Made by a program: the position numbers and the translations under genes
Shown here: positions 1 to 64,000 of the stretch, piece after piece
Position numbering within the stretch: position 1 is the stretch's first letter
How the letters are laid out: every line of letters starts with the position of its first letter
Notes under the pieces: model-generated
What the model was told of the DNA's origin: nothing
Database searches by the model: none
The model's input: the letters and a program-made list of their open reading frames with translations, nothing else
DNA from: an uncultured Candidatus Saccharibacteria bacterium
GTDB taxonomy: Bacteria; Patescibacteriota; Minisyncoccia; Ryanbacterales; 2-02-FULL-48-12
Length of the DNA: 64,000 bases
Reading direction: 5' to 3'
Assembly (NCBI GenBank): GCA_964479945.1
Contig: CAYZNS010000002.1
Location: forward strand, 13,172 to 77,171

Positions 1-902
1 CCGCCGCACTTATTCTTAATCGCCCAACGGCGCCAGTTCAGCTGCTCGGGTGATAGCTCGTAACATGCGACAATATTTTTTTCGTATTCAGTAAGCGTCT
101 CCATAAATCGAGCTTTTTCTTCATCAGAACTGAATCGCAGTGAATATTCGGGCATCAAGTACCATGGGAGAAAAATCAGCTCAAAATCATTTTCATTTGC
201 CGCCGCTTCTTCAACCATTTTGAAGAAATACGCGCCATCACCGCCAAAGCCGTTAGCAGTTGATTCCAAAAACACCATCGTATTTGGATTTTCTGGTATT
301 GCTTGCATAACAGCATTCATGAGTTCCTCCGCATTTTCCCAAAAAGCAACCTCGGACCCATGGAAGCAATGAAGTGTTAGGCCCCGGCCTACTTTCACTT
401 TACTTGCGGTGGCAATCACAATTTTTGATCGCAATCCCGGTTCGGTGGTTCTTGTTTTCTCATCAGGATTTTCAAACACCATTTGTTTTCTGTTGTCGTA
501 TCTGCGAAGCGGTTTTTGATTGGGCGGAAGCATGTCATAGAAAAGCTTGGACATCTGAAATATCGCGTCCGTTGATTCGGGTTCGTGCGCAACGATTAGC
601 GAGTGGGAATTTTCATGCCGCGCGGTATGCTCAAAAATAAGTGATTCGCAAAGCGTTGACACTCCTTCTTGCCGAGCTTTAAGGACAATGACGCGAATCG
701 GTTTCCCTTTATCCCGAAGTTTCTGAATCGTTTCGTAAATTAGCTGTTGAGCGCGATTAAACTTCAGCAAAATGACTTGCTGGTCTTTTGTTTTAATGTG
801 GAGGTTCTTCTCAATATAAATCCTCGGCTCCTCATCATAGCGCCGCACGATTTCTTTGAGGGCCTCTTCTTCGTTATTGATTTTGTTTGGTATTGTTGTC
901 AT
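1..902 (-). CDS. phage terminase large subunit, N-terminal part (ORF runs off window start)
   Basis: Minus-strand ORF from ATG at 902 to the window edge with no stop. It is absent from the ORF track because it is incomplete. Translation MTTIPNKINNEEEALKEIVRRYDEEPRIYIEKNLHIKTKDQQVILLKFNRAQQLIYETIQKLRDKGKPIRVIVLKARQEGVSTLCESLIFEH... carries the KARQxGxST Walker-A-like signature typical of terminase_6-type large subunits. Confidence 0.6.
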   Translation of the reverse strand, partial: MTTIPNKINNEEEALKEIVRRYDEEPRIYIEKNLHIKTKDQQVILLKFNRAQQLIYETIQKLRDKGKPIRVIVLKARQEGVSTLCESLIFEHTARHENSHSLIVAHEPESTDAIFQMSKLFYDMLPPNQKPLRRYDNRKQMVFENPDEKTRTTEPGLRSKIVIATASKVKVGRGLTLHCFHGSEVAFWENAEELMNAVMQAIPENPNTMVFLESTANGFGGDGAYFFKMVEEAAANENDFELIFLPWYLMPEYSLRFSSDEEKARFMETLTEYEKNIVACYELSPEQLNWRRWAIKNKCG

Positions 903-1311
903 ATTCTTTTCTTATTTCTCTTAATTGTTGTTCGTAGGAAAGATCGATCAGACCGAGATTTCCTTCATAACGCAGTGGTTGGGTTGGTTTACCGAGCAGT
1001 CGCTCGAGAATAGCAAGTACGGCCCGTAACTTTACTGCATCACTCGTGCTTGCCATTAACCCAAGAAGCATCCGAGCGGCAGTTTTGATTTCTCGGCGCA
1101 GTTCATCCAGCGCCTCCTGCTCTCGAAATTCGTTTTGCGAATCGCGGTATTCTTTGTACGCGTCAGCGAGCAACCCGCCTTCGGCAAACCATTTTTTGAT
1201 CGTATCAACAGGAACCTTTAGTGTTCGGGCGAGCATGGCATAATTTTCTCCTTCGTAGCGAAGACGGATCGCGTCCTGACATTTTTTACCTTGTGGATCG
1301 TATTTAGGCAT
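874..1311 (-). CDS. phage terminase small subunit-like / HTH DNA-binding protein
   Basis: 145-aa ORF immediately upstream of and overlapping the terminase large subunit. It has an N-terminal helix-turn-helix-like segment (LARTLKVPVDTIKKWF) and is charged and coiled. Gene order small then large terminase is the classical packaging module. Confidence 0.4.
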   Translation of the reverse strand: MPKYDPQGKKCQDAIRLRYEGENYAMLARTLKVPVDTIKKWFAEGGLLADAYKEYRDSQNEFREQEALDELRREIKTAARMLLGLMASTSDAVKLRAVLAILERLLGKPTQPLRYEGNLGLIDLSYEQQLREIRKEYDNNTKQNQ

Positions 1312-1340
1312 TTTAGTGCTTCTTGGTGCCGCTTGGTGCG

Positions 1341-2075
1341 CTATTTTGGCATTTCCATTGATTTTGAAATGACCTCTTTGCTTCCAACCAATGCGTCAAA
1401 TGATTCTTTTTCCATTTTTCCCGCATGCGCTCGTCTGTCTTTTAAGTCCTCCAGCGCGCGCTTTTTCGCGCAGTAATCTTCGTATGCTCGTATGTCGCCA
1501 ATCGCCCACCCGTATGCTGGCGAATCGTCTCTGACCCACCTTCTTGAAATTGCGCGTATCTCAAGGAGGTATTTGGTCAAAGACGCGTGCGAAAGTCCAA
1601 CGATATCATTGCGTATCCTTCCCGACATTCTGCTTTCTGGAAATCTATATTTTCCAAACTCCTGCGCGGGGATAACTTCTTTATCTTCGCCGTAATATGA
1701 GAGCGGATGCTTTAGTGGTTTTTTCTCTAAATTTTTGAGCATCTGTTCAAACTCTTTAATTTCTTCATCGGTATACGAAGTTTTCTGAAATCCCGGTTGG
1801 TGCTTTTCATCTTTGTCGAAGATCTCAATATTCGATGTTCTCAATAGATTGCCGCGCCACTCTATTTGCACGGGGCGATTTTTACTGGTGAGTACATCCA
1901 TTATTTTTTCGACCTCTTCGTTGGAAGGATAATATTTTATGACCACGAATTTTCCTTCCTCATTTTTAGTTGTGTAATGAATTATTTTGTTCATATTTTT
2001 ACGACTCGCTCTGTTCGAGCAATCATTTTTTCCAAGTTTTCGTCTATATACTTGTGTACGGTTTCCAATGTCCAT
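1341..2075 (-). CDS. hypothetical phage-module protein
   Basis: 244-aa ORF. It overlaps the next ORF by 85 bp, so the true start is probably an internal Met. No recognisable motifs. Confidence 0.3.
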   Translation of the reverse strand: MDIGNRTQVYRRKLGKNDCSNRASRKNMNKIIHYTTKNEEGKFVVIKYYPSNEEVEKIMDVLTSKNRPVQIEWRGNLLRTSNIEIFDKDEKHQPGFQKTSYTDEEIKEFEQMLKNLEKKPLKHPLSYYGEDKEVIPAQEFGKYRFPESRMSGRIRNDIVGLSHASLTKYLLEIRAISRRWVRDDSPAYGWAIGDIRAYEDYCAKKRALEDLKDRRAHAGKMEKESFDALVGSKEVISKSMEMPK

Positions 2076-2797
2076 TTGACCTCCAAATTTTTATCAAGCC
2101 ATTCCATAACTTCAGCAATACGGTTATCGGCATATCCTTTTAGCATTCCTGCAGCTCGCAAATCCCTCTTTATTCCCGAATTAAACTGATCCCTATTCTC
2201 AAATCGGAATTTTTTATGGAGATAGTAAAGCGCGATAATATGAAGGTCGCGTCTGTTTGCCGAAAGCATTTCTTTTAACTTATCTTCAAGACGCCATACC
2301 GCATCGGCGTTAGCCGATGCAATTTGGGTTTTCTTCAATGTGTTTACTTCAACCTTAGGTTCCTTATGCGGCAACTGGTGCCTCTGGTTTTTTGTCGTTA
2401 TTTGCCTCTGGGTAGTGTCGTGAGATGCCTCTGGTTTCCCAAAGGCATCAGTTGCCTCTGGCTTTTTCCACTCACTTCGATCAAGCAAGTAGTAAATGTT
2501 GTTTTTGAATTTTTTAGTTTCCCAATCCCTCTCGCGCTCTACAAAAATGATGTTCCATTTCTCAAGTTTTCTGATATAATTTCTCACCGTTCTTTCGCCA
2601 ATATTCAGTTCCTTGGCAATAAGTCGGTTGGATGGAAAGCATTTTTGACTGATATCCGCGTGCCTGCATAAGCTGACATAAATCGCAGTACCAATAGGCC
2701 CGAGAAATCGCGCAAAACCATTCAAATAATCATTATCGAGATAAAACCATCCTCGCTGGCGTTTATCTCGTATCTTAAAGGTTGCAGAGTCCTTCAT
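1991..2797 (-). CDS. winged-helix DNA-binding protein (phage replication/regulation module)
   Basis: 268 aa with an HTH segment LIAKELNIGERTVRNYIRKLEKWNII and a basic N-terminus. Sits in the phage-like gene block. Confidence 0.35.
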   Translation of the reverse strand: MKDSATFKIRDKRQRGWFYLDNDYLNGFARFLGPIGTAIYVSLCRHADISQKCFPSNRLIAKELNIGERTVRNYIRKLEKWNIIFVERERDWETKKFKNNIYYLLDRSEWKKPEATDAFGKPEASHDTTQRQITTKNQRHQLPHKEPKVEVNTLKKTQIASANADAVWRLEDKLKEMLSANRRDLHIIALYYLHKKFRFENRDQFNSGIKRDLRAAGMLKGYADNRIAEVMEWLDKNLEVKWTLETVHKYIDENLEKMIARTERVVKI

Positions 2798-3304
2798 GGT
2801 TTTGTTTGTTTTCTTTTTTTTCTTCAGGATCAGGCAAGGAAAGAAGTAAATCCCAAAGTTTTCTTAATTTTTCGTTTTTATCTGGAACTTCTTTATAAGC
2901 AACTTCTACCTGGAAGTTCGGCGTTCGTTTCTGCCGCATATATTTTGTTGCTTTTTTCAATGATCTCTTTTTTCAAGACCTCAAATGAAAAAAGAGATCG
3001 GCGTAAACAAAGAATGCACAGCTTAATGTGATCCTTTGTCGTCCCGACCTCTTCGGACGATGTCGCGGCTTGGGAGTTTTTTGTTAATTAATTTTTAATC
3101 TCCCAGACCGCGTGGATTATTCGATTTTTTACTTACGCTTCTGCTGTTTAGCAAAAGCGATACCTTTTCTGATCCTTGAGCGGTGTTCTTCTCTTATGAA
3201 CTCTCCAATCGCCTCAAGGAGCGACTGCAGAAATTTTTCTTTCGCATCCATAATTTTTCTACCTTTAATCTTTATGAATCACGCCCGGACCTCACGGGGG
3301 AAAT

Positions 3305-3838
3305 TCATTCCAACGGTTTCTGATTTAAAGTTTTCAGAATATCGTTGACAATATCGTTAACACTGACTTGCAATACGATTCCCATGCCACCCTGTTCGTT
3401 ATAAGCCAAAAGAATCATTTCATTAATGTTTTTATCCCCGTCAGAATTAAAGTAAAATCTATCTTTAAGATTCGTACTTAAAAATACTTTATGCCCAAGT
3501 GCCATTTGTTCTTTGACAAAATCAGACATTGACACCTCCCTTTCTTTCAACCAACTATAAAGATTTTTTAAATCAACGAACGGCAAACCAGTTTTCCGAA
3601 GTTTTGAAATTATGGCTAGCTGAATAGCGTTGGTGCCGGTGAACCTTCGCCAGCGCCAAGTTTCTGTTGATTCTCGCTTTTGAGCCGGCAAAATACCTTT
3701 CACATCCCAGTCATTAAGTTGCCGGTAAGTAAGTCCGCAGATCTCCTTTGTTTCTCTGGCAGTAAGCGTATTAGAGAGCAAGCTTTCCAAAATACCCCGC
3801 CTGAGCTCATATACTTCTTTAGTTTTTTGTTTAATCAT
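3305..3838 (-). CDS. MerR-like HTH protein
   Basis: 177 aa. N-terminal TARETKEICGLTYRQLNDWDVKGIL resembles the MerR-family HTH. Confidence 0.35.
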   Translation of the reverse strand: MIKQKTKEVYELRRGILESLLSNTLTARETKEICGLTYRQLNDWDVKGILPAQKRESTETWRWRRFTGTNAIQLAIISKLRKTGLPFVDLKNLYSWLKEREVSMSDFVKEQMALGHKVFLSTNLKDRFYFNSDGDKNINEMILLAYNEQGGMGIVLQVSVNDIVNDILKTLNQKPLE

Positions 3839-4045
3839 AGAATTATACCTTTATGTTCAATTTAATCATAGTAGCACAAATTATACCGTCAAGTATAATC
3901 CCTGTGGATAACTTTTAGTATCTCTGGAGAGACTATTAACTTCTCATTTCGCATCTGATACACTTTTGTTATATATCTGAAATGTGCCCAGCTCTTAAAA
4001 TTCGAGTTATTTGGCACCAAGGGTATTTGAGATTACAAAATCATC

Positions 4046-4078
4046 AAAAAATAAAGCCCGGTAAAGGCTTTATTTTGA
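4046..4078. terminator. rho-independent terminator hairpin (aaagcc-cggtaaa-ggcttt) flanked by A and T runs
   Basis: 6-bp GC-containing stem with a 7-nt loop. The T-run on the minus strand lies right after the stop of the 4102..5823 gene. Confidence 0.55.
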
Positions 4079-4101
4079 AAACAGAGCGCTAGACGGGGTG
4101 A

Positions 4102-5823
4102 TCATTTTACTTCCTTCTCGATATCCTCAATTTCTTTTCTCACAAATTTCTCCGCATCGTCTAAATCTCTCTTGAGCTGCTTGACGATCTTTTCTTCCTC
4201 ATCGGTTAGTTCTCTTTTGCTCTTTGTTTTTTCGAGCATTTTGATTTGCTCGCGAATGGCTTCTTTTAATAAATCGAATGCTTTGTGAAGCGCGTGTTCG
4301 GCTTCGCGGATTTCCTTTCTTACTCTTTTTCGCATAGTCGCAAATTTATGCCACCAATGCCACGACAAATACACAAGAAGAAGCACGAGCGCAATAAGCG
4401 GAACAACCACGGAGAGAAATCCTATAGCCCATGAGCCGACGCGGAGAAACGCGGGTCGCTCCACCGCTATAGTGACTTTTTCGCTCGATTCGCTTCTCGC
4501 GCCTCTCTCATCCGCTACTTCCGCCCATGCCGTATAAATGCCGCTTGATAATCTATCTTCGGCGACAAAAGTGAATTTCCCGTCTTTATCGCTTTTTACT
4601 GAATAACTTTTAGCTTCGTCCTTTTCGTGTTGGAGAGAAATATTTACTTGAGCGTTGGGGTATTTGGTTTTTCCTTTGATACTAAGAATTTCGCCGCTTG
4701 CGAGCTCCCTGGGATAATCAGTAATTGTTGGTGGTTCTAATGCCTCAACAACAAACTCCGCAGAATTCGCCAAAGAGTTGCCGGCTTTATCCACCGCTTT
4801 TGCAATCAATGTATGCTTTCCTGGCCTCAAAGCAGGAGTTTCGTATCTATGACTTCCGTCGTCTTGCCATACTTGCGGACTTTCGTTGTCGATTTGAATC
4901 TCGTAGTGATCTATGCCGGATGTTTTATCGCTCGCATCAAAAATGAATTTGGCGTGGGGATCAGTCAAATCTTTTCGCTCAACCTCGCTGATCTCAAAAC
5001 GAGTCGGTTTTTCTGTATCTATTTGAAACCTAAAATGCGAGACGCCGCCCCATCCTTCGGCATTGCGAAATCGCACATGGAAATAGTAAGCACCCTCAGC
5101 TAAATCCGTAAGCTCTTTGGAAGTAATCGACGTGGTATAAGTTACCGTGGGAATGGCCTGGGGAATTCTTCCTACAAGTAAGCGAACCGCAGTAGTATCT
5201 TTTGGCACATCCCAAGTAAATTTTGCCTCTTTTACCGCATACCATTTGTTTGGATCAGGATGAGTCGGCGAACTAATAGCTGGCGCTTCAGGAGTGCCTG
5301 CTACTTCAGCCGGCGTAACAATCTCTGGCGCTCCCGGCCCTACTACGCCTATTGAAAAATTGGCGTCTCCAAGTCCAGTCAAAATATTCGTTCCCTTGCC
5401 ATCATTCGCCAACGCCGAGCCGGAATAAAAAGTAATGGGAGCGCTGCCGGCCGCTTTGGTTTTGAAAGTAATATTGATGGCTTTACCGCTTGCGCCGGTA
5501 AAACCCGGGTTCAGAACTATTCCTTCAAAATTTATCGTCCCGGCGGAATTGGAAAAAGAGGGTTCCTGAACCCACAAGCTAAAAACAGAGCCGCTTTTAG
5601 AAAGTGATTCAACCGATAGTTTATCAGACGGAAATGAAATAACTCCCGAAGCCGCATTCATCGCCTGGTCAGCGCTTGAAACATAAACGCTTACCGTAAA
5701 TGAGGTGCCAACCGCATGCGTTCCAGAAGAAGGAGAAAAATACAAACTTGCCGCTTGAGCGGTTACTGGCAGAATACCAAAAATTACAAACAGCAACGCG
5801 CCGCCGATCAACAGAATTTTCAT
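4102..5823 (-). CDS. cohesin-like domain surface protein with C-terminal TM helix and coiled-coil tail
   Basis: Start moved to MKILLIGGALLFVIFGILPVTAQA (signal peptide; ATG at 5823). N-terminal beta-rich domain SFTVSVYVSSADQAMNAASGVISFPSDKLSV resembles a cohesin. A TM helix (IGFLSVVVPLIALVLLLVYL) precedes a charged coiled-coil C-terminus. Confidence 0.5.
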   Translation of the reverse strand: MKILLIGGALLFVIFGILPVTAQAASLYFSPSSGTHAVGTSFTVSVYVSSADQAMNAASGVISFPSDKLSVESLSKSGSVFSLWVQEPSFSNSAGTINFEGIVLNPGFTGASGKAINITFKTKAAGSAPITFYSGSALANDGKGTNILTGLGDANFSIGVVGPGAPEIVTPAEVAGTPEAPAISSPTHPDPNKWYAVKEAKFTWDVPKDTTAVRLLVGRIPQAIPTVTYTTSITSKELTDLAEGAYYFHVRFRNAEGWGGVSHFRFQIDTEKPTRFEISEVERKDLTDPHAKFIFDASDKTSGIDHYEIQIDNESPQVWQDDGSHRYETPALRPGKHTLIAKAVDKAGNSLANSAEFVVEALEPPTITDYPRELASGEILSIKGKTKYPNAQVNISLQHEKDEAKSYSVKSDKDGKFTFVAEDRLSSGIYTAWAEVADERGARSESSEKVTIAVERPAFLRVGSWAIGFLSVVVPLIALVLLLVYLSWHWWHKFATMRKRVRKEIREAEHALHKAFDLLKEAIREQIKMLEKTKSKRELTDEEEKIVKQLKRDLDDAEKFVRKEIEDIEKEVK

Positions 5824-6707
5824 TTTTTTAAATATATCCTCCATAAAAATTTTTTGATAGCGTAAGCAATGACGAGCCCTAATGTGATTATAATCCAATT
5901 CTCGTAATTTTCGTACCAGCGAAGCTGATTTTGCGGCAGAATTTTTTCAATTCGCGCATTGCCGGCTTTGTCAACGGCTTTCACAAAAATATAGCTTCTC
6001 AACTTTTGATCTCGCAGCGCGTATGGACTTTCCGATGAAATCCACCTTGAAAATGACTCAAAAATTCTGTATCGTGTCTCTCGTATTTCGTAACGGTCAA
6101 TACCAAATCCCTTGTCTTGCGTCGCAAAAACCAAAAACCACTTGCCGTCAAATAGGGCGGGATCGCGCGCGATCTCTGGCTTAAACGATTCTGGCAGTTC
6201 TTGATCTTTTGGTTCTTTTTTGGGCGGCAAAGACAAATCCTGGCTTGTAACAACGATTTTAAGAGGAGAAACGGAAATATTGGCCGCAGTACCATTACCG
6301 TCATTCAAGAGGGCTTTTATATTTTGCATCTCCAGTTTTCCGTTGCCTTCGTTCTTCGCTAAAAAAGTAATTCTGAAGATGAGTCCTCTTTTGCCAACAA
6401 ATCCGCCGGGCGTGATACCGGAAAAGACGATTTCATTTTCGACACGACGCGACGGCCTCTCTACCCAAAAATTAACAATAGAATTTCCGTCATTTAATTC
6501 TTTGAACTCCAAAAGGCCGGCTGGAAATCGCAGGACGCCCTCAATGGCGTTGATGTTTTCGCTTTCCGCATTCAAGAAAACGCCGACTTCAAATTCCGTA
6601 TTCGCTTTAACTTTTCTGGTATCGGCGTCATAAAAAATCTCCGCCGCAAAAAGGTGGTACGGAAAAAGAAATGCTATGCTTAACAAAATAAATAAAATCT
6701 TTTTCAT
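5820..6707 (-). CDS. cohesin-like domain protein with signal peptide and C-terminal TM anchor
   Basis: Signal peptide MKKILFILLSIAFLFPYHLFAA. Domain EFEVGVFLNAESENINAIEGVLRFPAGLLEFKEL is cohesin-like. C-terminal TM helix WIIITLGLVIAYAI. Confidence 0.5.
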   Translation of the reverse strand: MKKILFILLSIAFLFPYHLFAAEIFYDADTRKVKANTEFEVGVFLNAESENINAIEGVLRFPAGLLEFKELNDGNSIVNFWVERPSRRVENEIVFSGITPGGFVGKRGLIFRITFLAKNEGNGKLEMQNIKALLNDGNGTAANISVSPLKIVVTSQDLSLPPKKEPKDQELPESFKPEIARDPALFDGKWFLVFATQDKGFGIDRYEIRETRYRIFESFSRWISSESPYALRDQKLRSYIFVKAVDKAGNARIEKILPQNQLRWYENYENWIIITLGLVIAYAIKKFLWRIYLKK

Positions 6708-6714
6708 ATTTGAT

Positions 6715-8199
6715 TTATCCCGTCCAATAAAATGCCATAATACTAAAATCGATCAAATCTACTTTACCGTCGCCATTCAAATCAACTGAAGCAGGGGGCA
6801 ATGATCGCTTGTACCAATATGCGGCAATGGAAAAATCAACGAGGTTAACTCGCCTGTCATTGTTCATATCGCCTTTCGTGACAACCTTGGGCAATTCGGC
6901 CGCAATATTTTTTGTGCCAACGAGAAAGCTGATGGCCTTACTAAAAGAACTAATCGCACCCTCTTTGGCCGCTTTTGATTTTGTGAAATGCTGACCCATA
7001 TCCAGTTGAGTAGTATCAAAGTTGTAAAGATACGCGCCGTTCGGATCAGCGGCAGTTTTTCCAAAAAATTCTTCCTCCGAACTAACGGCAATAGTAATCT
7101 CTCCGCTTGGCACACTTTGTCCGAAAATCGCGATGTTGTCGCCCCGCTTCACCTCACTCTTATCAACCGCAATGGTGGGCGCAATGAAAACGCCGCCAAT
7201 GTTAGTAGTGGCGCCGGAAGTAACGCTTACAGGAAAAGTTAAAAGAGATGAGCGGATTCCTTTGCCATCTTCCGAATAAACGCTAAAGATATAATTGCCG
7301 CTGGAAATGCTGGTAACGCTCACTGAAAAGTTGGCATTTGCGTCAGCAACCGTAGTTGCCGCAATTTGCGCATCTTTCAAAACTGTTATCGTGCTTTTGG
7401 GGTAAGCTCTGCCAGAAAAAGTAACACCGGTAGTTGGAGCGGTATAGCCACCGCCCCCACCGCCTCCGCCACCTCCACCACCGCCGCTGGATGGAGTGGG
7501 AGTAGGCGCTGGCGCTGGATCAGTTTCGTTATTATCGCTTGTTGAAGAACATCCCGGATCGGCAGAGTAATCTGTTTTCCCATCACCATCATTATCAACG
7601 CCGTCAGAACAGGCCGGCGCGCCAAAAATACCAAACGAACTAAAAGTTGAGGTGGCAAAAGTAATAGTATTCGCAGCCGTATTCACCGTACTCCCGGAAA
7701 TCAAACTCCATGAAGAATCATTAGTGCCTCTGCGATATGGCGCGATAGTGCTTTCATTAAGTCCGCTCACATCGGAATCTAAATAATGCATCACGAGTGT
7801 GGGAGCAGAAGAAAGCGTTGATACTGAGCCGCCTGTAGTAGTAAAAAAATTAAAATCATATGCCTTGCCGACAAAGCTTTTGCCGGAAGGCGGAGGTTTT
7901 TGCGACTCAAAAGTGGCTTGATCGTATTGAAATATTTTTAGTTCGAGATTCTCTGAATAAAAATCTGTCGGAAGCGTAAAGTTAATTTGCGTATTGTCAA
8001 CTGCCGTAAATGTAAAATCCCCACCACTGCCAAAAGAAAAAGTTGTGGTGGCGGTTTTTTCAGGAACAAACGCGTAAATTGTTACCTCTCCCTGAAGAGC
8101 GTACGCGGTATGCGCAAAAAAACTCGCGCTTGAGAAAATTGCAAGGCCGAAAACGAACCAGAAAAATGAAATTTTTGTAAAAATTGCGTTGCATCGCAT
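6715..8199 (-). CDS. secreted dockerin-containing protein with Cys-DGxDNDxDG loop and poly-Gly linker
   Basis: Signal peptide present. ACSDGVDNDGDGKTDYSADPGC is a calcium-binding loop. A 13-residue Gly run is encoded by (GGN)13 at ~7450-7490. The C-terminus has two canonical type-I dockerin repeats: DMNNDRRVNLVDFSI and DLNGDGKVDLIDFSI (DxNxDxxVNxxD pattern). Confidence 0.6.
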   Translation of the reverse strand: MRCNAIFTKISFFWFVFGLAIFSSASFFAHTAYALQGEVTIYAFVPEKTATTTFSFGSGGDFTFTAVDNTQINFTLPTDFYSENLELKIFQYDQATFESQKPPPSGKSFVGKAYDFNFFTTTGGSVSTLSSAPTLVMHYLDSDVSGLNESTIAPYRRGTNDSSWSLISGSTVNTAANTITFATSTFSSFGIFGAPACSDGVDNDGDGKTDYSADPGCSSTSDNNETDPAPAPTPTPSSGGGGGGGGGGGGGYTAPTTGVTFSGRAYPKSTITVLKDAQIAATTVADANANFSVSVTSISSGNYIFSVYSEDGKGIRSSLLTFPVSVTSGATTNIGGVFIAPTIAVDKSEVKRGDNIAIFGQSVPSGEITIAVSSEEEFFGKTAADPNGAYLYNFDTTQLDMGQHFTKSKAAKEGAISSFSKAISFLVGTKNIAAELPKVVTKGDMNNDRRVNLVDFSIAAYWYKRSLPPASVDLNGDGKVDLIDFSIMAFYWTG

Positions 8200-8205
8200 T
8201 GCATT

Positions 8206-9273
8206 CTATTGAAATTTACCGCTTTGCGCCTTTTTGATAATCCAGCGGTTATATTTTTTAAGCCCAACAAACGCGAGAAAGCCTATGATTCCTAAAATAA
8301 CGATTATAATGCTCAATAACTGCCACGGCACTACAAAAAAGCGATAGCTTGCCTCGGCCTTATTAGTCGCTTCTGCCTCGGAAAGTTTGCCATAAGTAAG
8401 ATTAAGCTCCGCTTTGTATGGACCTAAGGCGAAATTTTTCCACTGATTCTTTACAGCGGCAAAAAATCCTTGCCCATCCTTTGTGGTTTCTTCTGTCGCC
8501 GTGACGGCAGTTTTATCTTGCTGATTTTCTCCAGACCAAACAACCGAAAACTTTCTGATGCTTCCCGGCAAAATATTGCCACTTTGCGGATTAGCATTCA
8601 GCGTTACCGTGGTAAATCCAAACAAATTTTTAACCTTCAATTCGCCAGTCGGCTTCACCCGTTCCGACCCATCGTTGGAAAAACGATAAACAAAAACTAT
8701 CGGCAAAGAATTTACAAAACGACCACCCTCTTCAATCTTGAAGTCCAATAAGCCGCCGCCTTCTTTGAGCTCGCCTTTAACGCTCAAAAGAATAAGTACG
8801 CCCAATTTCCCTCCAATAGACACCTGCCCGCTGCCCTGCTGCCCCGCGGGGGAAGTCCCCCATAAAACAGCGGCAAAATAACCGCCAGCTTCAGTTTTTG
8901 CTGGTATTTGGATAGTGAATGGAATTTTCGTTCTTTCCCCGGCTTTTAAGGTGACGCTTTCCTGAACACTGATCCAAGAAGCAAGTCCCTTGTTAGTGTC
9001 AGGTAAAAAATACGGTGCGCCGCTCTCTCCTCTCGCTTCAAAATTGGCCGCGGATGAATAAAAAGTTTTTGTTTCGTCTTGCTCATTAAATAATTCAAGT
9101 GTGTCGCCCAGAGTTTGCCCCGGATCGCCTGAAATTTCCATTCTTACAGGAGAAATAGTCAAAGCAAAAACCGGCTGAATTAACATCAGCCCGATACCAA
9201 AAAATAAAATTATCGCAAGCCCAGTTAGACAAACGCGCCGTCTGTCTAACGAGGCGAGTAGGAAATATCTCAT
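8206..9273 (-). CDS. CscA/DUF916-like (WxL-interacting-like) surface protein with C-terminal TM anchor
   Basis: N-terminal signal/TM segment, a beta-rich ectodomain, a C-terminal TM helix (LLSIIIVILGIIGFLAFVGL) and a basic tail. Its position next to two proteins sharing a C-terminal domain mirrors the cscA position in Lactobacillales csc/WxL loci. The family assignment is from memory and is low-confidence. Confidence 0.35.
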   Translation of the reverse strand: MRYFLLASLDRRRVCLTGLAIILFFGIGLMLIQPVFALTISPVRMEISGDPGQTLGDTLELFNEQDETKTFYSSAANFEARGESGAPYFLPDTNKGLASWISVQESVTLKAGERTKIPFTIQIPAKTEAGGYFAAVLWGTSPAGQQGSGQVSIGGKLGVLILLSVKGELKEGGGLLDFKIEEGGRFVNSLPIVFVYRFSNDGSERVKPTGELKVKNLFGFTTVTLNANPQSGNILPGSIRKFSVVWSGENQQDKTAVTATEETTKDGQGFFAAVKNQWKNFALGPYKAELNLTYGKLSEAEATNKAEASYRFFVVPWQLLSIIIVILGIIGFLAFVGLKKYNRWIIKKAQSGKFQ

Positions 9274-9307
9274 ATCGAAATCCGAAAAATTTTAATTCCT
9301 CGCCTCG

Positions 9308-10363
9308 TTAGAAGGTCGCGGTCGCTGTATAGGTCAAAGTAGTAGTGTAACTCCCAGCTTCTGTGGCGCCGGCAATGTTGGCGATGTAGGAAATGGTGCA
9401 AGTTGTGCTATTGATTCCCGCGGATGCGCTTATCACTGTCTCGCCTGTCACGAACTTAAAGCTGTCGGCAGTGCTATAGCCGGTAGCTGCGGCCGCGACC
9501 GGAGCCGTTCCAGTACATTCCGCTCCCACATTAGGTGTCGCGTTATCTTTCGCATTGATTCCGAACTGTTCTGTTCCCACCGAACTTGCGGCAGCCGTTG
9601 ACATAGCAGTGACTGTATTTCCGCCCGAAGTCAGAGTTGTCCCGGCATAAGTCAAAACCATTCCGCTCGCGGCATTCGTGGCAACAGTAACTGTATGCGT
9701 GCCACTCGTAACAGCCGAAGTAGATAATGTCCCCAAGGCAACAGAATTGGCGCTCAAAGAAAAGGATATGGATTCAGAAACGGTTCCGCTCACCGCGACT
9801 TGATCATCGGTAAGTATCTGAACAAGAATGTCTCCTGTATCCCCAAATGTACCCGATATGGAAATGGTCTTAGATCCCGAAGTAGTCGGGTTGGTGGAAT
9901 TGGTGTTGTTGTAGGTGATAATTACTTTATCGCTAGCGGCAACTGCGGCTGCTCCAACGCCATCGGTCGGGGCGGTTAGGGTAAAGACGCGATTTGCCGT
10001 GCCGGAAAATACCGCGCCCCAAGCGGTCGCGCTTGGCGTTGCGGCAAGCGTTTCCGTGTTTTCCGAACCCGTAGTCGCACCATGGGTGAATGTAACAGAA
10101 CTTATCGCCTTGCTCGTGAAGTCAAAGTCGGTCGGGAAAGTAATGATGATAGTGTCCGTGGAATCAGCCGCGCCAGTCGGTGTAGTGAATTTAATCGTGT
10201 GGCTTGACACTGTACTTACTTTTGAGCTCGACATCGTGTCGGATTTGGCCGTCAAGGCCGCAGCAAGCGCGACCTGCAAAGGCGGCCCTACTAAGATCGC
10301 GAGCATTGCCAGAACTAATCCAAAACTTACTATTGTACTTGTTTTTATCGTAATGCGTTTCAT
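9308..10363 (-). CDS. small Thr/Ser-rich secreted surface protein with shared C-terminal domain (CscB-like)
   Basis: 351 aa with a signal peptide. The last ~150 aa are near-identical to the C-terminus of the 948-aa neighbour (for example GTEQFGINAKDNATPNVGAEC...TTCTISYIANIA...AGSYTTTLTY). No LPXTG motif. Confidence 0.5.
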   Translation of the reverse strand: MKRITIKTSTIVSFGLVLAMLAILVGPPLQVALAAALTAKSDTMSSSKVSTVSSHTIKFTTPTGAADSTDTIIITFPTDFDFTSKAISSVTFTHGATTGSENTETLAATPSATAWGAVFSGTANRVFTLTAPTDGVGAAAVAASDKVIITYNNTNSTNPTTSGSKTISISGTFGDTGDILVQILTDDQVAVSGTVSESISFSLSANSVALGTLSTSAVTSGTHTVTVATNAASGMVLTYAGTTLTSGGNTVTAMSTAAASSVGTEQFGINAKDNATPNVGAECTGTAPVAAAATGYSTADSFKFVTGETVISASAGINSTTCTISYIANIAGATEAGSYTTTLTYTATATF

Positions 10364-10492
10364 AAATTATTAATTTATTTCTTGTCTTTGTTAATTATTT
10401 TCGTTCGACCTTATGATTACGAAAATAAAAATCCAATCAGCCAAAGCCGATTGGACCTAAAATCAAAACTTCTCCAGAATTTATCTGTGTAA

Positions 10493-10506
10493 GAGAGAGA
10501 GAGAGA
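10493..10506. repeat. (GA)7 microsatellite in the 440-bp intergenic region upstream of the CscB-like gene
   Basis: The run agagagagagagag is adjacent to the tandem palindrome gtagctacgtagctac. Confidence 0.7.
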
Positions 10507-10804
10507 CGAAACTGCGGAATTAAATTGTATTATATTGGCGTTCATAGACACTCTTTAATGTAGCTACGTAGCTACAAATTTATTATATAGCCCCCGCAAA
10601 ACAAAATGATGGATTTTACCTTTTGGCCCTTTGCCATTAAAGTGGCTTAACAAAGGCAAGTTTCCCGTTTACGAGCATACAGAGAAAACGAACATTTTGT
10701 TTTGCGCTTGCTATACCATATTATCAACTTGATAATCCACAACCCGCTTTTAATCAACAACCCTGCGGCAAGCCGCGGGGAAATCCGCTTACGCGTATTA
10801 TACC

Positions 10805-13651
10805 TTAAAAAGTCCCGGTAGCAATATATGTCAAGGTGGTGGTATAACTACCGGCTTCGGTGGGGGCTGCGATATTGGCAATATATGAAATAGTGCAGGT
10901 CGTATCGTTGATTGAACCGCTCGAACTTACGATTGTCTCTCCTGACACGAATTTAAAGTTGTCAACGGTGCTGTAGCCGGTCGCGGCGGCAGCGACTGGT
11001 GAAGTGCCAGAACATTCCGCACCCACATTCGGTGTCGCATTATCTTTCGCGTTGATTCCGAACTGCTCTGTGCCGACAGAACTTGCGGCGGCGGTTGACA
11101 TGGCGGTAATGGTATTGCCGCTCGAGGTTAGTGTAGAACCAGAGTAGGTAACAACTACTCCATTGGCGGCATTCGTCCCGACGGTGATGGTATGAGAACC
11201 AGTGCTCACGGCGCTGCTTGACAATGTTCCAAGATTTATAGAATTTGCCCCTAAGCTGAAAGTAAGGGTTGGCCCGGCACCTCCGCCAGCGAGTGTAACT
11301 TGCGCGATAACATCGGCAGAGTTCAAAGCCGTGCCGGCGTTCGTCACCCTGAAACAATACACGCCGCCGTCCGTAGCGTTTGTATTTGCCTGAAAAACAT
11401 ACTCCACTTCGGTATATTGGTTTTGAGCCAAGGTAATCGCGCCTGATTGGTTAGATGTGCTTTCTACCTGATCGCCGGCCACGAAAGTATATGCTTCGGC
11501 ATTTGTAAGCTGAGCAGTAGTCGGATCGCCATCAACATAAAAACTGCTGCCGCTCAAAGTCATATCAAAATGTTCGGTAGTCGCCGTATCAGGAACCGCA
11601 GCATAACTCTCTCCACTGTATGCAGTGTCGCAGGTGCCACTCTGCGCCGCCCACTCCAAACGATAATTGTAAGCGGAAGCGCTGCCGCCGGTATTGTCCA
11701 CTTGAAAACGGAGTCGGATATTGGTGCTTTTGGCAAGGCCAGTGTGCACCGCATCCTCCGTCTGCGCCCAAGTTGCAGCAGGAACGGTGTAGGTTACCAA
11801 AACATATAAAGTTGAAATTTCTGCTTTGTTGCCGCTTCCCGTAAGCACCAATTCCATAGCATTCATCCGCGTCGTGTTGATGCTCAAGCCGGTAAATTGT
11901 TGTGTTTTTGTCTGGTCGGCCCCAGTAATAGCTTGGGCTGACCCCATCGAATCCGTGACGCCACATTCAACCGCATCACTGGCTATATTTATGCAATATC
12001 CTAAAGTGATGCTTGAATTCGGATTTCCGACATCATCTGCCCCGGCAACCGTGATATCAAGCTGAGTTACCGTCACGCCTGCCGGAAGAGCGTCATTAGC
12101 AAGCGTATAATAATCCGTCGCGGCGGCAAGTAAAAGTTGAGAGGTTTCCAGATCACTTGTCGGTGCGGTTGCCGAAGTATCCGCAGTGTCATCATCCACG
12201 CAATCCCATTCGCTTCCAGCAGTACATCCGCTAACGATGCTGAAACCCACCGCGCCAAAGCCATTGCCGGTCGGATTGAAATAAAGCGTTTGGTTTGTGT
12301 CTCCTTCTGGGCCGTTATCATTTCTCCAACGATAGTGGTCTTGAAACACATTTGGCAGAAGATTAAGGGTTGTCGCGCCGGAAATAGCCACAGCGGTGGC
12401 CGGACTCACCACTCCCGCTGAAACTGTCACCTCCGTGGATGGGTCGGTAATTTCAATCTCAAAAGTATCGGCATTAGGCGCACCGGACGCAACATTTAAT
12501 TGAACATAAACGCATATTTGGGAAGTGCCGACTACCATTGCGCTGTCGCCCGTTATCGCGGCTTTTTCCGAAGCGTTAAAACCAACGCCTGTGGCGTTAA
12601 AAGCTGTGGCGTCGCCGGGGATGGAAGCGGAACAACTTGCCTCTGTTTTGTAATATAATTTTACATTGGAAAGGTAGGTCTGAGCGACAAGCGAGGCATC
12701 CGTTTCGCTGATAGTTATGGCGGTAACATTTGCCGTGCCCTCATTTCTGACAAATGTAAAGGCACCTCCCACATACTGGTTAGTTGAAGGAATGTTCATA
12801 TTGGCGGTTTGGGTGCCGGTTGTCCCGACCGTAATCGTTGAAGGAGCGGGTTTGAGCGCCAAGGAAATCGCCCCTTTATATGTAGTGTTTGCCATTGTCA
12901 CAGCCGTTGTTGTGTATGACCCGGCACTTGCTTTCTCGCCCGTTGCCAAACAATGTCCTCCTCCTAGACCTTGTGTGCTGGAGTTATCCGTTCTTTCCTG
13001 TATATTTGCCAGATCCGCGTTCGTCCAGCCGGAACATTCGGTTGTGCTATTAGCGTTCCTGCTTGTCGAAGTTATAAGGACAATCAAGGCGTCGGCTACC
13101 GATGTTGTTGCGCCGGGGATAGTGCCACTCGTGTCATTGGCCGCGCTGTCGTTTCCGCCTGCACCCGTGTCCCACGGATCACCGGAGGTTATTACTCCAG
13201 TAAAACAATGTATCTGACCTTCTGTGTTATTGATAGAATCCGCGACTACCGGCGCGGAGTCGCCGCCGACAGTGCGCTTCCAATACAATGCCAACATGGA
13301 AGCCGGATCCGTAGCAGCCGTGCCGGCACCTTGCGGAGACCATGTAGGAACTTCAACAAACCCATTTGCTGTGGTCAGTGTAATCGCTTGGTTTTCCGAT
13401 GACACAGCCAGCAGACAGACATCGTTAGCTGCCATGTCCGCGGGATATGGCGGTGTTATCGCACCGGTTCCTGCCGTAAAAGTGCCGGAATTCCGATATC
13501 CTGGCAACGCCGCCAGCGCTTTCTGAATCCCCGGCGGAAAATTAAAAATTTGAGGAAATCCCGAAAAAATCCAAGAGAAAACTAAAACTGTTACCAGAAA
13601 GAATCTGGAAATTTTCAAAACCACGCTTTTTGGAGGCAAAAACTCTTTCAT
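10805..13651 (-). CDS. large Thr/Ser/Ala-rich secreted surface protein with shared C-terminal domain (CscC-like)
   Basis: 948 aa with a signal peptide. Low-complexity beta-rich body. C-terminal ~150 aa homologous to the 9308..10363 product. Confidence 0.5.
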   Translation of the reverse strand: MKEFLPPKSVVLKISRFFLVTVLVFSWIFSGFPQIFNFPPGIQKALAALPGYRNSGTFTAGTGAITPPYPADMAANDVCLLAVSSENQAITLTTANGFVEVPTWSPQGAGTAATDPASMLALYWKRTVGGDSAPVVADSINNTEGQIHCFTGVITSGDPWDTGAGGNDSAANDTSGTIPGATTSVADALIVLITSTSRNANSTTECSGWTNADLANIQERTDNSSTQGLGGGHCLATGEKASAGSYTTTAVTMANTTYKGAISLALKPAPSTITVGTTGTQTANMNIPSTNQYVGGAFTFVRNEGTANVTAITISETDASLVAQTYLSNVKLYYKTEASCSASIPGDATAFNATGVGFNASEKAAITGDSAMVVGTSQICVYVQLNVASGAPNADTFEIEITDPSTEVTVSAGVVSPATAVAISGATTLNLLPNVFQDHYRWRNDNGPEGDTNQTLYFNPTGNGFGAVGFSIVSGCTAGSEWDCVDDDTADTSATAPTSDLETSQLLLAAATDYYTLANDALPAGVTVTQLDITVAGADDVGNPNSSITLGYCINIASDAVECGVTDSMGSAQAITGADQTKTQQFTGLSINTTRMNAMELVLTGSGNKAEISTLYVLVTYTVPAATWAQTEDAVHTGLAKSTNIRLRFQVDNTGGSASAYNYRLEWAAQSGTCDTAYSGESYAAVPDTATTEHFDMTLSGSSFYVDGDPTTAQLTNAEAYTFVAGDQVESTSNQSGAITLAQNQYTEVEYVFQANTNATDGGVYCFRVTNAGTALNSADVIAQVTLAGGGAGPTLTFSLGANSINLGTLSSSAVSTGSHTITVGTNAANGVVVTYSGSTLTSSGNTITAMSTAAASSVGTEQFGINAKDNATPNVGAECSGTSPVAAAATGYSTVDNFKFVSGETIVSSSGSINDTTCTISYIANIAAPTEAGSYTTTLTYIATGTF

Positions 13652-13716
13652 TACCTATATTATACTTCTTATACGAAAATTATTGAAGTTGAGGGAATAA
13701 AAGGTCGTCTTTTTTG

Positions 13717-14151
13717 TCAAAAATCGTCCATAATTCTCAAAACCTCATCGGGATAATTTGGATTGATTATTCCATTGTAATTCCACAACCTCTCGTAGGT
13801 TGTTTTGTTTTTGTAGTAGTCAGCGGTTCTCGGATTGAATCCGCAAAGGTTCGCGCCAACGATTTCAATCGCTTTTTCGACACTCTCAAAATCCGCTCGG
13901 CATGAAGCCCAGCCGAACGGATTATTACCGCACGCTTGTTTTCCGCCGGATGATTCCCGAACCGCAATTGCCGGCAATAATCGCCAGTCCATATCGCACC
14001 GATCAGCGGCTTCCACAAATTCGGTGCCATACCCAGCGAGTGGCATGTCTCGCTCGGCAAAGTAGCGGTCTATTCTCGCCATTCGTTCGTCAGGTATCAC
14101 ACAGGTCGGCTTGGTCTCGAATCGTTCGCCACAGGGGCAACCACGGGGCAA
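13717..14151 (-). CDS. Rpf/transglycosylase-like domain protein
   Basis: AVRESSGGKQACGNNPFGWAS resembles the transglycosylase-like (CESGG...W) motif. The true start may be the internal MARIDRY. Confidence 0.4.
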   Translation of the reverse strand: MPRGCPCGERFETKPTCVIPDERMARIDRYFAERDMPLAGYGTEFVEAADRCDMDWRLLPAIAVRESSGGKQACGNNPFGWASCRADFESVEKAIEIVGANLCGFNPRTADYYKNKTTYERLWNYNGIINPNYPDEVLRIMDDF

Positions 14152-14161
14152 CCCGCTAATA

Positions 14162-14186
14162 CAAAACCGCCTTTCGGCGGGTTTTG
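14162..14186. terminator. rho-independent terminator aaaaccgcc-tttc-ggcgggtttt
   Basis: Perfect 8-bp stem with flanking A and T runs. Lies downstream of the hsdS stop on the minus strand. Confidence 0.6.
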
Positions 14187-14360
14187 CATCGCAACGAGCA
14201 TTATTCTCTTTATACCATGACTTTGGGGCGTCCCCTTCTCAAGGGTTCAAACTTCAACGAGCCTAAAACCATTTGAAACTTAAGCCCCTCATTCGTGTAC
14301 ATTGCTACAAAGACTTTAAGTTTATTGCGAATTTTTGCCATATGTATTTCGATATGATAC

Positions 14361-14380
14361 CCCTTTTTAGCCGTTCTGTA
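14361..14380. repeat. direct repeat DR-L (ccctttttagccgttctgta), a remnant copy of the rnhB 3' end
   Basis: 20/20 identical to 21595..21614. Read on the minus strand it encodes ...IQNG*, compared with ...VQNG* for the intact rnhB end. Confidence 0.7.
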
Positions 14381-14436
14381 TATCCCGCGCGCATATTTGT
14401 CCGTAAAATAGGCAATTTTTTGCCATTCTACTACTC

Positions 14437-14982
14437 CTATATTTCCTCCAAAACCTGATCGATTTTTCCCTCCATAAGCTCAATTAAGCGGCGGTTGGCG
14501 GTGATGATTTCTTCTTCTTTTTCCGCTTCGGCGGCGAGCTGTTTTTGGATTTCAATTGGCGGAAAAGGGATTTGCAAGTTTTTTACGAACGATAGATTTG
14601 CCATTTTGTATTTGTTATCGCTACCGACAAACCGGTCATGCAGCATACCAAGCGCATAAAATAAAAATTTTGAATCTAAATCCTTTTCATTTATTGGCGA
14701 TAGAGATGCAATGTTCTGATTTGTGCAAAAGTCAAAAGTTACATATCCAGTTTTTCCAATAGTTGCTCCGACAAGAGCAACTATTGCCGTGTTTGCATGA
14801 ATCAACTTTGCCGATGAATTATTTAGACCTTTTTTCGATATGTATGTTTTGGGGTTAGTAATTATCAAATCTTTACATACTTCTGATTTCAACCAAGGTA
14901 CTTCTGGTGGTTCATAGTATTCTTTTATTTTTGTGTCCGGGGTACCACCTGATTTTACTTCGCAAACTTTCCCCAATTCCAC
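14437..14982 (-). CDS. hsdS: type I restriction-modification specificity subunit, half-size (single TRD)
   Basis: 181 aa. TRD-like N-terminal region plus the conserved IPFPPIEIQKQL segment and a coiled C-terminus. Confidence 0.7.
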   Translation of the reverse strand: MELGKVCEVKSGGTPDTKIKEYYEPPEVPWLKSEVCKDLIITNPKTYISKKGLNNSSAKLIHANTAIVALVGATIGKTGYVTFDFCTNQNIASLSPINEKDLDSKFLFYALGMLHDRFVGSDNKYKMANLSFVKNLQIPFPPIEIQKQLAAEAEKEEEIITANRRLIELMEGKIDQVLEEI

Positions 14983-15004
14983 CCACTCAACATCTTTTAA
15001 TTTT

Positions 15005-16915
15005 CTAAGCGACTGGCCAAAATAGCGTCTCTCTCTCTAGATTTTTGATAATTTCTTTGGCGTGCTTGATGGAATTTTCCTTCGCCTCAATTTGCTCCAC
15101 GATTTCATTTTGCACGTCTAAAGGCGGGAGTGGGATTTTGATTTCATAAAAATGATCAATGTTCAGATTCTTTTGCGCACCGCCACGGGCACACATAAAA
15201 ATTTCTTCCTGCCGCTGCAATAAAATTTTCCCAACAAAATCCTTGCTCAACTTATCTTGATATTCGGATTTAACTGAAAAAGTTCCGCCGGAATCCATAA
15301 GCCAAAATTTTTCAGGCACATATCGCACACAGTGCTCTGCCATGGCAAATCGAGCAATTAAGTAGTCATTTTCTCGATTAAATTTGTCTGTTCTAAAACT
15401 TTCTCCACCGCCGCCATAGACAGGATATTTTGTACCGCGATTTCCATGTTTTGTGATTCTTTCTCCAAAATTTAGCTTGATCAGTTTCCCCAATTCAATC
15501 ATTGGCCACTTTTCATTTTTTACAGCAGCAACGTCTCTGTATCTTTCGCTGGTTAAACTGTATTCACCGCTTTCAGCAATTTTTTCTTTTTTAACCCAAA
15601 GCGCAAGAGTACTTTCTCCCGCCTGCGCCGAAGCTTCGACGGGCAGGTGTTTTTTGCCATTCTTCCACGCGTCTAAAATCGCCAATGTTTCCGGCAGATC
15701 GTTTTTATCAATCTTCCGTCTTTGCGCGCCGAGATCAAAGCCGTCGTTTTCTACCTTTACAAACAAAATCTCATCGCTCTTTTTGGCAAGCTGATTATCA
15801 AAAAAGAGAATACTTGTTTTTACATTCCCTTTGCCGCCGGGTTTGGCAAACACGCCTTGCGGCAAGGAGACGACGGCATACAAGCCATCTTCAACTAACT
15901 TTTTCCGTAATTCTTTATATGCCGAATCATTCCTAAAAATCACTCCTTCCGGCACGATTATACCCGCCCGTCCCTTGATGTTGAGGTGCTCCAAAATATA
16001 ATCAACAAACAACACCTCACTGCGCGTGGCTTGCACGGAAAAACGCTTGTGGGGGCGAATACCGCCCTTTGGCGTCATAAACGGCGGATTGGCGAGGATT
16101 ACGTCAAAGGTATCGTCCCAGCGATCCTCATACGTCAACGTGTCGTACTCGTATATTTTCGGATTGGGGAAATGGTGCAAGTACATATTCACGATGGCGA
16201 TCCGCATCATTCCCGGATCAATGTCGTAACCGACAAAATTACTCATCATTTTTTGCTTTTCTTCCGGTGAAAGGCGTTTTTCCGCGCTCGTCGGCTCGCC
16301 CGATGGGTCTTTGCCGTCGTGCTGGCGTAAAATGTGTTTGTACGCGGAAATCAAAAATCCGGCCGTGCCGCAAGCGGGGTTCAAAATTGTTTCGTTTTTC
16401 TTCGGCGCGACAACTTCAACGATAAAATCAATAATATGGCGCGGCGTGCGAAATTGTCCGGCTTCTCCCGAAGTGCCTATAACATTCAGCAGATATTCAT
16501 AGGCGTCGCCCAAGTCCTCACTGTGGTCAAAAATAAATCCGTCAATTTCTTTCAAAAATAAATTTAATGTTTGAGCGTCGTTATATGGCAATGCCGCACT
16601 CTTAAAAATATCCCTAAAAAGTTGCGGGATGTGTGAATTTTTGGACATATTCGTGATGGCTTGCACATACAGATCAAGCCGCTCGGCTCCAGAAAGCCGT
16701 TTATCCAAAAGTTTGGTCCAGCTGTATTTGGCAAAATCCTCCACAAAATATTGCGCTTTCAACCCGACTCCTTCATTTTCTTTATCCATATCGTCCATAA
16801 ACTTGTAAATCAGCGCAATCGTAATCTGATCAACCTGTAATTGTGGGTTTGGAATTCTCCCAACAAGAATATCGCGCGCCGAGTCAATTTTTCGTTTTGT
16901 GATTTGGTCAAGCAT
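15005..16915 (-). CDS. hsdM: type I R-M N6-adenine DNA methyltransferase fused to a C-terminal target-recognition domain
   Basis: HsdM N-terminal domain, then the MTase core (ILNPACGTAGFLISAY ... ILANPPF). The C-terminal ~200 aa are HsdS-like (TRD plus IPLPPLDVQNEIVEQIE). Confidence 0.8.
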   Translation of the reverse strand: MLDQITKRKIDSARDILVGRIPNPQLQVDQITIALIYKFMDDMDKENEGVGLKAQYFVEDFAKYSWTKLLDKRLSGAERLDLYVQAITNMSKNSHIPQLFRDIFKSAALPYNDAQTLNLFLKEIDGFIFDHSEDLGDAYEYLLNVIGTSGEAGQFRTPRHIIDFIVEVVAPKKNETILNPACGTAGFLISAYKHILRQHDGKDPSGEPTSAEKRLSPEEKQKMMSNFVGYDIDPGMMRIAIVNMYLHHFPNPKIYEYDTLTYEDRWDDTFDVILANPPFMTPKGGIRPHKRFSVQATRSEVLFVDYILEHLNIKGRAGIIVPEGVIFRNDSAYKELRKKLVEDGLYAVVSLPQGVFAKPGGKGNVKTSILFFDNQLAKKSDEILFVKVENDGFDLGAQRRKIDKNDLPETLAILDAWKNGKKHLPVEASAQAGESTLALWVKKEKIAESGEYSLTSERYRDVAAVKNEKWPMIELGKLIKLNFGERITKHGNRGTKYPVYGGGGESFRTDKFNRENDYLIARFAMAEHCVRYVPEKFWLMDSGGTFSVKSEYQDKLSKDFVGKILLQRQEEIFMCARGGAQKNLNIDHFYEIKIPLPPLDVQNEIVEQIEAKENSIKHAKEIIKNLERETLFWPVA

Positions 16916-16917
16916 GG

Positions 16918-17913
16918 TTATTTTTTCTTGATGGACTTTGATAGTTTTTTCACTTCCCTGTCAAAATCAGAAATGTGCTTTTTGTCTTGCTTTTTTTTAT
17001 ATTTGGAAAATTCACTTTCCGCTTTTTCATTCGCTTTTTCCGCGCTCACCTTGCCCGCGTTCAGCAAAAGTTTTTTCTCGCTTAATTTTAGAAATTCATC
17101 AAGCTTTACCGCCCATTCGGCCATTTTCATCGGGCGTTCGTTGGTTGCTTGAAGTTCGGCAAAGTCCAAATACAAGGACACAATAAGGTTAAGTTGCTTG
17201 AGTTCTTTTTCAGAAAGATAATTTTTGGCAATTTTTGCGTCTCCGGCAGTAATATAGTTCCCCTTAAAATTTGAGAGTCCCATCATCGGTTTTTTGCTGT
17301 CGGCGCGCAAAGATACTATTTCCGCGGCGGTATATCCGTGCACGGCATAGTGCATTTTGTTTTGTACGGTAGCAAAAAACTTTTTTGTAAGCTCATCGTC
17401 TTTCCGATAGTCAATGCTGGTTGCGTAAATGTCCGTAACTTTTTGATAAAAATTACGCTCGCTACTGCGAATATCGCGGACGCGCTGGAGCAATTCTTCA
17501 AAGTACCGCGCTCGCTCTCCGCCTTGCTTCATCCGCTCATCGTCCAATGCAAAACCCTTAATAATATAATCACGAAGCCGCGCCGTCGCCCAAATACGGA
17601 ATTGAGTAGCTCGTTTTGAATTAACGCGGTAACCCAAAGCAATAATAACGTCCAAATTATAATGTTTTGCATCATATTTTTTCCCATCGTCGGCAGTTAT
17701 TAAGAAATTCTTAATAACTGATTTTTCGCCCAATTCGCCTGTTTCGAAGATATTTTTAAGATGTTGATTGATTGCGGATGTGGTAACCTCGAACAACTCC
17801 GCCATTAATTTTTGAGTAAGCCAAACAGTTTCATCTTGAAAATAAACATTAACCTTTGCTTGGCCGTCTTCGCTTTGATAAATGACGATCTGTGATTGTT
17901 GATTTTTTTTCAT
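16918..17913 (-). CDS. RhuM-family protein embedded in the R-M operon
   Basis: 331 aa. The N-terminal region IVIYQSEDGQAKVNVYFQDETVWLTQKLMAELFEV matches the RhuM family that commonly sits between hsdR and hsdM (recalled from memory). Lys-rich tail. Confidence 0.55.
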   Translation of the reverse strand: MKKNQQSQIVIYQSEDGQAKVNVYFQDETVWLTQKLMAELFEVTTSAINQHLKNIFETGELGEKSVIKNFLITADDGKKYDAKHYNLDVIIALGYRVNSKRATQFRIWATARLRDYIIKGFALDDERMKQGGERARYFEELLQRVRDIRSSERNFYQKVTDIYATSIDYRKDDELTKKFFATVQNKMHYAVHGYTAAEIVSLRADSKKPMMGLSNFKGNYITAGDAKIAKNYLSEKELKQLNLIVSLYLDFAELQATNERPMKMAEWAVKLDEFLKLSEKKLLLNAGKVSAEKANEKAESEFSKYKKKQDKKHISDFDREVKKLSKSIKKK

Positions 17914-17917
17914 AGTC

Positions 17918-19516
17918 TTATTTCATGTATTGATTAACCGGCACATAATCTTTTACATATTCCGGCACTTTATTGCGCCAGCCATTTAATGATTGATATT
18001 CTTCCATGGTAAAAGCACCATAATCACGTGGGAACCTACCAGCATTAATTTCTTGCCTGAATCGCTCATCCCCAACATATACTTTAAGAAAATTTCGGAT
18101 ATGCGGCACATATTTATTTTCCGGCTTGTAGATTGAAATAAATTTCTCAACCTCGTCTTCCAATTTTTCGTCTTTAGATTTGAAAGCGTCAATCAAGCCG
18201 AATACGCGCTCCAGAAATTCGCGCCATGATAAACGGCGGTCAAGATTTTCGCTTTTGCGAATTTTTTCAAGGTTAAGGAAAAGCTCCGGCTTATCTTCGT
18301 ATTTGTCGCGCAGAATTTTTACGGCTTTTTCCCATTGTTCCTGATCCACCGCCTGTTTAACTTCTTCGTCATTTTGGATTTTCTTTCTCGCTTCTTCAAA
18401 TAATTTGCGATCAACCTTCATACCCTCCAATCCGATCGCATATTCTTTGATGATTTTTTCCTTGTCCGGCTCAAAAATCGTAATCTCATCAATATCAACA
18501 GGGCCGGGGCCATCTCCACCAGAACCGCCCTTTTTTATCGGCAATTTTATGGCTTCGTCATAATCAAACTTCTCTTCAAAGTATTCAAAGTTGGCGAAGA
18601 AATCGAAAAACTTGAATTTGTCTTTGATGACTTTTCGCACTTCGCCGTCCTCGTCCTTATATTCAAACGTATATTTTCGAGTGCCGCGGCCTTTCATCTG
18701 CACAAAATCTGTCGGCGAAAAAACAGGACGAAGCAAGGCGAGGTTCAAAATATCTTCGCAGTCATAGCCAGTCGTCATCATACCGACGGTAACGCAGATC
18801 CTTGTTTTACTTGATTTGTAGCCGGGCAGAAATTTTGTGTGGCCGCCCAAGGTATTGTTGGCGAAATTGATCGTCATTTGCGGGGAGCCCTGAATGTTTG
18901 AGGTGATTTGAACGGCAAAATCAGAACTGTATTTGTCTGGCCATACTTGATGAGCTTGTCTGTTTAAGGTTTGCGTAATCTTGGAAGCGTGTTTTTGGCT
19001 GACGCAGAAAATAAGCGTCTTGCCCATCTCGCCGCTTATCGGATCTTTCAAGGCATTTTCAATAATGGATTTGCAGAACACCTGATTTGTTTTGTCGGAA
19101 AAGAATTTTTTCTCAAAGTCGCGCTGGAAAAAAGTTTCTTCGGTTTCTTCGCCTTCTTCATTTTCAACCATTACCGCATAGCCCTTTTCCGAAAGAAGCT
19201 CCGTGGTAATGTCGGTACGCGCGTCAACGGCAACAGGATTGATGAGGTAGCCGTCTTTTACGCCATCAAGCAAGGTATATCTGAACGTCGGCTCGCCGCT
19301 CGGACAGCCAAAAGTCGTGTAGGTATCCAATAGTTGCCTGCGTTCCCACGCGCGCGGATCATTTGCTGAGAGTTTTTGAGAATCAACATTTTTTAGATAA
19401 TCTTTCGGCGTTGCAGTAAGTCCGAGTTTATATCCGACAAAGTATTCAAAGACGGCGCGCCTGTTCTTTGCCGTCGAGCGGGTCTTTCTCCTCTTTCTTT
19501 GCTTCCAAAACGACAA
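17918..19516 (-). pseudogene. hsdR: hsdR C-terminal fragment (helicase motifs III-VI and C-terminal domain)
   Basis: Begins at LGLTATPKDY (helicase motif III) and contains QMKGRGTR (motif VI). It lacks the nuclease core and helicase motifs I-II. Confidence 0.65.
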
Positions 19517-19736
19517 ATGGAAATCCCTTTTCGTCTAGCAGTAGGAAATCAATAAATCCGCCTTTGGTACTTTCAAAATCTTCGCCAAAAGCGTCAATGT
19601 CTTTCTTTGCGATTTTTACGTTTGGTTCAAGCTGGATATTTGCCGATTCTTTTTCGTCATCAAAAAATCGCCACCCTACATCTTCAAGCAGTTTGTTAAT
19701 TTTAATTCTCGCCTTTGCTTCTTTGGAATTTGCCAT
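19446..19736 (-). pseudogene. hsdR: hsdR N-terminal fragment (HsdR_N nuclease motif only)
   Basis: 96 aa with RIKINKLLEDVGW and the D...EAK nuclease motif (IDFLLLDEKGFPFVVLEAKK). It overlaps the C-terminal fragment by 71 bp in a different frame, indicating an internal deletion plus frameshift of ~400 codons. Confidence 0.55.
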
Positions 19737-19740
19737 AAAT

Positions 19741-20208
19741 TTACTTTGCGGTTCTTTCGCCGTTTAATATCCTCTCGAACGCTTCGAGGTTGCCCATGGC
19801 GTCATTAACAGGATTGTGGTCATGTGCTGTAACTCGCAGCTTTTTCCATGAGCTCGCGTCGGTAAAGTCACCGACGAGCCCGGCATAAAAATCGCCGATT
19901 CTCCTCGCGGAATGACCGAATGGGTTTTTGCCGAGAAATAGATGAAAATAATAATTTATGAATTGCCAGTCGTAAGCCGGATTGTCGCTCACGAATAGCG
20001 GTCTGAATCCTTTCTCTATCACCGATAAAATCCATGTATCGAAATTTTCGAATGTTTCTTTTTTCGCCCCTATTCCGTGGAATGCTTGTTTTGAAGGATA
20101 AGCGATTGCGCCAAATTCAAATGACGCCGAGTCGTTCAATGTCGGTGCGGGCCCGTGTCCTTCACAATCCACGAATATTAAGTTTTTAATGGCGATTTCC
20201 TTTGGCAT
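19741..20208 (-). CDS. DEDDh-type 3'-5' exonuclease (DnaQ-like fold)
   Basis: Start chosen at MPKEIAIKNLIFVDCEG (DxE motif I). C-terminal motif HDHNPVNDAMGNLEAF (H...D). The start overlaps the upstream ATPase stop by 4 nt, suggesting translational coupling. Confidence 0.5.
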   Translation of the reverse strand: MPKEIAIKNLIFVDCEGHGPAPTLNDSASFEFGAIAYPSKQAFHGIGAKKETFENFDTWILSVIEKGFRPLFVSDNPAYDWQFINYYFHLFLGKNPFGHSARRIGDFYAGLVGDFTDASSWKKLRVTAHDHNPVNDAMGNLEAFERILNGERTAK

Positions 20209-20210
20209 AT

Positions 20211-21482
20211 TTATTTGTTGGGCTTTTCCAATAGCCATTTCCAAAGCGGCTTTAACTGTATGGTTTTTCCGTCTCGTTTTACTTCGCGCTCTTCATCCCA
20301 TGTAAGTACGGTCAACTTTGACACTTTCAGTTCTTCTCCAGCTTCGGCTAAAGATTTCACTTCGCGCTGTTCAACATCGGGATTTCTTAAGTCGTAAGAA
20401 ATCTGAATAAGTTCGGATGTCTCGTATCCGTACCGAATCGCAAAATCGACCTCTCGATCGTTACGGGTCTTGTAATAAAATAATTCTCGGTTCGGCTCAA
20501 ATCCTCTTTTTACCAATTCGGTAAAGACAAGATTTTCCATGAGCTTGCCGTTATCAGGAGAATGCTGAACGGCTTTGGAAGCAACAAAACCGTTATCTAC
20601 CGTGTATATCTTTTTGGGTGAACGCAGGCGTTCACTGGCTTTCGCGGAAAATCCGGAAAGGGAAAAAACGACGTATGCTTCCTCGAGATATTTAAGATAC
20701 CGCTCAAGCGTCACATTACTCTTGAATTTCAAAACGTTTGCGAGCTTCCGGAAACTATACTGACTGGAAACATTGTTTATTAAAAATGTTCCGAGCTGAT
20801 CTATCTGCTCGGAAAAACGAACCTTGTGGCGCTTCACCACGTCCTTAAAAAGGAGTGCATCGAAAAGCACATCCAAATATCCGCGCGGATGCTGATTCTT
20901 TATCACCACTTCGGGAAAGCCGCCGAATGCCATATACTGCTCCAGCAATTTCAAAAGCTCTGATTTCTGGTCAAACTCTGAGAAGTTTTTAGCTTTTAGA
21001 AATTCTTGAAAATCAAACGGCATTATTTCTATGGGCATATGTCTCCCCGTCAAATGTGTCGCAAGCTCCATTGATAAGAGATTCGCGTTCGATCCGGTTA
21101 TCACGAGATTGTATCCCTGGCGGTGCAGGCGGTTGGCGAACAGTTCCCAGCCTCGAAGGTTTTGTATTTCGTCGAATAAGGCGAGTTTGGTATCGCCGTA
21201 GAATTTGTGTAACTCATCCACGAGCTCGTATAAATCCAATTTTTCTCCGACCAACGCCGGATCGTCAAAATTAAAATAGAGAAAAGGCTTGCCTCTTAGG
21301 AGCATGAGGGAAAAGACGGACTTGCCGGCGCGGCGCGGGCCGAGCACCACCTTAATCAAAGGCGAGGACATCCATTCTGAACCCTTCGCCAGCTTAGTCC
21401 TTTCCACATAGGTCAAATTAGCCAAGGCTACTTTTTCTTGGTTTTGTTTGGATATAACCTCTTTTAACAGGCTTTTTTGCAT
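20211..21482 (-). CDS. AAA+ ATPase (AAA_14-like P-loop GPRRAGKS) with C-terminal DUF4143-like region
   Basis: 423 aa. Walker A GPRRAGKS and Walker B LALFDEIQ. The C-terminal part (EVDFAIRYGYETSELIQISY) resembles DUF4143, which I recall as a restriction-endonuclease-like fold. Confidence 0.6.
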   Translation of the reverse strand: MQKSLLKEVISKQNQEKVALANLTYVERTKLAKGSEWMSSPLIKVVLGPRRAGKSVFSLMLLRGKPFLYFNFDDPALVGEKLDLYELVDELHKFYGDTKLALFDEIQNLRGWELFANRLHRQGYNLVITGSNANLLSMELATHLTGRHMPIEIMPFDFQEFLKAKNFSEFDQKSELLKLLEQYMAFGGFPEVVIKNQHPRGYLDVLFDALLFKDVVKRHKVRFSEQIDQLGTFLINNVSSQYSFRKLANVLKFKSNVTLERYLKYLEEAYVVFSLSGFSAKASERLRSPKKIYTVDNGFVASKAVQHSPDNGKLMENLVFTELVKRGFEPNRELFYYKTRNDREVDFAIRYGYETSELIQISYDLRNPDVEQREVKSLAEAGEELKVSKLTVLTWDEEREVKRDGKTIQLKPLWKWLLEKPNK

Positions 21483-21594
21483 AGTATTTTAGTCGTATTA
21501 AACATTATATGCCTTTTTTGTTCATTACAATTATTATATTAAACATAAGGGGAAAATGCAATAACCGTGAATTATTATTCTCATTTTACTCTCA

Positions 21595-21614
21595 CCCTTT
21601 TTAGCCGTTCTGTA
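21595..21614. repeat. direct repeat DR-R (overlaps the rnhB stop codon)
   Basis: Identical 20-mer to DR-L. On the minus strand it encodes the RNase HII C-terminus GCVQNG*. Confidence 0.7.
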
Positions 21615-22230
21615 CACACCCGTTAAACGTACGCCGGTGGTGGGGCGTGAGGCCGAATCTTGCTATGGATTCCCGGTGCTCCGCTGTGCCATATCCTTTG
21701 TTCCGCTCAAACCCGTAGCGCGGGTATGTATGGTGCAGGCGCGTCATATAGCGGTCGCGGTGCACTTTTGCCACAATGGAAGCCGCGGCAATCAAAGGCA
21801 CGCGCTCATCACCCTTTATGATCGTCTGCTGGTTTTTATATGCGGGAGGAGCGGCTAGACCGCCGTCTAGTAGAATTATGAATCTGGAATTATGAATTAT
21901 GGGAAATGCCTTGAGAAGTTTCCGCAATGACCTCATAACGGCGACAGAACAAGCCCATCTGATTCCGTTTTTATCAATGACAGAATGAGAAACGGAACTA
22001 ATGGTACACGGAAAGTTTTTTCTAATTATTTTATCCCACCCTTCCCTCTGTTTTGATGAAAGTCTTTTTGAATCGCGTATATTTTTTAACCCATAATTCA
22101 TAATTCCAGATTCATAATTCACCATTGCGGCCACTGCCGCAATGGTTACCGGTCCCGCCAACGGCCCCCGCCCCACTTCGTCTATTCCTATAATCCACAC
22201 CTGCGTGGCGCGTCCCTTGACTGTATCCAT
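21601..22230 (-). CDS. rnhB: ribonuclease HII
   Basis: GIDEVGRGPLAGPV, DSKRLS and LLDGG motifs. Start set at MDTVKG. Contains two in-frame insertions encoded by a perfect 31-bp inverted repeat. Confidence 0.85.
   Translation of the reverse strand: MDTVKGRATQVWIIGIDEVGRGPLAGPVTIAAVAAMVNYESGIMNYGLKNIRDSKRLSSKQREGWDKIIRKNFPCTISSVSHSVIDKNGIRWACSVAVMRSLRKLLKAFPIIHNSRFIILLDGGLAAPPAYKNQQTIIKGDERVPLIAAASIVAKVHRDRYMTRLHHTYPRYGFERNKGYGTAEHRESIARFGLTPHHRRTFNGCVQNG
21873..21903. repeat. 31-bp inverted-repeat arm 1 inside the rnhB CDS (gaattatgaatctggaattatgaattatggg)
   Basis: Exact reverse complement of 22090..22120. Translated in frame as PIIHNSRFII. Confidence 0.8.
22090..22120. repeat. 31-bp inverted-repeat arm 2 inside the rnhB CDS
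   Basis: Translated in frame as NYESGIMNYG. The arms are separated by exactly 186 bp (62 codons) containing the catalytic DSK region. Confidence 0.8.
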
Positions 22231-22257
22231 ATCACTATGGTACGCTATACATATCGT

Positions 22258-22617
22258 ATGACTCAACAAGTTCTCTCGTTTTTCCAGATAGGCGTGGCCG
22301 TTTTGCTGGGTGCCGCCATTCTACTTCAGCAAAAAGGAGCGGGCCTTTCCAGCGCTTTCGGCGGAGAAGGCGGCTTTTACCGTACGAAACGGGGATTTGA
22401 GAAAATTCTTTTGGTATCCACCATAATCCTTTCCATTTTATTCGTTGCGACAGGCATTGTGCGCATTGTTATGGCTCCCAATATGCCTGCCGCTCCGGTC
22501 ATTCCCGGTGATAGCGGTATCATCCCTTCATTTGAACTTGGCGCTGAAGAGTCACCGACGCCGCTCATAAGTCCGGAAGTTGAAATTTCGGGCGAAACGG
22601 CGCCTTCTCAAGAATAA
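22258..22617 (+). CDS. secG: preprotein translocase subunit SecG
   Basis: MTQQVLSFFQIGVAVLLGAAILLQQKGAGLSSAFGG matches the SecG N-terminal TM-Gly-rich signature. Divergent from rnhB. Confidence 0.7.
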   Translation: MTQQVLSFFQIGVAVLLGAAILLQQKGAGLSSAFGGEGGFYRTKRGFEKILLVSTIILSILFVATGIVRIVMAPNMPAAPVIPGDSGIIPSFELGAEESPTPLISPEVEISGETAPSQE

Positions 22618-22619
22618 AT

Positions 22620-24332
22620 ATGCCTCCAATTTTTTCCCTGTTTCGGAATTTTTCTTCCACTCAACGCCGCGTATTGCCGCGCCTGTTTACGCGCGGAGAC
22701 AAGATATTGCTTGTATTTTTTGTGCTATCGTTTCTTGCATCCGGCACATATGCCGGCCTTGCCCTTACGGACACGTATTCCGATTCTGTTCCAGCAGATG
22801 GCGGATCATTCCGCGAAGGCATTGTCGGCATTCCTCGTTTCATAAACCCGCTGCTTGTAATCTCGGACGCTGATCGCGATGTAACCAGCATTGTCTACAC
22901 CGGGTTGCTGCGCCACGACGGCAAAGGCAATCTAGCGCTCTCATTGGCGGAACACTACGAAATATCGGAAGATGGACTTTCCTATACATTCTACCTTCAC
23001 CGCAATGCGCGGTGGAGCGACGGCGCGCCGCTTGGCGCCGATGACGTAATCTATACCATCTCGCTCGCGAAAGACCCGCAATACCGAAGCGTGATACGGC
23101 CCAATTGGGAAGGCGTTACGGTAGAAAAAATAGATGATTATACGGTCATATTCACGCTGGCAAAACCCTATGCGCCATTTCTTGAAAACGCAACGCTCGG
23201 CATTCTGCCCAAACACATCTGGCGCGAAGTGCTCCCCGCCGAGTTTCCGTTGAGCGAGTTTAATCTGCGCCCCGTAGGCGCGGGCCCCTATCGCGCCGTT
23301 GGGTTTGAACAGCAGCCAAACGGCCGCATTGCGTCATACGCGCTTGAAGCAAATCCCTACTATCTGCCGGCCGCTCCGCATATCTCACAGATCAAGCTTA
23401 TGTTCTTTACGTCAGCCGCGGAACTTCTTGAAGCGCGCGCCGGAAACCTAATAGATACCGCAAGCATGTCCGCCGCATTAGACGTGCCGGCGGGCGATAC
23501 GGTAATACGATTGCCGATTGCACGCATATTCGGCGTGTTCTTCAATCAAAATTCCACTGAAGTGCTTGCCGATGAGGCGGTACGCGAGGCGCTCCAATAC
23601 GCAACGGACCGGCAGCGTCTCGTCACGGATGTTCTGCATACAAACGGAATCCCCATCCATACTCCCCTTCCCATCTCCGGCACGGGCGCGCTATCAGATC
23701 AGGCAGCATTCCACCTTAATGTTGCGAGTTCCACCGCGTTGCTGGAACGCGCCGGTTGGACGGATGAAGATAACGACGGTATCAGGGAGAAAAATATAAA
23801 TGACCAAACAATACGCTTGGCATTTACCATAAGCACAACCAATGCGCCTGATCTTGCTGCCACTGCCCGATTGTTACAAGAGATGTGGAAAGCGGTGGGC
23901 GCGGACGTACAGGTTGCCATTTTTGAAATCGGCGATTTTGAGCAAAATATCCTGCGGCAACGCAATTATGAATCCCTGTTGTTTGGCGAAGTGTTCGGCT
24001 ATGACCCGGATCCATTTGCCTTTTGGCATGCGTCCCAACGCAACGATCCAGGCCTCAATATTGCGCTCTATACCAACCCCCAAGCAGACACGCTGCTGGA
24101 AAAAGCCCGTACCGTAACAGACAGAACGGCGCGCCACGCCATATATGAAGAATTTCAAAGCATTGTGCTTGCAGATAATCCCGCCGTATTTTTATATAGT
24201 CCGGAATATGCGTACGTTCCAGTCGGTTCAATAAAGAATATAAACCTGACGCAAATAGTAGTGCCTTCCGACCGTTTCGGCAGCATCCATGAGTGGTACA
24301 TCAAAACGAAGAAGCAGTGGAAAGGGTTTTAA
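22620..24332 (+). CDS. ABC transporter substrate-binding protein, peptide/nickel (family 5) type, orphan
   Basis: 570 aa. N-terminal TM anchor and SBP_bac_5-like length and composition. No permease or ATPase genes are adjacent. Confidence 0.7.
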   Translation: MPPIFSLFRNFSSTQRRVLPRLFTRGDKILLVFFVLSFLASGTYAGLALTDTYSDSVPADGGSFREGIVGIPRFINPLLVISDADRDVTSIVYTGLLRHDGKGNLALSLAEHYEISEDGLSYTFYLHRNARWSDGAPLGADDVIYTISLAKDPQYRSVIRPNWEGVTVEKIDDYTVIFTLAKPYAPFLENATLGILPKHIWREVLPAEFPLSEFNLRPVGAGPYRAVGFEQQPNGRIASYALEANPYYLPAAPHISQIKLMFFTSAAELLEARAGNLIDTASMSAALDVPAGDTVIRLPIARIFGVFFNQNSTEVLADEAVREALQYATDRQRLVTDVLHTNGIPIHTPLPISGTGALSDQAAFHLNVASSTALLERAGWTDEDNDGIREKNINDQTIRLAFTISTTNAPDLAATARLLQEMWKAVGADVQVAIFEIGDFEQNILRQRNYESLLFGEVFGYDPDPFAFWHASQRNDPGLNIALYTNPQADTLLEKARTVTDRTARHAIYEEFQSIVLADNPAVFLYSPEYAYVPVGSIKNINLTQIVVPSDRFGSIHEWYIKTKKQWKGF

Positions 24333-24343
24333 TTTGGTAATTT

Positions 24344-24373
24344 GGGCAAGTGGCGGAATTGGTATACTTGCCC
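24344..24373 (+). other. hairpin whose 5' half copies the first ~25 nt of the downstream tRNA-Leu (gggcaagtggcggaattggtat...acttgccc)
   Basis: 8-bp stem. The 15-nt segment aagtggcggaattgg is repeated in tRNA-Leu at 24388-24402. Confidence 0.5.
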
Positions 24374-24385
24374 GCCTATACCTGC

Positions 24386-24469
24386 GCCGAAGTGGCGGAA
24401 TTGGCAGACGCGCTAGCTTCAGGAGCTAGTATCCGCAAGGATGTGAGGGTTCGAATCCCTCCTTCGGCA
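24386..24469 (+). tRNA. tRNA-Leu(CAG), class II with long variable arm
   Basis: Manual cloverleaf: acceptor gccgaag/cttcggc, D-arm gcg-gaattggcaga-cgc, anticodon arm ctagc-ttCAGga-gctag, 15-nt variable arm, T-arm gaggg-ttcgaat-ccctc, discriminator A. CCA is not encoded. Confidence 0.85.
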
Positions 24470-24482
24470 TAGACATAGACAA

Positions 24483-24577
24483 TGGTGGGCGGGCGCGTAC
24501 GGCGAAAAGCAACTGGTGTTGCTTTTCGCGGAGCGTATGGGGTAACCCTTGAGGGTTCGAGTCCCTCCTTGCCACCA
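24483..24577 (+). ncRNA. tRNA-like element: canonical T-arm (gaggg-ttcgagt-ccctc) plus 3' acceptor strand and encoded CCA, but no foldable D or anticodon arms; contains a perfect 12-bp hairpin
   Basis: The T-arm is near-identical to that of tRNA-Leu. A 5' strand tggtggg could pair with cttgcca only with three G-U pairs. The hairpin gcgaaaagcaac-tggt-gttgcttttcgc occupies the would-be anticodon region. I could not derive a canonical cloverleaf. Confidence 0.3.
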
Positions 24578-24597
24578 CATCAAAAAACTTACAAGAG

Positions 24598-24687
24598 TAT
24601 GTCATTGCGAGCAAAGCGAAGCAATCCCATGAATATCTTAAAAAATTACGGGATTGCCGCGTCGCTTCGCTCCTCGCAATGACAACA
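24598..24687. repeat. family-A palindromic MITE-like element, core-only copy (tgtcattgcgagcaaagcgaagcaatccc ... gggattgc...ctcgcaatgaca)
   Basis: Imperfect ~90-bp palindrome. It yields the spurious ORFs SLRAKRSNP.../VIASEAKQ... and sits between the tRNA block and rnj. Confidence 0.7.
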
Positions 24688-24711
24688 TTCTATTACTAAT
24701 AAATAATCTTT

Positions 24712-26577
24712 ATGCAAACAAAAGAACAAGAACAAAAGCAGGCGGATAAACCAGTCAGCCGGCAGGCGGGCGCAGGACGGCATCAACGATCATCTACCGG
24801 CCCGCGCACGCGGAGAGGATTGCCGTCGGCTTCAAAAACAAGCCAGCAAAGCCCTCCCTTCAACGGAAACGGCGACACGTTACGTATGCCGCCAACAGTC
24901 GCGAAAGGGAAACTGCGCATCATTCCGCTGGGCGGCCTGGAAGAAGTCGGCCGCAATATGACCGTCTTAGAATACGAGAACGACGTCATTATTATAGACA
25001 TGGGCCTGCAATTCCCGGAAGAAAACATGCCGGGCATTGACTATATCATCCCCAATATTGCCTACCTTATGCCCCGCCGCAAGAATATCCGCGGCGTCAT
25101 TATCACGCACGCGCATTACGACCATATCGGCGCCATCCCGCATCTCATGCCGAAGCTCGGCAAGCACATCCCGCTGTTCGGCACCGATATTACCATCGCG
25201 ATCATACATAAGCGCCAGGACGACTACCGCGAAATATCCGGCGCCATCAAAACGCGCGAGGTTACCAACAATACACGCCTGAAGCTTGGCGTCTTCGAGA
25301 TTGTATTCTTCGGCGTGTCTCACAATGTACCCGGATCCGTCGGCGTTATCATAAAGACGCCCGCGGGAATTATAGTGCACACGGGCGACTTTAAACTGGA
25401 CCTTAAATCCGATATCGCGGGCAAAACGGAAATAGACAAAATAAAAGCGCTGGGACAAAAGAACGTGCTTGCTTTAATGTCTGACAGCACCAACGCGCGC
25501 GAGCCGGGCCATCAGTATAGCGAACACGAAATAAAAACGGAGTTGGAAACTATAATCGCCAAATCCAAAGGGCGCCTTATCATAGGCACATTCGCGTCTC
25601 TCCTGGGGCGGCTGCAGCAGATAATCCAACTTGCCGAGCGGCACAAGAAGAAAGTGGTAATTGAAGGGCGTTCCATGCGGATCAATATCGAAATAGCGCG
25701 GCAGCTTGGCTATATGAAGTTCGATAAAGATACAATCATCCCCGTGCAAGAAGTGCCCGACTATCCGCCGCACAAGGTAATTATATTAGCCACCGGCGCG
25801 CAGGGAGAATCCAACGCAGTTCTTATGCGGATTGTAAACAAGGAACACAAGTTCCTGCGCATCCAGCCCGGCGACACCGTTGTATTTTCTTCGTCTGTAA
25901 TCCCCGGCAACGAACGCTCCGTGCAATATCTCACCGACAAGCTTTATCGCGACGGCGCGGAGGTCATCAACTACAAGATGCTTGACATTCACGCAGGCGG
26001 ACACGCAAAACAGGAAGATTTAAAATTAATGATAAGCCTGGTCAAGCCGCAGTATCTCATCCCTATTGAAGGTAATCATTCGTTCCTCAAAATCCACGGA
26101 AAAATTGCGCGCGACATTGGCTTTCCGGCCGAGCGCATTCTTATTGCCGACAATGGTCAGATACTAGAGAGCATCGGCAAACAGGAGTTGGAGTTAACAC
26201 AGCATTTCGCGCCCGCGAACTATATATTCGTAGACGGCCTGGGCGTGGGCGATGTGGAAGAAGTGGTGCTGCGCGACCGCCAGATGCTCGCGGAAGACGG
26301 CATGTTTGTCATTATAGCCGTAGTGGATTCGCAGACCGGCAACGTGCGCGGCAGCCCCGATATCATATCGCGCGGGTTCGTATATTTGCGCGAATCGCGG
26401 GAACTTCTGCACGAAGCGCGCGGCCGGATCCGGCGCACCATAGAAGAGACAACGCAGAAAATGCATCCGCTGAACTTGGCTTACGTAAAAGATAAAATCC
26501 GCGAGCAGATAGGACAGTTTCTGTTTTTGAAGACGCAGAGGCGCCCGATGGTGCTTCCGGTCATTATAGAGGTTTAA
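24712..26577 (+). CDS. rnj: ribonuclease J (metallo-beta-lactamase/beta-CASP)
   Basis: HAHYDHIG motif and beta-CASP region. Has a ~65-aa basic N-terminal extension, so the true start may be later. Confidence 0.85.
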   Translation: MQTKEQEQKQADKPVSRQAGAGRHQRSSTGPRTRRGLPSASKTSQQSPPFNGNGDTLRMPPTVAKGKLRIIPLGGLEEVGRNMTVLEYENDVIIIDMGLQFPEENMPGIDYIIPNIAYLMPRRKNIRGVIITHAHYDHIGAIPHLMPKLGKHIPLFGTDITIAIIHKRQDDYREISGAIKTREVTNNTRLKLGVFEIVFFGVSHNVPGSVGVIIKTPAGIIVHTGDFKLDLKSDIAGKTEIDKIKALGQKNVLALMSDSTNAREPGHQYSEHEIKTELETIIAKSKGRLIIGTFASLLGRLQQIIQLAERHKKKVVIEGRSMRINIEIARQLGYMKFDKDTIIPVQEVPDYPPHKVIILATGAQGESNAVLMRIVNKEHKFLRIQPGDTVVFSSSVIPGNERSVQYLTDKLYRDGAEVINYKMLDIHAGGHAKQEDLKLMISLVKPQYLIPIEGNHSFLKIHGKIARDIGFPAERILIADNGQILESIGKQELELTQHFAPANYIFVDGLGVGDVEEVVLRDRQMLAEDGMFVIIAVVDSQTGNVRGSPDIISRGFVYLRESRELLHEARGRIRRTIEETTQKMHPLNLAYVKDKIREQIGQFLFLKTQRRPMVLPVIIEV

Positions 26578-26579
26578 TA

Positions 26580-26693
26580 TCCAATCGCAGAAAAATTGAA
26601 AATGTAAAATGCAAAAATCAAAATGACAATTCAAAATTTTAAAATTTTACATTGTCATTTTACATTTTGATTTTTAAATTTTACATTACGCTT
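26580..26693. repeat. AT-rich imperfect inverted repeat (aaaatgtaaaatgcaaaaatcaaaatgacaat / attgtcattttacattttgattttt)
   Basis: ~40-bp arms between rnj and trpS. Likely a terminator/promoter module. Confidence 0.5.
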
Positions 26694-27695
26694 ATGAACC
26701 ACGGATCTTCAAAAAAACCAATACTACTCTCCGGAGCAAAACCCTCCGGCGAGCTTCACATCGGCAACTACATCGGCGCTATCCGACAATGGATTGCTTT
26801 GCAAGACACGCATGAGACCTACGTGCCCATTGTGGACCTGCACGCACTCACCGAGCCGCAGGATCCGGAGAAATTGCGCGCGCAAATCTTAGAAATCACG
26901 GCCGACTATGTCGCTTTAGGACTTGATCCGGAGCGCGCCGCTATTTTTCTGCAATCCGCCGTGCCCGCGCACGCCCAGCTTATGTGGGTACTTGCCACCA
27001 TTTCCGCCATGGGCGAGCTGGAACGCATGGTGGTGTACAAGGAAAAACTTGAAGAAGGCAAGCCGGCGAACGCGGGACTGTTCACCTACCCCATCCTCAT
27101 GGCGGCGGATATTTTATTGTACAAGCCCACCATCGTGCCCGTTGGCGAGGATCAGCGCCAGCATCTGGAATTTACGCGGACGCTTGCGCGCAAATTCAAC
27201 AAGCGCTTCGGGTTGACGTTCCCGGTCCCCAAAGAATTTAAGCTGGACGCGGGCAAAAAAATTCTCTCGCTCACAGATCCCGCCAAAAAAATGTCTAAGT
27301 CGCACGGCGTAATGTCATATATCGCCCTAGCCGACGCGCCAGAAAAAATACGGCAGAAAATAAAAACGGCCGTTACCGATTCCGGCAGCGCTATCAAATA
27401 CGACACAGTGACAAAACCGGCCATTTCCAATTTGATGGCAATATATCACGCGTTTTGCGGAAAAGAGTTCGCCGCAATTGAAAAAGAATTCGCCGGCAAA
27501 AGTTATAAAGAATTCAAAGAAGCACTCGCGGAGCTGGTAATTGAAAAACTGCGCCCCGTGCAGGAGAAGCGAAAGGAATTACTTGAAAACAAGAGTAACC
27601 TTATCAAAATTCTCGAAGAAGGAGCCGCGAAAGCGAACGCAAAAGCATCGGAGACGCTGGAAGAGGTACATAGGAAGGTGGGGTTGAAAGTATAA
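26694..27695 (+). CDS. trpS: tryptophanyl-tRNA synthetase
   Basis: HIGN motif (GELHIGNYIGA) and KMSKS. Start set at MNHGSSKKPILL. Confidence 0.9.
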   Translation: MNHGSSKKPILLSGAKPSGELHIGNYIGAIRQWIALQDTHETYVPIVDLHALTEPQDPEKLRAQILEITADYVALGLDPERAAIFLQSAVPAHAQLMWVLATISAMGELERMVVYKEKLEEGKPANAGLFTYPILMAADILLYKPTIVPVGEDQRQHLEFTRTLARKFNKRFGLTFPVPKEFKLDAGKKILSLTDPAKKMSKSHGVMSYIALADAPEKIRQKIKTAVTDSGSAIKYDTVTKPAISNLMAIYHAFCGKEFAAIEKEFAGKSYKEFKEALAELVIEKLRPVQEKRKELLENKSNLIKILEEGAAKANAKASETLEEVHRKVGLKV

Positions 27696-27696
27696 C

Positions 27697-28158
27697 TTAT
27701 ACCTCCCGCACTTTGTGCGAAAGAATAGTATTCAAATCCTTAAAATGAAACGTGCCCTGAATGTTCTTTCCCGCAAGCACGAGTGGCAGCCAATGCGGAT
27801 CATCCGCCCACATATTTTGATACGGGATGCTGTCCAGGGAAAACCATTGCGGGCGCATCTCATCTGATTCCTTGGGCTCTCCGGAAAACGTTCTCGCACT
27901 GAATACATGAATCTCCAATGATGGCGCGGAACCATCCTCAAAGGCAAATGTCAGTATGCCGCGCTTTAGCATGGTATGCGGCGTGATACCCGCTTCTTCC
28001 ACAAGTTCTCTGTGCGCCGCTTCCTCAATAGTCTCGCCTGCTTCCACCTTGCCGCCAAACCCGTTCCATTTCCCCAAGCCAAACCCGCGCTTCTTTAGCC
28101 CCAAAAGAATGTGTGCCTCATCGTGAACAACGCAAAGCGTTAATATCTTTTTATTCAT
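27697..28158 (-). CDS. NUDIX hydrolase (MutT/NUDT1-like)
   Basis: Nudix box GGKVEAGETIEEAAHRELVEEAGI. Start at MNKKIL. Confidence 0.7.
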   Translation of the reverse strand: MNKKILTLCVVHDEAHILLGLKKRGFGLGKWNGFGGKVEAGETIEEAAHRELVEEAGITPHTMLKRGILTFAFEDGSAPSLEIHVFSARTFSGEPKESDEMRPQWFSLDSIPYQNMWADDPHWLPLVLAGKNIQGTFHFKDLNTILSHKVREV

Positions 28159-28432
28159 TATGCTTAAAGCCGATAGCGCCCGGCTCATCCGCCGCTTCCA
28201 GCTTGCCGAACGAAGTTTCGTATCTGTCCACCTGCTCGCCCAATGCGCGCAGAAGCCGCTTGGCGTGCCCCGGACTTATAATGATTCGCTCCACCAGCAA
28301 AGCCCCCGGCGGCAGAATATTCATGAAGTCAAACACGAACTCCTCTTTGGTGTGCGAAACCATCACGTTGTTTGCATACCGGCCCTTCAAAACCTCGTCC
28401 GTCGCTTTGATGTTTAGTTTTTGTTGTTCCAT
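28151..28432 (-). CDS. small conserved protein, DUF3467-like
   Basis: 93 aa. MEQQKLNIK...GRYANNVMVSHTKEEFVFDF pattern recalled as DUF3467. Low confidence. Confidence 0.35.
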   Translation of the reverse strand: MEQQKLNIKATDEVLKGRYANNVMVSHTKEEFVFDFMNILPPGALLVERIIISPGHAKRLLRALGEQVDRYETSFGKLEAADEPGAIGFKHNE

Positions 28433-28473
28433 AGTTCCAGTATAACAGGAAATACAACTTTTAGTAAATAACT

Positions 28474-28608
28474 GTAATTACGAAACTCCAAAAACATTGT
28501 CATTGCGAGGAGCGAAGCGACGTGGCAATCCCGTAATTTTCAAGGTATTCACGAGATTGCTTCGCTTTGCTCGCAATGACAATGGGTAGTTTCGTAATTC
28601 AAAGTAAG
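28474..28608. repeat. family-A palindromic element, full-length copy with terminal inverted repeats aattacgaaact/agtttcgtaatt
   Basis: Core gtcattgcgagg...ctcgcaatgac plus the conserved outer segments ttacgaaactc(c)aaaaa and gtttcgtaattcaaagtaag, which are shared with the 63527 copy. Confidence 0.7.
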
Positions 28609-28647
28609 GTATTGTCGGAGAGCATATAAGCGCTGCACAGGGGCATA

Positions 28648-28675
28648 TTGACAAATAAACACACTTTGCTACACT
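28648..28675 (+). promoter_or_regulatory. sigma70-like promoter TTGACA-16-TACACT
   Basis: Consensus -35 with a 4/6 -10. No plus-strand CDS lies downstream, only a 250-nt GC-rich segment and a terminator. Confidence 0.45.
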
Positions 28676-28681
28676 GGTAAC

Positions 28682-28930
28682 TAGATTGTTATGGGGCTTC
28701 TCCGTATCCCTCTCCACTCACAACCCCCAACCCCGAGGGACCGGAGAGCCCCGCCCTTTCGCCCCCCTTGACAGTACCTGACCCTCGGTCCTCGGAGGCG
28801 TGAGTTGTCCGCCTTAGGCGGAAGTGAGATTAGCTCGCGCCTCCCCACCCCCACCCCCGCCGACGCTCGCGGTACCATACCGTTATATTCCGATACGGTA
28901 TCCGAGTGTTGCGGGGGTTCTTTTTTTGCA
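28682..28930 (+). ncRNA. candidate structured ncRNA: GC- and C-rich (ccccacccccaccccc) ~250-nt unit between a promoter and a strong terminator
   Basis: No convincing ORF. Local hairpins at tccgcc-tta-ggcgga and ataccgt-(11 nt)-acggtat. GC content is well above the genome background. Confidence 0.3.
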
Positions 28931-28960
28931 AAAAAGCCGACAAGGTGTCGGACTTTTTTT
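28930..28960. terminator. bidirectional rho-independent terminator aaaaaag-ccgaca-agg-tgtcgg-acttttttt
   Basis: 6-bp stem and 3-nt loop, with an A6 tract upstream and a T7 tract downstream. Confidence 0.7.
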
Positions 28961-28995
28961 ATTTTGAATTGCAAGATGATCCCCTCCTATTATCT

Positions 28996-29112
28996 CCGGG
29001 TGTGCTCCCTCACCAAAAGTTTTGGTGAGGGAGTGTGCCGAGCCGGGCTACTCACAATCCCGCTTTTAGCGGAATGTGCGAAGCTCGGTTAGCCACAATC
29101 CTGACGCTTTAG
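28996..29112. repeat. family-B repeat element (ctccctcaccaaaagttttggtgagggag...agctcggttagccacaatcc)
   Basis: Contains the perfect 17-bp palindrome caccaaaagttttggtg. A second copy lies at 45286..45381 and a related palindromic variant at 37859..37924. Confidence 0.6.
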
Positions 29113-29117
29113 ATTCC

Positions 29118-29468
29118 CTACTTCTTTTTTGGGGGCGACTTCGCCGCTTGCGTTACGTGCTTGGAGATATTCTTCCAGTATCCTTTCAGCTCTTTTGCGA
29201 GCGCGGCCACTTCATCTTTGTCTATGTTCTTTGCACTTTGATACTTTTGGGAAACTTTGTCCACCATCTTTTCGTATGCATCCCCGCTCATGTCGCGCAG
29301 GCCTTCCAATCCGTCCATCACTTCGCCTTTCATGCGAAGCATCCAGCCCTTTATTTTTTTCTTCTGCTTAGGCGCGGCTTTCCCATACAAAAAATACGCG
29401 CCCGCCGCGGCCGCCGCGATTGCGGCTAAACCCAATCCGATACCGCTTGCTTTTTTATTGTTCGCCAT
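29118..29468 (-). CDS. YtxH-like general stress protein
   Basis: 116 aa. N-terminal GIGLGLAAIAAAAAGAYFLY segment and a charged coiled C-terminus. Classic pairing with the adjacent DUF948 gene. Confidence 0.5.
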   Translation of the reverse strand: MANNKKASGIGLGLAAIAAAAAGAYFLYGKAAPKQKKKIKGWMLRMKGEVMDGLEGLRDMSGDAYEKMVDKVSQKYQSAKNIDKDEVAALAKELKGYWKNISKHVTQAAKSPPKKK

Positions 29469-29796
29469 TGTTTTTTTCTTCAGTTATATTGCTATGCTTT
29501 TTTCGTGCCACCGGTTTTCGCGTTCGACCTCTCACCTTTTCCCCCAGAGTGAATAAAACGCTTAAAAATCCCAGCGCATGTTTAAATTTTATGCTTTCTT
29601 CTTTTACAAAGGAACGCGCATCCGCGATATCGCCGCGCAGCGTGTACAATTCCTGTTCCACCACTTCTGAAATACTGCGAAGTATCCGCAACAAACGCAC
29701 GAAATGGTACAGCGCCAAGATAACGGCGCCCGCAACACATACGGCGGCAATTGCCGTTATAAAAAAGAATACATTGGACTGCAAAACTTCACTCAT
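29455..29796 (-). CDS. DUF948/YtxG-like membrane protein
   Basis: 113 aa. N-terminal TM helix then a coiled-coil. Confidence 0.45.
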   Translation of the reverse strand: MSEVLQSNVFFFITAIAAVCVAGAVILALYHFVRLLRILRSISEVVEQELYTLRGDIADARSFVKEESIKFKHALGFLSVLFTLGEKVRGRTRKPVARKKHSNITEEKNNGEQ

Positions 29797-30686
29797 ATTT
29801 TTACTATATCACGTACCAAATGGTCCGCCACTGTTGATAACACTCTGCGCGGCAGCGCGTCGGCTGAAATATCCTGCGCGCCCAGATCAATCGGGTGGTT
29901 CGCATAATCAACCACGAAATAGTCCTCTCTGTTCGTAAACACTATCTCTGCGCTGAATACGTCAAATCCCGTTATGCTATATATTGCCAGGAGTGTTTTT
30001 TCCAACACCGTCGCCGCTGCATTCTCTTCCGGCACATGTCTCAATTCTTCATAAAAATGATTAACCGGATTCCACCGCAATGGAATAATGGCGCCGCACA
30101 CATACAGGGGCCGGAACCATCCCGCGCGTCCGGCAATTACGGCAGGCGTTAAGAACTCCTGCATCAGCGCGGCATCGTTGCCATTCCCCTCCATGAACTT
30201 TGTAACATCTTCCTTGCGCGATGCTGTCATCAAAACATCATTCTCCATGCCTCCGTATGCGGGTTTTATGACGAACGGAACAGTAAATTCCTTGAGCGCG
30301 CGAGGAGCCTCCCGTTTTGCCTCACTAAGCGAATAGACTATGCGCGTTTTGGGTACCGGAATGCCCGCGGACGCGAAAGCCTTGTGAAGCGCTATCTTGC
30401 TTCCCCACCGCGCGGCTTGCGTTGGATTGTTTACCACGCGCACGCCGCGCTCGGCCAACATCCACGCGATCTGCGCATAGGGCGGATAATCTATGGAGGA
30501 GCGATCCAAGTACCAGCGATACGCAACGCTGCCATTTCTAATTTCTTCAAACCGTTCGCTGATATTCTGATAGGTGATCTCGTCAACAGAAAGCTTGGCG
30601 CTTCGCAACTCTTTTTTCAGGAGTGATACAAAAACTGCGTCTATCGGACTCGCCCACCCGATACCAACGTCATATATCTTTGTCAT
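29793..30686 (-). CDS. ATP-grasp domain protein (RimK/glutathione-synthetase-like)
   Basis: Start set at MTKIYDVGIGW (ATG at 30686). ATP-grasp-like core FVIKPAYGGMENDV. Confidence 0.5.
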   Translation of the reverse strand: MTKIYDVGIGWASPIDAVFVSLLKKELRSAKLSVDEITYQNISERFEEIRNGSVAYRWYLDRSSIDYPPYAQIAWMLAERGVRVVNNPTQAARWGSKIALHKAFASAGIPVPKTRIVYSLSEAKREAPRALKEFTVPFVIKPAYGGMENDVLMTASRKEDVTKFMEGNGNDAALMQEFLTPAVIAGRAGWFRPLYVCGAIIPLRWNPVNHFYEELRHVPEENAAATVLEKTLLAIYSITGFDVFSAEIVFTNREDYFVVDYANHPIDLGAQDISADALPRRVLSTVADHLVRDIVKI

Positions 30687-30848
30687 ACATAAACTATAAG
30701 ACTTTTCACACCTTATTCCCATATTACGAACAGTGTCCGAGTTGTGCATAACCCAATCCCCCACTATACTATCCCTATGGCAAATCCTCCACCGCAACAA
30801 TCGTCCGGGTCCGTTTCTCTGCACCCCGCCTCATTTGCAGGGGTACGC

Positions 30849-33455
30849 ATGCCGCCGCAAAACGTGGAAGCCGAAATGTCCGTTTTAGGATCGCTCATGC
30901 TAGACAAAGACGCATTCAATAAAACCGCCGATATCTTAAAACCGGCTTGTTTTTATCGTGACCAGCATCGGGTTATTTATGAGGCAATGCAGGAATTATT
31001 TGAAAAGCGCGTGCCGATTGACGTGCTTTCCACATCCAACCGGCTCCGTGAAAAAAAGAAATTGGAAGAAACCGGCGGGGTCAGTTACTTAACGCAGCTC
31101 GTGAATATGGTGCCAACTGCGAGCAATGTTGCGCATTATGCCGATATCGTAAACCGCAAATACGTGCTGCGAAGCATTATCTCCATATCGCAGGACATAA
31201 GCCAATTGGGCTATCAGGAATCCGACGACGTAGATATATTGCTGGACGAGGCAGAGCGAAAAATTTTTAGCATCTCGCACGGCTCGCTCCGCCAGCGGTT
31301 CGCCCCCGTTTCCGAAGCGCTGGAAGCCGCATGGGATCGCATAGACAATCTTCAAAAAGGCGAGCATCTGCGTGGCGTCCCCACAGGCTTTACTCAGCTG
31401 GACAATCTTCTCTCCGGACTCCAAAAATCGGATATGATTGTCCTTGCCGCGCGGCCTTCTTTCGGTAAAACGAGTCTCGCACTTGATATAGCGCGTAAAG
31501 CGGCCGTCAAGGAAAACACGCCAGTCGGCATATTTAGCCTGGAGATGTCCACCGAACAGGTTATTGACCGCCTTCTTGCGGCAGAAGCCAATGTGGATTC
31601 ATGGCGGCTCCGCACGGGCCGGCTTTCCCATGATTCCGATGATTTTCTACGCATCCGCGAAGCGCTGGACCGCCTTTCCAAAGCGCCAATTTTCATAGAC
31701 GACGAGCCATCCAATAACATTCTTCAAATGCGCGCGATGGCCCGGCGGCTGCAAACCGAACACGGGCTGGGGCTTATTATCGTGGACTATCTGCAACTTA
31801 TTACCTACCACAAAGGAACCTCCGACAGCTTGGTACGCGAAGTTACGGAAATCTCCCGCGCATTGAAAGGCCTCGCGCGCGAACTCGAAGTGCCTGTGCT
31901 CGCCATCTCCCAGCTTTCGCGCGCCGTAGAGCAGCGCCATCCGCCGATACCGAAATTGTCGGATTTGCGGGAATCCGGATGTCTTACGGGAGATACTCTC
32001 CTGACCAATGCCGATACGGGGAAACGCACCCCGATCAAAGAACTGGTCGGTAAAACAAATATTCCGATATTTTCATTTACCGCGGACCATAAAATAGAAC
32101 GACGCCTTATTTCCAACGTATTTCCAAACGGGAATAAAAAAATATATCAAATCACAACGAGAAGCGGGCGCACCATAAAAGCGTCAGAGAATCATCCATT
32201 TTTTACCATACACGGTTGGCGCGCTCTTAAAACATTGACTGCAGGCATGCATGTTGCCGTCCCGCGCCACATAGCACCAATGCATTCCGTTTCTGTAATG
32301 TCTGATTCGGAACTTACCCTGCTTGCTCATCTTATCGGAGACGGATGTATTCTTCCTCGCCAACCCTTCCATTACACCAGCGCAGATGAATATAATATTG
32401 CCGTTGTAAGCGCATCAGCAAACAAACTTTTTGGCATACAGCCGCGCACGATCCGCCAAAAAAATTGGTATCATATATATCTGCCATCGCCCTATCGTCT
32501 GACACGCAATAAAAGACATCCAATATCAAATTGGTATAAAAAGATGGGGCTTCCTTTATCAAGATCATATGAAAAAACTCTCCCGGATTCTCTATTCCAA
32601 TGCGGTAATAAGAAAATTCAACTCTTCCTCCATCATCTTTGGGCAACAGACGGAAATATATCTTATAAAAATATTCCTGCCAGGAAAACTGCAGGGTCAA
32701 TATATTATGCTACTTCAAGCACTGTTCTCGCAGAACAAGTACAACATCTTCTCTTGCGTCTTGGTATTTTTAGCACTCTGCGGACAATCCCGCATAAAAA
32801 ATACCGGCCTATGTATCATGTATACATAGAAGGCAGTGTCATGCAAATCCGTTTCTGTGAACTCATAGGATCATATGGAAAGCGAGGCAGTATCGTTCCC
32901 GAACTTCTCAAAAAACTGAAATTAATCAATCCAAATACGAATACGGATATCATACCACGCGAAGCATGGCGTATCCTTATTGAACCGATAAAAGAATCTT
33001 TACAGATAAGTTGGCGGGATTTCGCAAAAAAAATTGACATGGCGTACTGCGGAAGCGCTCTCTTTAAAAACGGGTTGTCTCGTAATAGAATGCTACGCGT
33101 AGCAGAGGCTTTTAGTAGCGAACCATTATGTAAAATAGCACAGTCGGATATTTATTGGGATAAAATAGAATCTATTATCTCTCTTGGAGAAGAAGAAGTT
33201 TTTGATGCGACGGTGCCCGAAACCCATAATTTTATCGCAAATGATATTGTTGTCCATAACAGTATTGAACAAGATGCGGATGTCGTCATGTTCCTTTATC
33301 GGGAGGATAGATACAAAGACGACTCCGCGCAAAAAAACGTAACGGAAGTCCAGATTGCAAAACACCGCAATGGCCCCTTGGGCAAAGTAAGCTTATATTT
33401 TAATCCGAATACTATCTCGTTCTCCGATATCGACAGGCGGGTTGAGGAAGTGTAA
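30849..33455 (+). CDS. dnaB: replicative DNA helicase DnaB interrupted by an intein
   Basis: Start at MPPQNVEAEMSVLGSLM. Walker A ARPSFGKTSLAL and the H4 motif SDLRESG|SIEQDAD are split by the intein. Extein ~476 aa. Confidence 0.85.
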   Translation: MPPQNVEAEMSVLGSLMLDKDAFNKTADILKPACFYRDQHRVIYEAMQELFEKRVPIDVLSTSNRLREKKKLEETGGVSYLTQLVNMVPTASNVAHYADIVNRKYVLRSIISISQDISQLGYQESDDVDILLDEAERKIFSISHGSLRQRFAPVSEALEAAWDRIDNLQKGEHLRGVPTGFTQLDNLLSGLQKSDMIVLAARPSFGKTSLALDIARKAAVKENTPVGIFSLEMSTEQVIDRLLAAEANVDSWRLRTGRLSHDSDDFLRIREALDRLSKAPIFIDDEPSNNILQMRAMARRLQTEHGLGLIIVDYLQLITYHKGTSDSLVREVTEISRALKGLARELEVPVLAISQLSRAVEQRHPPIPKLSDLRESGCLTGDTLLTNADTGKRTPIKELVGKTNIPIFSFTADHKIERRLISNVFPNGNKKIYQITTRSGRTIKASENHPFFTIHGWRALKTLTAGMHVAVPRHIAPMHSVSVMSDSELTLLAHLIGDGCILPRQPFHYTSADEYNIAVVSASANKLFGIQPRTIRQKNWYHIYLPSPYRLTRNKRHPISNWYKKMGLPLSRSYEKTLPDSLFQCGNKKIQLFLHHLWATDGNISYKNIPARKTAGSIYYATSSTVLAEQVQHLLLRLGIFSTLRTIPHKKYRPMYHVYIEGSVMQIRFCELIGSYGKRGSIVPELLKKLKLINPNTNTDIIPREAWRILIEPIKESLQISWRDFAKKIDMAYCGSALFKNGLSRNRMLRVAEAFSSEPLCKIAQSDIYWDKIESIISLGEEEVFDATVPETHNFIANDIVVHNSIEQDADVVMFLYREDRYKDDSAQKNVTEVQIAKHRNGPLGKVSLYFNPNTISFSDIDRRVEEV
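31980..33260 (+). other. DnaB intein (427 aa) with LAGLIDADG homing-endonuclease domain, inserted at the DnaB-b site
   Basis: Begins at Cys (CLTGDTLLT) and ends VVHN followed by Ser. Block B TIKASENHPFFT. LAGLIDADG-like motifs LLAHLIGDGCI and LHHLWATDGNI. Confidence 0.8.
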
Positions 33456-33504
33456 TCAATTCAAATAATATAATCATCTTGCACTTTTAATTTTTAATTT
33501 TTTT

Positions 33505-34113
33505 ATGTCCTATCCAAAACACATCCAACGGCTCTCCGAACTCTTGACAGAACTCCCCGGCTTGGGCCCGCGGCAAGCCATGCGGCTTGCGTTTGCGCTC
33601 ACTGAAAAGAATGACGCCTGGCGCCAGGAATTCTTGGCTCTCATCGAAACGATGAGCAGCGAACTTGGCGCGTGCGCGCTTTGTTTCCGCATAATGGAAA
33701 AACGCGTGGCGGCGCTGTGCAATATATGCTCCTCCCCGAGCCGCGCAAAAGACAAACTGCTGGTGGTAGAAAAAGAATCAGACTTGGAAATGTTCGAACG
33801 CGCGAATGCCTTTGACGGCCTCTATCATGTTACGGGCGGCACGCTCTCCCCGCTTGAGAAAAACCCGGGCGAGCGTCTGCATTTGCAGGAATTGTTCAAT
33901 CGCATCAAAGCGGACCCGCAGCGCGCATCTTTGGAAGTCATCATTGCCACATCCAACACATTGGAAGGCAACCAGACCGCAAACTATATTGAGCGCATCT
34001 TGGCTCCCCTGCAGATAAAAATAACCCGCTTAGGCCGCGGGTTATCTACGGGCGCGGAGATCGAATATGCGGATCCCCTTACGCTAGAGGCAGCGTTGAA
34101 GAACAGGAACTAG
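33505..34113 (+). CDS. recR: recombination protein RecR
   Basis: HhH N-terminus, C4 zinc finger (CALCFRIMEKRVAALCNIC) and Toprim domain. Confidence 0.9.
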   Translation: MSYPKHIQRLSELLTELPGLGPRQAMRLAFALTEKNDAWRQEFLALIETMSSELGACALCFRIMEKRVAALCNICSSPSRAKDKLLVVEKESDLEMFERANAFDGLYHVTGGTLSPLEKNPGERLHLQELFNRIKADPQRASLEVIIATSNTLEGNQTANYIERILAPLQIKITRLGRGLSTGAEIEYADPLTLEAALKNRN

Positions 34114-34114
34114 T

Positions 34115-34172
34115 CTGCTGTCAAACACTAAGTGTCTGACAAGCTTGTCAGACACTTAGTGTTTGACAGCAG
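34115..34172. terminator. perfect 58-bp palindrome (29-bp arms) between convergent recR and rplU; overlaps the last 17 nt of rplU
   Basis: Every position was checked manually: position i pairs with 34287-i across 34115-34172. It contains two copies of the TGTCAAACACT half-site motif. The right arm encodes TAVKH* of L21. Confidence 0.7.
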
Positions 34173-34476
34173 TAATCTCAACCTCCGTAAAATGCTGGCG
34201 ATGCCCTTTTTTGCGGCGGTGGCGGGTTTTTGAGTGGTAGCGCAGATTTGTTATTTTTTTGGCGCGTCCATGGCGAAGTACCTTTGCGGCAACGTGGACT
34301 CCCGCAACCAGGGGCGTCCCGATTTTCGCCTCCGTTCCGTCTTCTACCAATAGCACCTCCTCAAATGAAAAATCCTTACCCTCTTCCACGGGCAGTTTTT
34401 CTATTTTGAGCTTTTTCCCCGGTTCCGCGATGTATTGCTTTCCTCCAGTTTTGATGACCGCAAACATGCTATACAT
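34156..34476 (-). CDS. rplU: 50S ribosomal protein L21
   Basis: (MYS)MFAVIKTGGKQY signature. No rpmA (L27) downstream. Confidence 0.85.
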   Translation of the reverse strand: MYSMFAVIKTGGKQYIAEPGKKLKIEKLPVEEGKDFSFEEVLLVEDGTEAKIGTPLVAGVHVAAKVLRHGRAKKITNLRYHSKTRHRRKKGHRQHFTEVEITAVKH

Positions 34477-34542
34477 AGTAACAAATCGCCTGTAAAAGTA
34501 AAGCCCCATGCCGCTGTCCGGCATGGGGTGTTCAGATGAGAA

Positions 34543-35139
34543 TTAGAGGCCTTTAGACATAACACTCGTGGAAGGAGGAGATGATGGCGGAGGTGGTGGT
34601 GGAATAGTCTCTTCCGGCAGCAGCCAATCAATGCCGGCATCAGAAACGAAAAGTCTGATGCCAACTTCCCATGCAAAAAGCTCTCTGCCAGTTGAGTCCT
34701 TCACATATAAGTCAAACTTATAGCCGCCACCAAAACCACAAGTCTCCCCGGTTGTGGTAGCGCCGCCATAATCGGCAATCAACACAAAATGATTGCCCTC
34801 ACCACACGCGCCGGTCACTAGCGGACAAGCGTATCCACACACAGGTTGCCACAAGCAAACACGCTCATCATCCCCTCTTCCCAAAATCAGCTCCTCATCC
34901 ACCACAAAGATTTGGGGATCAACGAATGACATCCCTAAGTCATTACTCAACGTGTCGCCCAAAACCCGAAATGTTCCGCCCGGGGGACAATAAAATTTCC
35001 AGGCATCCCCGTTACGCTGCCCCCGTTCATTTCTCCCTACGTTGGGCAAGTCGTTTTGCCGGCGCACGCGCTCGCCGAAAGACAAGCCGGGGATAGTAAC
35101 TATAAGAGAAATAAACAAAGCCGAACAAATCCATCTCAT
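34543..35139 (-). CDS. secreted Cys-rich hypothetical protein with Pro-rich C-terminus
   Basis: Signal peptide MRWICSALFISLIVTIPGLSFG. Multiple Cys. PPPPPPSSPPSTS tail. Confidence 0.35.
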   Translation of the reverse strand: MRWICSALFISLIVTIPGLSFGERVRRQNDLPNVGRNERGQRNGDAWKFYCPPGGTFRVLGDTLSNDLGMSFVDPQIFVVDEELILGRGDDERVCLWQPVCGYACPLVTGACGEGNHFVLIADYGGATTTGETCGFGGGYKFDLYVKDSTGRELFAWEVGIRLFVSDAGIDWLLPEETIPPPPPPSSPPSTSVMSKGL

Positions 35140-35304
35140 TGCACACCTCCATTGTTGAGATTGTTTAGCATGCCTTCCATTCCAACCAACTCATGCACAT
35201 AAAGGCGGATCCCGCGCCATAATCACCTCCCATTATCAACAAAGCATCTGCATGTATTATGCACATGGCTAGACCTTTGTCAAATGGATCCGCTCATCGT
35301 CTTC

Positions 35305-37032
35305 TTACATCTTTTCCAGAGCTTCAAGCCCCAAGAGATACATGCCGTTTTTGAGAGTTAGCGCCGTTGTGGAAACGAGTACTAAGCGCAACGCCCGTTT
35401 TGCCTCATCCGGCTCTTGCAACACGGAAAACGCATGATAAAACTCGTTTGCCGTACTTGCAAGCTGATAGAGATATGCGGCAACGACATGGGGAGAAAGG
35501 AGCGATAACGCTTCCGCGATTATCTCCGGGTAGCGGAGAATGGTTGCCGCAAGCCGGCGCTCGCTATCTTCAAAGCGTATCCCCCCATACGCTGAAATTC
35601 CTGCAAGGGGTAAGCCGGACAGGCAGTTTTTTCGTAAAATACTCTTCAAGCGCGCGTATGTATACTGCACGTAAGGTCCCGTATTTCCTTCAAATGACAA
35701 TGCCTTATCCCAATCAAATACGATATCCGACTTTCTATTATGCGATAGATCAAAATATTTTATGGCTCCCACTCCGACTTTCCTTGCCGCCGCGTCGGCA
35801 TCGGCAAGCGCGGGATTCTTTTCCCGGATAATCTCGCGCGCTTTTCGTTCCGCATCTTGGAGCAATTGATAAAGCGCGACAGCTGTTCCTTTACGCGTAC
35901 TCATAGCACCTTCCGGCAATGTCATGAACCCGAATTCCACCTGCTGTGATCCCTGAGCGCCATCGAATCCAAGCAGCTCCGCTACGCGAAACAACTGGTG
36001 AAAATGATGCGCCTGGCGCACATCAACCACGTAGAGATTCTTCCAAAAATTCCAGCGTTCGTTCCGATAGTTTATTGCCGCCAGGTCGCGAAGAAGATAC
36101 GTGGTCGCTCCATCGGATTTTATCAAAACGGCCTCATCCAGCTTCTCGGCGGTCAAGTCAACCACAACGGCGCTATCGCTTTTTTTCTCCGCGACTCCTC
36201 TTTTGAGCGCTTCTTCCACGATAGGAAGCATAACCTCCTCATAGGACGACTCGCCCTTATGCTCGTCAAACGGCAGAAGGCCAAGCTGCTCCGCGCTTTC
36301 GGTGAGTTTTTGCATGGAAACCTCTACCATCCATTGCCAGATTTTTCTGTTTTCCACGTCTCCGCGTTCCAGCTTTGCAAATTCTTGCTTTGCCCTTTCT
36401 CTGCGTTCCGGATTCTCCTCAATACGCTTGTTTTCACGCTTATATAAATCCTCCAAAAACTCAAACGGGTCTCCCGCAATTTTTTCCTGCAGCGCGGCGT
36501 CTCCCTGATCTTTGTATGCATGCAACAATATCCCAAACTGCGTGCCCCAATCCCCCACGTGCGTATCGGAAACCGCGTGATATCCTTGCGATAAAAACAT
36601 ACGCTTCAACGCATCCCCGATTGCCGCTGAACGAAGATGCCCGATATGCGGGCGTTTTGCGATATTAAGCTGAAAATATTCAACCATAACCGTTTTTCCT
36701 GCTCCTGCAGCACTGGTCCCCCACGCGTCATCCTGCTCCAAAACGTACTCAATACTTTTTTGTAAATGCGCGTCCGCAATACGAAAATTTAAAAACCCCG
36801 GTGGCGCCACGGATACCTCCCACCGTTCATCTTGCAAATTTCTTGCAATTTCATCGGCTATCTCAAGCGGATTCTTGCCAATAGCCTTCGCGACCAAAAG
36901 CGCAATGTTTGTCGCATAGTCGCCATGATCCTGGTTGTCAGGCGTCTCCACGGAAAACGATATATCAGTCGCCTCTCCCACACCTTGAAGCGCCTCTTCT
37001 ATTTTTTGCTTTATATCTTGCCGAATCTTCAT
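35305..37032 (-). CDS. argS: arginyl-tRNA synthetase
   Basis: HIGH-like motif PHIGHLRSAAIGD and overall ArgRS architecture. Confidence 0.9.
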   Translation of the reverse strand: MKIRQDIKQKIEEALQGVGEATDISFSVETPDNQDHGDYATNIALLVAKAIGKNPLEIADEIARNLQDERWEVSVAPPGFLNFRIADAHLQKSIEYVLEQDDAWGTSAAGAGKTVMVEYFQLNIAKRPHIGHLRSAAIGDALKRMFLSQGYHAVSDTHVGDWGTQFGILLHAYKDQGDAALQEKIAGDPFEFLEDLYKRENKRIEENPERRERAKQEFAKLERGDVENRKIWQWMVEVSMQKLTESAEQLGLLPFDEHKGESSYEEVMLPIVEEALKRGVAEKKSDSAVVVDLTAEKLDEAVLIKSDGATTYLLRDLAAINYRNERWNFWKNLYVVDVRQAHHFHQLFRVAELLGFDGAQGSQQVEFGFMTLPEGAMSTRKGTAVALYQLLQDAERKAREIIREKNPALADADAAARKVGVGAIKYFDLSHNRKSDIVFDWDKALSFEGNTGPYVQYTYARLKSILRKNCLSGLPLAGISAYGGIRFEDSERRLAATILRYPEIIAEALSLLSPHVVAAYLYQLASTANEFYHAFSVLQEPDEAKRALRLVLVSTTALTLKNGMYLLGLEALEKM

Positions 37033-37074
37033 ACAATAACTCTATCTTATTCTCCTCGCGAATCAAACAGGCAA

Positions 37075-37113
37075 AAAACAAAAGCAACAATTCCTCGCGA
37101 TCGCGAGGAATTG
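37075..37113. terminator. hairpin terminator with perfect 26-bp palindrome caattcctcgcgatcgcgaggaattg (GATC centre) followed by a T-rich tract on the minus strand
   Basis: Lies after the stop of the 37149..37849 gene and upstream of argS. Confidence 0.55.
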
Positions 37114-37148
37114 TTAAACACGTCTTCATAATGTAAATTGAATGTTCA

Positions 37149-46081: not shown

Positions 46082-49000
46082 TTATGGATTTACCAAAAAC
46101 GTGGTGGGGTTCTCTGTCATGGTAAGATAATTAACACGCGCGCGATTAGCATAATCAATCCCCAGATAACTATAATATGCCCCGACGCGATAGAGTTTGG
46201 CAGGATCAAGAATAGGACCATCATACGCTTTTGAACCAGTCTGACTGCTGATAGGAACCGAAACAGTGCTTCGATATACCTGGGTTCTGCTTACTTCTTC
46301 ATGAACATGAATCGAGTAACCGGCTGTAATGGTGCTTGCCCAGTGAGCGGGCCATCCGCTTTGCGGCACGGTCCACTGAATGGTAAACGGCTGCAGGACC
46401 GGCGAGAACGCGGAGGTTGGACTTATAATACGCGTAGAAGATAATGCATGCTGATGCAGCATATCGGAAATAATGGTTTCAATGCCTGTGGAATCAACTA
46501 CCGCCACATAATAACTATATTCCCCGATGGGAACAGTATTGCCATAGTCAAATATGCGCGATGTTGCGGTCCATGCTTCATAATCTGTCCTGCAGGAAAA
46601 CCCGAGCGACCAATTTAGATCAGTGGTAACGCTCGTTCCGCACGCGGTACTGGCAAGTGGAAATGATCCACTCAACGCAAATTGAGTTTCTCCCGGTTTT
46701 TTCTCATAGAGCCGAATAGCGCGCACATCAGTAAATTTTGTTCTATCAAACCCGAAGCGAACAGACCGCACAAAGCGATGTGAATCGTACTGACTCCCTC
46801 CCCAATATCCGCCTTGATCTGATTTGACTTCTATACTCAATACTTTTGTAGCACTCGCTCCCGCGCTGTCGGTAACACCCGCGGTAAATGTATAGGTCCC
46901 GGGTACCACCAATGGCCATTGTGAAATCTGGCCGGTTGCAGCAAGTTTAAGCCCATTGGGGAAATTGCCTCCCACAATCTGCCATTGATAGGGCGCAACG
47001 CCTCCGGTTGCCGAAAGCGCTACACTACGCAGGGATCCATCTTGATTAACTCCAAAATAAGATATACCCCACGCGCCAGCTGGTAAATTAGTAGTTGTAA
47101 TAGAAAGCGTTGATGTGGTCAAAGCCGTAGAATCTATCCAAATAGTGGTTACGACCTCGGGCATTGCGTTATAAGTATCCCAAGCCAATGAGTCTTGATT
47201 CATGATAATACGGCCGGCATCAATGAGCACAATATACTTCTTTGCGGGATCAAGCGCTGGACCATCATAGACAAAGGATCCGGTTATGGATCCGGCGGGC
47301 GCATAATTATACATAAATTTCTGCCAATACACCTGCCGCGTATCGCTATCATAAAGAGCAATGCGATAACTAGGCGCTGTACCTACAGGCCAACCACTCG
47401 TAAGTGTCCATTGAAATGTTATAGGAGAACCGATTGTTTGAGCGCCAGATGGGCTTACAATTTTTACCTTCGGCGTTGCATACTTCTTGATTATTTTTGA
47501 TGAGGCACGCGCAAATCCGGATGGAGGAAGGATTGTTTCATTACCTGAAGAATCAACAGCTGCAACGTAATACTCGTAGGTACCAACCAGGTAGGTTGAT
47601 GAATGAAATTGGCTGGTGCGCCGGGCGGTCCATTGATCCAATGAGCCAAGTGGATCAGAGCGTCCACAGCCAAAATCCAATGCCCAACCGGTGACGCTAA
47701 CAACATTACTGTTACACCTCCATGACACGAGTAGCGAAAAGGTTGCCACAGAGTTAAACGCACTGTCTCCCGGCCGCTTTTCATAAATGCGTAGCGATTG
47801 TACAGTTGGATACGACGAGGTGGCGAAAGTGAAATTGACCCGATCAATAAATGTATCCGGCAGCCATCCATTGTGCCATGTGGCAGAAGCGGGTGCGTAA
47901 CCGACTCTGAAAGGACCGTCACTTGCATCCTTTATAGCTGGATCAGCCGAGTCAGAAATCTCAATCGTAAATCCAGTAAGGTTCTGCATGTTAGCCGGAA
48001 CACTCCAAGTATAGCTGAATGTACCGCTTTCCGCGTTCTGGGGAATTTTGGTTCCCAATGTCGTGAAGAGATTTCCATCCTTAAGTATTTTAATGGCAAC
48101 AGTTTTGGACACTAAACCGCTTGAGGTCCATGAAATAGTAACCATTTCATCAACCATCAAAAGTTCTCCGCTGTTTGGATAGAGTACCATTATGCTGGAT
48201 GCAGGAGCCGACGAAAGAGATGCAACGATCGGAGCCCCCGCAATCTCAATGGCTAACACCCGAGATCCGATGACACTTCTTCCATCAGTGGCCTCCACTG
48301 TGAACTCGGCTACCCCCGCGATGGAAGGCATACCGGAGATAACGCCGCTTGAAGAATCAAGAGCAAGACCTGAAGGCAATGAACCGACTTTCACACTCCA
48401 ACGGAGCGGCGCAACACCATTTACCGCCGTAAGTGCTGCACGGTATTCTTTCCCGACAACACCTGCGGGCAATCGTTCGTGGAAAAAGATATCACCCTTG
48501 AGATTAGAATCGCCAGGAACGAGATTTGAAAATGCTGAAGCAAAGGCCACAAATCGACCATCCGCGCTGATTGCTGGATCCCCGAAGATATGCGCAGCCG
48601 AACCCTGTTGGCCGCTATCAGAAATACTTACGCGGCTTGTCCGTTTTGTCTCCCGGTCATACACAAAAATATCGGGTTGGGAATTGGTATCTCCGACTAT
48701 GAGGTTTGAGGCGTAAGATTCAAAAACCATATAGCGGCCATCAGCACTGATTGTAGTATTTACGCTATGACCATTCCCTTCTCCTCCCATCGAGGAAACA
48801 CTCACCCGAGTCGTGGTCTTAGCAACACGATCGTGGACAAACACATCCCCCACGCCATTAGCATCACCAGAGATAAGATCAGATGCGCTAGAAACAAACG
48901 TGACATAGCGGCCGTCAGAACTTATTGATGGCGCATAAAGAGAGCTTGGCCCTGCGATACCGGTACTCTGGAGGCCACTATTCGTGATACTCACACGCGT

Positions 49001-52000
49001 AGTCTCTTTTGTATCTCGATTATGCACAAACACATCGCCAAGACCATTTGTATCACCGGAAACAAGCCCCGTAGAAAAAGAAAGGAATGCCACAAACTTG
49101 CCATTGGCGCTGATGGCCGGATAAAAACTTGATGCTCCAAATCCCTGACCACCGCTTGAAGAAACGCTCACGCGGGTTGTTGTTCTGGTCTCTCTATCGT
49201 GAATAAAGATATCCTGCTGTAAGTTGGTATCACCCGTAACCAAATTTGATGCATCAGAAGCAAAAACAATATATCGCCCGTCGGCGCTCAAACTCGGCGT
49301 CTGACTCACGCCATTTGACTGACTACCACCGTCGGCTATGCTCACGCGGGTTGTTGTTCTGGTCTCTCTATCGTGAATAAAGATATCCGACATGCCATTG
49401 GTGTCATCTGACACAAGGTTGGTTGCTGTTGAGCTAAAAACTATATATCGCCCGTCAGCGCTTATTACTGGTACATCATCTGTTGCTGGTGATGGACCAT
49501 TTGCCTGTGTGCCGTCATTTGCTACATTCACACGGGTTGTTGTTTTGGTTTCTCGATCATGAATGAAGATATCTGACACGCCATTGGTGTCATCTGATAC
49601 CAAGTTAGTGGCTATTGAGCTAAATACCACATACCGTCCATTACTACTTATAGCGGGGCCGCCGCTACTTATATTGTTTCCCTGCGTGCCATTACTTGAT
49701 ACACTTACGCGGGTCGTGGCAGGCGGTGTGATATAAATTGCGGCGCTTGATACGGTTGGCGCAACTGTGATACTAAAGTTCTCGGTGTCACTCAAACCAT
49801 CCCTATCAGAAACTTTGGCAGTAAAATTGAAAGTGCCAGATGTAGTAGGATTGCCCGAAATGCTTCCCTGGTCATTAACGGTGGTAAGCGCAAGGCCAGC
49901 CGGAAGCGCGCCGGCCGCAATGCTCCAGGCAAACGGCGGCGTTCCGCTTTGCACAGAAATTTTTGCGCTATACAGTGTTCCAACTGTTCCGCCTGGTAAC
50001 TGTGCAAAGACAATTTCAGGAACCGGCTGCGGGGCAGTTGTTGTTTGCGTAGAAACTGGCGCAGGAACCGGTCCGTTGGAAAATACCGCGCCGCGTGCAA
50101 CAGAAAGAACAGCACCTCCTATTTCTACATGGGGAATCAGTTGATTAACAAAACCTCCCCATGCGTAACTCCCCGGGCCGTCAGTAATCAGTGCCCAGTT
50201 GGCGCCGGAGTCGGATGATTTATACAACCCATCGCCTTGGCATGTGGTATAGGTAATCGCGTACATCGCTTCGCTTTCAGCGCTACCCAAAACTCGACCG
50301 TTTTGGAATGAAACTGGCAGCGTTCCTCCCCGAATCCATGTAGAGCCGTGATCCATTGAAGTATATGCAACAAGATGTGTTGATCCCCGTTCTACTGTTC
50401 CGCCAGTGTAGGGATCTTCTGGAATTTTCCCGATAAAGAACAGTTGTCCATCTTTATTTTTAGCAATTCTGTACTGGTGGGGATTGCCGCCCCAGTAAAG
50501 ATACGCGCTGAACGTTTTTGTCAAGGTTCCATTGATCCAGCGATAGATGCCGCGGTACTGCTTTGAATCGCTTACTTGTATATCTTCTGAATCCATAAAT
50601 ACCAGTGCGCCATCGTCCGCCTCCACGATGGATTCTAACCATCTGGAATGCGTGAATAATTTCTGCCACGTTGCCCCGCTATCGGCGCTGCGATATACCT
50701 CGGCAGTGCCATAGAGTGAGAGACCAACGGTGGCGACAAGCACGTTGTCTCGCTGCACAAGAAGATTATTCACTACTACGGAATCGGACGGCGAAAGCGC
50801 AGACGGCGGCTTTTGCACGAATATCCATGTGGCGCCACCGTCATTACTTTTCCAAAGTCGCGAGCCGCCGGCAAATAACACACCATTTTTATCCTCTGCG
50901 AGGGAGCGTATAGAATCATAGGTGCGATTCGGGTCAGATACAACATAGGGGATATTCACCAATGTCCACGTTTTCCCGTTATCAGATGATTTGCCGATAA
51001 CTGGAACTTTCGCGGTTATTGTTCCCGCGCTGTCTTTTACTGATTTCACTCCGCCCGCGATTAACGCGCCGTTTTTAGTTTTGATCATGTCTGCCATGAC
51101 GATATTTTCCAGATTATTTTTTGTTGAATCGCTTGTAGAAAAATTCCATGTTGCCGGATCCCATCCCGTTTCAAAACTTCCTACCCATTGAAAGTCGGGG
51201 GTAGCTGGACACGTAAGGATTGCCGTGGACGATGCTGGCGCAATTGTGATACTAAAGTTCTCGGTGTCACTCAAACCATCCCTATCAGAAACTTTGGCGG
51301 TGAAATTGAAAGTGCCAGCGGTGATAGGATTGCCTGAAATGCTTCCTTGGCCATCAACGGTGGCAAGCGCAAGGCCAGCCGGAAGCGCGCCGGCCGCAAC
51401 ACTCCATGTAAACGGCGGCGTTCCGCTTTGCACAGAGATTTTTGCGCTATATGGTGTGCCAACTGTTCCGCCTGGCAACTGTGCAAAGACAATTTCGGGA
51501 ACAGGATTGTTTGCTACTGAAAACAAAATAGGATAATCATCCGTGTTGACGTTGCCCGCGCTATCCTGACATCGGACATTATATCCAAATCCTGTTGGGT
51601 ACGACGGACTTATCGACATCACCGATACAACCGAGGAATGAGATGTGGAATTCGTATTGGAAAATGTATTTGCCATTTGCTCATAACTTACCCCTGACGC
51701 ATCCGCAGAATATTTACAAGTAGCATTTTCATCAGTATTCAATGATATAGTGACGGATGTCGTGCCTGCGGGAAACGTGCCGGAAGGCGCTTCATTGAAA
51801 CGCACGGGAGGAGTGATATCCGTAGAAGGCGGCAGAACCGATCCGGTTATAGTGGAGGCAGAACCTGAAAACCAGCGAACGTGAACGGCGCTGTTTCCTT
51901 CAAAACAATATTGATATTGTTCTGACTCTGCAAGCGCTGTTTTCGTTTGTCCAAATCCTCGCAGACTGCGAGATTTACTATTTATGCATGCCTGAAAAAC

Positions 52001-52939
52001 ATTCTCTCCCGTTTTTGCCGCGAGTCCGACCACTCTCCCTGGAGTAACACGGTCAAAACAAGGCCGCGTAGTGGAACTTGCGCAATTACTGCCGGTAAGA
52101 CCAGAAAGCATTGCTCTGGTTTTAGGCCCCACAATGCCAACCGCCTCAATGCCATTCTTTTCTTGAAAGCGCTTTACGGCCGCTTCCGTCGCGGGCCCAT
52201 AAAACCCCGTTGCAAGGCCTTGGGGATAAACATTTTTATCTTGCGCCAAAAATTCCTGTAATTGTTTTACATCATCTCCGGTAGATCCGCGTTGTAATGT
52301 TCTCGTAAGCGCGAGTTCTGACATAGGAGATGCTGATCTTTGAATTCTTGAAACAACTTGCTGTTGAGATTGTAATTCCGCAACTTGTGTTTGTAATAAT
52401 TGGATCCGGTTTTGTAATTCTTTAGTAAGCTGTTCTTGAACTTCCCCGATTTGCGTTCGCAAGTTTTGTATTACTTCTTTTGTCTCTTGCGATGATTGCT
52501 GTTGGACAACTTCCGGTTGAATAACAGGAGACTGCGGACATGTATAACAAACTTCCGCTTTTGGCGAAGACCCAAGTTGAGTAGGTGTTGCTTCTTCCGC
52601 CGGTGTTGCAGACTGATCTGTTCCCACATAAGGCTGTGCCGGAGTTGCCTGTTGCGCTGGTTGTGTGGAAGTAGGCGGCGTGCTTACCGGAAAAGAAGGA
52701 ACAATAGGAGTTATTTTTTTATCCGGTGTCGCAGGAGTTGCGGGAGTACTGGTTCCTCTCGCTGGTTGAGCAGGAGTAGCAGCCGCAAACAACGACAAAA
52801 AAGCCTGCTGTAAAGACGCAAGCTGTGATTGTAATTGTTGGATGGTATGGAAATCGTTATGATCCGCAAACGCGGCAATTGGCGAGAATGCTAATGCAAT
52901 AAAAAAACTGCTTGATAAAAAAACATGCTTTATCTTCAT
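46082..52939 (-). CDS. 2285-aa secreted multidomain surface protein with coiled-coil, peptidoglycan-binding, putative-Ig (cadherin-like), BNR/Asp-box propeller and ~9 PD40/TolB-like repeats
   Basis: Signal peptide. PG_binding_1-like LQRGSTGDDVKQLQEFL...GPATEAAVKRFQ. Repeated SxDxGxTW Asp-boxes. Repeated DIFIHDRETxTTTRVSV WD40-like blades. Two Ig-like domains near-identical at the DNA level. Confidence 0.7.
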   Translation of the reverse strand: MKIKHVFLSSSFFIALAFSPIAAFADHNDFHTIQQLQSQLASLQQAFLSLFAAATPAQPARGTSTPATPATPDKKITPIVPSFPVSTPPTSTQPAQQATPAQPYVGTDQSATPAEEATPTQLGSSPKAEVCYTCPQSPVIQPEVVQQQSSQETKEVIQNLRTQIGEVQEQLTKELQNRIQLLQTQVAELQSQQQVVSRIQRSASPMSELALTRTLQRGSTGDDVKQLQEFLAQDKNVYPQGLATGFYGPATEAAVKRFQEKNGIEAVGIVGPKTRAMLSGLTGSNCASSTTRPCFDRVTPGRVVGLAAKTGENVFQACINSKSRSLRGFGQTKTALAESEQYQYCFEGNSAVHVRWFSGSASTITGSVLPPSTDITPPVRFNEAPSGTFPAGTTSVTISLNTDENATCKYSADASGVSYEQMANTFSNTNSTSHSSVVSVMSISPSYPTGFGYNVRCQDSAGNVNTDDYPILFSVANNPVPEIVFAQLPGGTVGTPYSAKISVQSGTPPFTWSVAAGALPAGLALATVDGQGSISGNPITAGTFNFTAKVSDRDGLSDTENFSITIAPASSTAILTCPATPDFQWVGSFETGWDPATWNFSTSDSTKNNLENIVMADMIKTKNGALIAGGVKSVKDSAGTITAKVPVIGKSSDNGKTWTLVNIPYVVSDPNRTYDSIRSLAEDKNGVLFAGGSRLWKSNDGGATWIFVQKPPSALSPSDSVVVNNLLVQRDNVLVATVGLSLYGTAEVYRSADSGATWQKLFTHSRWLESIVEADDGALVFMDSEDIQVSDSKQYRGIYRWINGTLTKTFSAYLYWGGNPHQYRIAKNKDGQLFFIGKIPEDPYTGGTVERGSTHLVAYTSMDHGSTWIRGGTLPVSFQNGRVLGSAESEAMYAITYTTCQGDGLYKSSDSGANWALITDGPGSYAWGGFVNQLIPHVEIGGAVLSVARGAVFSNGPVPAPVSTQTTTAPQPVPEIVFAQLPGGTVGTLYSAKISVQSGTPPFAWSIAAGALPAGLALTTVNDQGSISGNPTTSGTFNFTAKVSDRDGLSDTENFSITVAPTVSSAAIYITPPATTRVSVSSNGTQGNNISSGGPAISSNGRYVVFSSIATNLVSDDTNGVSDIFIHDRETKTTTRVNVANDGTQANGPSPATDDVPVISADGRYIVFSSTATNLVSDDTNGMSDIFIHDRETRTTTRVSIADGGSQSNGVSQTPSLSADGRYIVFASDASNLVTGDTNLQQDIFIHDRETRTTTRVSVSSSGGQGFGASSFYPAISANGKFVAFLSFSTGLVSGDTNGLGDVFVHNRDTKETTRVSITNSGLQSTGIAGPSSLYAPSISSDGRYVTFVSSASDLISGDANGVGDVFVHDRVAKTTTRVSVSSMGGEGNGHSVNTTISADGRYMVFESYASNLIVGDTNSQPDIFVYDRETKRTSRVSISDSGQQGSAAHIFGDPAISADGRFVAFASAFSNLVPGDSNLKGDIFFHERLPAGVVGKEYRAALTAVNGVAPLRWSVKVGSLPSGLALDSSSGVISGMPSIAGVAEFTVEATDGRSVIGSRVLAIEIAGAPIVASLSSAPASSIMVLYPNSGELLMVDEMVTISWTSSGLVSKTVAIKILKDGNLFTTLGTKIPQNAESGTFSYTWSVPANMQNLTGFTIEISDSADPAIKDASDGPFRVGYAPASATWHNGWLPDTFIDRVNFTFATSSYPTVQSLRIYEKRPGDSAFNSVATFSLLVSWRCNSNVVSVTGWALDFGCGRSDPLGSLDQWTARRTSQFHSSTYLVGTYEYYVAAVDSSGNETILPPSGFARASSKIIKKYATPKVKIVSPSGAQTIGSPITFQWTLTSGWPVGTAPSYRIALYDSDTRQVYWQKFMYNYAPAGSITGSFVYDGPALDPAKKYIVLIDAGRIIMNQDSLAWDTYNAMPEVVTTIWIDSTALTTSTLSITTTNLPAGAWGISYFGVNQDGSLRSVALSATGGVAPYQWQIVGGNFPNGLKLAATGQISQWPLVVPGTYTFTAGVTDSAGASATKVLSIEVKSDQGGYWGGSQYDSHRFVRSVRFGFDRTKFTDVRAIRLYEKKPGETQFALSGSFPLASTACGTSVTTDLNWSLGFSCRTDYEAWTATSRIFDYGNTVPIGEYSYYVAVVDSTGIETIISDMLHQHALSSTRIISPTSAFSPVLQPFTIQWTVPQSGWPAHWASTITAGYSIHVHEEVSRTQVYRSTVSVPISSQTGSKAYDGPILDPAKLYRVGAYYSYLGIDYANRARVNYLTMTENPTTFLVNP
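49780..50045. repeat. intragenic near-identical ~270-bp duplication (copy 1; copy 2 at ~51245-51510)
   Basis: Plus-strand ORF-track translations of the two regions are ~90% identical. They encode VPEIVFAQLPGGTVGT...DRDGLSDTENFSIT. Confidence 0.7.
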
Positions 52940-53152
52940 ATTAAAAAGAAACCGCTACCAACTTTGAGGCGACATGCATGGTCATTACATTATAGTAATA
53001 AAATTCGACGTTTTTATAATACCACACGCCTGCAATTTAAATTTATATTCCTGTGGATAAAATTACGGTACACTATAGACATTACATTATGAAATAGCAC
53101 TCTGACGACCCGAACGCTAATTGGCGTTCGGGTCGTCAAAGCACAATGAGCG

Positions 53153-53944
53153 CTATTTCATACTGTGCGTTCTATATATCTCTACAGAAGCAGTTGCCTC
53201 CCGATATTGGCAATAGTCGCATCCCTTTCTTTGAACAGGCATATCATCCGAATCTAGACATAGCTTGATGTCTCCAAGCATTCCTTCAACCCATCCGTCA
53301 TCTCCGGTATAAGGAATAAGTTTTACATCAAACTCCAGCTTGCCGTCAAAAGCGGCGCGGTCTGTGCGCCCGTTGCAGTACACAAAATACCCCGTGTCAG
53401 ACACTAAGTGTTTGACATTACCATGCCGCAGGAGCCATTGGTATATTTCCATCTGCCGCTTGTAGCCCATCTGCCAATCGGCATCTATATTCACCTCCGC
53501 ATCTTTGGCGGTACTTTTATAATCAACCACGATCAGTTCTTTTTTTGGGTTTACCCAGATGTCATCTACGGCGCCCGTAACCAAAAAGTTTGTCGGCTTG
53601 TGCAAAAACTGCACGCCCTTAAAATTCTCCCGCCATTCGTCCATCATTTCGTGCTGAAATGGCACCGCGTCCACGCCATAATGTTCCATCAAAGGGTGCT
53701 TGGTATTTGCCGCGCGATGAATGTCAAATTCTTTTTTTAAAAGTTTGTCCACCGCGGAGTTCAGATTAAATGGAAACCCGGGTGGGCGTCCGATACCCAG
53801 CCGCCGGTCCAGATAAAAACACCGTGGACACTCGATGTAAAGCTCAATTTTGGAACGCGAAAGCTTAAACGGCTCGCTGCCGCCCGGCGCATACACATTC
53901 CTCGTCCGGTTTGCATGGTAGTATTGGGACATATTCGTAATCAA
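53153..53944 (-). CDS. PD-(D/E)xK nuclease with Cas4/AddB-like Fe-S cysteine cluster
   Basis: N-terminal ECPRC, IVVDYKS (D-x-K) and C-terminal C...CDYC. Carries an in-frame copy of the TGTCAGACACTAAGTGTTTGACA palindrome at 53395-53417. Confidence 0.5.
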   Translation of the reverse strand: MITNMSQYYHANRTRNVYAPGGSEPFKLSRSKIELYIECPRCFYLDRRLGIGRPPGFPFNLNSAVDKLLKKEFDIHRAANTKHPLMEHYGVDAVPFQHEMMDEWRENFKGVQFLHKPTNFLVTGAVDDIWVNPKKELIVVDYKSTAKDAEVNIDADWQMGYKRQMEIYQWLLRHGNVKHLVSDTGYFVYCNGRTDRAAFDGKLEFDVKLIPYTGDDGWVEGMLGDIKLCLDSDDMPVQRKGCDYCQYREATASVEIYRTHSMK

Positions 53945-54456
53945 TGATTTTGTTCTTCCTTGAATTCAAAACCTTGAAATATCGCATGCATGCGCTGCAA
54001 CAACGCATGCATCAAAATAAACTCCTTTTCAGAGGCGGAAGAAAGCCGCGCGGTGATGGCGTGATATTCATGTTCGTCCAACATTCCACTGCCAAGATAG
54101 CCGCCAATTTCGCGTTCAATACGTTCCCATGTAATCGGTTCTTGCTGAGGAATAAAATAATAATCTGGCATCGCTTTTGAGAGCATTTCGGATGCTTGCA
54201 CCCAAAACAATGGGGAGGAATCCGGCAGAGAGGATTGCGTATCTATAATTTCTTGTATTCCTTCTTTTTCACGCGTTACACCGCGTATATATGTCGGCTG
54301 AATGGAAAGCAAAATTTTCTCAATCGCGGCATACCTATGCTTGTCAGTATTTTTTTCAGCAAGAAAAAAGTTGCCTTGATTACGTTTTATTTTCGCGGCA
54401 TAGGCGCCTGACTGTTTTTGAAACACAAAAATACAATTCATATCAATATTCATCAT
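53941..54456 (-). CDS. hypothetical protein
   Basis: 171-aa ORF with no motifs. Confidence 0.3.
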   Translation of the reverse strand: MMNIDMNCIFVFQKQSGAYAAKIKRNQGNFFLAEKNTDKHRYAAIEKILLSIQPTYIRGVTREKEGIQEIIDTQSSLPDSSPLFWVQASEMLSKAMPDYYFIPQQEPITWERIEREIGGYLGSGMLDEHEYHAITARLSSASEKEFILMHALLQRMHAIFQGFEFKEEQNH

Positions 54457-55474
54457 CTTCCGGCGTTATTGACAGTCTGTCCGCCGGTGGAATTTCGAGT
54501 ACATTTTTGTTTTCTTCACCATATATATGTATCTCAGATTCCACACGCGGATCCCACGTCTCGTCATTTCCCATCTCACGCAGAAGGCGCACCATTGCCT
54601 GAAAGCGAGCAGGATGCTCTTGAGAAAACAAGAGGGGGGTGTGTATCGTATCAGCGAACGATACAGCAAAATCTTCAATAATTTTATCGTGTATATATTT
54701 TTCCCCAATTGCTGCCGGATAGGGCGATACATCTTTTTTTTCCTGCCGCATTGCGCCGAGCCATCGCGACGAAATGCCATCTACATCTTCCCCATGTACA
54801 ATATGACCGAGTTCATGTAAAAAAGTTTCCTCTTCCTTCCAAGGTGTATGTTCCGCCTTTGCCTGCGTGTATAATTGTATAATTTGTTGTTCCGTGCCAA
54901 ATCCTGTAACACGCGCGGCAACGGTACTTGTCTGAGCCCATTCCTCATTCTCAAAGTTCGCAATGTTTCCTGTAAGCTCCTCGGGGGTACCGGGCCGCAC
55001 TTCTATGGAATCAATCAGCCGCGACACTATCATATGCCGCAAACCCGGGCCGAGTTTTAAAAATATGTTTGCATAATCTTTGTCCTGCATATCACGTTCC
55101 GGAAATCGTTCTTTTCCAACAGGCGCTGCAACATCTATTTTCTCAAGCAATTTTTCCGTATGCTGCGTGCGGGTGACTTCATCAAGCGGATAATCATACA
55201 GCTGTTCGTGTGTAATACCGCTTGGATGTTCAACATCTGCCTTCTTCATAACGCCGGTTTCCGCGCCTATAAGCATAAGGGTTGCCAAGGCCGCATGATT
55301 CACTTTTTTATTAAACGCATGCCATCTTTTAGCCCACGGCGCTTTTTTGTGTTCAATGCGGGCGTCCTCCGCAAAACGCAAAATGCGCTCCTTTCTTAAA
55401 GGAAGAGAATCCATATCGGCAGAGGGTATATGTTCTACCGCATGTTGTGGCAACTCTTGATTACGCATATCCAA
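54443..55474 (-). CDS. HExxH (HELGH) putative zinc metallopeptidase-like protein
   Basis: 343 aa with a single HELGHIVHGE motif. Confidence 0.35.
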   Translation of the reverse strand: MDMRNQELPQHAVEHIPSADMDSLPLRKERILRFAEDARIEHKKAPWAKRWHAFNKKVNHAALATLMLIGAETGVMKKADVEHPSGITHEQLYDYPLDEVTRTQHTEKLLEKIDVAAPVGKERFPERDMQDKDYANIFLKLGPGLRHMIVSRLIDSIEVRPGTPEELTGNIANFENEEWAQTSTVAARVTGFGTEQQIIQLYTQAKAEHTPWKEEETFLHELGHIVHGEDVDGISSRWLGAMRQEKKDVSPYPAAIGEKYIHDKIIEDFAVSFADTIHTPLLFSQEHPARFQAMVRLLREMGNDETWDPRVESEIHIYGEENKNVLEIPPADRLSITPEDDEY

Positions 55475-55476
55475 AT

Positions 55477-56400
55477 TTACCGAATCCCCGTGTCGCAGGA
55501 TATGTCTGCCGTTATCCAGTTTTCATGAACAACGATCTCAACTTCCTCACACGCCGGAAACGGCGACCTGCCCATTGTACGCAAAACATAGGCAGTACCT
55601 GGGAGTTCAACGCGATAAAATCCATCTTCATCCGTAGAAACAGTTTTTATATATTCAGTACCATTTGCTTTATAAATGGCAATTTGAGTTTTGTATGGCT
55701 TATCCGCGCATTCTTCATCAGGAGGTTCCTTCACTACGGGACAGGTCGGGCCAAGTATCACGCGGCCTTCAATGCCAGAGGTTTGAAATTTCTGATCCCC
55801 ATCCCCCATCTCTTGCAAGCACCGTCCTATGGCTGCCGTCAGCGTCCAGCCGCACTGGCCGTCTGCCTGCCGCTCGCATACTGCCTGTTCATAGCATGCA
55901 TACTCCGCGCGATACTCGCATGTTGTGACAACATCGCCATCCGCGCATACCTGCCCGCTGCATCCCGTAACCATGCAGCCGCCCCGCTCGCGCCCGGTTT
56001 CTTCTATAATTTCCCCTTCGCCGGTATCTTTTTTTACACCGCTGTCTTGTTTCCCATCCTCCATCTTAGTTTCCGTGGTATCTTCATCCAGCTTTTCAAC
56101 AAATGTCCGCCCATCCGGCGTACGGCACTGCCGGGGGTGGGATTCCCCGCCTACTTGGCGGGCAGGCATTACCGGATATCCGGCAGCTTCGCAGTCTGCA
56201 AAATTTAAAACATCTGCCCCCTTGGGTTCTGTCCATAGCTCACCGCGCAACAAAAACCCTCCTACCAATAAAAGGATACCAAGACCAAGCAATATACATA
56301 ATCGCGTTTTAGAAAGATACATACTATTCGTATGGTAGCACAACCAGAATATAAATTCAGCCGCAGTGCTCTTGATAGTACTTGATTTTTTTGATAGCAT
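55477..56400 (-). CDS. secreted Cys-rich protein with C-terminal carboxypeptidase-regulatory-like beta-sandwich
   Basis: Signal/TM. Cys-cluster CMVTGCSGQVCADGDVVTTCEYRAEYACYEQAVCERQADGQCGW. C-terminal GRVILGPTCPVV...DGFYRVELP. Confidence 0.35.
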   Translation of the reverse strand: MLSKKSSTIKSTAAEFIFWLCYHTNSMYLSKTRLCILLGLGILLLVGGFLLRGELWTEPKGADVLNFADCEAAGYPVMPARQVGGESHPRQCRTPDGRTFVEKLDEDTTETKMEDGKQDSGVKKDTGEGEIIEETGRERGGCMVTGCSGQVCADGDVVTTCEYRAEYACYEQAVCERQADGQCGWTLTAAIGRCLQEMGDGDQKFQTSGIEGRVILGPTCPVVKEPPDEECADKPYKTQIAIYKANGTEYIKTVSTDEDGFYRVELPGTAYVLRTMGRSPFPACEEVEIVVHENWITADISCDTGIR

Positions 56401-56423
56401 TCAAAATGAAAGGAGGTGGATGT

Positions 56424-56867
56424 ATGCATAAGCTTCATGGTACCGAATCACTGTTTCCCCATTTGGAACAGAAATACGCTAACAAGCGCTTCTATAATAC
56501 TTTAATCTTGCACTCTACGGCTAAAAAGGATCACGAATATGCGGTTTTAATATCTTCATCTCTCGAACATTTTAATATTCGCCATAAGCGCCAACAGCTC
56601 TCACCATTGGATCTTCTTGAGCCTGTTTCTTTCGATCGCGAGCGCGTGTTAATTGTCGCGCCAGCATCGTTGGCAACATTGCCAGAACAGCCAGCTATAC
56701 TTGTACGACTACAGCGCCTTGCGAAGCAGTTTAAGAAATTGGAAGAAAGGATGCTATTGGTGCTCCACCTTTCAAACGAATGGTGGATATACGAAAATGG
56801 TTTTATGCACAAATATGGGGAATTCACAGAATTTCTCGAAGGCGTGTTATTTGCGCTTGCGAAATAA
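56424..56867 (+). CDS. hypothetical protein
   Basis: ORF with a start at MHKLHG. Followed by a terminator. Confidence 0.3.
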   Translation: MHKLHGTESLFPHLEQKYANKRFYNTLILHSTAKKDHEYAVLISSSLEHFNIRHKRQQLSPLDLLEPVSFDRERVLIVAPASLATLPEQPAILVRLQRLAKQFKKLEERMLLVLHLSNEWWIYENGFMHKYGEFTEFLEGVLFALAK

Positions 56868-56884
56868 AACCATCTAAAAAGCGC

Positions 56885-56914
56885 AAATGCCCGGACCCTC
56901 GGGCATTTTTATTT
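56885..56914. terminator. bidirectional terminator atgcccg-gaccct-cgggcattttt
   Basis: 7-bp stem plus a T5 run. Lies between convergent genes. Confidence 0.65.
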
Positions 56915-56929
56915 TATTTGAAATGAAAT

Positions 56930-64000: not shown

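Follow-up and report, generated by a model that had tools for sequence, protein, structure and literature searches.

The window, that is, the whole 64,000-nucleotide stretch of DNA analyzed here, carries a convergent pair of genes, recR and rplU (the latter encoding ribosomal protein L21), with a perfect 58-bp palindrome at their junction (Table 1). The palindrome consists of CTGCTGTCAAACACTAAGTGTCTGACAAG followed by CTTGTCAGACACTTAGTGTTTGACAGCAG, with 29-nt arms, 100% complementarity and a spacer of 0. It is composite, being made of two inverted 23-mers with AGCT between them and CTGC and GCAG at the outer ends. Each 23-nt unit can be drawn as 10-3-10 or as 11-1-11, with 10-bp arms (TGTCAAACAC/GTGTTTGACA) and a 3-nt loop, which is TAA/TTA in the units of the window. 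The pattern TGTCARACACTNNGTGTYTGACA has matches in the 64-kb window only in this palindrome and at two further places, one inside the open reading frame (ORF) of a Cas4/RecB-like nuclease and one in an intergenic spacer. These four unit copies at three sites compare with 0.00 matches in shuffled versions of the window, and a search of the window for decayed copies, allowing up to 6 arm mismatches, found none above the shuffle background. A sequence-only reading of this DNA had already pointed to the perfect palindrome overlapping the rplU stop codon, to its right arm as the last five codons of L21, to the two further occurrences of the core 23-mer, to the in-frame copy in a Cas4-like nuclease gene, and to a 25-bp palindrome about 40 bp upstream of a DUF45 gene; all of these observations hold.

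The 58-bp palindrome is found whole in two independent assemblies (JGI and ENA), and a third contig (Logan) ends inside it. Its presence in independent assemblies therefore rules out an assembly artefact as its source. No filled/empty polymorphism was seen at the palindrome within the same species among the JGI, ENA and Logan assemblies. An Rfam scan of the window returned only a tRNA-Leu at gathering score, and no RNA family for the palindrome.

Table 1. Positions of the hairpin units and of the genes around them in the window
Feature	Position	Strand	Remarks
recR	33505-34113	+	Intact convergent neighbor of the doublet; Pfam Toprim_4, RecR_C, RecR_HhH
Inverted doublet (REPIN-like)	34115-34172	.	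Symmetric non-unit bases CTGC/AGCT/GCAG included
Hairpin unit, copy 1, TGTCAAACAC-TAA-GTGTCTGACA	34119-34141	+	One A.C mismatch, arm pair 6/18
Hairpin unit, copy 2	34146-34168	+	Exact reverse complement of copy 1; minus strand codes V-K-H-stop of L21
rplU (L21)	34156-34524	-	Pfam Ribosomal_L21p, E 3e-34, residues 20-120 of 122
PD-(D/E)XK (Cas4/RecB-like) nuclease ORF	53153-53944		PF12705
Hairpin unit in the nuclease ORF	53395-53417	-	In frame as VKHLVSD; same arm mismatch as in the doublet
Perfect intergenic unit, TGTCAAACAC-TAA-GTGTTTGACA	58884-58906	.	25-bp palindrome at 58883-58907
RNase III gene	61390-62085		

Setting of the copies in the window

The doublet begins one base beyond the recR stop codon (34111-34113), and its first unit 5 bp beyond it. 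At the other side, the right arm codes for the end of L21, A-V-K-H-stop, the Ala codon lying in the palindrome flank and V-K-H-stop in the unit itself. The L21 C terminus thus reads ..TEVEITAVKH-stop in the window versus ..TEVEITKI(GA)-stop in close relatives, and RecR ends in ..ALKNRN-stop, comparable to the ..ALKNRR-stop or ..KNRK-stop of its relatives. For the junction comparison, we retrieved 80 loci coding for RecR relatives and compared 16 orthologous junctions. The convergent recR-rplU order is kept in 36 of the 80 loci, besides the window's own three copies (L069-L071) and one locus chosen by the motif (L024). In L076, L079-L082, L084, L086, and L088, the two stop codons overlap or lie at most 3 bp apart, and the junction has neither intergenic DNA nor a palindrome; RecR in these empty-junction relatives is 43-46% or 68% identical to that of the window, the latter value belonging to L076, in which L21 is 82% identical. 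Other junctions hold an unrelated perfect palindrome (L072 and L073), GTCATTGCGAG-type repeats with palindromes unrelated to the window's (L074 and L077) or GC hairpins with T runs (L078, L145, and L150). In L024, which comes from another genome of the Patescibacteria (CPR bacteria), a TCG-loop unit is located 18 bp past the rplU stop codon.

The relatives' L21 proteins end in ..EITKI(GA)-stop without any palindrome, which argues that the element replaced the native C terminus and supplied the stop codon. Judged from these alignments, the doublet at rplU is best described as an acquired element that left recR untouched. The same comparison speaks against the earlier proposal that the palindrome is constrained simultaneously as protein and as structure. 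Removing 50 or 58 bp from the window did not restore any sensible C terminus as a pre-insertion rplU end; the relatives are just 43-72% identical in RecR, and therefore the exact boundaries of the insertion cannot be drawn.

Nuclease homologues (66-84% identical) align gap-free across the unit segment, and VKHLVSD stands where they have a native [NV]G[FHY]xVS[DS], with unchanged length. A simple insertion into this gene is ruled out, since the alignment shows that a similar native segment was replaced with no added length. In L156 and L157, the nuclease DNA is the same as the window's in this segment, bar the third base of the Ser codon, and the L158 segment, GTT GGG CAC GCA GTG TCC GAC, shows 8 differences over its 21 nt, concentrated in two codons. 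In the nuclease copy, the arm variant GTGTCTGACA is due to the Ser codon. This variant is shared by both units of the rplU doublet, and therefore the doublet and the nuclease copies would have exchanged sequence or share descent. As the nuclease copy is no clean insertion and is common to relatives, its origin calls for gene conversion or an old event; it resembles a converted patch in a sequence that was similar to begin with, or an old event preserved in the DNA, and not a recent cut-and-paste insertion.

The third site is a spacer, in which the unit lies 39 bp upstream of the start (58844) of a YgjP-like (DUF45) gene and 6 bp past the stop (58913) of a 69-aa ORF. The N terminus of the latter resembles a SET domain weakly (E 0.004, below the Pfam cut-off), and a word-based search found no homologues of this SET-like fragment. 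Of the truncated SET-domain gene previously described as abutting the unit, the adjacency stands, while the SET assignment stays weak.

Occurrence of the hairpin across genomes

We scanned 185,579 species-representative genomes (596 Gb) for the 23-mer pattern and found 80 sites in 68 stretches, versus about 0.5 expected by chance. Nearly all of the records are named Patescibacteria (Kaiser-, Adler-, Taylor-, Vogel-, Wildermuth-, Nomura-, and Uhrbacteria, Paceibacterota, and Saccharibacteria), and a few metagenome-assembled genomes (MAGs) carry the labels Gammaproteobacteria or Isosphaeraceae, as deposited. The GC content of the motif loci ranges from 32 to 64%, and exact copies number at most ~11 per MAG. 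As 2.9 million viral contigs contain no match to the pattern, a phage origin of the 23-mer was rejected.

The dominant form is TGTCAAACAC-TCG-GTGTTTGACA, in the 10-3-10 geometry, with a TCG loop in 72 of the 83 sites that have full flanks. Only 6 of the 83 sites have the TAA loop, 4 of them in the window and the others in L006 and L046, which have no homologous genes in common with the window. Across the 83 sites, no flank position is conserved within 15 nt on either side, the unit ending in TGTC...GACA, and a GT[AG]G or CGTC tag is absent from the foot of the hairpin. In 24 of these sites, the palindrome extends at least 3 bp into otherwise unrelated flanks, versus 1.6% expected. Most sites are singletons, and inverted doublets such as that of the window are rare in this family. 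Partial duplications of a half-site are common at the motif sites.

Placement is strongly biased. With ORFs modeled crudely, intergenic positions account for 42 of 84 sites (9.9 expected; p 1e-17), and 31 (~37%) lie inside ORFs (66.8 expected). The intragenic hosts are housekeeping genes, those for phosphoglucomutase, MnmA, MiaA, KsgA, RsmI, Rpe, LigA, GDH, ComEC, Lnt, and a NiFe hydrogenase subunit, and the copies within them are always read in one of two open frames, VKHxVFD (26) or SNTxCLT (10). Intragenic repetitive extragenic palindromes (REPs), and REPs located at most 20 bp from both convergent gene ends, are known in other phyla (Di Nocera et al. 2013, PMC3733652).

When folded as RNA, the doublet reaches -49.3 kcal/mol on the plus strand and -50.4 kcal/mol on the minus strand (z about -10), and the perfect single unit of the spacer reaches -14.3 kcal/mol (z -5.3); the nuclease copy folds no better than its shuffles. 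No U tract or T run was found on either side of the doublet, which received no terminator call; the 25-bp spacer palindrome was flagged as terminator-like for its minus strand, where a weak T-rich tail follows. E. coli REPs near stop codons affect mRNA decay and translation, and an RNA duplex of 27 to 29 bp would be a good substrate of RNase III, the gene for which is present in the window. The doublet, which gives the recR and rplU transcripts a 3' hairpin, could serve as an end barrier, a stabilizer, or an RNase III substrate, not as a canonical terminator.

One may ask whether the palindrome simply evolved in place as a terminator acting in both directions, on recR and on rplU, its two counterparts elsewhere in the window being mere look-alikes. 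Its position exactly between the convergent genes and the very stable hairpin in both transcripts fit this idea, as do the GC hairpins with T runs at the junctions of L078, L145, and L150. However, the U tract is absent from both strands and the terminator scan made no call, unrelated contexts, coding sequence among them, hold the same 23-mer elsewhere in the window and in about 30 other genomes, and many relatives have no intergenic hairpin at this junction at all, so that a terminator arisen in place is highly improbable. What remains of the terminator use once suggested for the palindrome is the stability of the hairpin (-49 kcal/mol), the U tract being absent.

A Y1/HUH transposase gene accompanying the hairpin

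In several motif loci, three or four units are grouped within 1 kb around an ORF of ~220 aa, which matches the Pfam family Y1_Tnp (PF01797, IS200-like) at 38-41 bits versus a cut-off of 23. By tblastn, a Y1_Tnp gene is present in 14 of the 68 motif loci and in 0 of 81 CPR loci selected independently of the motif (the 80 loci retrieved via RecR and the window; Fisher p 7.6e-6); neither a gene resembling those of REP-associated tyrosine transposases (RAYTs) nor another Y1 transposase gene was found by tblastn within the 64-kb window. In the six closest loci, the transposase gene has a unit at either end, at a distance of 4-84 bp, and another inside it, which codes for FVKH[S/R]VFD. Loops of both orientations are seen among the flanking units.

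As a motif-independent test, the protein itself served as the query, which gave 3,232 homologues, all CPR-named where named, and four loci (L152-L155) were retrieved. In each of them, 10-3-10 hairpins lie at either side of the transposase gene and also, in frame, within it. The hairpin arms differ with the protein lineage, and thus co-vary with it: they are TGTCCAACAC..GTGTTGGACA in L152 and L153, TGTTYAACAC.. in L154, and TGTCCAAAGC-TCG-GCTTTGGACA at all three positions in L155. Homologues with 25-40% identity have the three-part layout too, with unrelated hairpins (ACTTGGCGCT-CGA-AGCGCCAAGT, CAGCGAAGGA-CCG-TCCTTCGCTG, and ATGTTCGACTT-CGT-AAGTCGAACAT). The family comprises 804 clusters at 50% identity (E <= 1e-30), and two transposase subtypes can be present in one MAG (L003 and L037 on one contig, and L019 and L027 in JAHIER01, these being 3-8-kb MAG pieces). 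A transposase with an internal VKHLVFD, the match to the TAA/TTA loop, was found neither among the 120 closest homologues nor among 150 cluster representatives (270 proteins). The REPtron architecture, in which hairpin and protein co-evolve, has been described for RAYTs (Quentin et al. 2018, PMC6006769), and the hairpin-flanked CPR transposase genes are an instance of this REP/RAYT ("REPtron") pattern.

The transposase alignment shows invariant HUH (N-H-F/Y-H; NHFHL) and Y-I/V-x-x-N (YIHxNP) motifs. A sequence-only search of the PDB, with the transposase alone or as a profile, yielded marginal matches to the ISDra2 TnpA only (E 0.1-0.7), and a fold comparison was therefore needed. The AlphaFold model, built with 62 homologues, has a mean pLDDT of 87 and a pTM of 0.86. 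Foldseek ranks PDB entry 4ER8 first, in which the E. coli REP-associated tyrosine transposase is bound to a REP hairpin (E 3.9e-6; target TM 0.67), and the next are the TnpA proteins of IS608, ISDra2, and IS200, with IS608 and ISDra2 at E 2e-4 or weaker. The sole NCBIfam match is REP_Tyr_transpos, below its cut-off (31-42 versus 80 bits). On the basis of the predicted model, the CPR transposase looks closer to TnpA-REP than to the IS200 TnpA, that is, RAYT-like.

These data also bear on the idea that the solo hairpins are ends or remnants of autonomous IS200/IS605-type insertion sequences, and not REPs on which a domesticated RAYT, present in a single copy, acts in trans. Such ends would account for the hairpins on both sides of the transposase gene, as at the left and right ends of IS608, and for gene neighbors that differ between genomes; IS608 and ISDra2 TnpA are the next-best structural matches, and an identical 23-mer at 32-64% GC suggests horizontal spread. 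Yet the best structural match is a RAYT and no IS transposase, and a protein of ~220 aa with YIHxNP departs from the short, 130-150-aa Y..Q type (Quentin 2018, PMC6006769). Moreover, the left and right hairpins are identical in sequence, and the solo units have unrelated flanks and no adjoining transposase remnants. We consider this explanation unlikely.

The hairpin inside the transposase gene has features of its own. In the model, the only internal stretch of low confidence, residues 51-62, falls around the peptide that it encodes. Among 117 transposase homologues, the loop residue is Arg in 67, Ser in 49, and Pro in 1, and Arg and Ser fit the codons CGA and TCG, that is, a single loop read in either orientation. 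In the same 117 homologues, the residues at arm pair 5/19 covary (K-F in 73, Q-L in 16, Q-F in 21, and K-L in 0). Read at the sequence level, the internal hairpin is evidently constrained as nucleic acid and not as protein. The transposase ORF has one or two such in-frame copies of its cognate hairpin, and their co-variation, base for base, with the flanking copies, together with a coded loop predicted to be disordered, would point to self-recognition, which might take the form of mRNA or DNA autoregulation or of continual re-insertion or gene conversion into the transposase's own gene.

The sequence-only reading had proposed that the dyad suits a dimeric helix-turn-helix regulator; the 23-mer would then be an operator bound in double-stranded form to control its neighbors. 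The symmetry (11-1-11 or 10-3-10), the TTGACA present on both strands of the 23-mer, and the copy located 39 bp upstream of the YgjP start are compatible with this view. However, a promoter scan called no sigma-70-like promoter at either intergenic copy, which speaks against the TTGACA of the unit as a -35 box. One site lies between convergent gene ends and another within a coding sequence, neighbor genes are unrelated across genomes and flanks are unconserved, and the loop flips freely between orientations. Besides, no co-varying regulator accompanies the 23-mer, the sole co-occurring gene being that of a single-strand DNA transposase. Altogether, the operator proposal fails on these points and has very little chance of being correct.

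A signal for chromosome organization or DNA uptake (parS-, matS-, or DUS-like), read in double-stranded form by a conserved CPR protein, would likewise be a conserved palindrome present in coding and noncoding DNA over a wide phylogenetic range, and CPR bacteria depend on DNA uptake. Nevertheless, the 23-mer is sparse and unevenly distributed, the loci of the seven closest RecR relatives lack it, its sequence tracks the transposase lineage instead of being universal, and it clusters tightly around and inside the transposase gene. We regard a signal of this kind as extremely improbable.

A probable REP-type family in CPR bacteria and its known counterparts

We therefore favor the reading that the feature in the window belongs to a family of REP-type hairpin elements tied to a CPR RAYT-like Y1/HUH transposase, the 58-bp palindrome probably being a REPIN-like doublet of this family. 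We observed directly the family of sequences, its association with a transposase gene, the bias in its placement, and orthologous sites that are empty, and these give substance to the early hint of a "small mobile or recombinogenic palindrome." From them we infer that the transposase mobilizes the hairpins; any role at the RNA level likewise goes beyond what was observed directly. If it works like E. coli TnpA(REP) and the TnpA of IS200/IS605, the transposase would bind the hairpin extruded on single-stranded DNA, then cut and rejoin nearby, scattering copies mainly into intergenic DNA and gene ends and setting some of them in frame in coding sequence where tolerated. One doublet would have entered the zero-length recR/rplU junction, replacing the last codons of L21, supplying its stop codon, and leaving both transcripts with a 27- to 29-bp 3' hairpin, while a second copy would have come to lie in the nuclease gene and a third in the spacer upstream of YgjP. 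More tentatively, and with somewhat less than even confidence, we propose that CPR bacteria harbor a large undescribed branch of REP/RAYT systems, characterized by in-ORF cognate hairpins, by one base-conserved hairpin found across classes (32-64% GC), and by hairpins that are routinely absorbed by housekeeping proteins, even as stop codons.

REP/RAYT systems have so far been studied almost solely in Proteobacteria and a few other cultured phyla, and they are debated as transposases domesticated by their hosts. CPR genomes are streamlined (~1 Mb), with expensive intergenic bases and genes that often abut, which makes such systems informative there: even in these genomes, hairpin repeats persist and come to serve as gene ends or as parts of coding regions. 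The in-ORF cognate hairpins offer a testable handle on RAYT self-sensing or self-limitation. For annotation, the family would explain the odd conserved peptides VKH[SR]VFD and SNT[RE]CLT in unrelated CPR proteins, contig breaks at palindromes, and altered C termini such as that of the window's L21.

Several known systems share features with this family. Like intrinsic terminators and REP-type stabilizers of mRNA 3' ends, the doublet places a stable stem-loop at or over convergent stop codons; unlike intrinsic terminators, it has no U tract, and its sequence turns up again at unrelated places and within coding regions. Rickettsia palindromic elements (RPE) and the intragenic CGTC/GTAG REPs are also palindromes found in frame in housekeeping genes, where a short peptide is added or replaced and the protein is kept (PMC3733652). 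However, RPE-1 measures 100-150 bp and CGTC-type repeats have no known flanking transposase, whereas the CPR unit is 23 bp long, has TGTC..GACA ends, and comes with a cognate transposase. With IS200/IS605 elements (IS608 and ISDra2), the CPR system has in common the fold and, as read from the sequence, the HUH/Tyr chemistry, as well as hairpins on both sides of the gene and, presumably, hairpin recognition on single-stranded DNA. It differs from them by a longer protein (~220 aa), by identical hairpins at both ends, by solo hairpins numbering in the hundreds without the gene, and by the absence of tnpB near the transposase in the loci read.

The closest counterparts are the REP/REPIN sequences and their RAYTs, such as E. 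coli REP/BIME with YafM and the REPINs of P. fluorescens (PMC6006769, PMC3116915, PMC3733652). In the literature searched, we did not find the 23-mer sequence, nor a paper tying RAYT, REPtron, or TnpA-REP to CPR taxa; this kind of system is known, and its CPR branch appears undescribed in that literature. Compared with REPs, the CPR unit has no 5' GT[AG]G guide tetranucleotide and forms a perfect 10-bp stem with a 3-nt loop in both orientations. Its copy number is low (at most ~11 exact copies per MAG, mostly singletons, versus the classical tens to hundreds), about 37% of the copies lie in coding sequence, and cognate hairpins occur in frame within the transposase ORF. One 23-mer is, furthermore, common to distant CPR lineages, and the window itself is without a RAYT. 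Despite these differences, the CPR hairpins are likewise short, dispersed, and mainly intergenic, often at convergent 3' ends. The inverted doublet of the window, with its 4-bp spacer, perfect 29-bp stem, and long hairpin, is reminiscent of a REPIN, and the CPR transposase gene is flanked by the same hairpins, with which its product co-evolves, its best structural match being the REP-associated transposase 4ER8.

In-frame hairpins of the RAYT-like genes

The hairpin that flanks each CPR-family RAYT-like transposase gene is repeated in frame, in one or two copies, within the ORF of every one of these genes. This applies to the four loci chosen by their transposase protein (L152-L155) and to the 23-mer-bearing loci L003, L005, L010, L019, L026, and L031, as well as L022, L027, L047, L056, and L068. 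The first internal hairpin has the same position in every case, a variable loop that follows the N-terminal strand/helix, precedes the HUH strand, and is disordered in the AlphaFold model. The internal copies co-vary with the flanking ones. In protein P0004, the internal hairpin shows a half-site duplication (FVKHLVKHRVFD). At locus L041, the N-terminal 57 residues are missing and the RAYT gene begins with the internal hairpin, which looks like the outcome of a deletion of the DNA separating this hairpin from the upstream one.

Hairpins in other loci and at the recR/rplU junction

Four other CPR loci contain additional 10-3-10 palindromes that have TGT...ACA at their ends and CCG/CGG as the loop (TGTGGGAGGT-CCG-ACCTCCCACA is one example), and this points to a larger superfamily of hairpins of this kind. 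Assemblies labeled "uncultured Gammaproteobacteria" (GC 44-64%) also contain the 23-mer, in several copies per MAG, with MAGs CAZPCZ01 and CAZRYK01 accounting for loci L001, L004, L013, L017, L018, L028, L032, L036, L058, and L067. An assembly labeled Isosphaeraceae has it once (L014). These occurrences could reflect mislabeled bins, contamination, or a true spread outside the CPR.

In relatives, the convergent ends of recR and rplU, where the window carries the 58-bp palindrome (58-mer), hold other palindromic repeats. One of them is a perfect palindrome (TAGGCGACTCGACCGCCAATTGGCGGTCGAGTCGCCTA), and the others are inverted repeats of the GTCATTGCGAGC../GTCATCCCGCAC.. type. The recR/rplU junction is a hotspot at which hairpin elements of several unrelated kinds are found.

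Coordinates of repeats, palindromes, genes, and ORFs (window positions unless a locus is named)
Feature	Location	Description
Truncated RAYT gene	L041 4351-4852	
10-3-10 palindromes	L083 268; L088 440; L125 3852; L141 4197	
recR/rplU junction repeats	L072/L073 ~3120-3160; L074 ~2440-2560; L077 ~1415-1520	
Third repeat family	~28995-29095; ~37855-37925; ~45285-45375	Common GGAATGTGCCGAGCC...AGCTCGGTTAGTCACAATCC; long imperfect hairpin
Palindrome	53100-53141	21-nt arms, 90% complementary, no spacer
AT-rich imperfect palindromes	26592-26687; 41485-41582	Intergenic; 75-81% complementary
69-aa ORF	58913-59122	N terminus (..GLGLFAKISFRRGDFIIEYVGDLIS..) resembles the start of a SET domain, then breaks off
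Inverted doublet	59137-59188	ACTTGGGTGTCCGGTTCCCAAGT, 5-nt spacer, ACTTGGGGAACCCGACACCCAAGT; 19-nt arms, 95% complementary

Further repeats of the window

A third repeat family, present in three copies, has no match in Rfam. A perfect 14-1-14 palindrome (CTCCCYCACCAAAA-G-TTTTGGTGRGGGAG) lies ahead of two of its copies, and the single difference between these palindromes is compensatory (T:A to C:G). Another palindrome lies between the stop codon of the PD-(D/E)XK nuclease gene (53153) and the start of a 2,285-aa surface-protein ORF (46082-52939), and the two AT-rich palindromes are composed of short tandem motifs of the AAAGTGC/AAAATG type. Separately, an intein with a LAGLIDADG homing endonuclease domain interrupts the DnaB helicase gene (30744-33455), as seen from ORF translation and Pfam.

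The 69-aa SET-like ORF gives a Pfam SET match below threshold, and a word-based search found no homologue. Since a hairpin unit is located 6 bp beyond its stop codon, the region of this ORF may be a rearrangement scar.

The inverted doublet overlaps the stop codon of a PIF1-like helicase gene (59163-60857, minus strand), and one of its arms encodes the last residues of the protein (..NLGVGFPK). It may represent a second REP family, acting on the helicase as the 58-mer acts on L21; its ends (ACTTGG..CCAAGT) are similar to the hairpins of the RAYT subfamily found in L003, L010, and L019.

Follow-up and report, generated by a model that had tools for sequence, protein, structure and literature searches.

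The window, a 64,000-nt stretch of DNA from an uncultivated, groundwater-type bacterium of the Patescibacteria, carries on its minus strand a gene for a 2285-aa protein. An earlier sequence-only reading had reported this open reading frame at 46082-52939, and ORF listing and translation bear it out. The gene and its parts, from the upstream boundary to the C-terminus of the protein, are:

53097..53144, minus strand: strong hairpin of 20 pairs closing the upstream PDDEXK_1 gene (terminator-like scan and sequence)
46082..52939, minus strand: whole gene, ATG start, 2285 aa (ORF listing and translation)
52865..52939, minus strand: signal-peptide-like N-terminus, aa 1-25, MKIKHVFLSSSFFIALAFSPIAAFA, followed by D (read from the translation by eye)
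52325..52789, minus strand: Pro/Thr/Ala/Gln-rich linker (aa ~51-150), then a heptad-like Q/L/E-rich stretch (aa ~150-205) (composition count and sequence)
52106..52282, minus strand: PG_binding_1, aa 220-278 (Pfam PF01471 at 53.1 bits, cutoff 23)
51506..51847, minus strand: unannotated, family-conserved beta-rich domain, aa 365-478 (41-51% identity to family members and many metagenome loci)
51236..51505, minus strand: He_PIG copy A, upstream arm of the DNA repeat, aa 479-568 (repeat search, codon table, Pfam He_PIG)
50027..51235, minus strand: BNR/Asp-box beta-propeller, aa 569-971, 403 aa (five S-x-D-x-G-x-x-W boxes)
49757..50026, minus strand: He_PIG copy B, downstream arm of the DNA repeat, aa 972-1061 (repeat search, self-comparison)
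48470..49756, minus strand: seven-bladed PD40/TolB-like beta-propeller, aa 1062-1490 (seven ISADGRY...DIFIHDR units)
48239..48469, minus strand: He_PIG domain C, aa 1491-1567 (35-39% identity with copies A and B by self-comparison)
47900..48184, minus strand: Kre9_KNH-like Ig domain, aa ~1586-1680 (Pfam PF10342 at 30.6 bits, cutoff 24.6, scanned alone)
47090..47884, minus strand: C-terminal module 1, FN3-like beta-sandwich pair, aa ~1686-1950 (self-comparison, family alignment)
46820..47044, minus strand: He_PIG domain D, aa 1966-2040 (self-comparison; Pfam K319L-like_PKD/He_PIG at aa 1973-2038)
46085..46804, minus strand: C-terminal module 2, FN3-like beta-sandwich pair, the family-defining C-terminus, aa 2046-2285

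The domain order proposed earlier was correct for the signal-like N-terminus, the heptad-like stretch, PG_binding_1, the Ig-like domains (here He_PIG) and the BNR propeller, but it lacked the beta-rich domain at aa 365-478 and the Kre9_KNH-like Ig domain at aa 1588-1666, counted about nine PD40 blades where unit scan and Pfam PD40 both give seven, and placed the two C-terminal modules in tandem, although they are not adjacent and the fourth He_PIG domain (aa 1966-2040) lies between them.

Reading the translation by eye, we found an n-h-c organisation at the N-terminus, with an A-x-A site and a hydrophobic part ending in AFA before D. Later starts picked by other gene callers remove this signal-like N-terminus from the records of the protein. 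The stretch at aa ~150-205 is a putative coiled coil, recognised by eye only, and the domain at aa 365-478 had no Pfam match. A motif scan of the protein found no LPxTG motif; wall anchoring would occur through PG_binding_1, and the signal peptide, linker, coiled-coil-like stretch and PG_binding_1 together would keep the protein on the wall. Since the upstream PDDEXK_1 gene ends in a terminator-like hairpin, the giant gene probably has its own transcription unit. The product is predicted to be a secreted, peptidoglycan-tethered, fibrillar-adhesin-like multidomain protein of a Patescibacteria (CPR) bacterium, its surface location, wall anchoring and adhesive function all being read from the sequence and its domain content.

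The BNR segment, scanned alone, matched Sortilin-Vps10 in Pfam (36.5 bits, cutoff 33). With GH33 sialidases, sortilin Vps10 and Ycf48-like proteins it has in common its five Asp-boxes, this match and the propeller fold, while its closest sequence relatives were stand-alone BNR proteins of 419-479 aa (35% identity); here, in contrast, the domain sits inside a multidomain protein. In an AlphaFold (AF2) model of He_PIG-BNR-He_PIG, confidence was limited to the propeller core, and the He_PIG copies, for want of alignment coverage, were of low confidence. Foldseek with the core returned sialidases, sortilin and PLL lectins at 12-17% identity, matches that are generic. A GH33 assignment calls for a FRIP motif or Arg triad plus Asp-boxes on a six-bladed propeller. 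Here five Asp-boxes were present, but a motif scan of aa 569-971 found no RIP/FRIP motif; thus, sialidase activity is unsupported for this propeller. We rejected a GH33 identity on the missing FRIP motif, the 15-17% identity to sialidase structures and the generic fold matches.

The second propeller (aa 1062-1490) fits the PD40/TolB type in being built from repeated PD40 units. These are regular and ~60 aa each, with a TTRVSV strand N-terminal of blade 1; Pfam PD40 scored 93.9 bits on the segment in 7 stretches, and blades 1-3 share 72-77% DNA identity. Farther towards the C-terminus, modules 1 and 2, ~240 aa each and separated by He_PIG D, are 34% identical to each other. An AF2 model of module 2 reached a pLDDT of 87, and Foldseek with this module returned tandem FN3 pairs, for example Ihog, cytokine receptors and RbmA. 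The domains of the protein appear to be non-catalytic and of the binding type. Both propellers are its likely ligand-binding heads, and a string of beta-sandwiches (four He_PIG, one Kre9_KNH-like and two double-FN3 modules) would carry them.

Copies A and B form a gap-free direct repeat of 270 nt, in which 247/270 positions are identical and 23 are mismatched (91.5%). Start to start they lie 1479 nt, or 493 codons, apart and in frame. The sequence-only reading had put the repeat at ~90% over ~270 bp, which stands; its ranges (49780-50045 and 51245-51510) were shifted by ~5-20 nt, and the offset of 1465 that they imply was wrong. Each arm corresponds precisely to a single Pfam He_PIG Ig-like domain, the pair brackets the BNR/Asp-box propeller, and beyond the domain edges the similarity falls to background in a few bases. 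On the whole protein, Pfam He_PIG (PF05345) scored 107.2 bits (cutoff 24) in four stretches, the best at aa 488-566, and four copies were also seen by self-comparison. At the amino-acid level A and B are 90% identical, compared with 35-41% between either copy and the other two He_PIG domains in the gene, and at most 55% for the best external He_PIG recovered in protein searches; a search with copy A alone returned short proteins only and missed the parent protein itself. The remaining He_PIG pairs within the gene have 46-49% DNA identity. Given this low background and the end of similarity at the domain edges, the repeat is not a product of chance. By these identities A and B are each other's closest relatives, produced by intragenic domain duplication, as had been proposed.

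Between the copies, dS is 0.24, dN 0.046 and dN/dS 0.19, indicating purifying selection on both; 14 of the 23 differences fall at third codon positions. The divergence has lasted a substantial time, with purifying selection on both copies throughout, and the earlier wording "near-identical" and "recent" was too strong for these distances. The pair appears compatible both with a single duplication and with whole-domain gene conversion some time ago. For the order of events, we infer that exactly one He_PIG domain was duplicated in the gene lineage, which would have left one copy at each side of the BNR propeller, and that purifying selection then kept both copies during a slow drift to 8.5% DNA divergence. 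The duplication is real but of an ordinary, internal kind. We think it probable that a one-domain duplication in the lineage of a wall-tethered, adhesin-like protein explains the pair, and that the pair is a fixed feature and not an active switch.

Other origins of the pair were weighed against this one. Copy A or B might be a mis-join or expansion of one true He_PIG domain, as short-read metagenome assembly of repeats is generally difficult and as the sequence-only reading had itself cautioned. However, the differences between the copies are of the coding type and keep the frame, and the longest exact repeat, 54 nt, is resolvable by short reads. Two JGI contigs, 36.9 kb and 52 kb long (datasets 3300017437 and 3300022563), match the window at 100% over 12-23 kb, and a 94-kb NCBI MAG contig has the same sequence. 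This identical structure on independently assembled contigs effectively refutes an artefact, to which we give hardly any credence. We give even less to the proposal that A and B are the template and variable repeats of a diversity-generating retroelement. A pair of repeats with ~90% identity, lying in a large surface protein from a CPR-type organism, would suit it, and targets of these elements are reportedly frequent in CPR genomes; the mismatch spectrum rules it out, since adenine specificity is absent. A, C, G and T are all affected in both copies, without adenine bias, and transitions prevail (18, against 5 transversions). Moreover, each copy is a whole protein domain, in frame and under selection, and no reverse transcriptase was found among the annotated neighbours examined. 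Concerted evolution, in which recurrent intragenic gene conversion keeps older He_PIG domains or the duplicate pair alike, would be in keeping with repeat boundaries that equal domain edges and with the 18 codons (54 nt) at the 3′ end of the repeat that are free of differences, synonymous sites included. That run is the only identical tract longer than 40 nt (the next are 35 and 27 nt), but it lies within chance: in a mosaic test the 23 differences were spread as by chance (longest-run permutation P = 0.11; third codon positions only, P = 0.25), leaving the gene conversion suggested earlier without specific support. The dS also implies a long time without homogenisation. Since the other He_PIG pairs, at 46-49% nucleotide identity, are too different for conversion to begin, a duplication would be required first anyway. 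Concerted evolution is therefore unlikely in our view.

A different question is whether the repeat is used. Because the offset is in frame, a crossover between the arms would leave a 1792-aa protein lacking one He_PIG domain and the 403-aa propeller. The sequence-only reading had pointed to such a recombination substrate and to size variation as its outcome; the arithmetic was right, but the arms are 8.5% diverged and we found no deletion or expansion form. As a substrate the pair is weak (270 nt, with identical tracts of 54, 35 and 27 nt), and loss of the propeller by homologous recombination, while mechanistically possible, is expected to be rare. In B. subtilis, recombination falls 200-400-fold at ~8% divergence, and processing is efficient only with more than 40 bp of identity (PMC4824099). 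Programmed or selected variation of the periscope kind would make the pair a cassette that removes or re-adds the BNR head in part of the population. The offset of exactly 493 codons would suit this, as would the 54-nt tract, which is longer than the minimal processing segment usually cited (PMC4824099), and high DNA identity among repeats has been proposed to allow surface-protein variation (PMC8201768). Opposed to it are the presence of only two, non-tandem, diverged copies and a divergence that cuts recombination by two to three orders of magnitude in B. subtilis (PMC4824099). Every gene copy recovered was full length and identical, possibly from one clonal population, with no shorter or longer variant. 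The identical protein was recorded in NCBI MAG, JGI, ENA and gem, and its 90% cluster held one sequence only, with three different start calls. A search of 5.8 billion protein clusters revealed neither a ~1792-aa nor a ~2778-aa form; after the identical copies, the next-best match had 50% identity over 16% of the query. DNA repeats of at least 100 nt were found in 0/5 other family genes examined. Since the agreeing assemblies may come from related samples and one clonal population, they say little on rare variants within a population. We regard variation through such a cassette as very improbable, and slightly more so its fullest version, in which a minority of episymbiont-type cells would shed or regain the BNR head of their main wall-anchored surface protein under selection. 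If true, it would be phase variation of domain content and would widen the periscope idea, which concerns stalk length, to the ligand-binding repertoire.

Periscope proteins such as SasG, Aap, Rib/alpha-C and the Sgo_0707 SHIRT arrays (PMC8201768) are, as here, large and made of folded Ig-like domains, and in both cases DNA similarity between domain copies could allow in-frame intragenic recombination. Their repeats are numerous, highly identical and arranged in tandem, and strains are documented to differ in length (PMC8201768), unlike the two non-adjacent copies described here, which are separated by a propeller. A crossover here would alter domain content (the propeller head) and not stalk length. 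The gene has no tandem array of highly similar domains, as its other He_PIG domains are only 35-41% identical; the 91.5% DNA identity over 270 nt is high for diverged domains but below that of near-identical arrays; and gene length did not vary among the recovered copies, possibly one clonal population. The preferred reading of the pair is still a duplication fixed in the gene lineage.

The analysis yields a corrected domain map of one giant Patescibacteria surface protein and places it in a small family. A profile search of 1.84 billion sequences with the C-terminal double-FN3 module yielded about 55 representatives (50% clustering) at E<=1e-30. For the genome scan for this module family we used a 5-sequence alignment as query; a genome scan with the full 2285-aa protein gave zero matches. 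In the protein and genome searches, family members were labelled Patescibacteria, Parcubacteria or Sungiibacteriota. Homologues have aa 1-310, 365-495 and 1495-2285 in common with our protein, at 30-50% identity, and among the He_PIG domains C aligns best to them. The He_PIG-BNR-He_PIG-PD40 centre is absent from these homologues and specific to the 2285-aa gene. Protein search and metagenome and genome scans revealed no orthologue that shares it, and a metagenome scan with aa 440-1100 returned weak matches to the aa 365-478 domain only. A candidate sister species is represented by the MAG with MDO8560835.1, whose neighbouring protein has at least 90% identity.

Related giant PG_binding_1 proteins of Patescibacteria include MEK7560410.1, annotated "peptidoglycan-binding protein" (P0002/P0072), and P0005, P0006 and P0009. 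Like the 2285-aa protein, they have a signal, a coiled-coil-like stretch, PG_binding_1, the aa 365-495 domain and a C-terminal block of He_PIG, Kre9_KNH and double-FN3 modules. Their centres, unlike that of our protein, consist of TIG and Kre9_KNH repeats. Synteny with the P0002, P0005, P0006 and P0009 loci was absent save for one gene encoding a ~200-aa, TM-anchored, Cys-rich protein, which lies nearby downstream in our locus and in those of the relatives. These are family members and not positional orthologues. Across the family, the N- and C-terminal parts are conserved and the centre is exchangeable, and the duplicated He_PIG may be a snapshot of family centres growing through domain duplication and insertion. 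The practical value of these results is limited.

To our knowledge, host-attachment proteins are essentially unknown in the Patescibacteria phylum. The architecture recalls fibrillar adhesins and FA-like proteins (PMC9210967) in its large size, repeated beta-sandwich stalk, putative binding domains and putative surface anchor, with 2285 aa and four He_PIG, one Kre9_KNH-like and four FN3-like sandwiches for the stalk. FA-like proteins carry a C-terminal LPxTG anchor, whereas PG_binding_1 is N-terminal here, so the polarity would be reversed and the C-terminus distal. No known adhesive Pfam domain was found in the 2285-aa protein; compared with the adhesive domains of FA-like proteins, its candidate binders are the two internal propellers and the C-terminal double-FN3 module. 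If the protein mediates attachment to a host or particle, the two propellers would be the obvious candidates for ligand binding.

The giant gene is a single minus-strand ORF of 6858 nt (46082..52939, ATG start) encoding a 2285-aa protein, and a repeat search revealed one long direct repeat within it: 49757-50026 and 51236-51505, each 270 nt, 91% identical and spaced by 1479 nt. The sequence-only reading, which described a 2285-aa ORF with an internal DNA duplication, was thus borne out; it pointed to the right feature, although its repeat positions were off by 5-20 nt. When the gene was compared with itself base by base at the 1479-nt offset, identity rose from background to ~91% and returned to background within a few bases on each side, and the edges were also sharp in a MAFFT alignment of the two arms. 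Each arm encodes one complete Ig-like domain of the Pfam family He_PIG (PF05345), of which the protein has four. The duplicated domains, copies A (aa 479-568) and B (aa 972-1061), are offset by exactly 493 codons. They differ at 23 nucleotides; 11 codons differ synonymously and 9 change the amino acid, leaving 81 of 90 residues identical.

Domain map of the giant protein
aa 1-25: signal-peptide-like sequence ending in AFA before D (by eye)
aa ~51-150: linker rich in Pro, Thr, Ala and Gln (composition)
aa ~150-205: heptad-like Q/L/E stretch (by eye)
aa 220-278: PG_binding_1 (53 bits)
aa 280-360: Cys-containing region (translated sequence)
aa 365-478: family-conserved beta-rich domain without a Pfam match (window 51506-51847, minus strand)
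aa 479-568: He_PIG-A
aa 569-971: BNR propeller
aa 972-1061: He_PIG-B
aa 1062-1490: seven-bladed PD40 propeller (93.9 bits)
aa 1491-1567: He_PIG-C
aa 1588-1666: Kre9_KNH-like Ig
aa ~1686-1950: module 1
aa 1966-2040: He_PIG-D
aa 2046-2285: module 2

Three gene callers placed the start of the gene (window 52324-52939) at three sites, aa 1, aa 48 and Met206. A signal-peptide-like N-terminus results only from the ATG at 52939, so the public NCBI and ENA entries for the protein probably lack part of the N-terminus. The BNR propeller contains five Asp-boxes and, scanned by itself, matched Sortilin-Vps10 (36.5 bits); a motif scan detected no FRIP motif in it. Its core was modelled confidently by AF2 and matched the propellers of sialidases, sortilin and lectins in structure, though identity to them was only 12-17%; by sequence, stand-alone BNR proteins (35% identity) come closest. 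For the PD40 propeller, we counted seven regular units instead of the "about nine" blades proposed earlier. The PD40 blades also resemble one another in DNA (window 48800-49651), with 72-77% identity among blades 1-3 over 155 nt and 63-71% among four blades over a 78-nt core, which indicates older internal duplications in the gene. Modules 1 and 2 share 34% identity. The model of module 2 consists of two beta-sandwiches (pLDDT 87) and resembles tandem FN3 pairs most closely in structure; this module also gave weak PKD/FN3 profile matches in PDB. No LPxTG motif was found in the protein by motif scan, and none of its domains looks catalytic. Many metagenome proteins contain the aa 365-478 domain at 36-51% identity, sometimes as tandem copies (loci L003 and L005), making it a candidate unannotated Ig-like domain family.

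To either A or B, He_PIG-C is 35-39% identical in amino acids, He_PIG-D 38-41% and the best external He_PIG at most 55%, compared with 90% between A and B. In DNA, A and B are 91.5% identical and all remaining He_PIG pairs of the gene 46-49%. Thus, A and B are much closer to each other than to any other He_PIG compared. The earlier view of the pair as an internal duplication was right, and duplication of a single domain within the gene would be its simplest origin.

The copies had also been called near-identical and recent, which is overstated. By NG86, dN was 0.046 and dS 0.24 (dN/dS ~0.19; 0.16-0.19 by LWL85 and YN00), and of the 23 differences, 14 affect the third base of a codon and 18 are transitions. 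These values indicate that purifying selection has kept both copies for considerable time. Gene conversion, offered as an alternative to recent duplication, was unsupported, as the differences are unclustered: the longest stretch without a difference measures 54 nt (permutation P = 0.11; P = 0.25 for third positions only), and permutation of the difference spacing detected no recent partial conversion tract. Mismatches involve all four bases in both copies, which rules out the template/variable-repeat relationship of a diversity-generating retroelement. An assembly artefact is likewise excluded. Two JGI contigs that include the whole gene match the window at 100% identity, over 23.2 kb (dataset 3300017437; 36.9 kb) and 12.2 kb (dataset 3300022563; 52 kb), and the same protein, differing only in the called start codon, is present in a 94-kb NCBI MAG contig and in ENA and gem records, although all of these may sample one clonal population. 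Moreover, because the longest exact repeat is 54 nt, short reads can resolve A from B.

A crossover between A and B was computed to remove 1479 nt in frame (one He_PIG and the 403-aa propeller), leaving a 1792-aa protein. The arithmetic of the proposed propeller deletion is therefore sound, but the pair is a weak recombination substrate: at 8.5% divergence over 270 nt, its identical tracts are 54, 35 and 27 nt. In B. subtilis, recombination declines log-linearly with divergence, 200-400-fold at ~8%, and efficient processing requires >40 bp of identity (PMC4824099). The proposed size variation was unsupported, since we found no deletion or expansion form in the protein's 90% cluster or among 5.8 billion protein clusters, where the next-best match was 50% identical over 16% of the query. 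Five other family genes contain no DNA direct repeat of at least 100 nt; thus, high-identity internal repeats are not a family property. The closest known idea is that of periscope proteins, in which highly identical repeats stand in tandem and recombine within the gene, and length differences are observed (PMC8201768); two of the three testable defining features are not seen in the giant gene.

Homologues of 1300-2400 aa, among them P0002 (MEK7560410.1, "peptidoglycan-binding protein", Patescibacteria group bacterium), P0005, P0006 and P0009, have the N-terminal region, the aa 365-495 domain and the entire C-terminal block (aa 1495-2285) in common with the giant protein. Their centres consist of TIG and Kre9_KNH repeats, whereas that of the giant protein is He_PIG-BNR-He_PIG-PD40. 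No synteny with the window was found at their loci. Searching 1.84 billion representatives with a profile of the double-FN3 module recovered 55 at E<=1e-30, most of them with the module at the C-terminus of large proteins. Genome loci with the module, several from groundwater, carry the labels Patescibacteria group, Candidatus Sungiibacteriota, Parcubacteria group and one Saccharibacteria bin.

A model largely inferred from these domains is that, after export and signal-peptide cleavage, PG_binding_1 near the N-terminus would keep the protein on the wall, while a chain of beta-sandwich spacers would project and show two propellers and the terminal double-FN3 module for binding. The design resembles that of fibrillar adhesins (PMC9210967), with the polarity reversed. 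As each He_PIG precedes a different block (BNR, PD40, Kre9_KNH plus an FN3 pair, and an FN3 pair, for A to D), He_PIG seems to serve as a generic connector. The A/B duplication fits a variable centre that grows when such a connector is duplicated and a new head is inserted. GC3 is 0.41-0.46 in the centre versus 0.35 in the N-terminal part, a weak hint of a separate history. The protein belongs to an already known kind, and the A/B duplication is an ordinary evolutionary feature.

The window is chromosomal, encoding ArgRS, RNase J, an intein-containing DnaB, a Cu-ATPase and one tRNA-Leu. The DnaB replicative helicase (30744-33455, plus strand) is split by an intein that contains a LAGLIDADG homing-endonuclease domain; SufB of the related locus L011 likewise has an intein. 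The window also encodes a type I restriction-modification protein (15005-16915, minus strand) in which N6_Mtase and specificity (Methylase_S) domains are fused, and, as its neighbour, a 948-aa protein without a Pfam match (10805-13651), which has an at least 90% identical relative, MDO8560835.1, in another MAG.

A 31-aa transmembrane ORF (46064..45969, minus strand) directly follows the giant gene. In frame with this small ORF, and separated from it by only a TAA stop and four codons, is a 172-aa Cys-rich repeat ORF (45956..45438, minus strand). All identical assemblies carry the stop. Because the L011 homologue (16302-16910) is one continuous 202-aa protein ('FARKGPLV' versus 'YMT*KGPIM' in the window), the window copy (45438-46064) appears to be a pseudogene or a gene split by a nonsense mutation. 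The Cys-rich protein, which belongs to no Pfam family, has homologues (45-49% identity; L011 16392-16886, L012 10035-10529, L013 9519-10031 and L015 739-1248) encoded 0-2 genes downstream of giant genes of the family. This arrangement occurs in at least three further Patescibacteria lineages and suggests a conserved functional linkage. In the window, the Cys-rich ORF is followed by thioredoxin-like and DsbD_TM genes.
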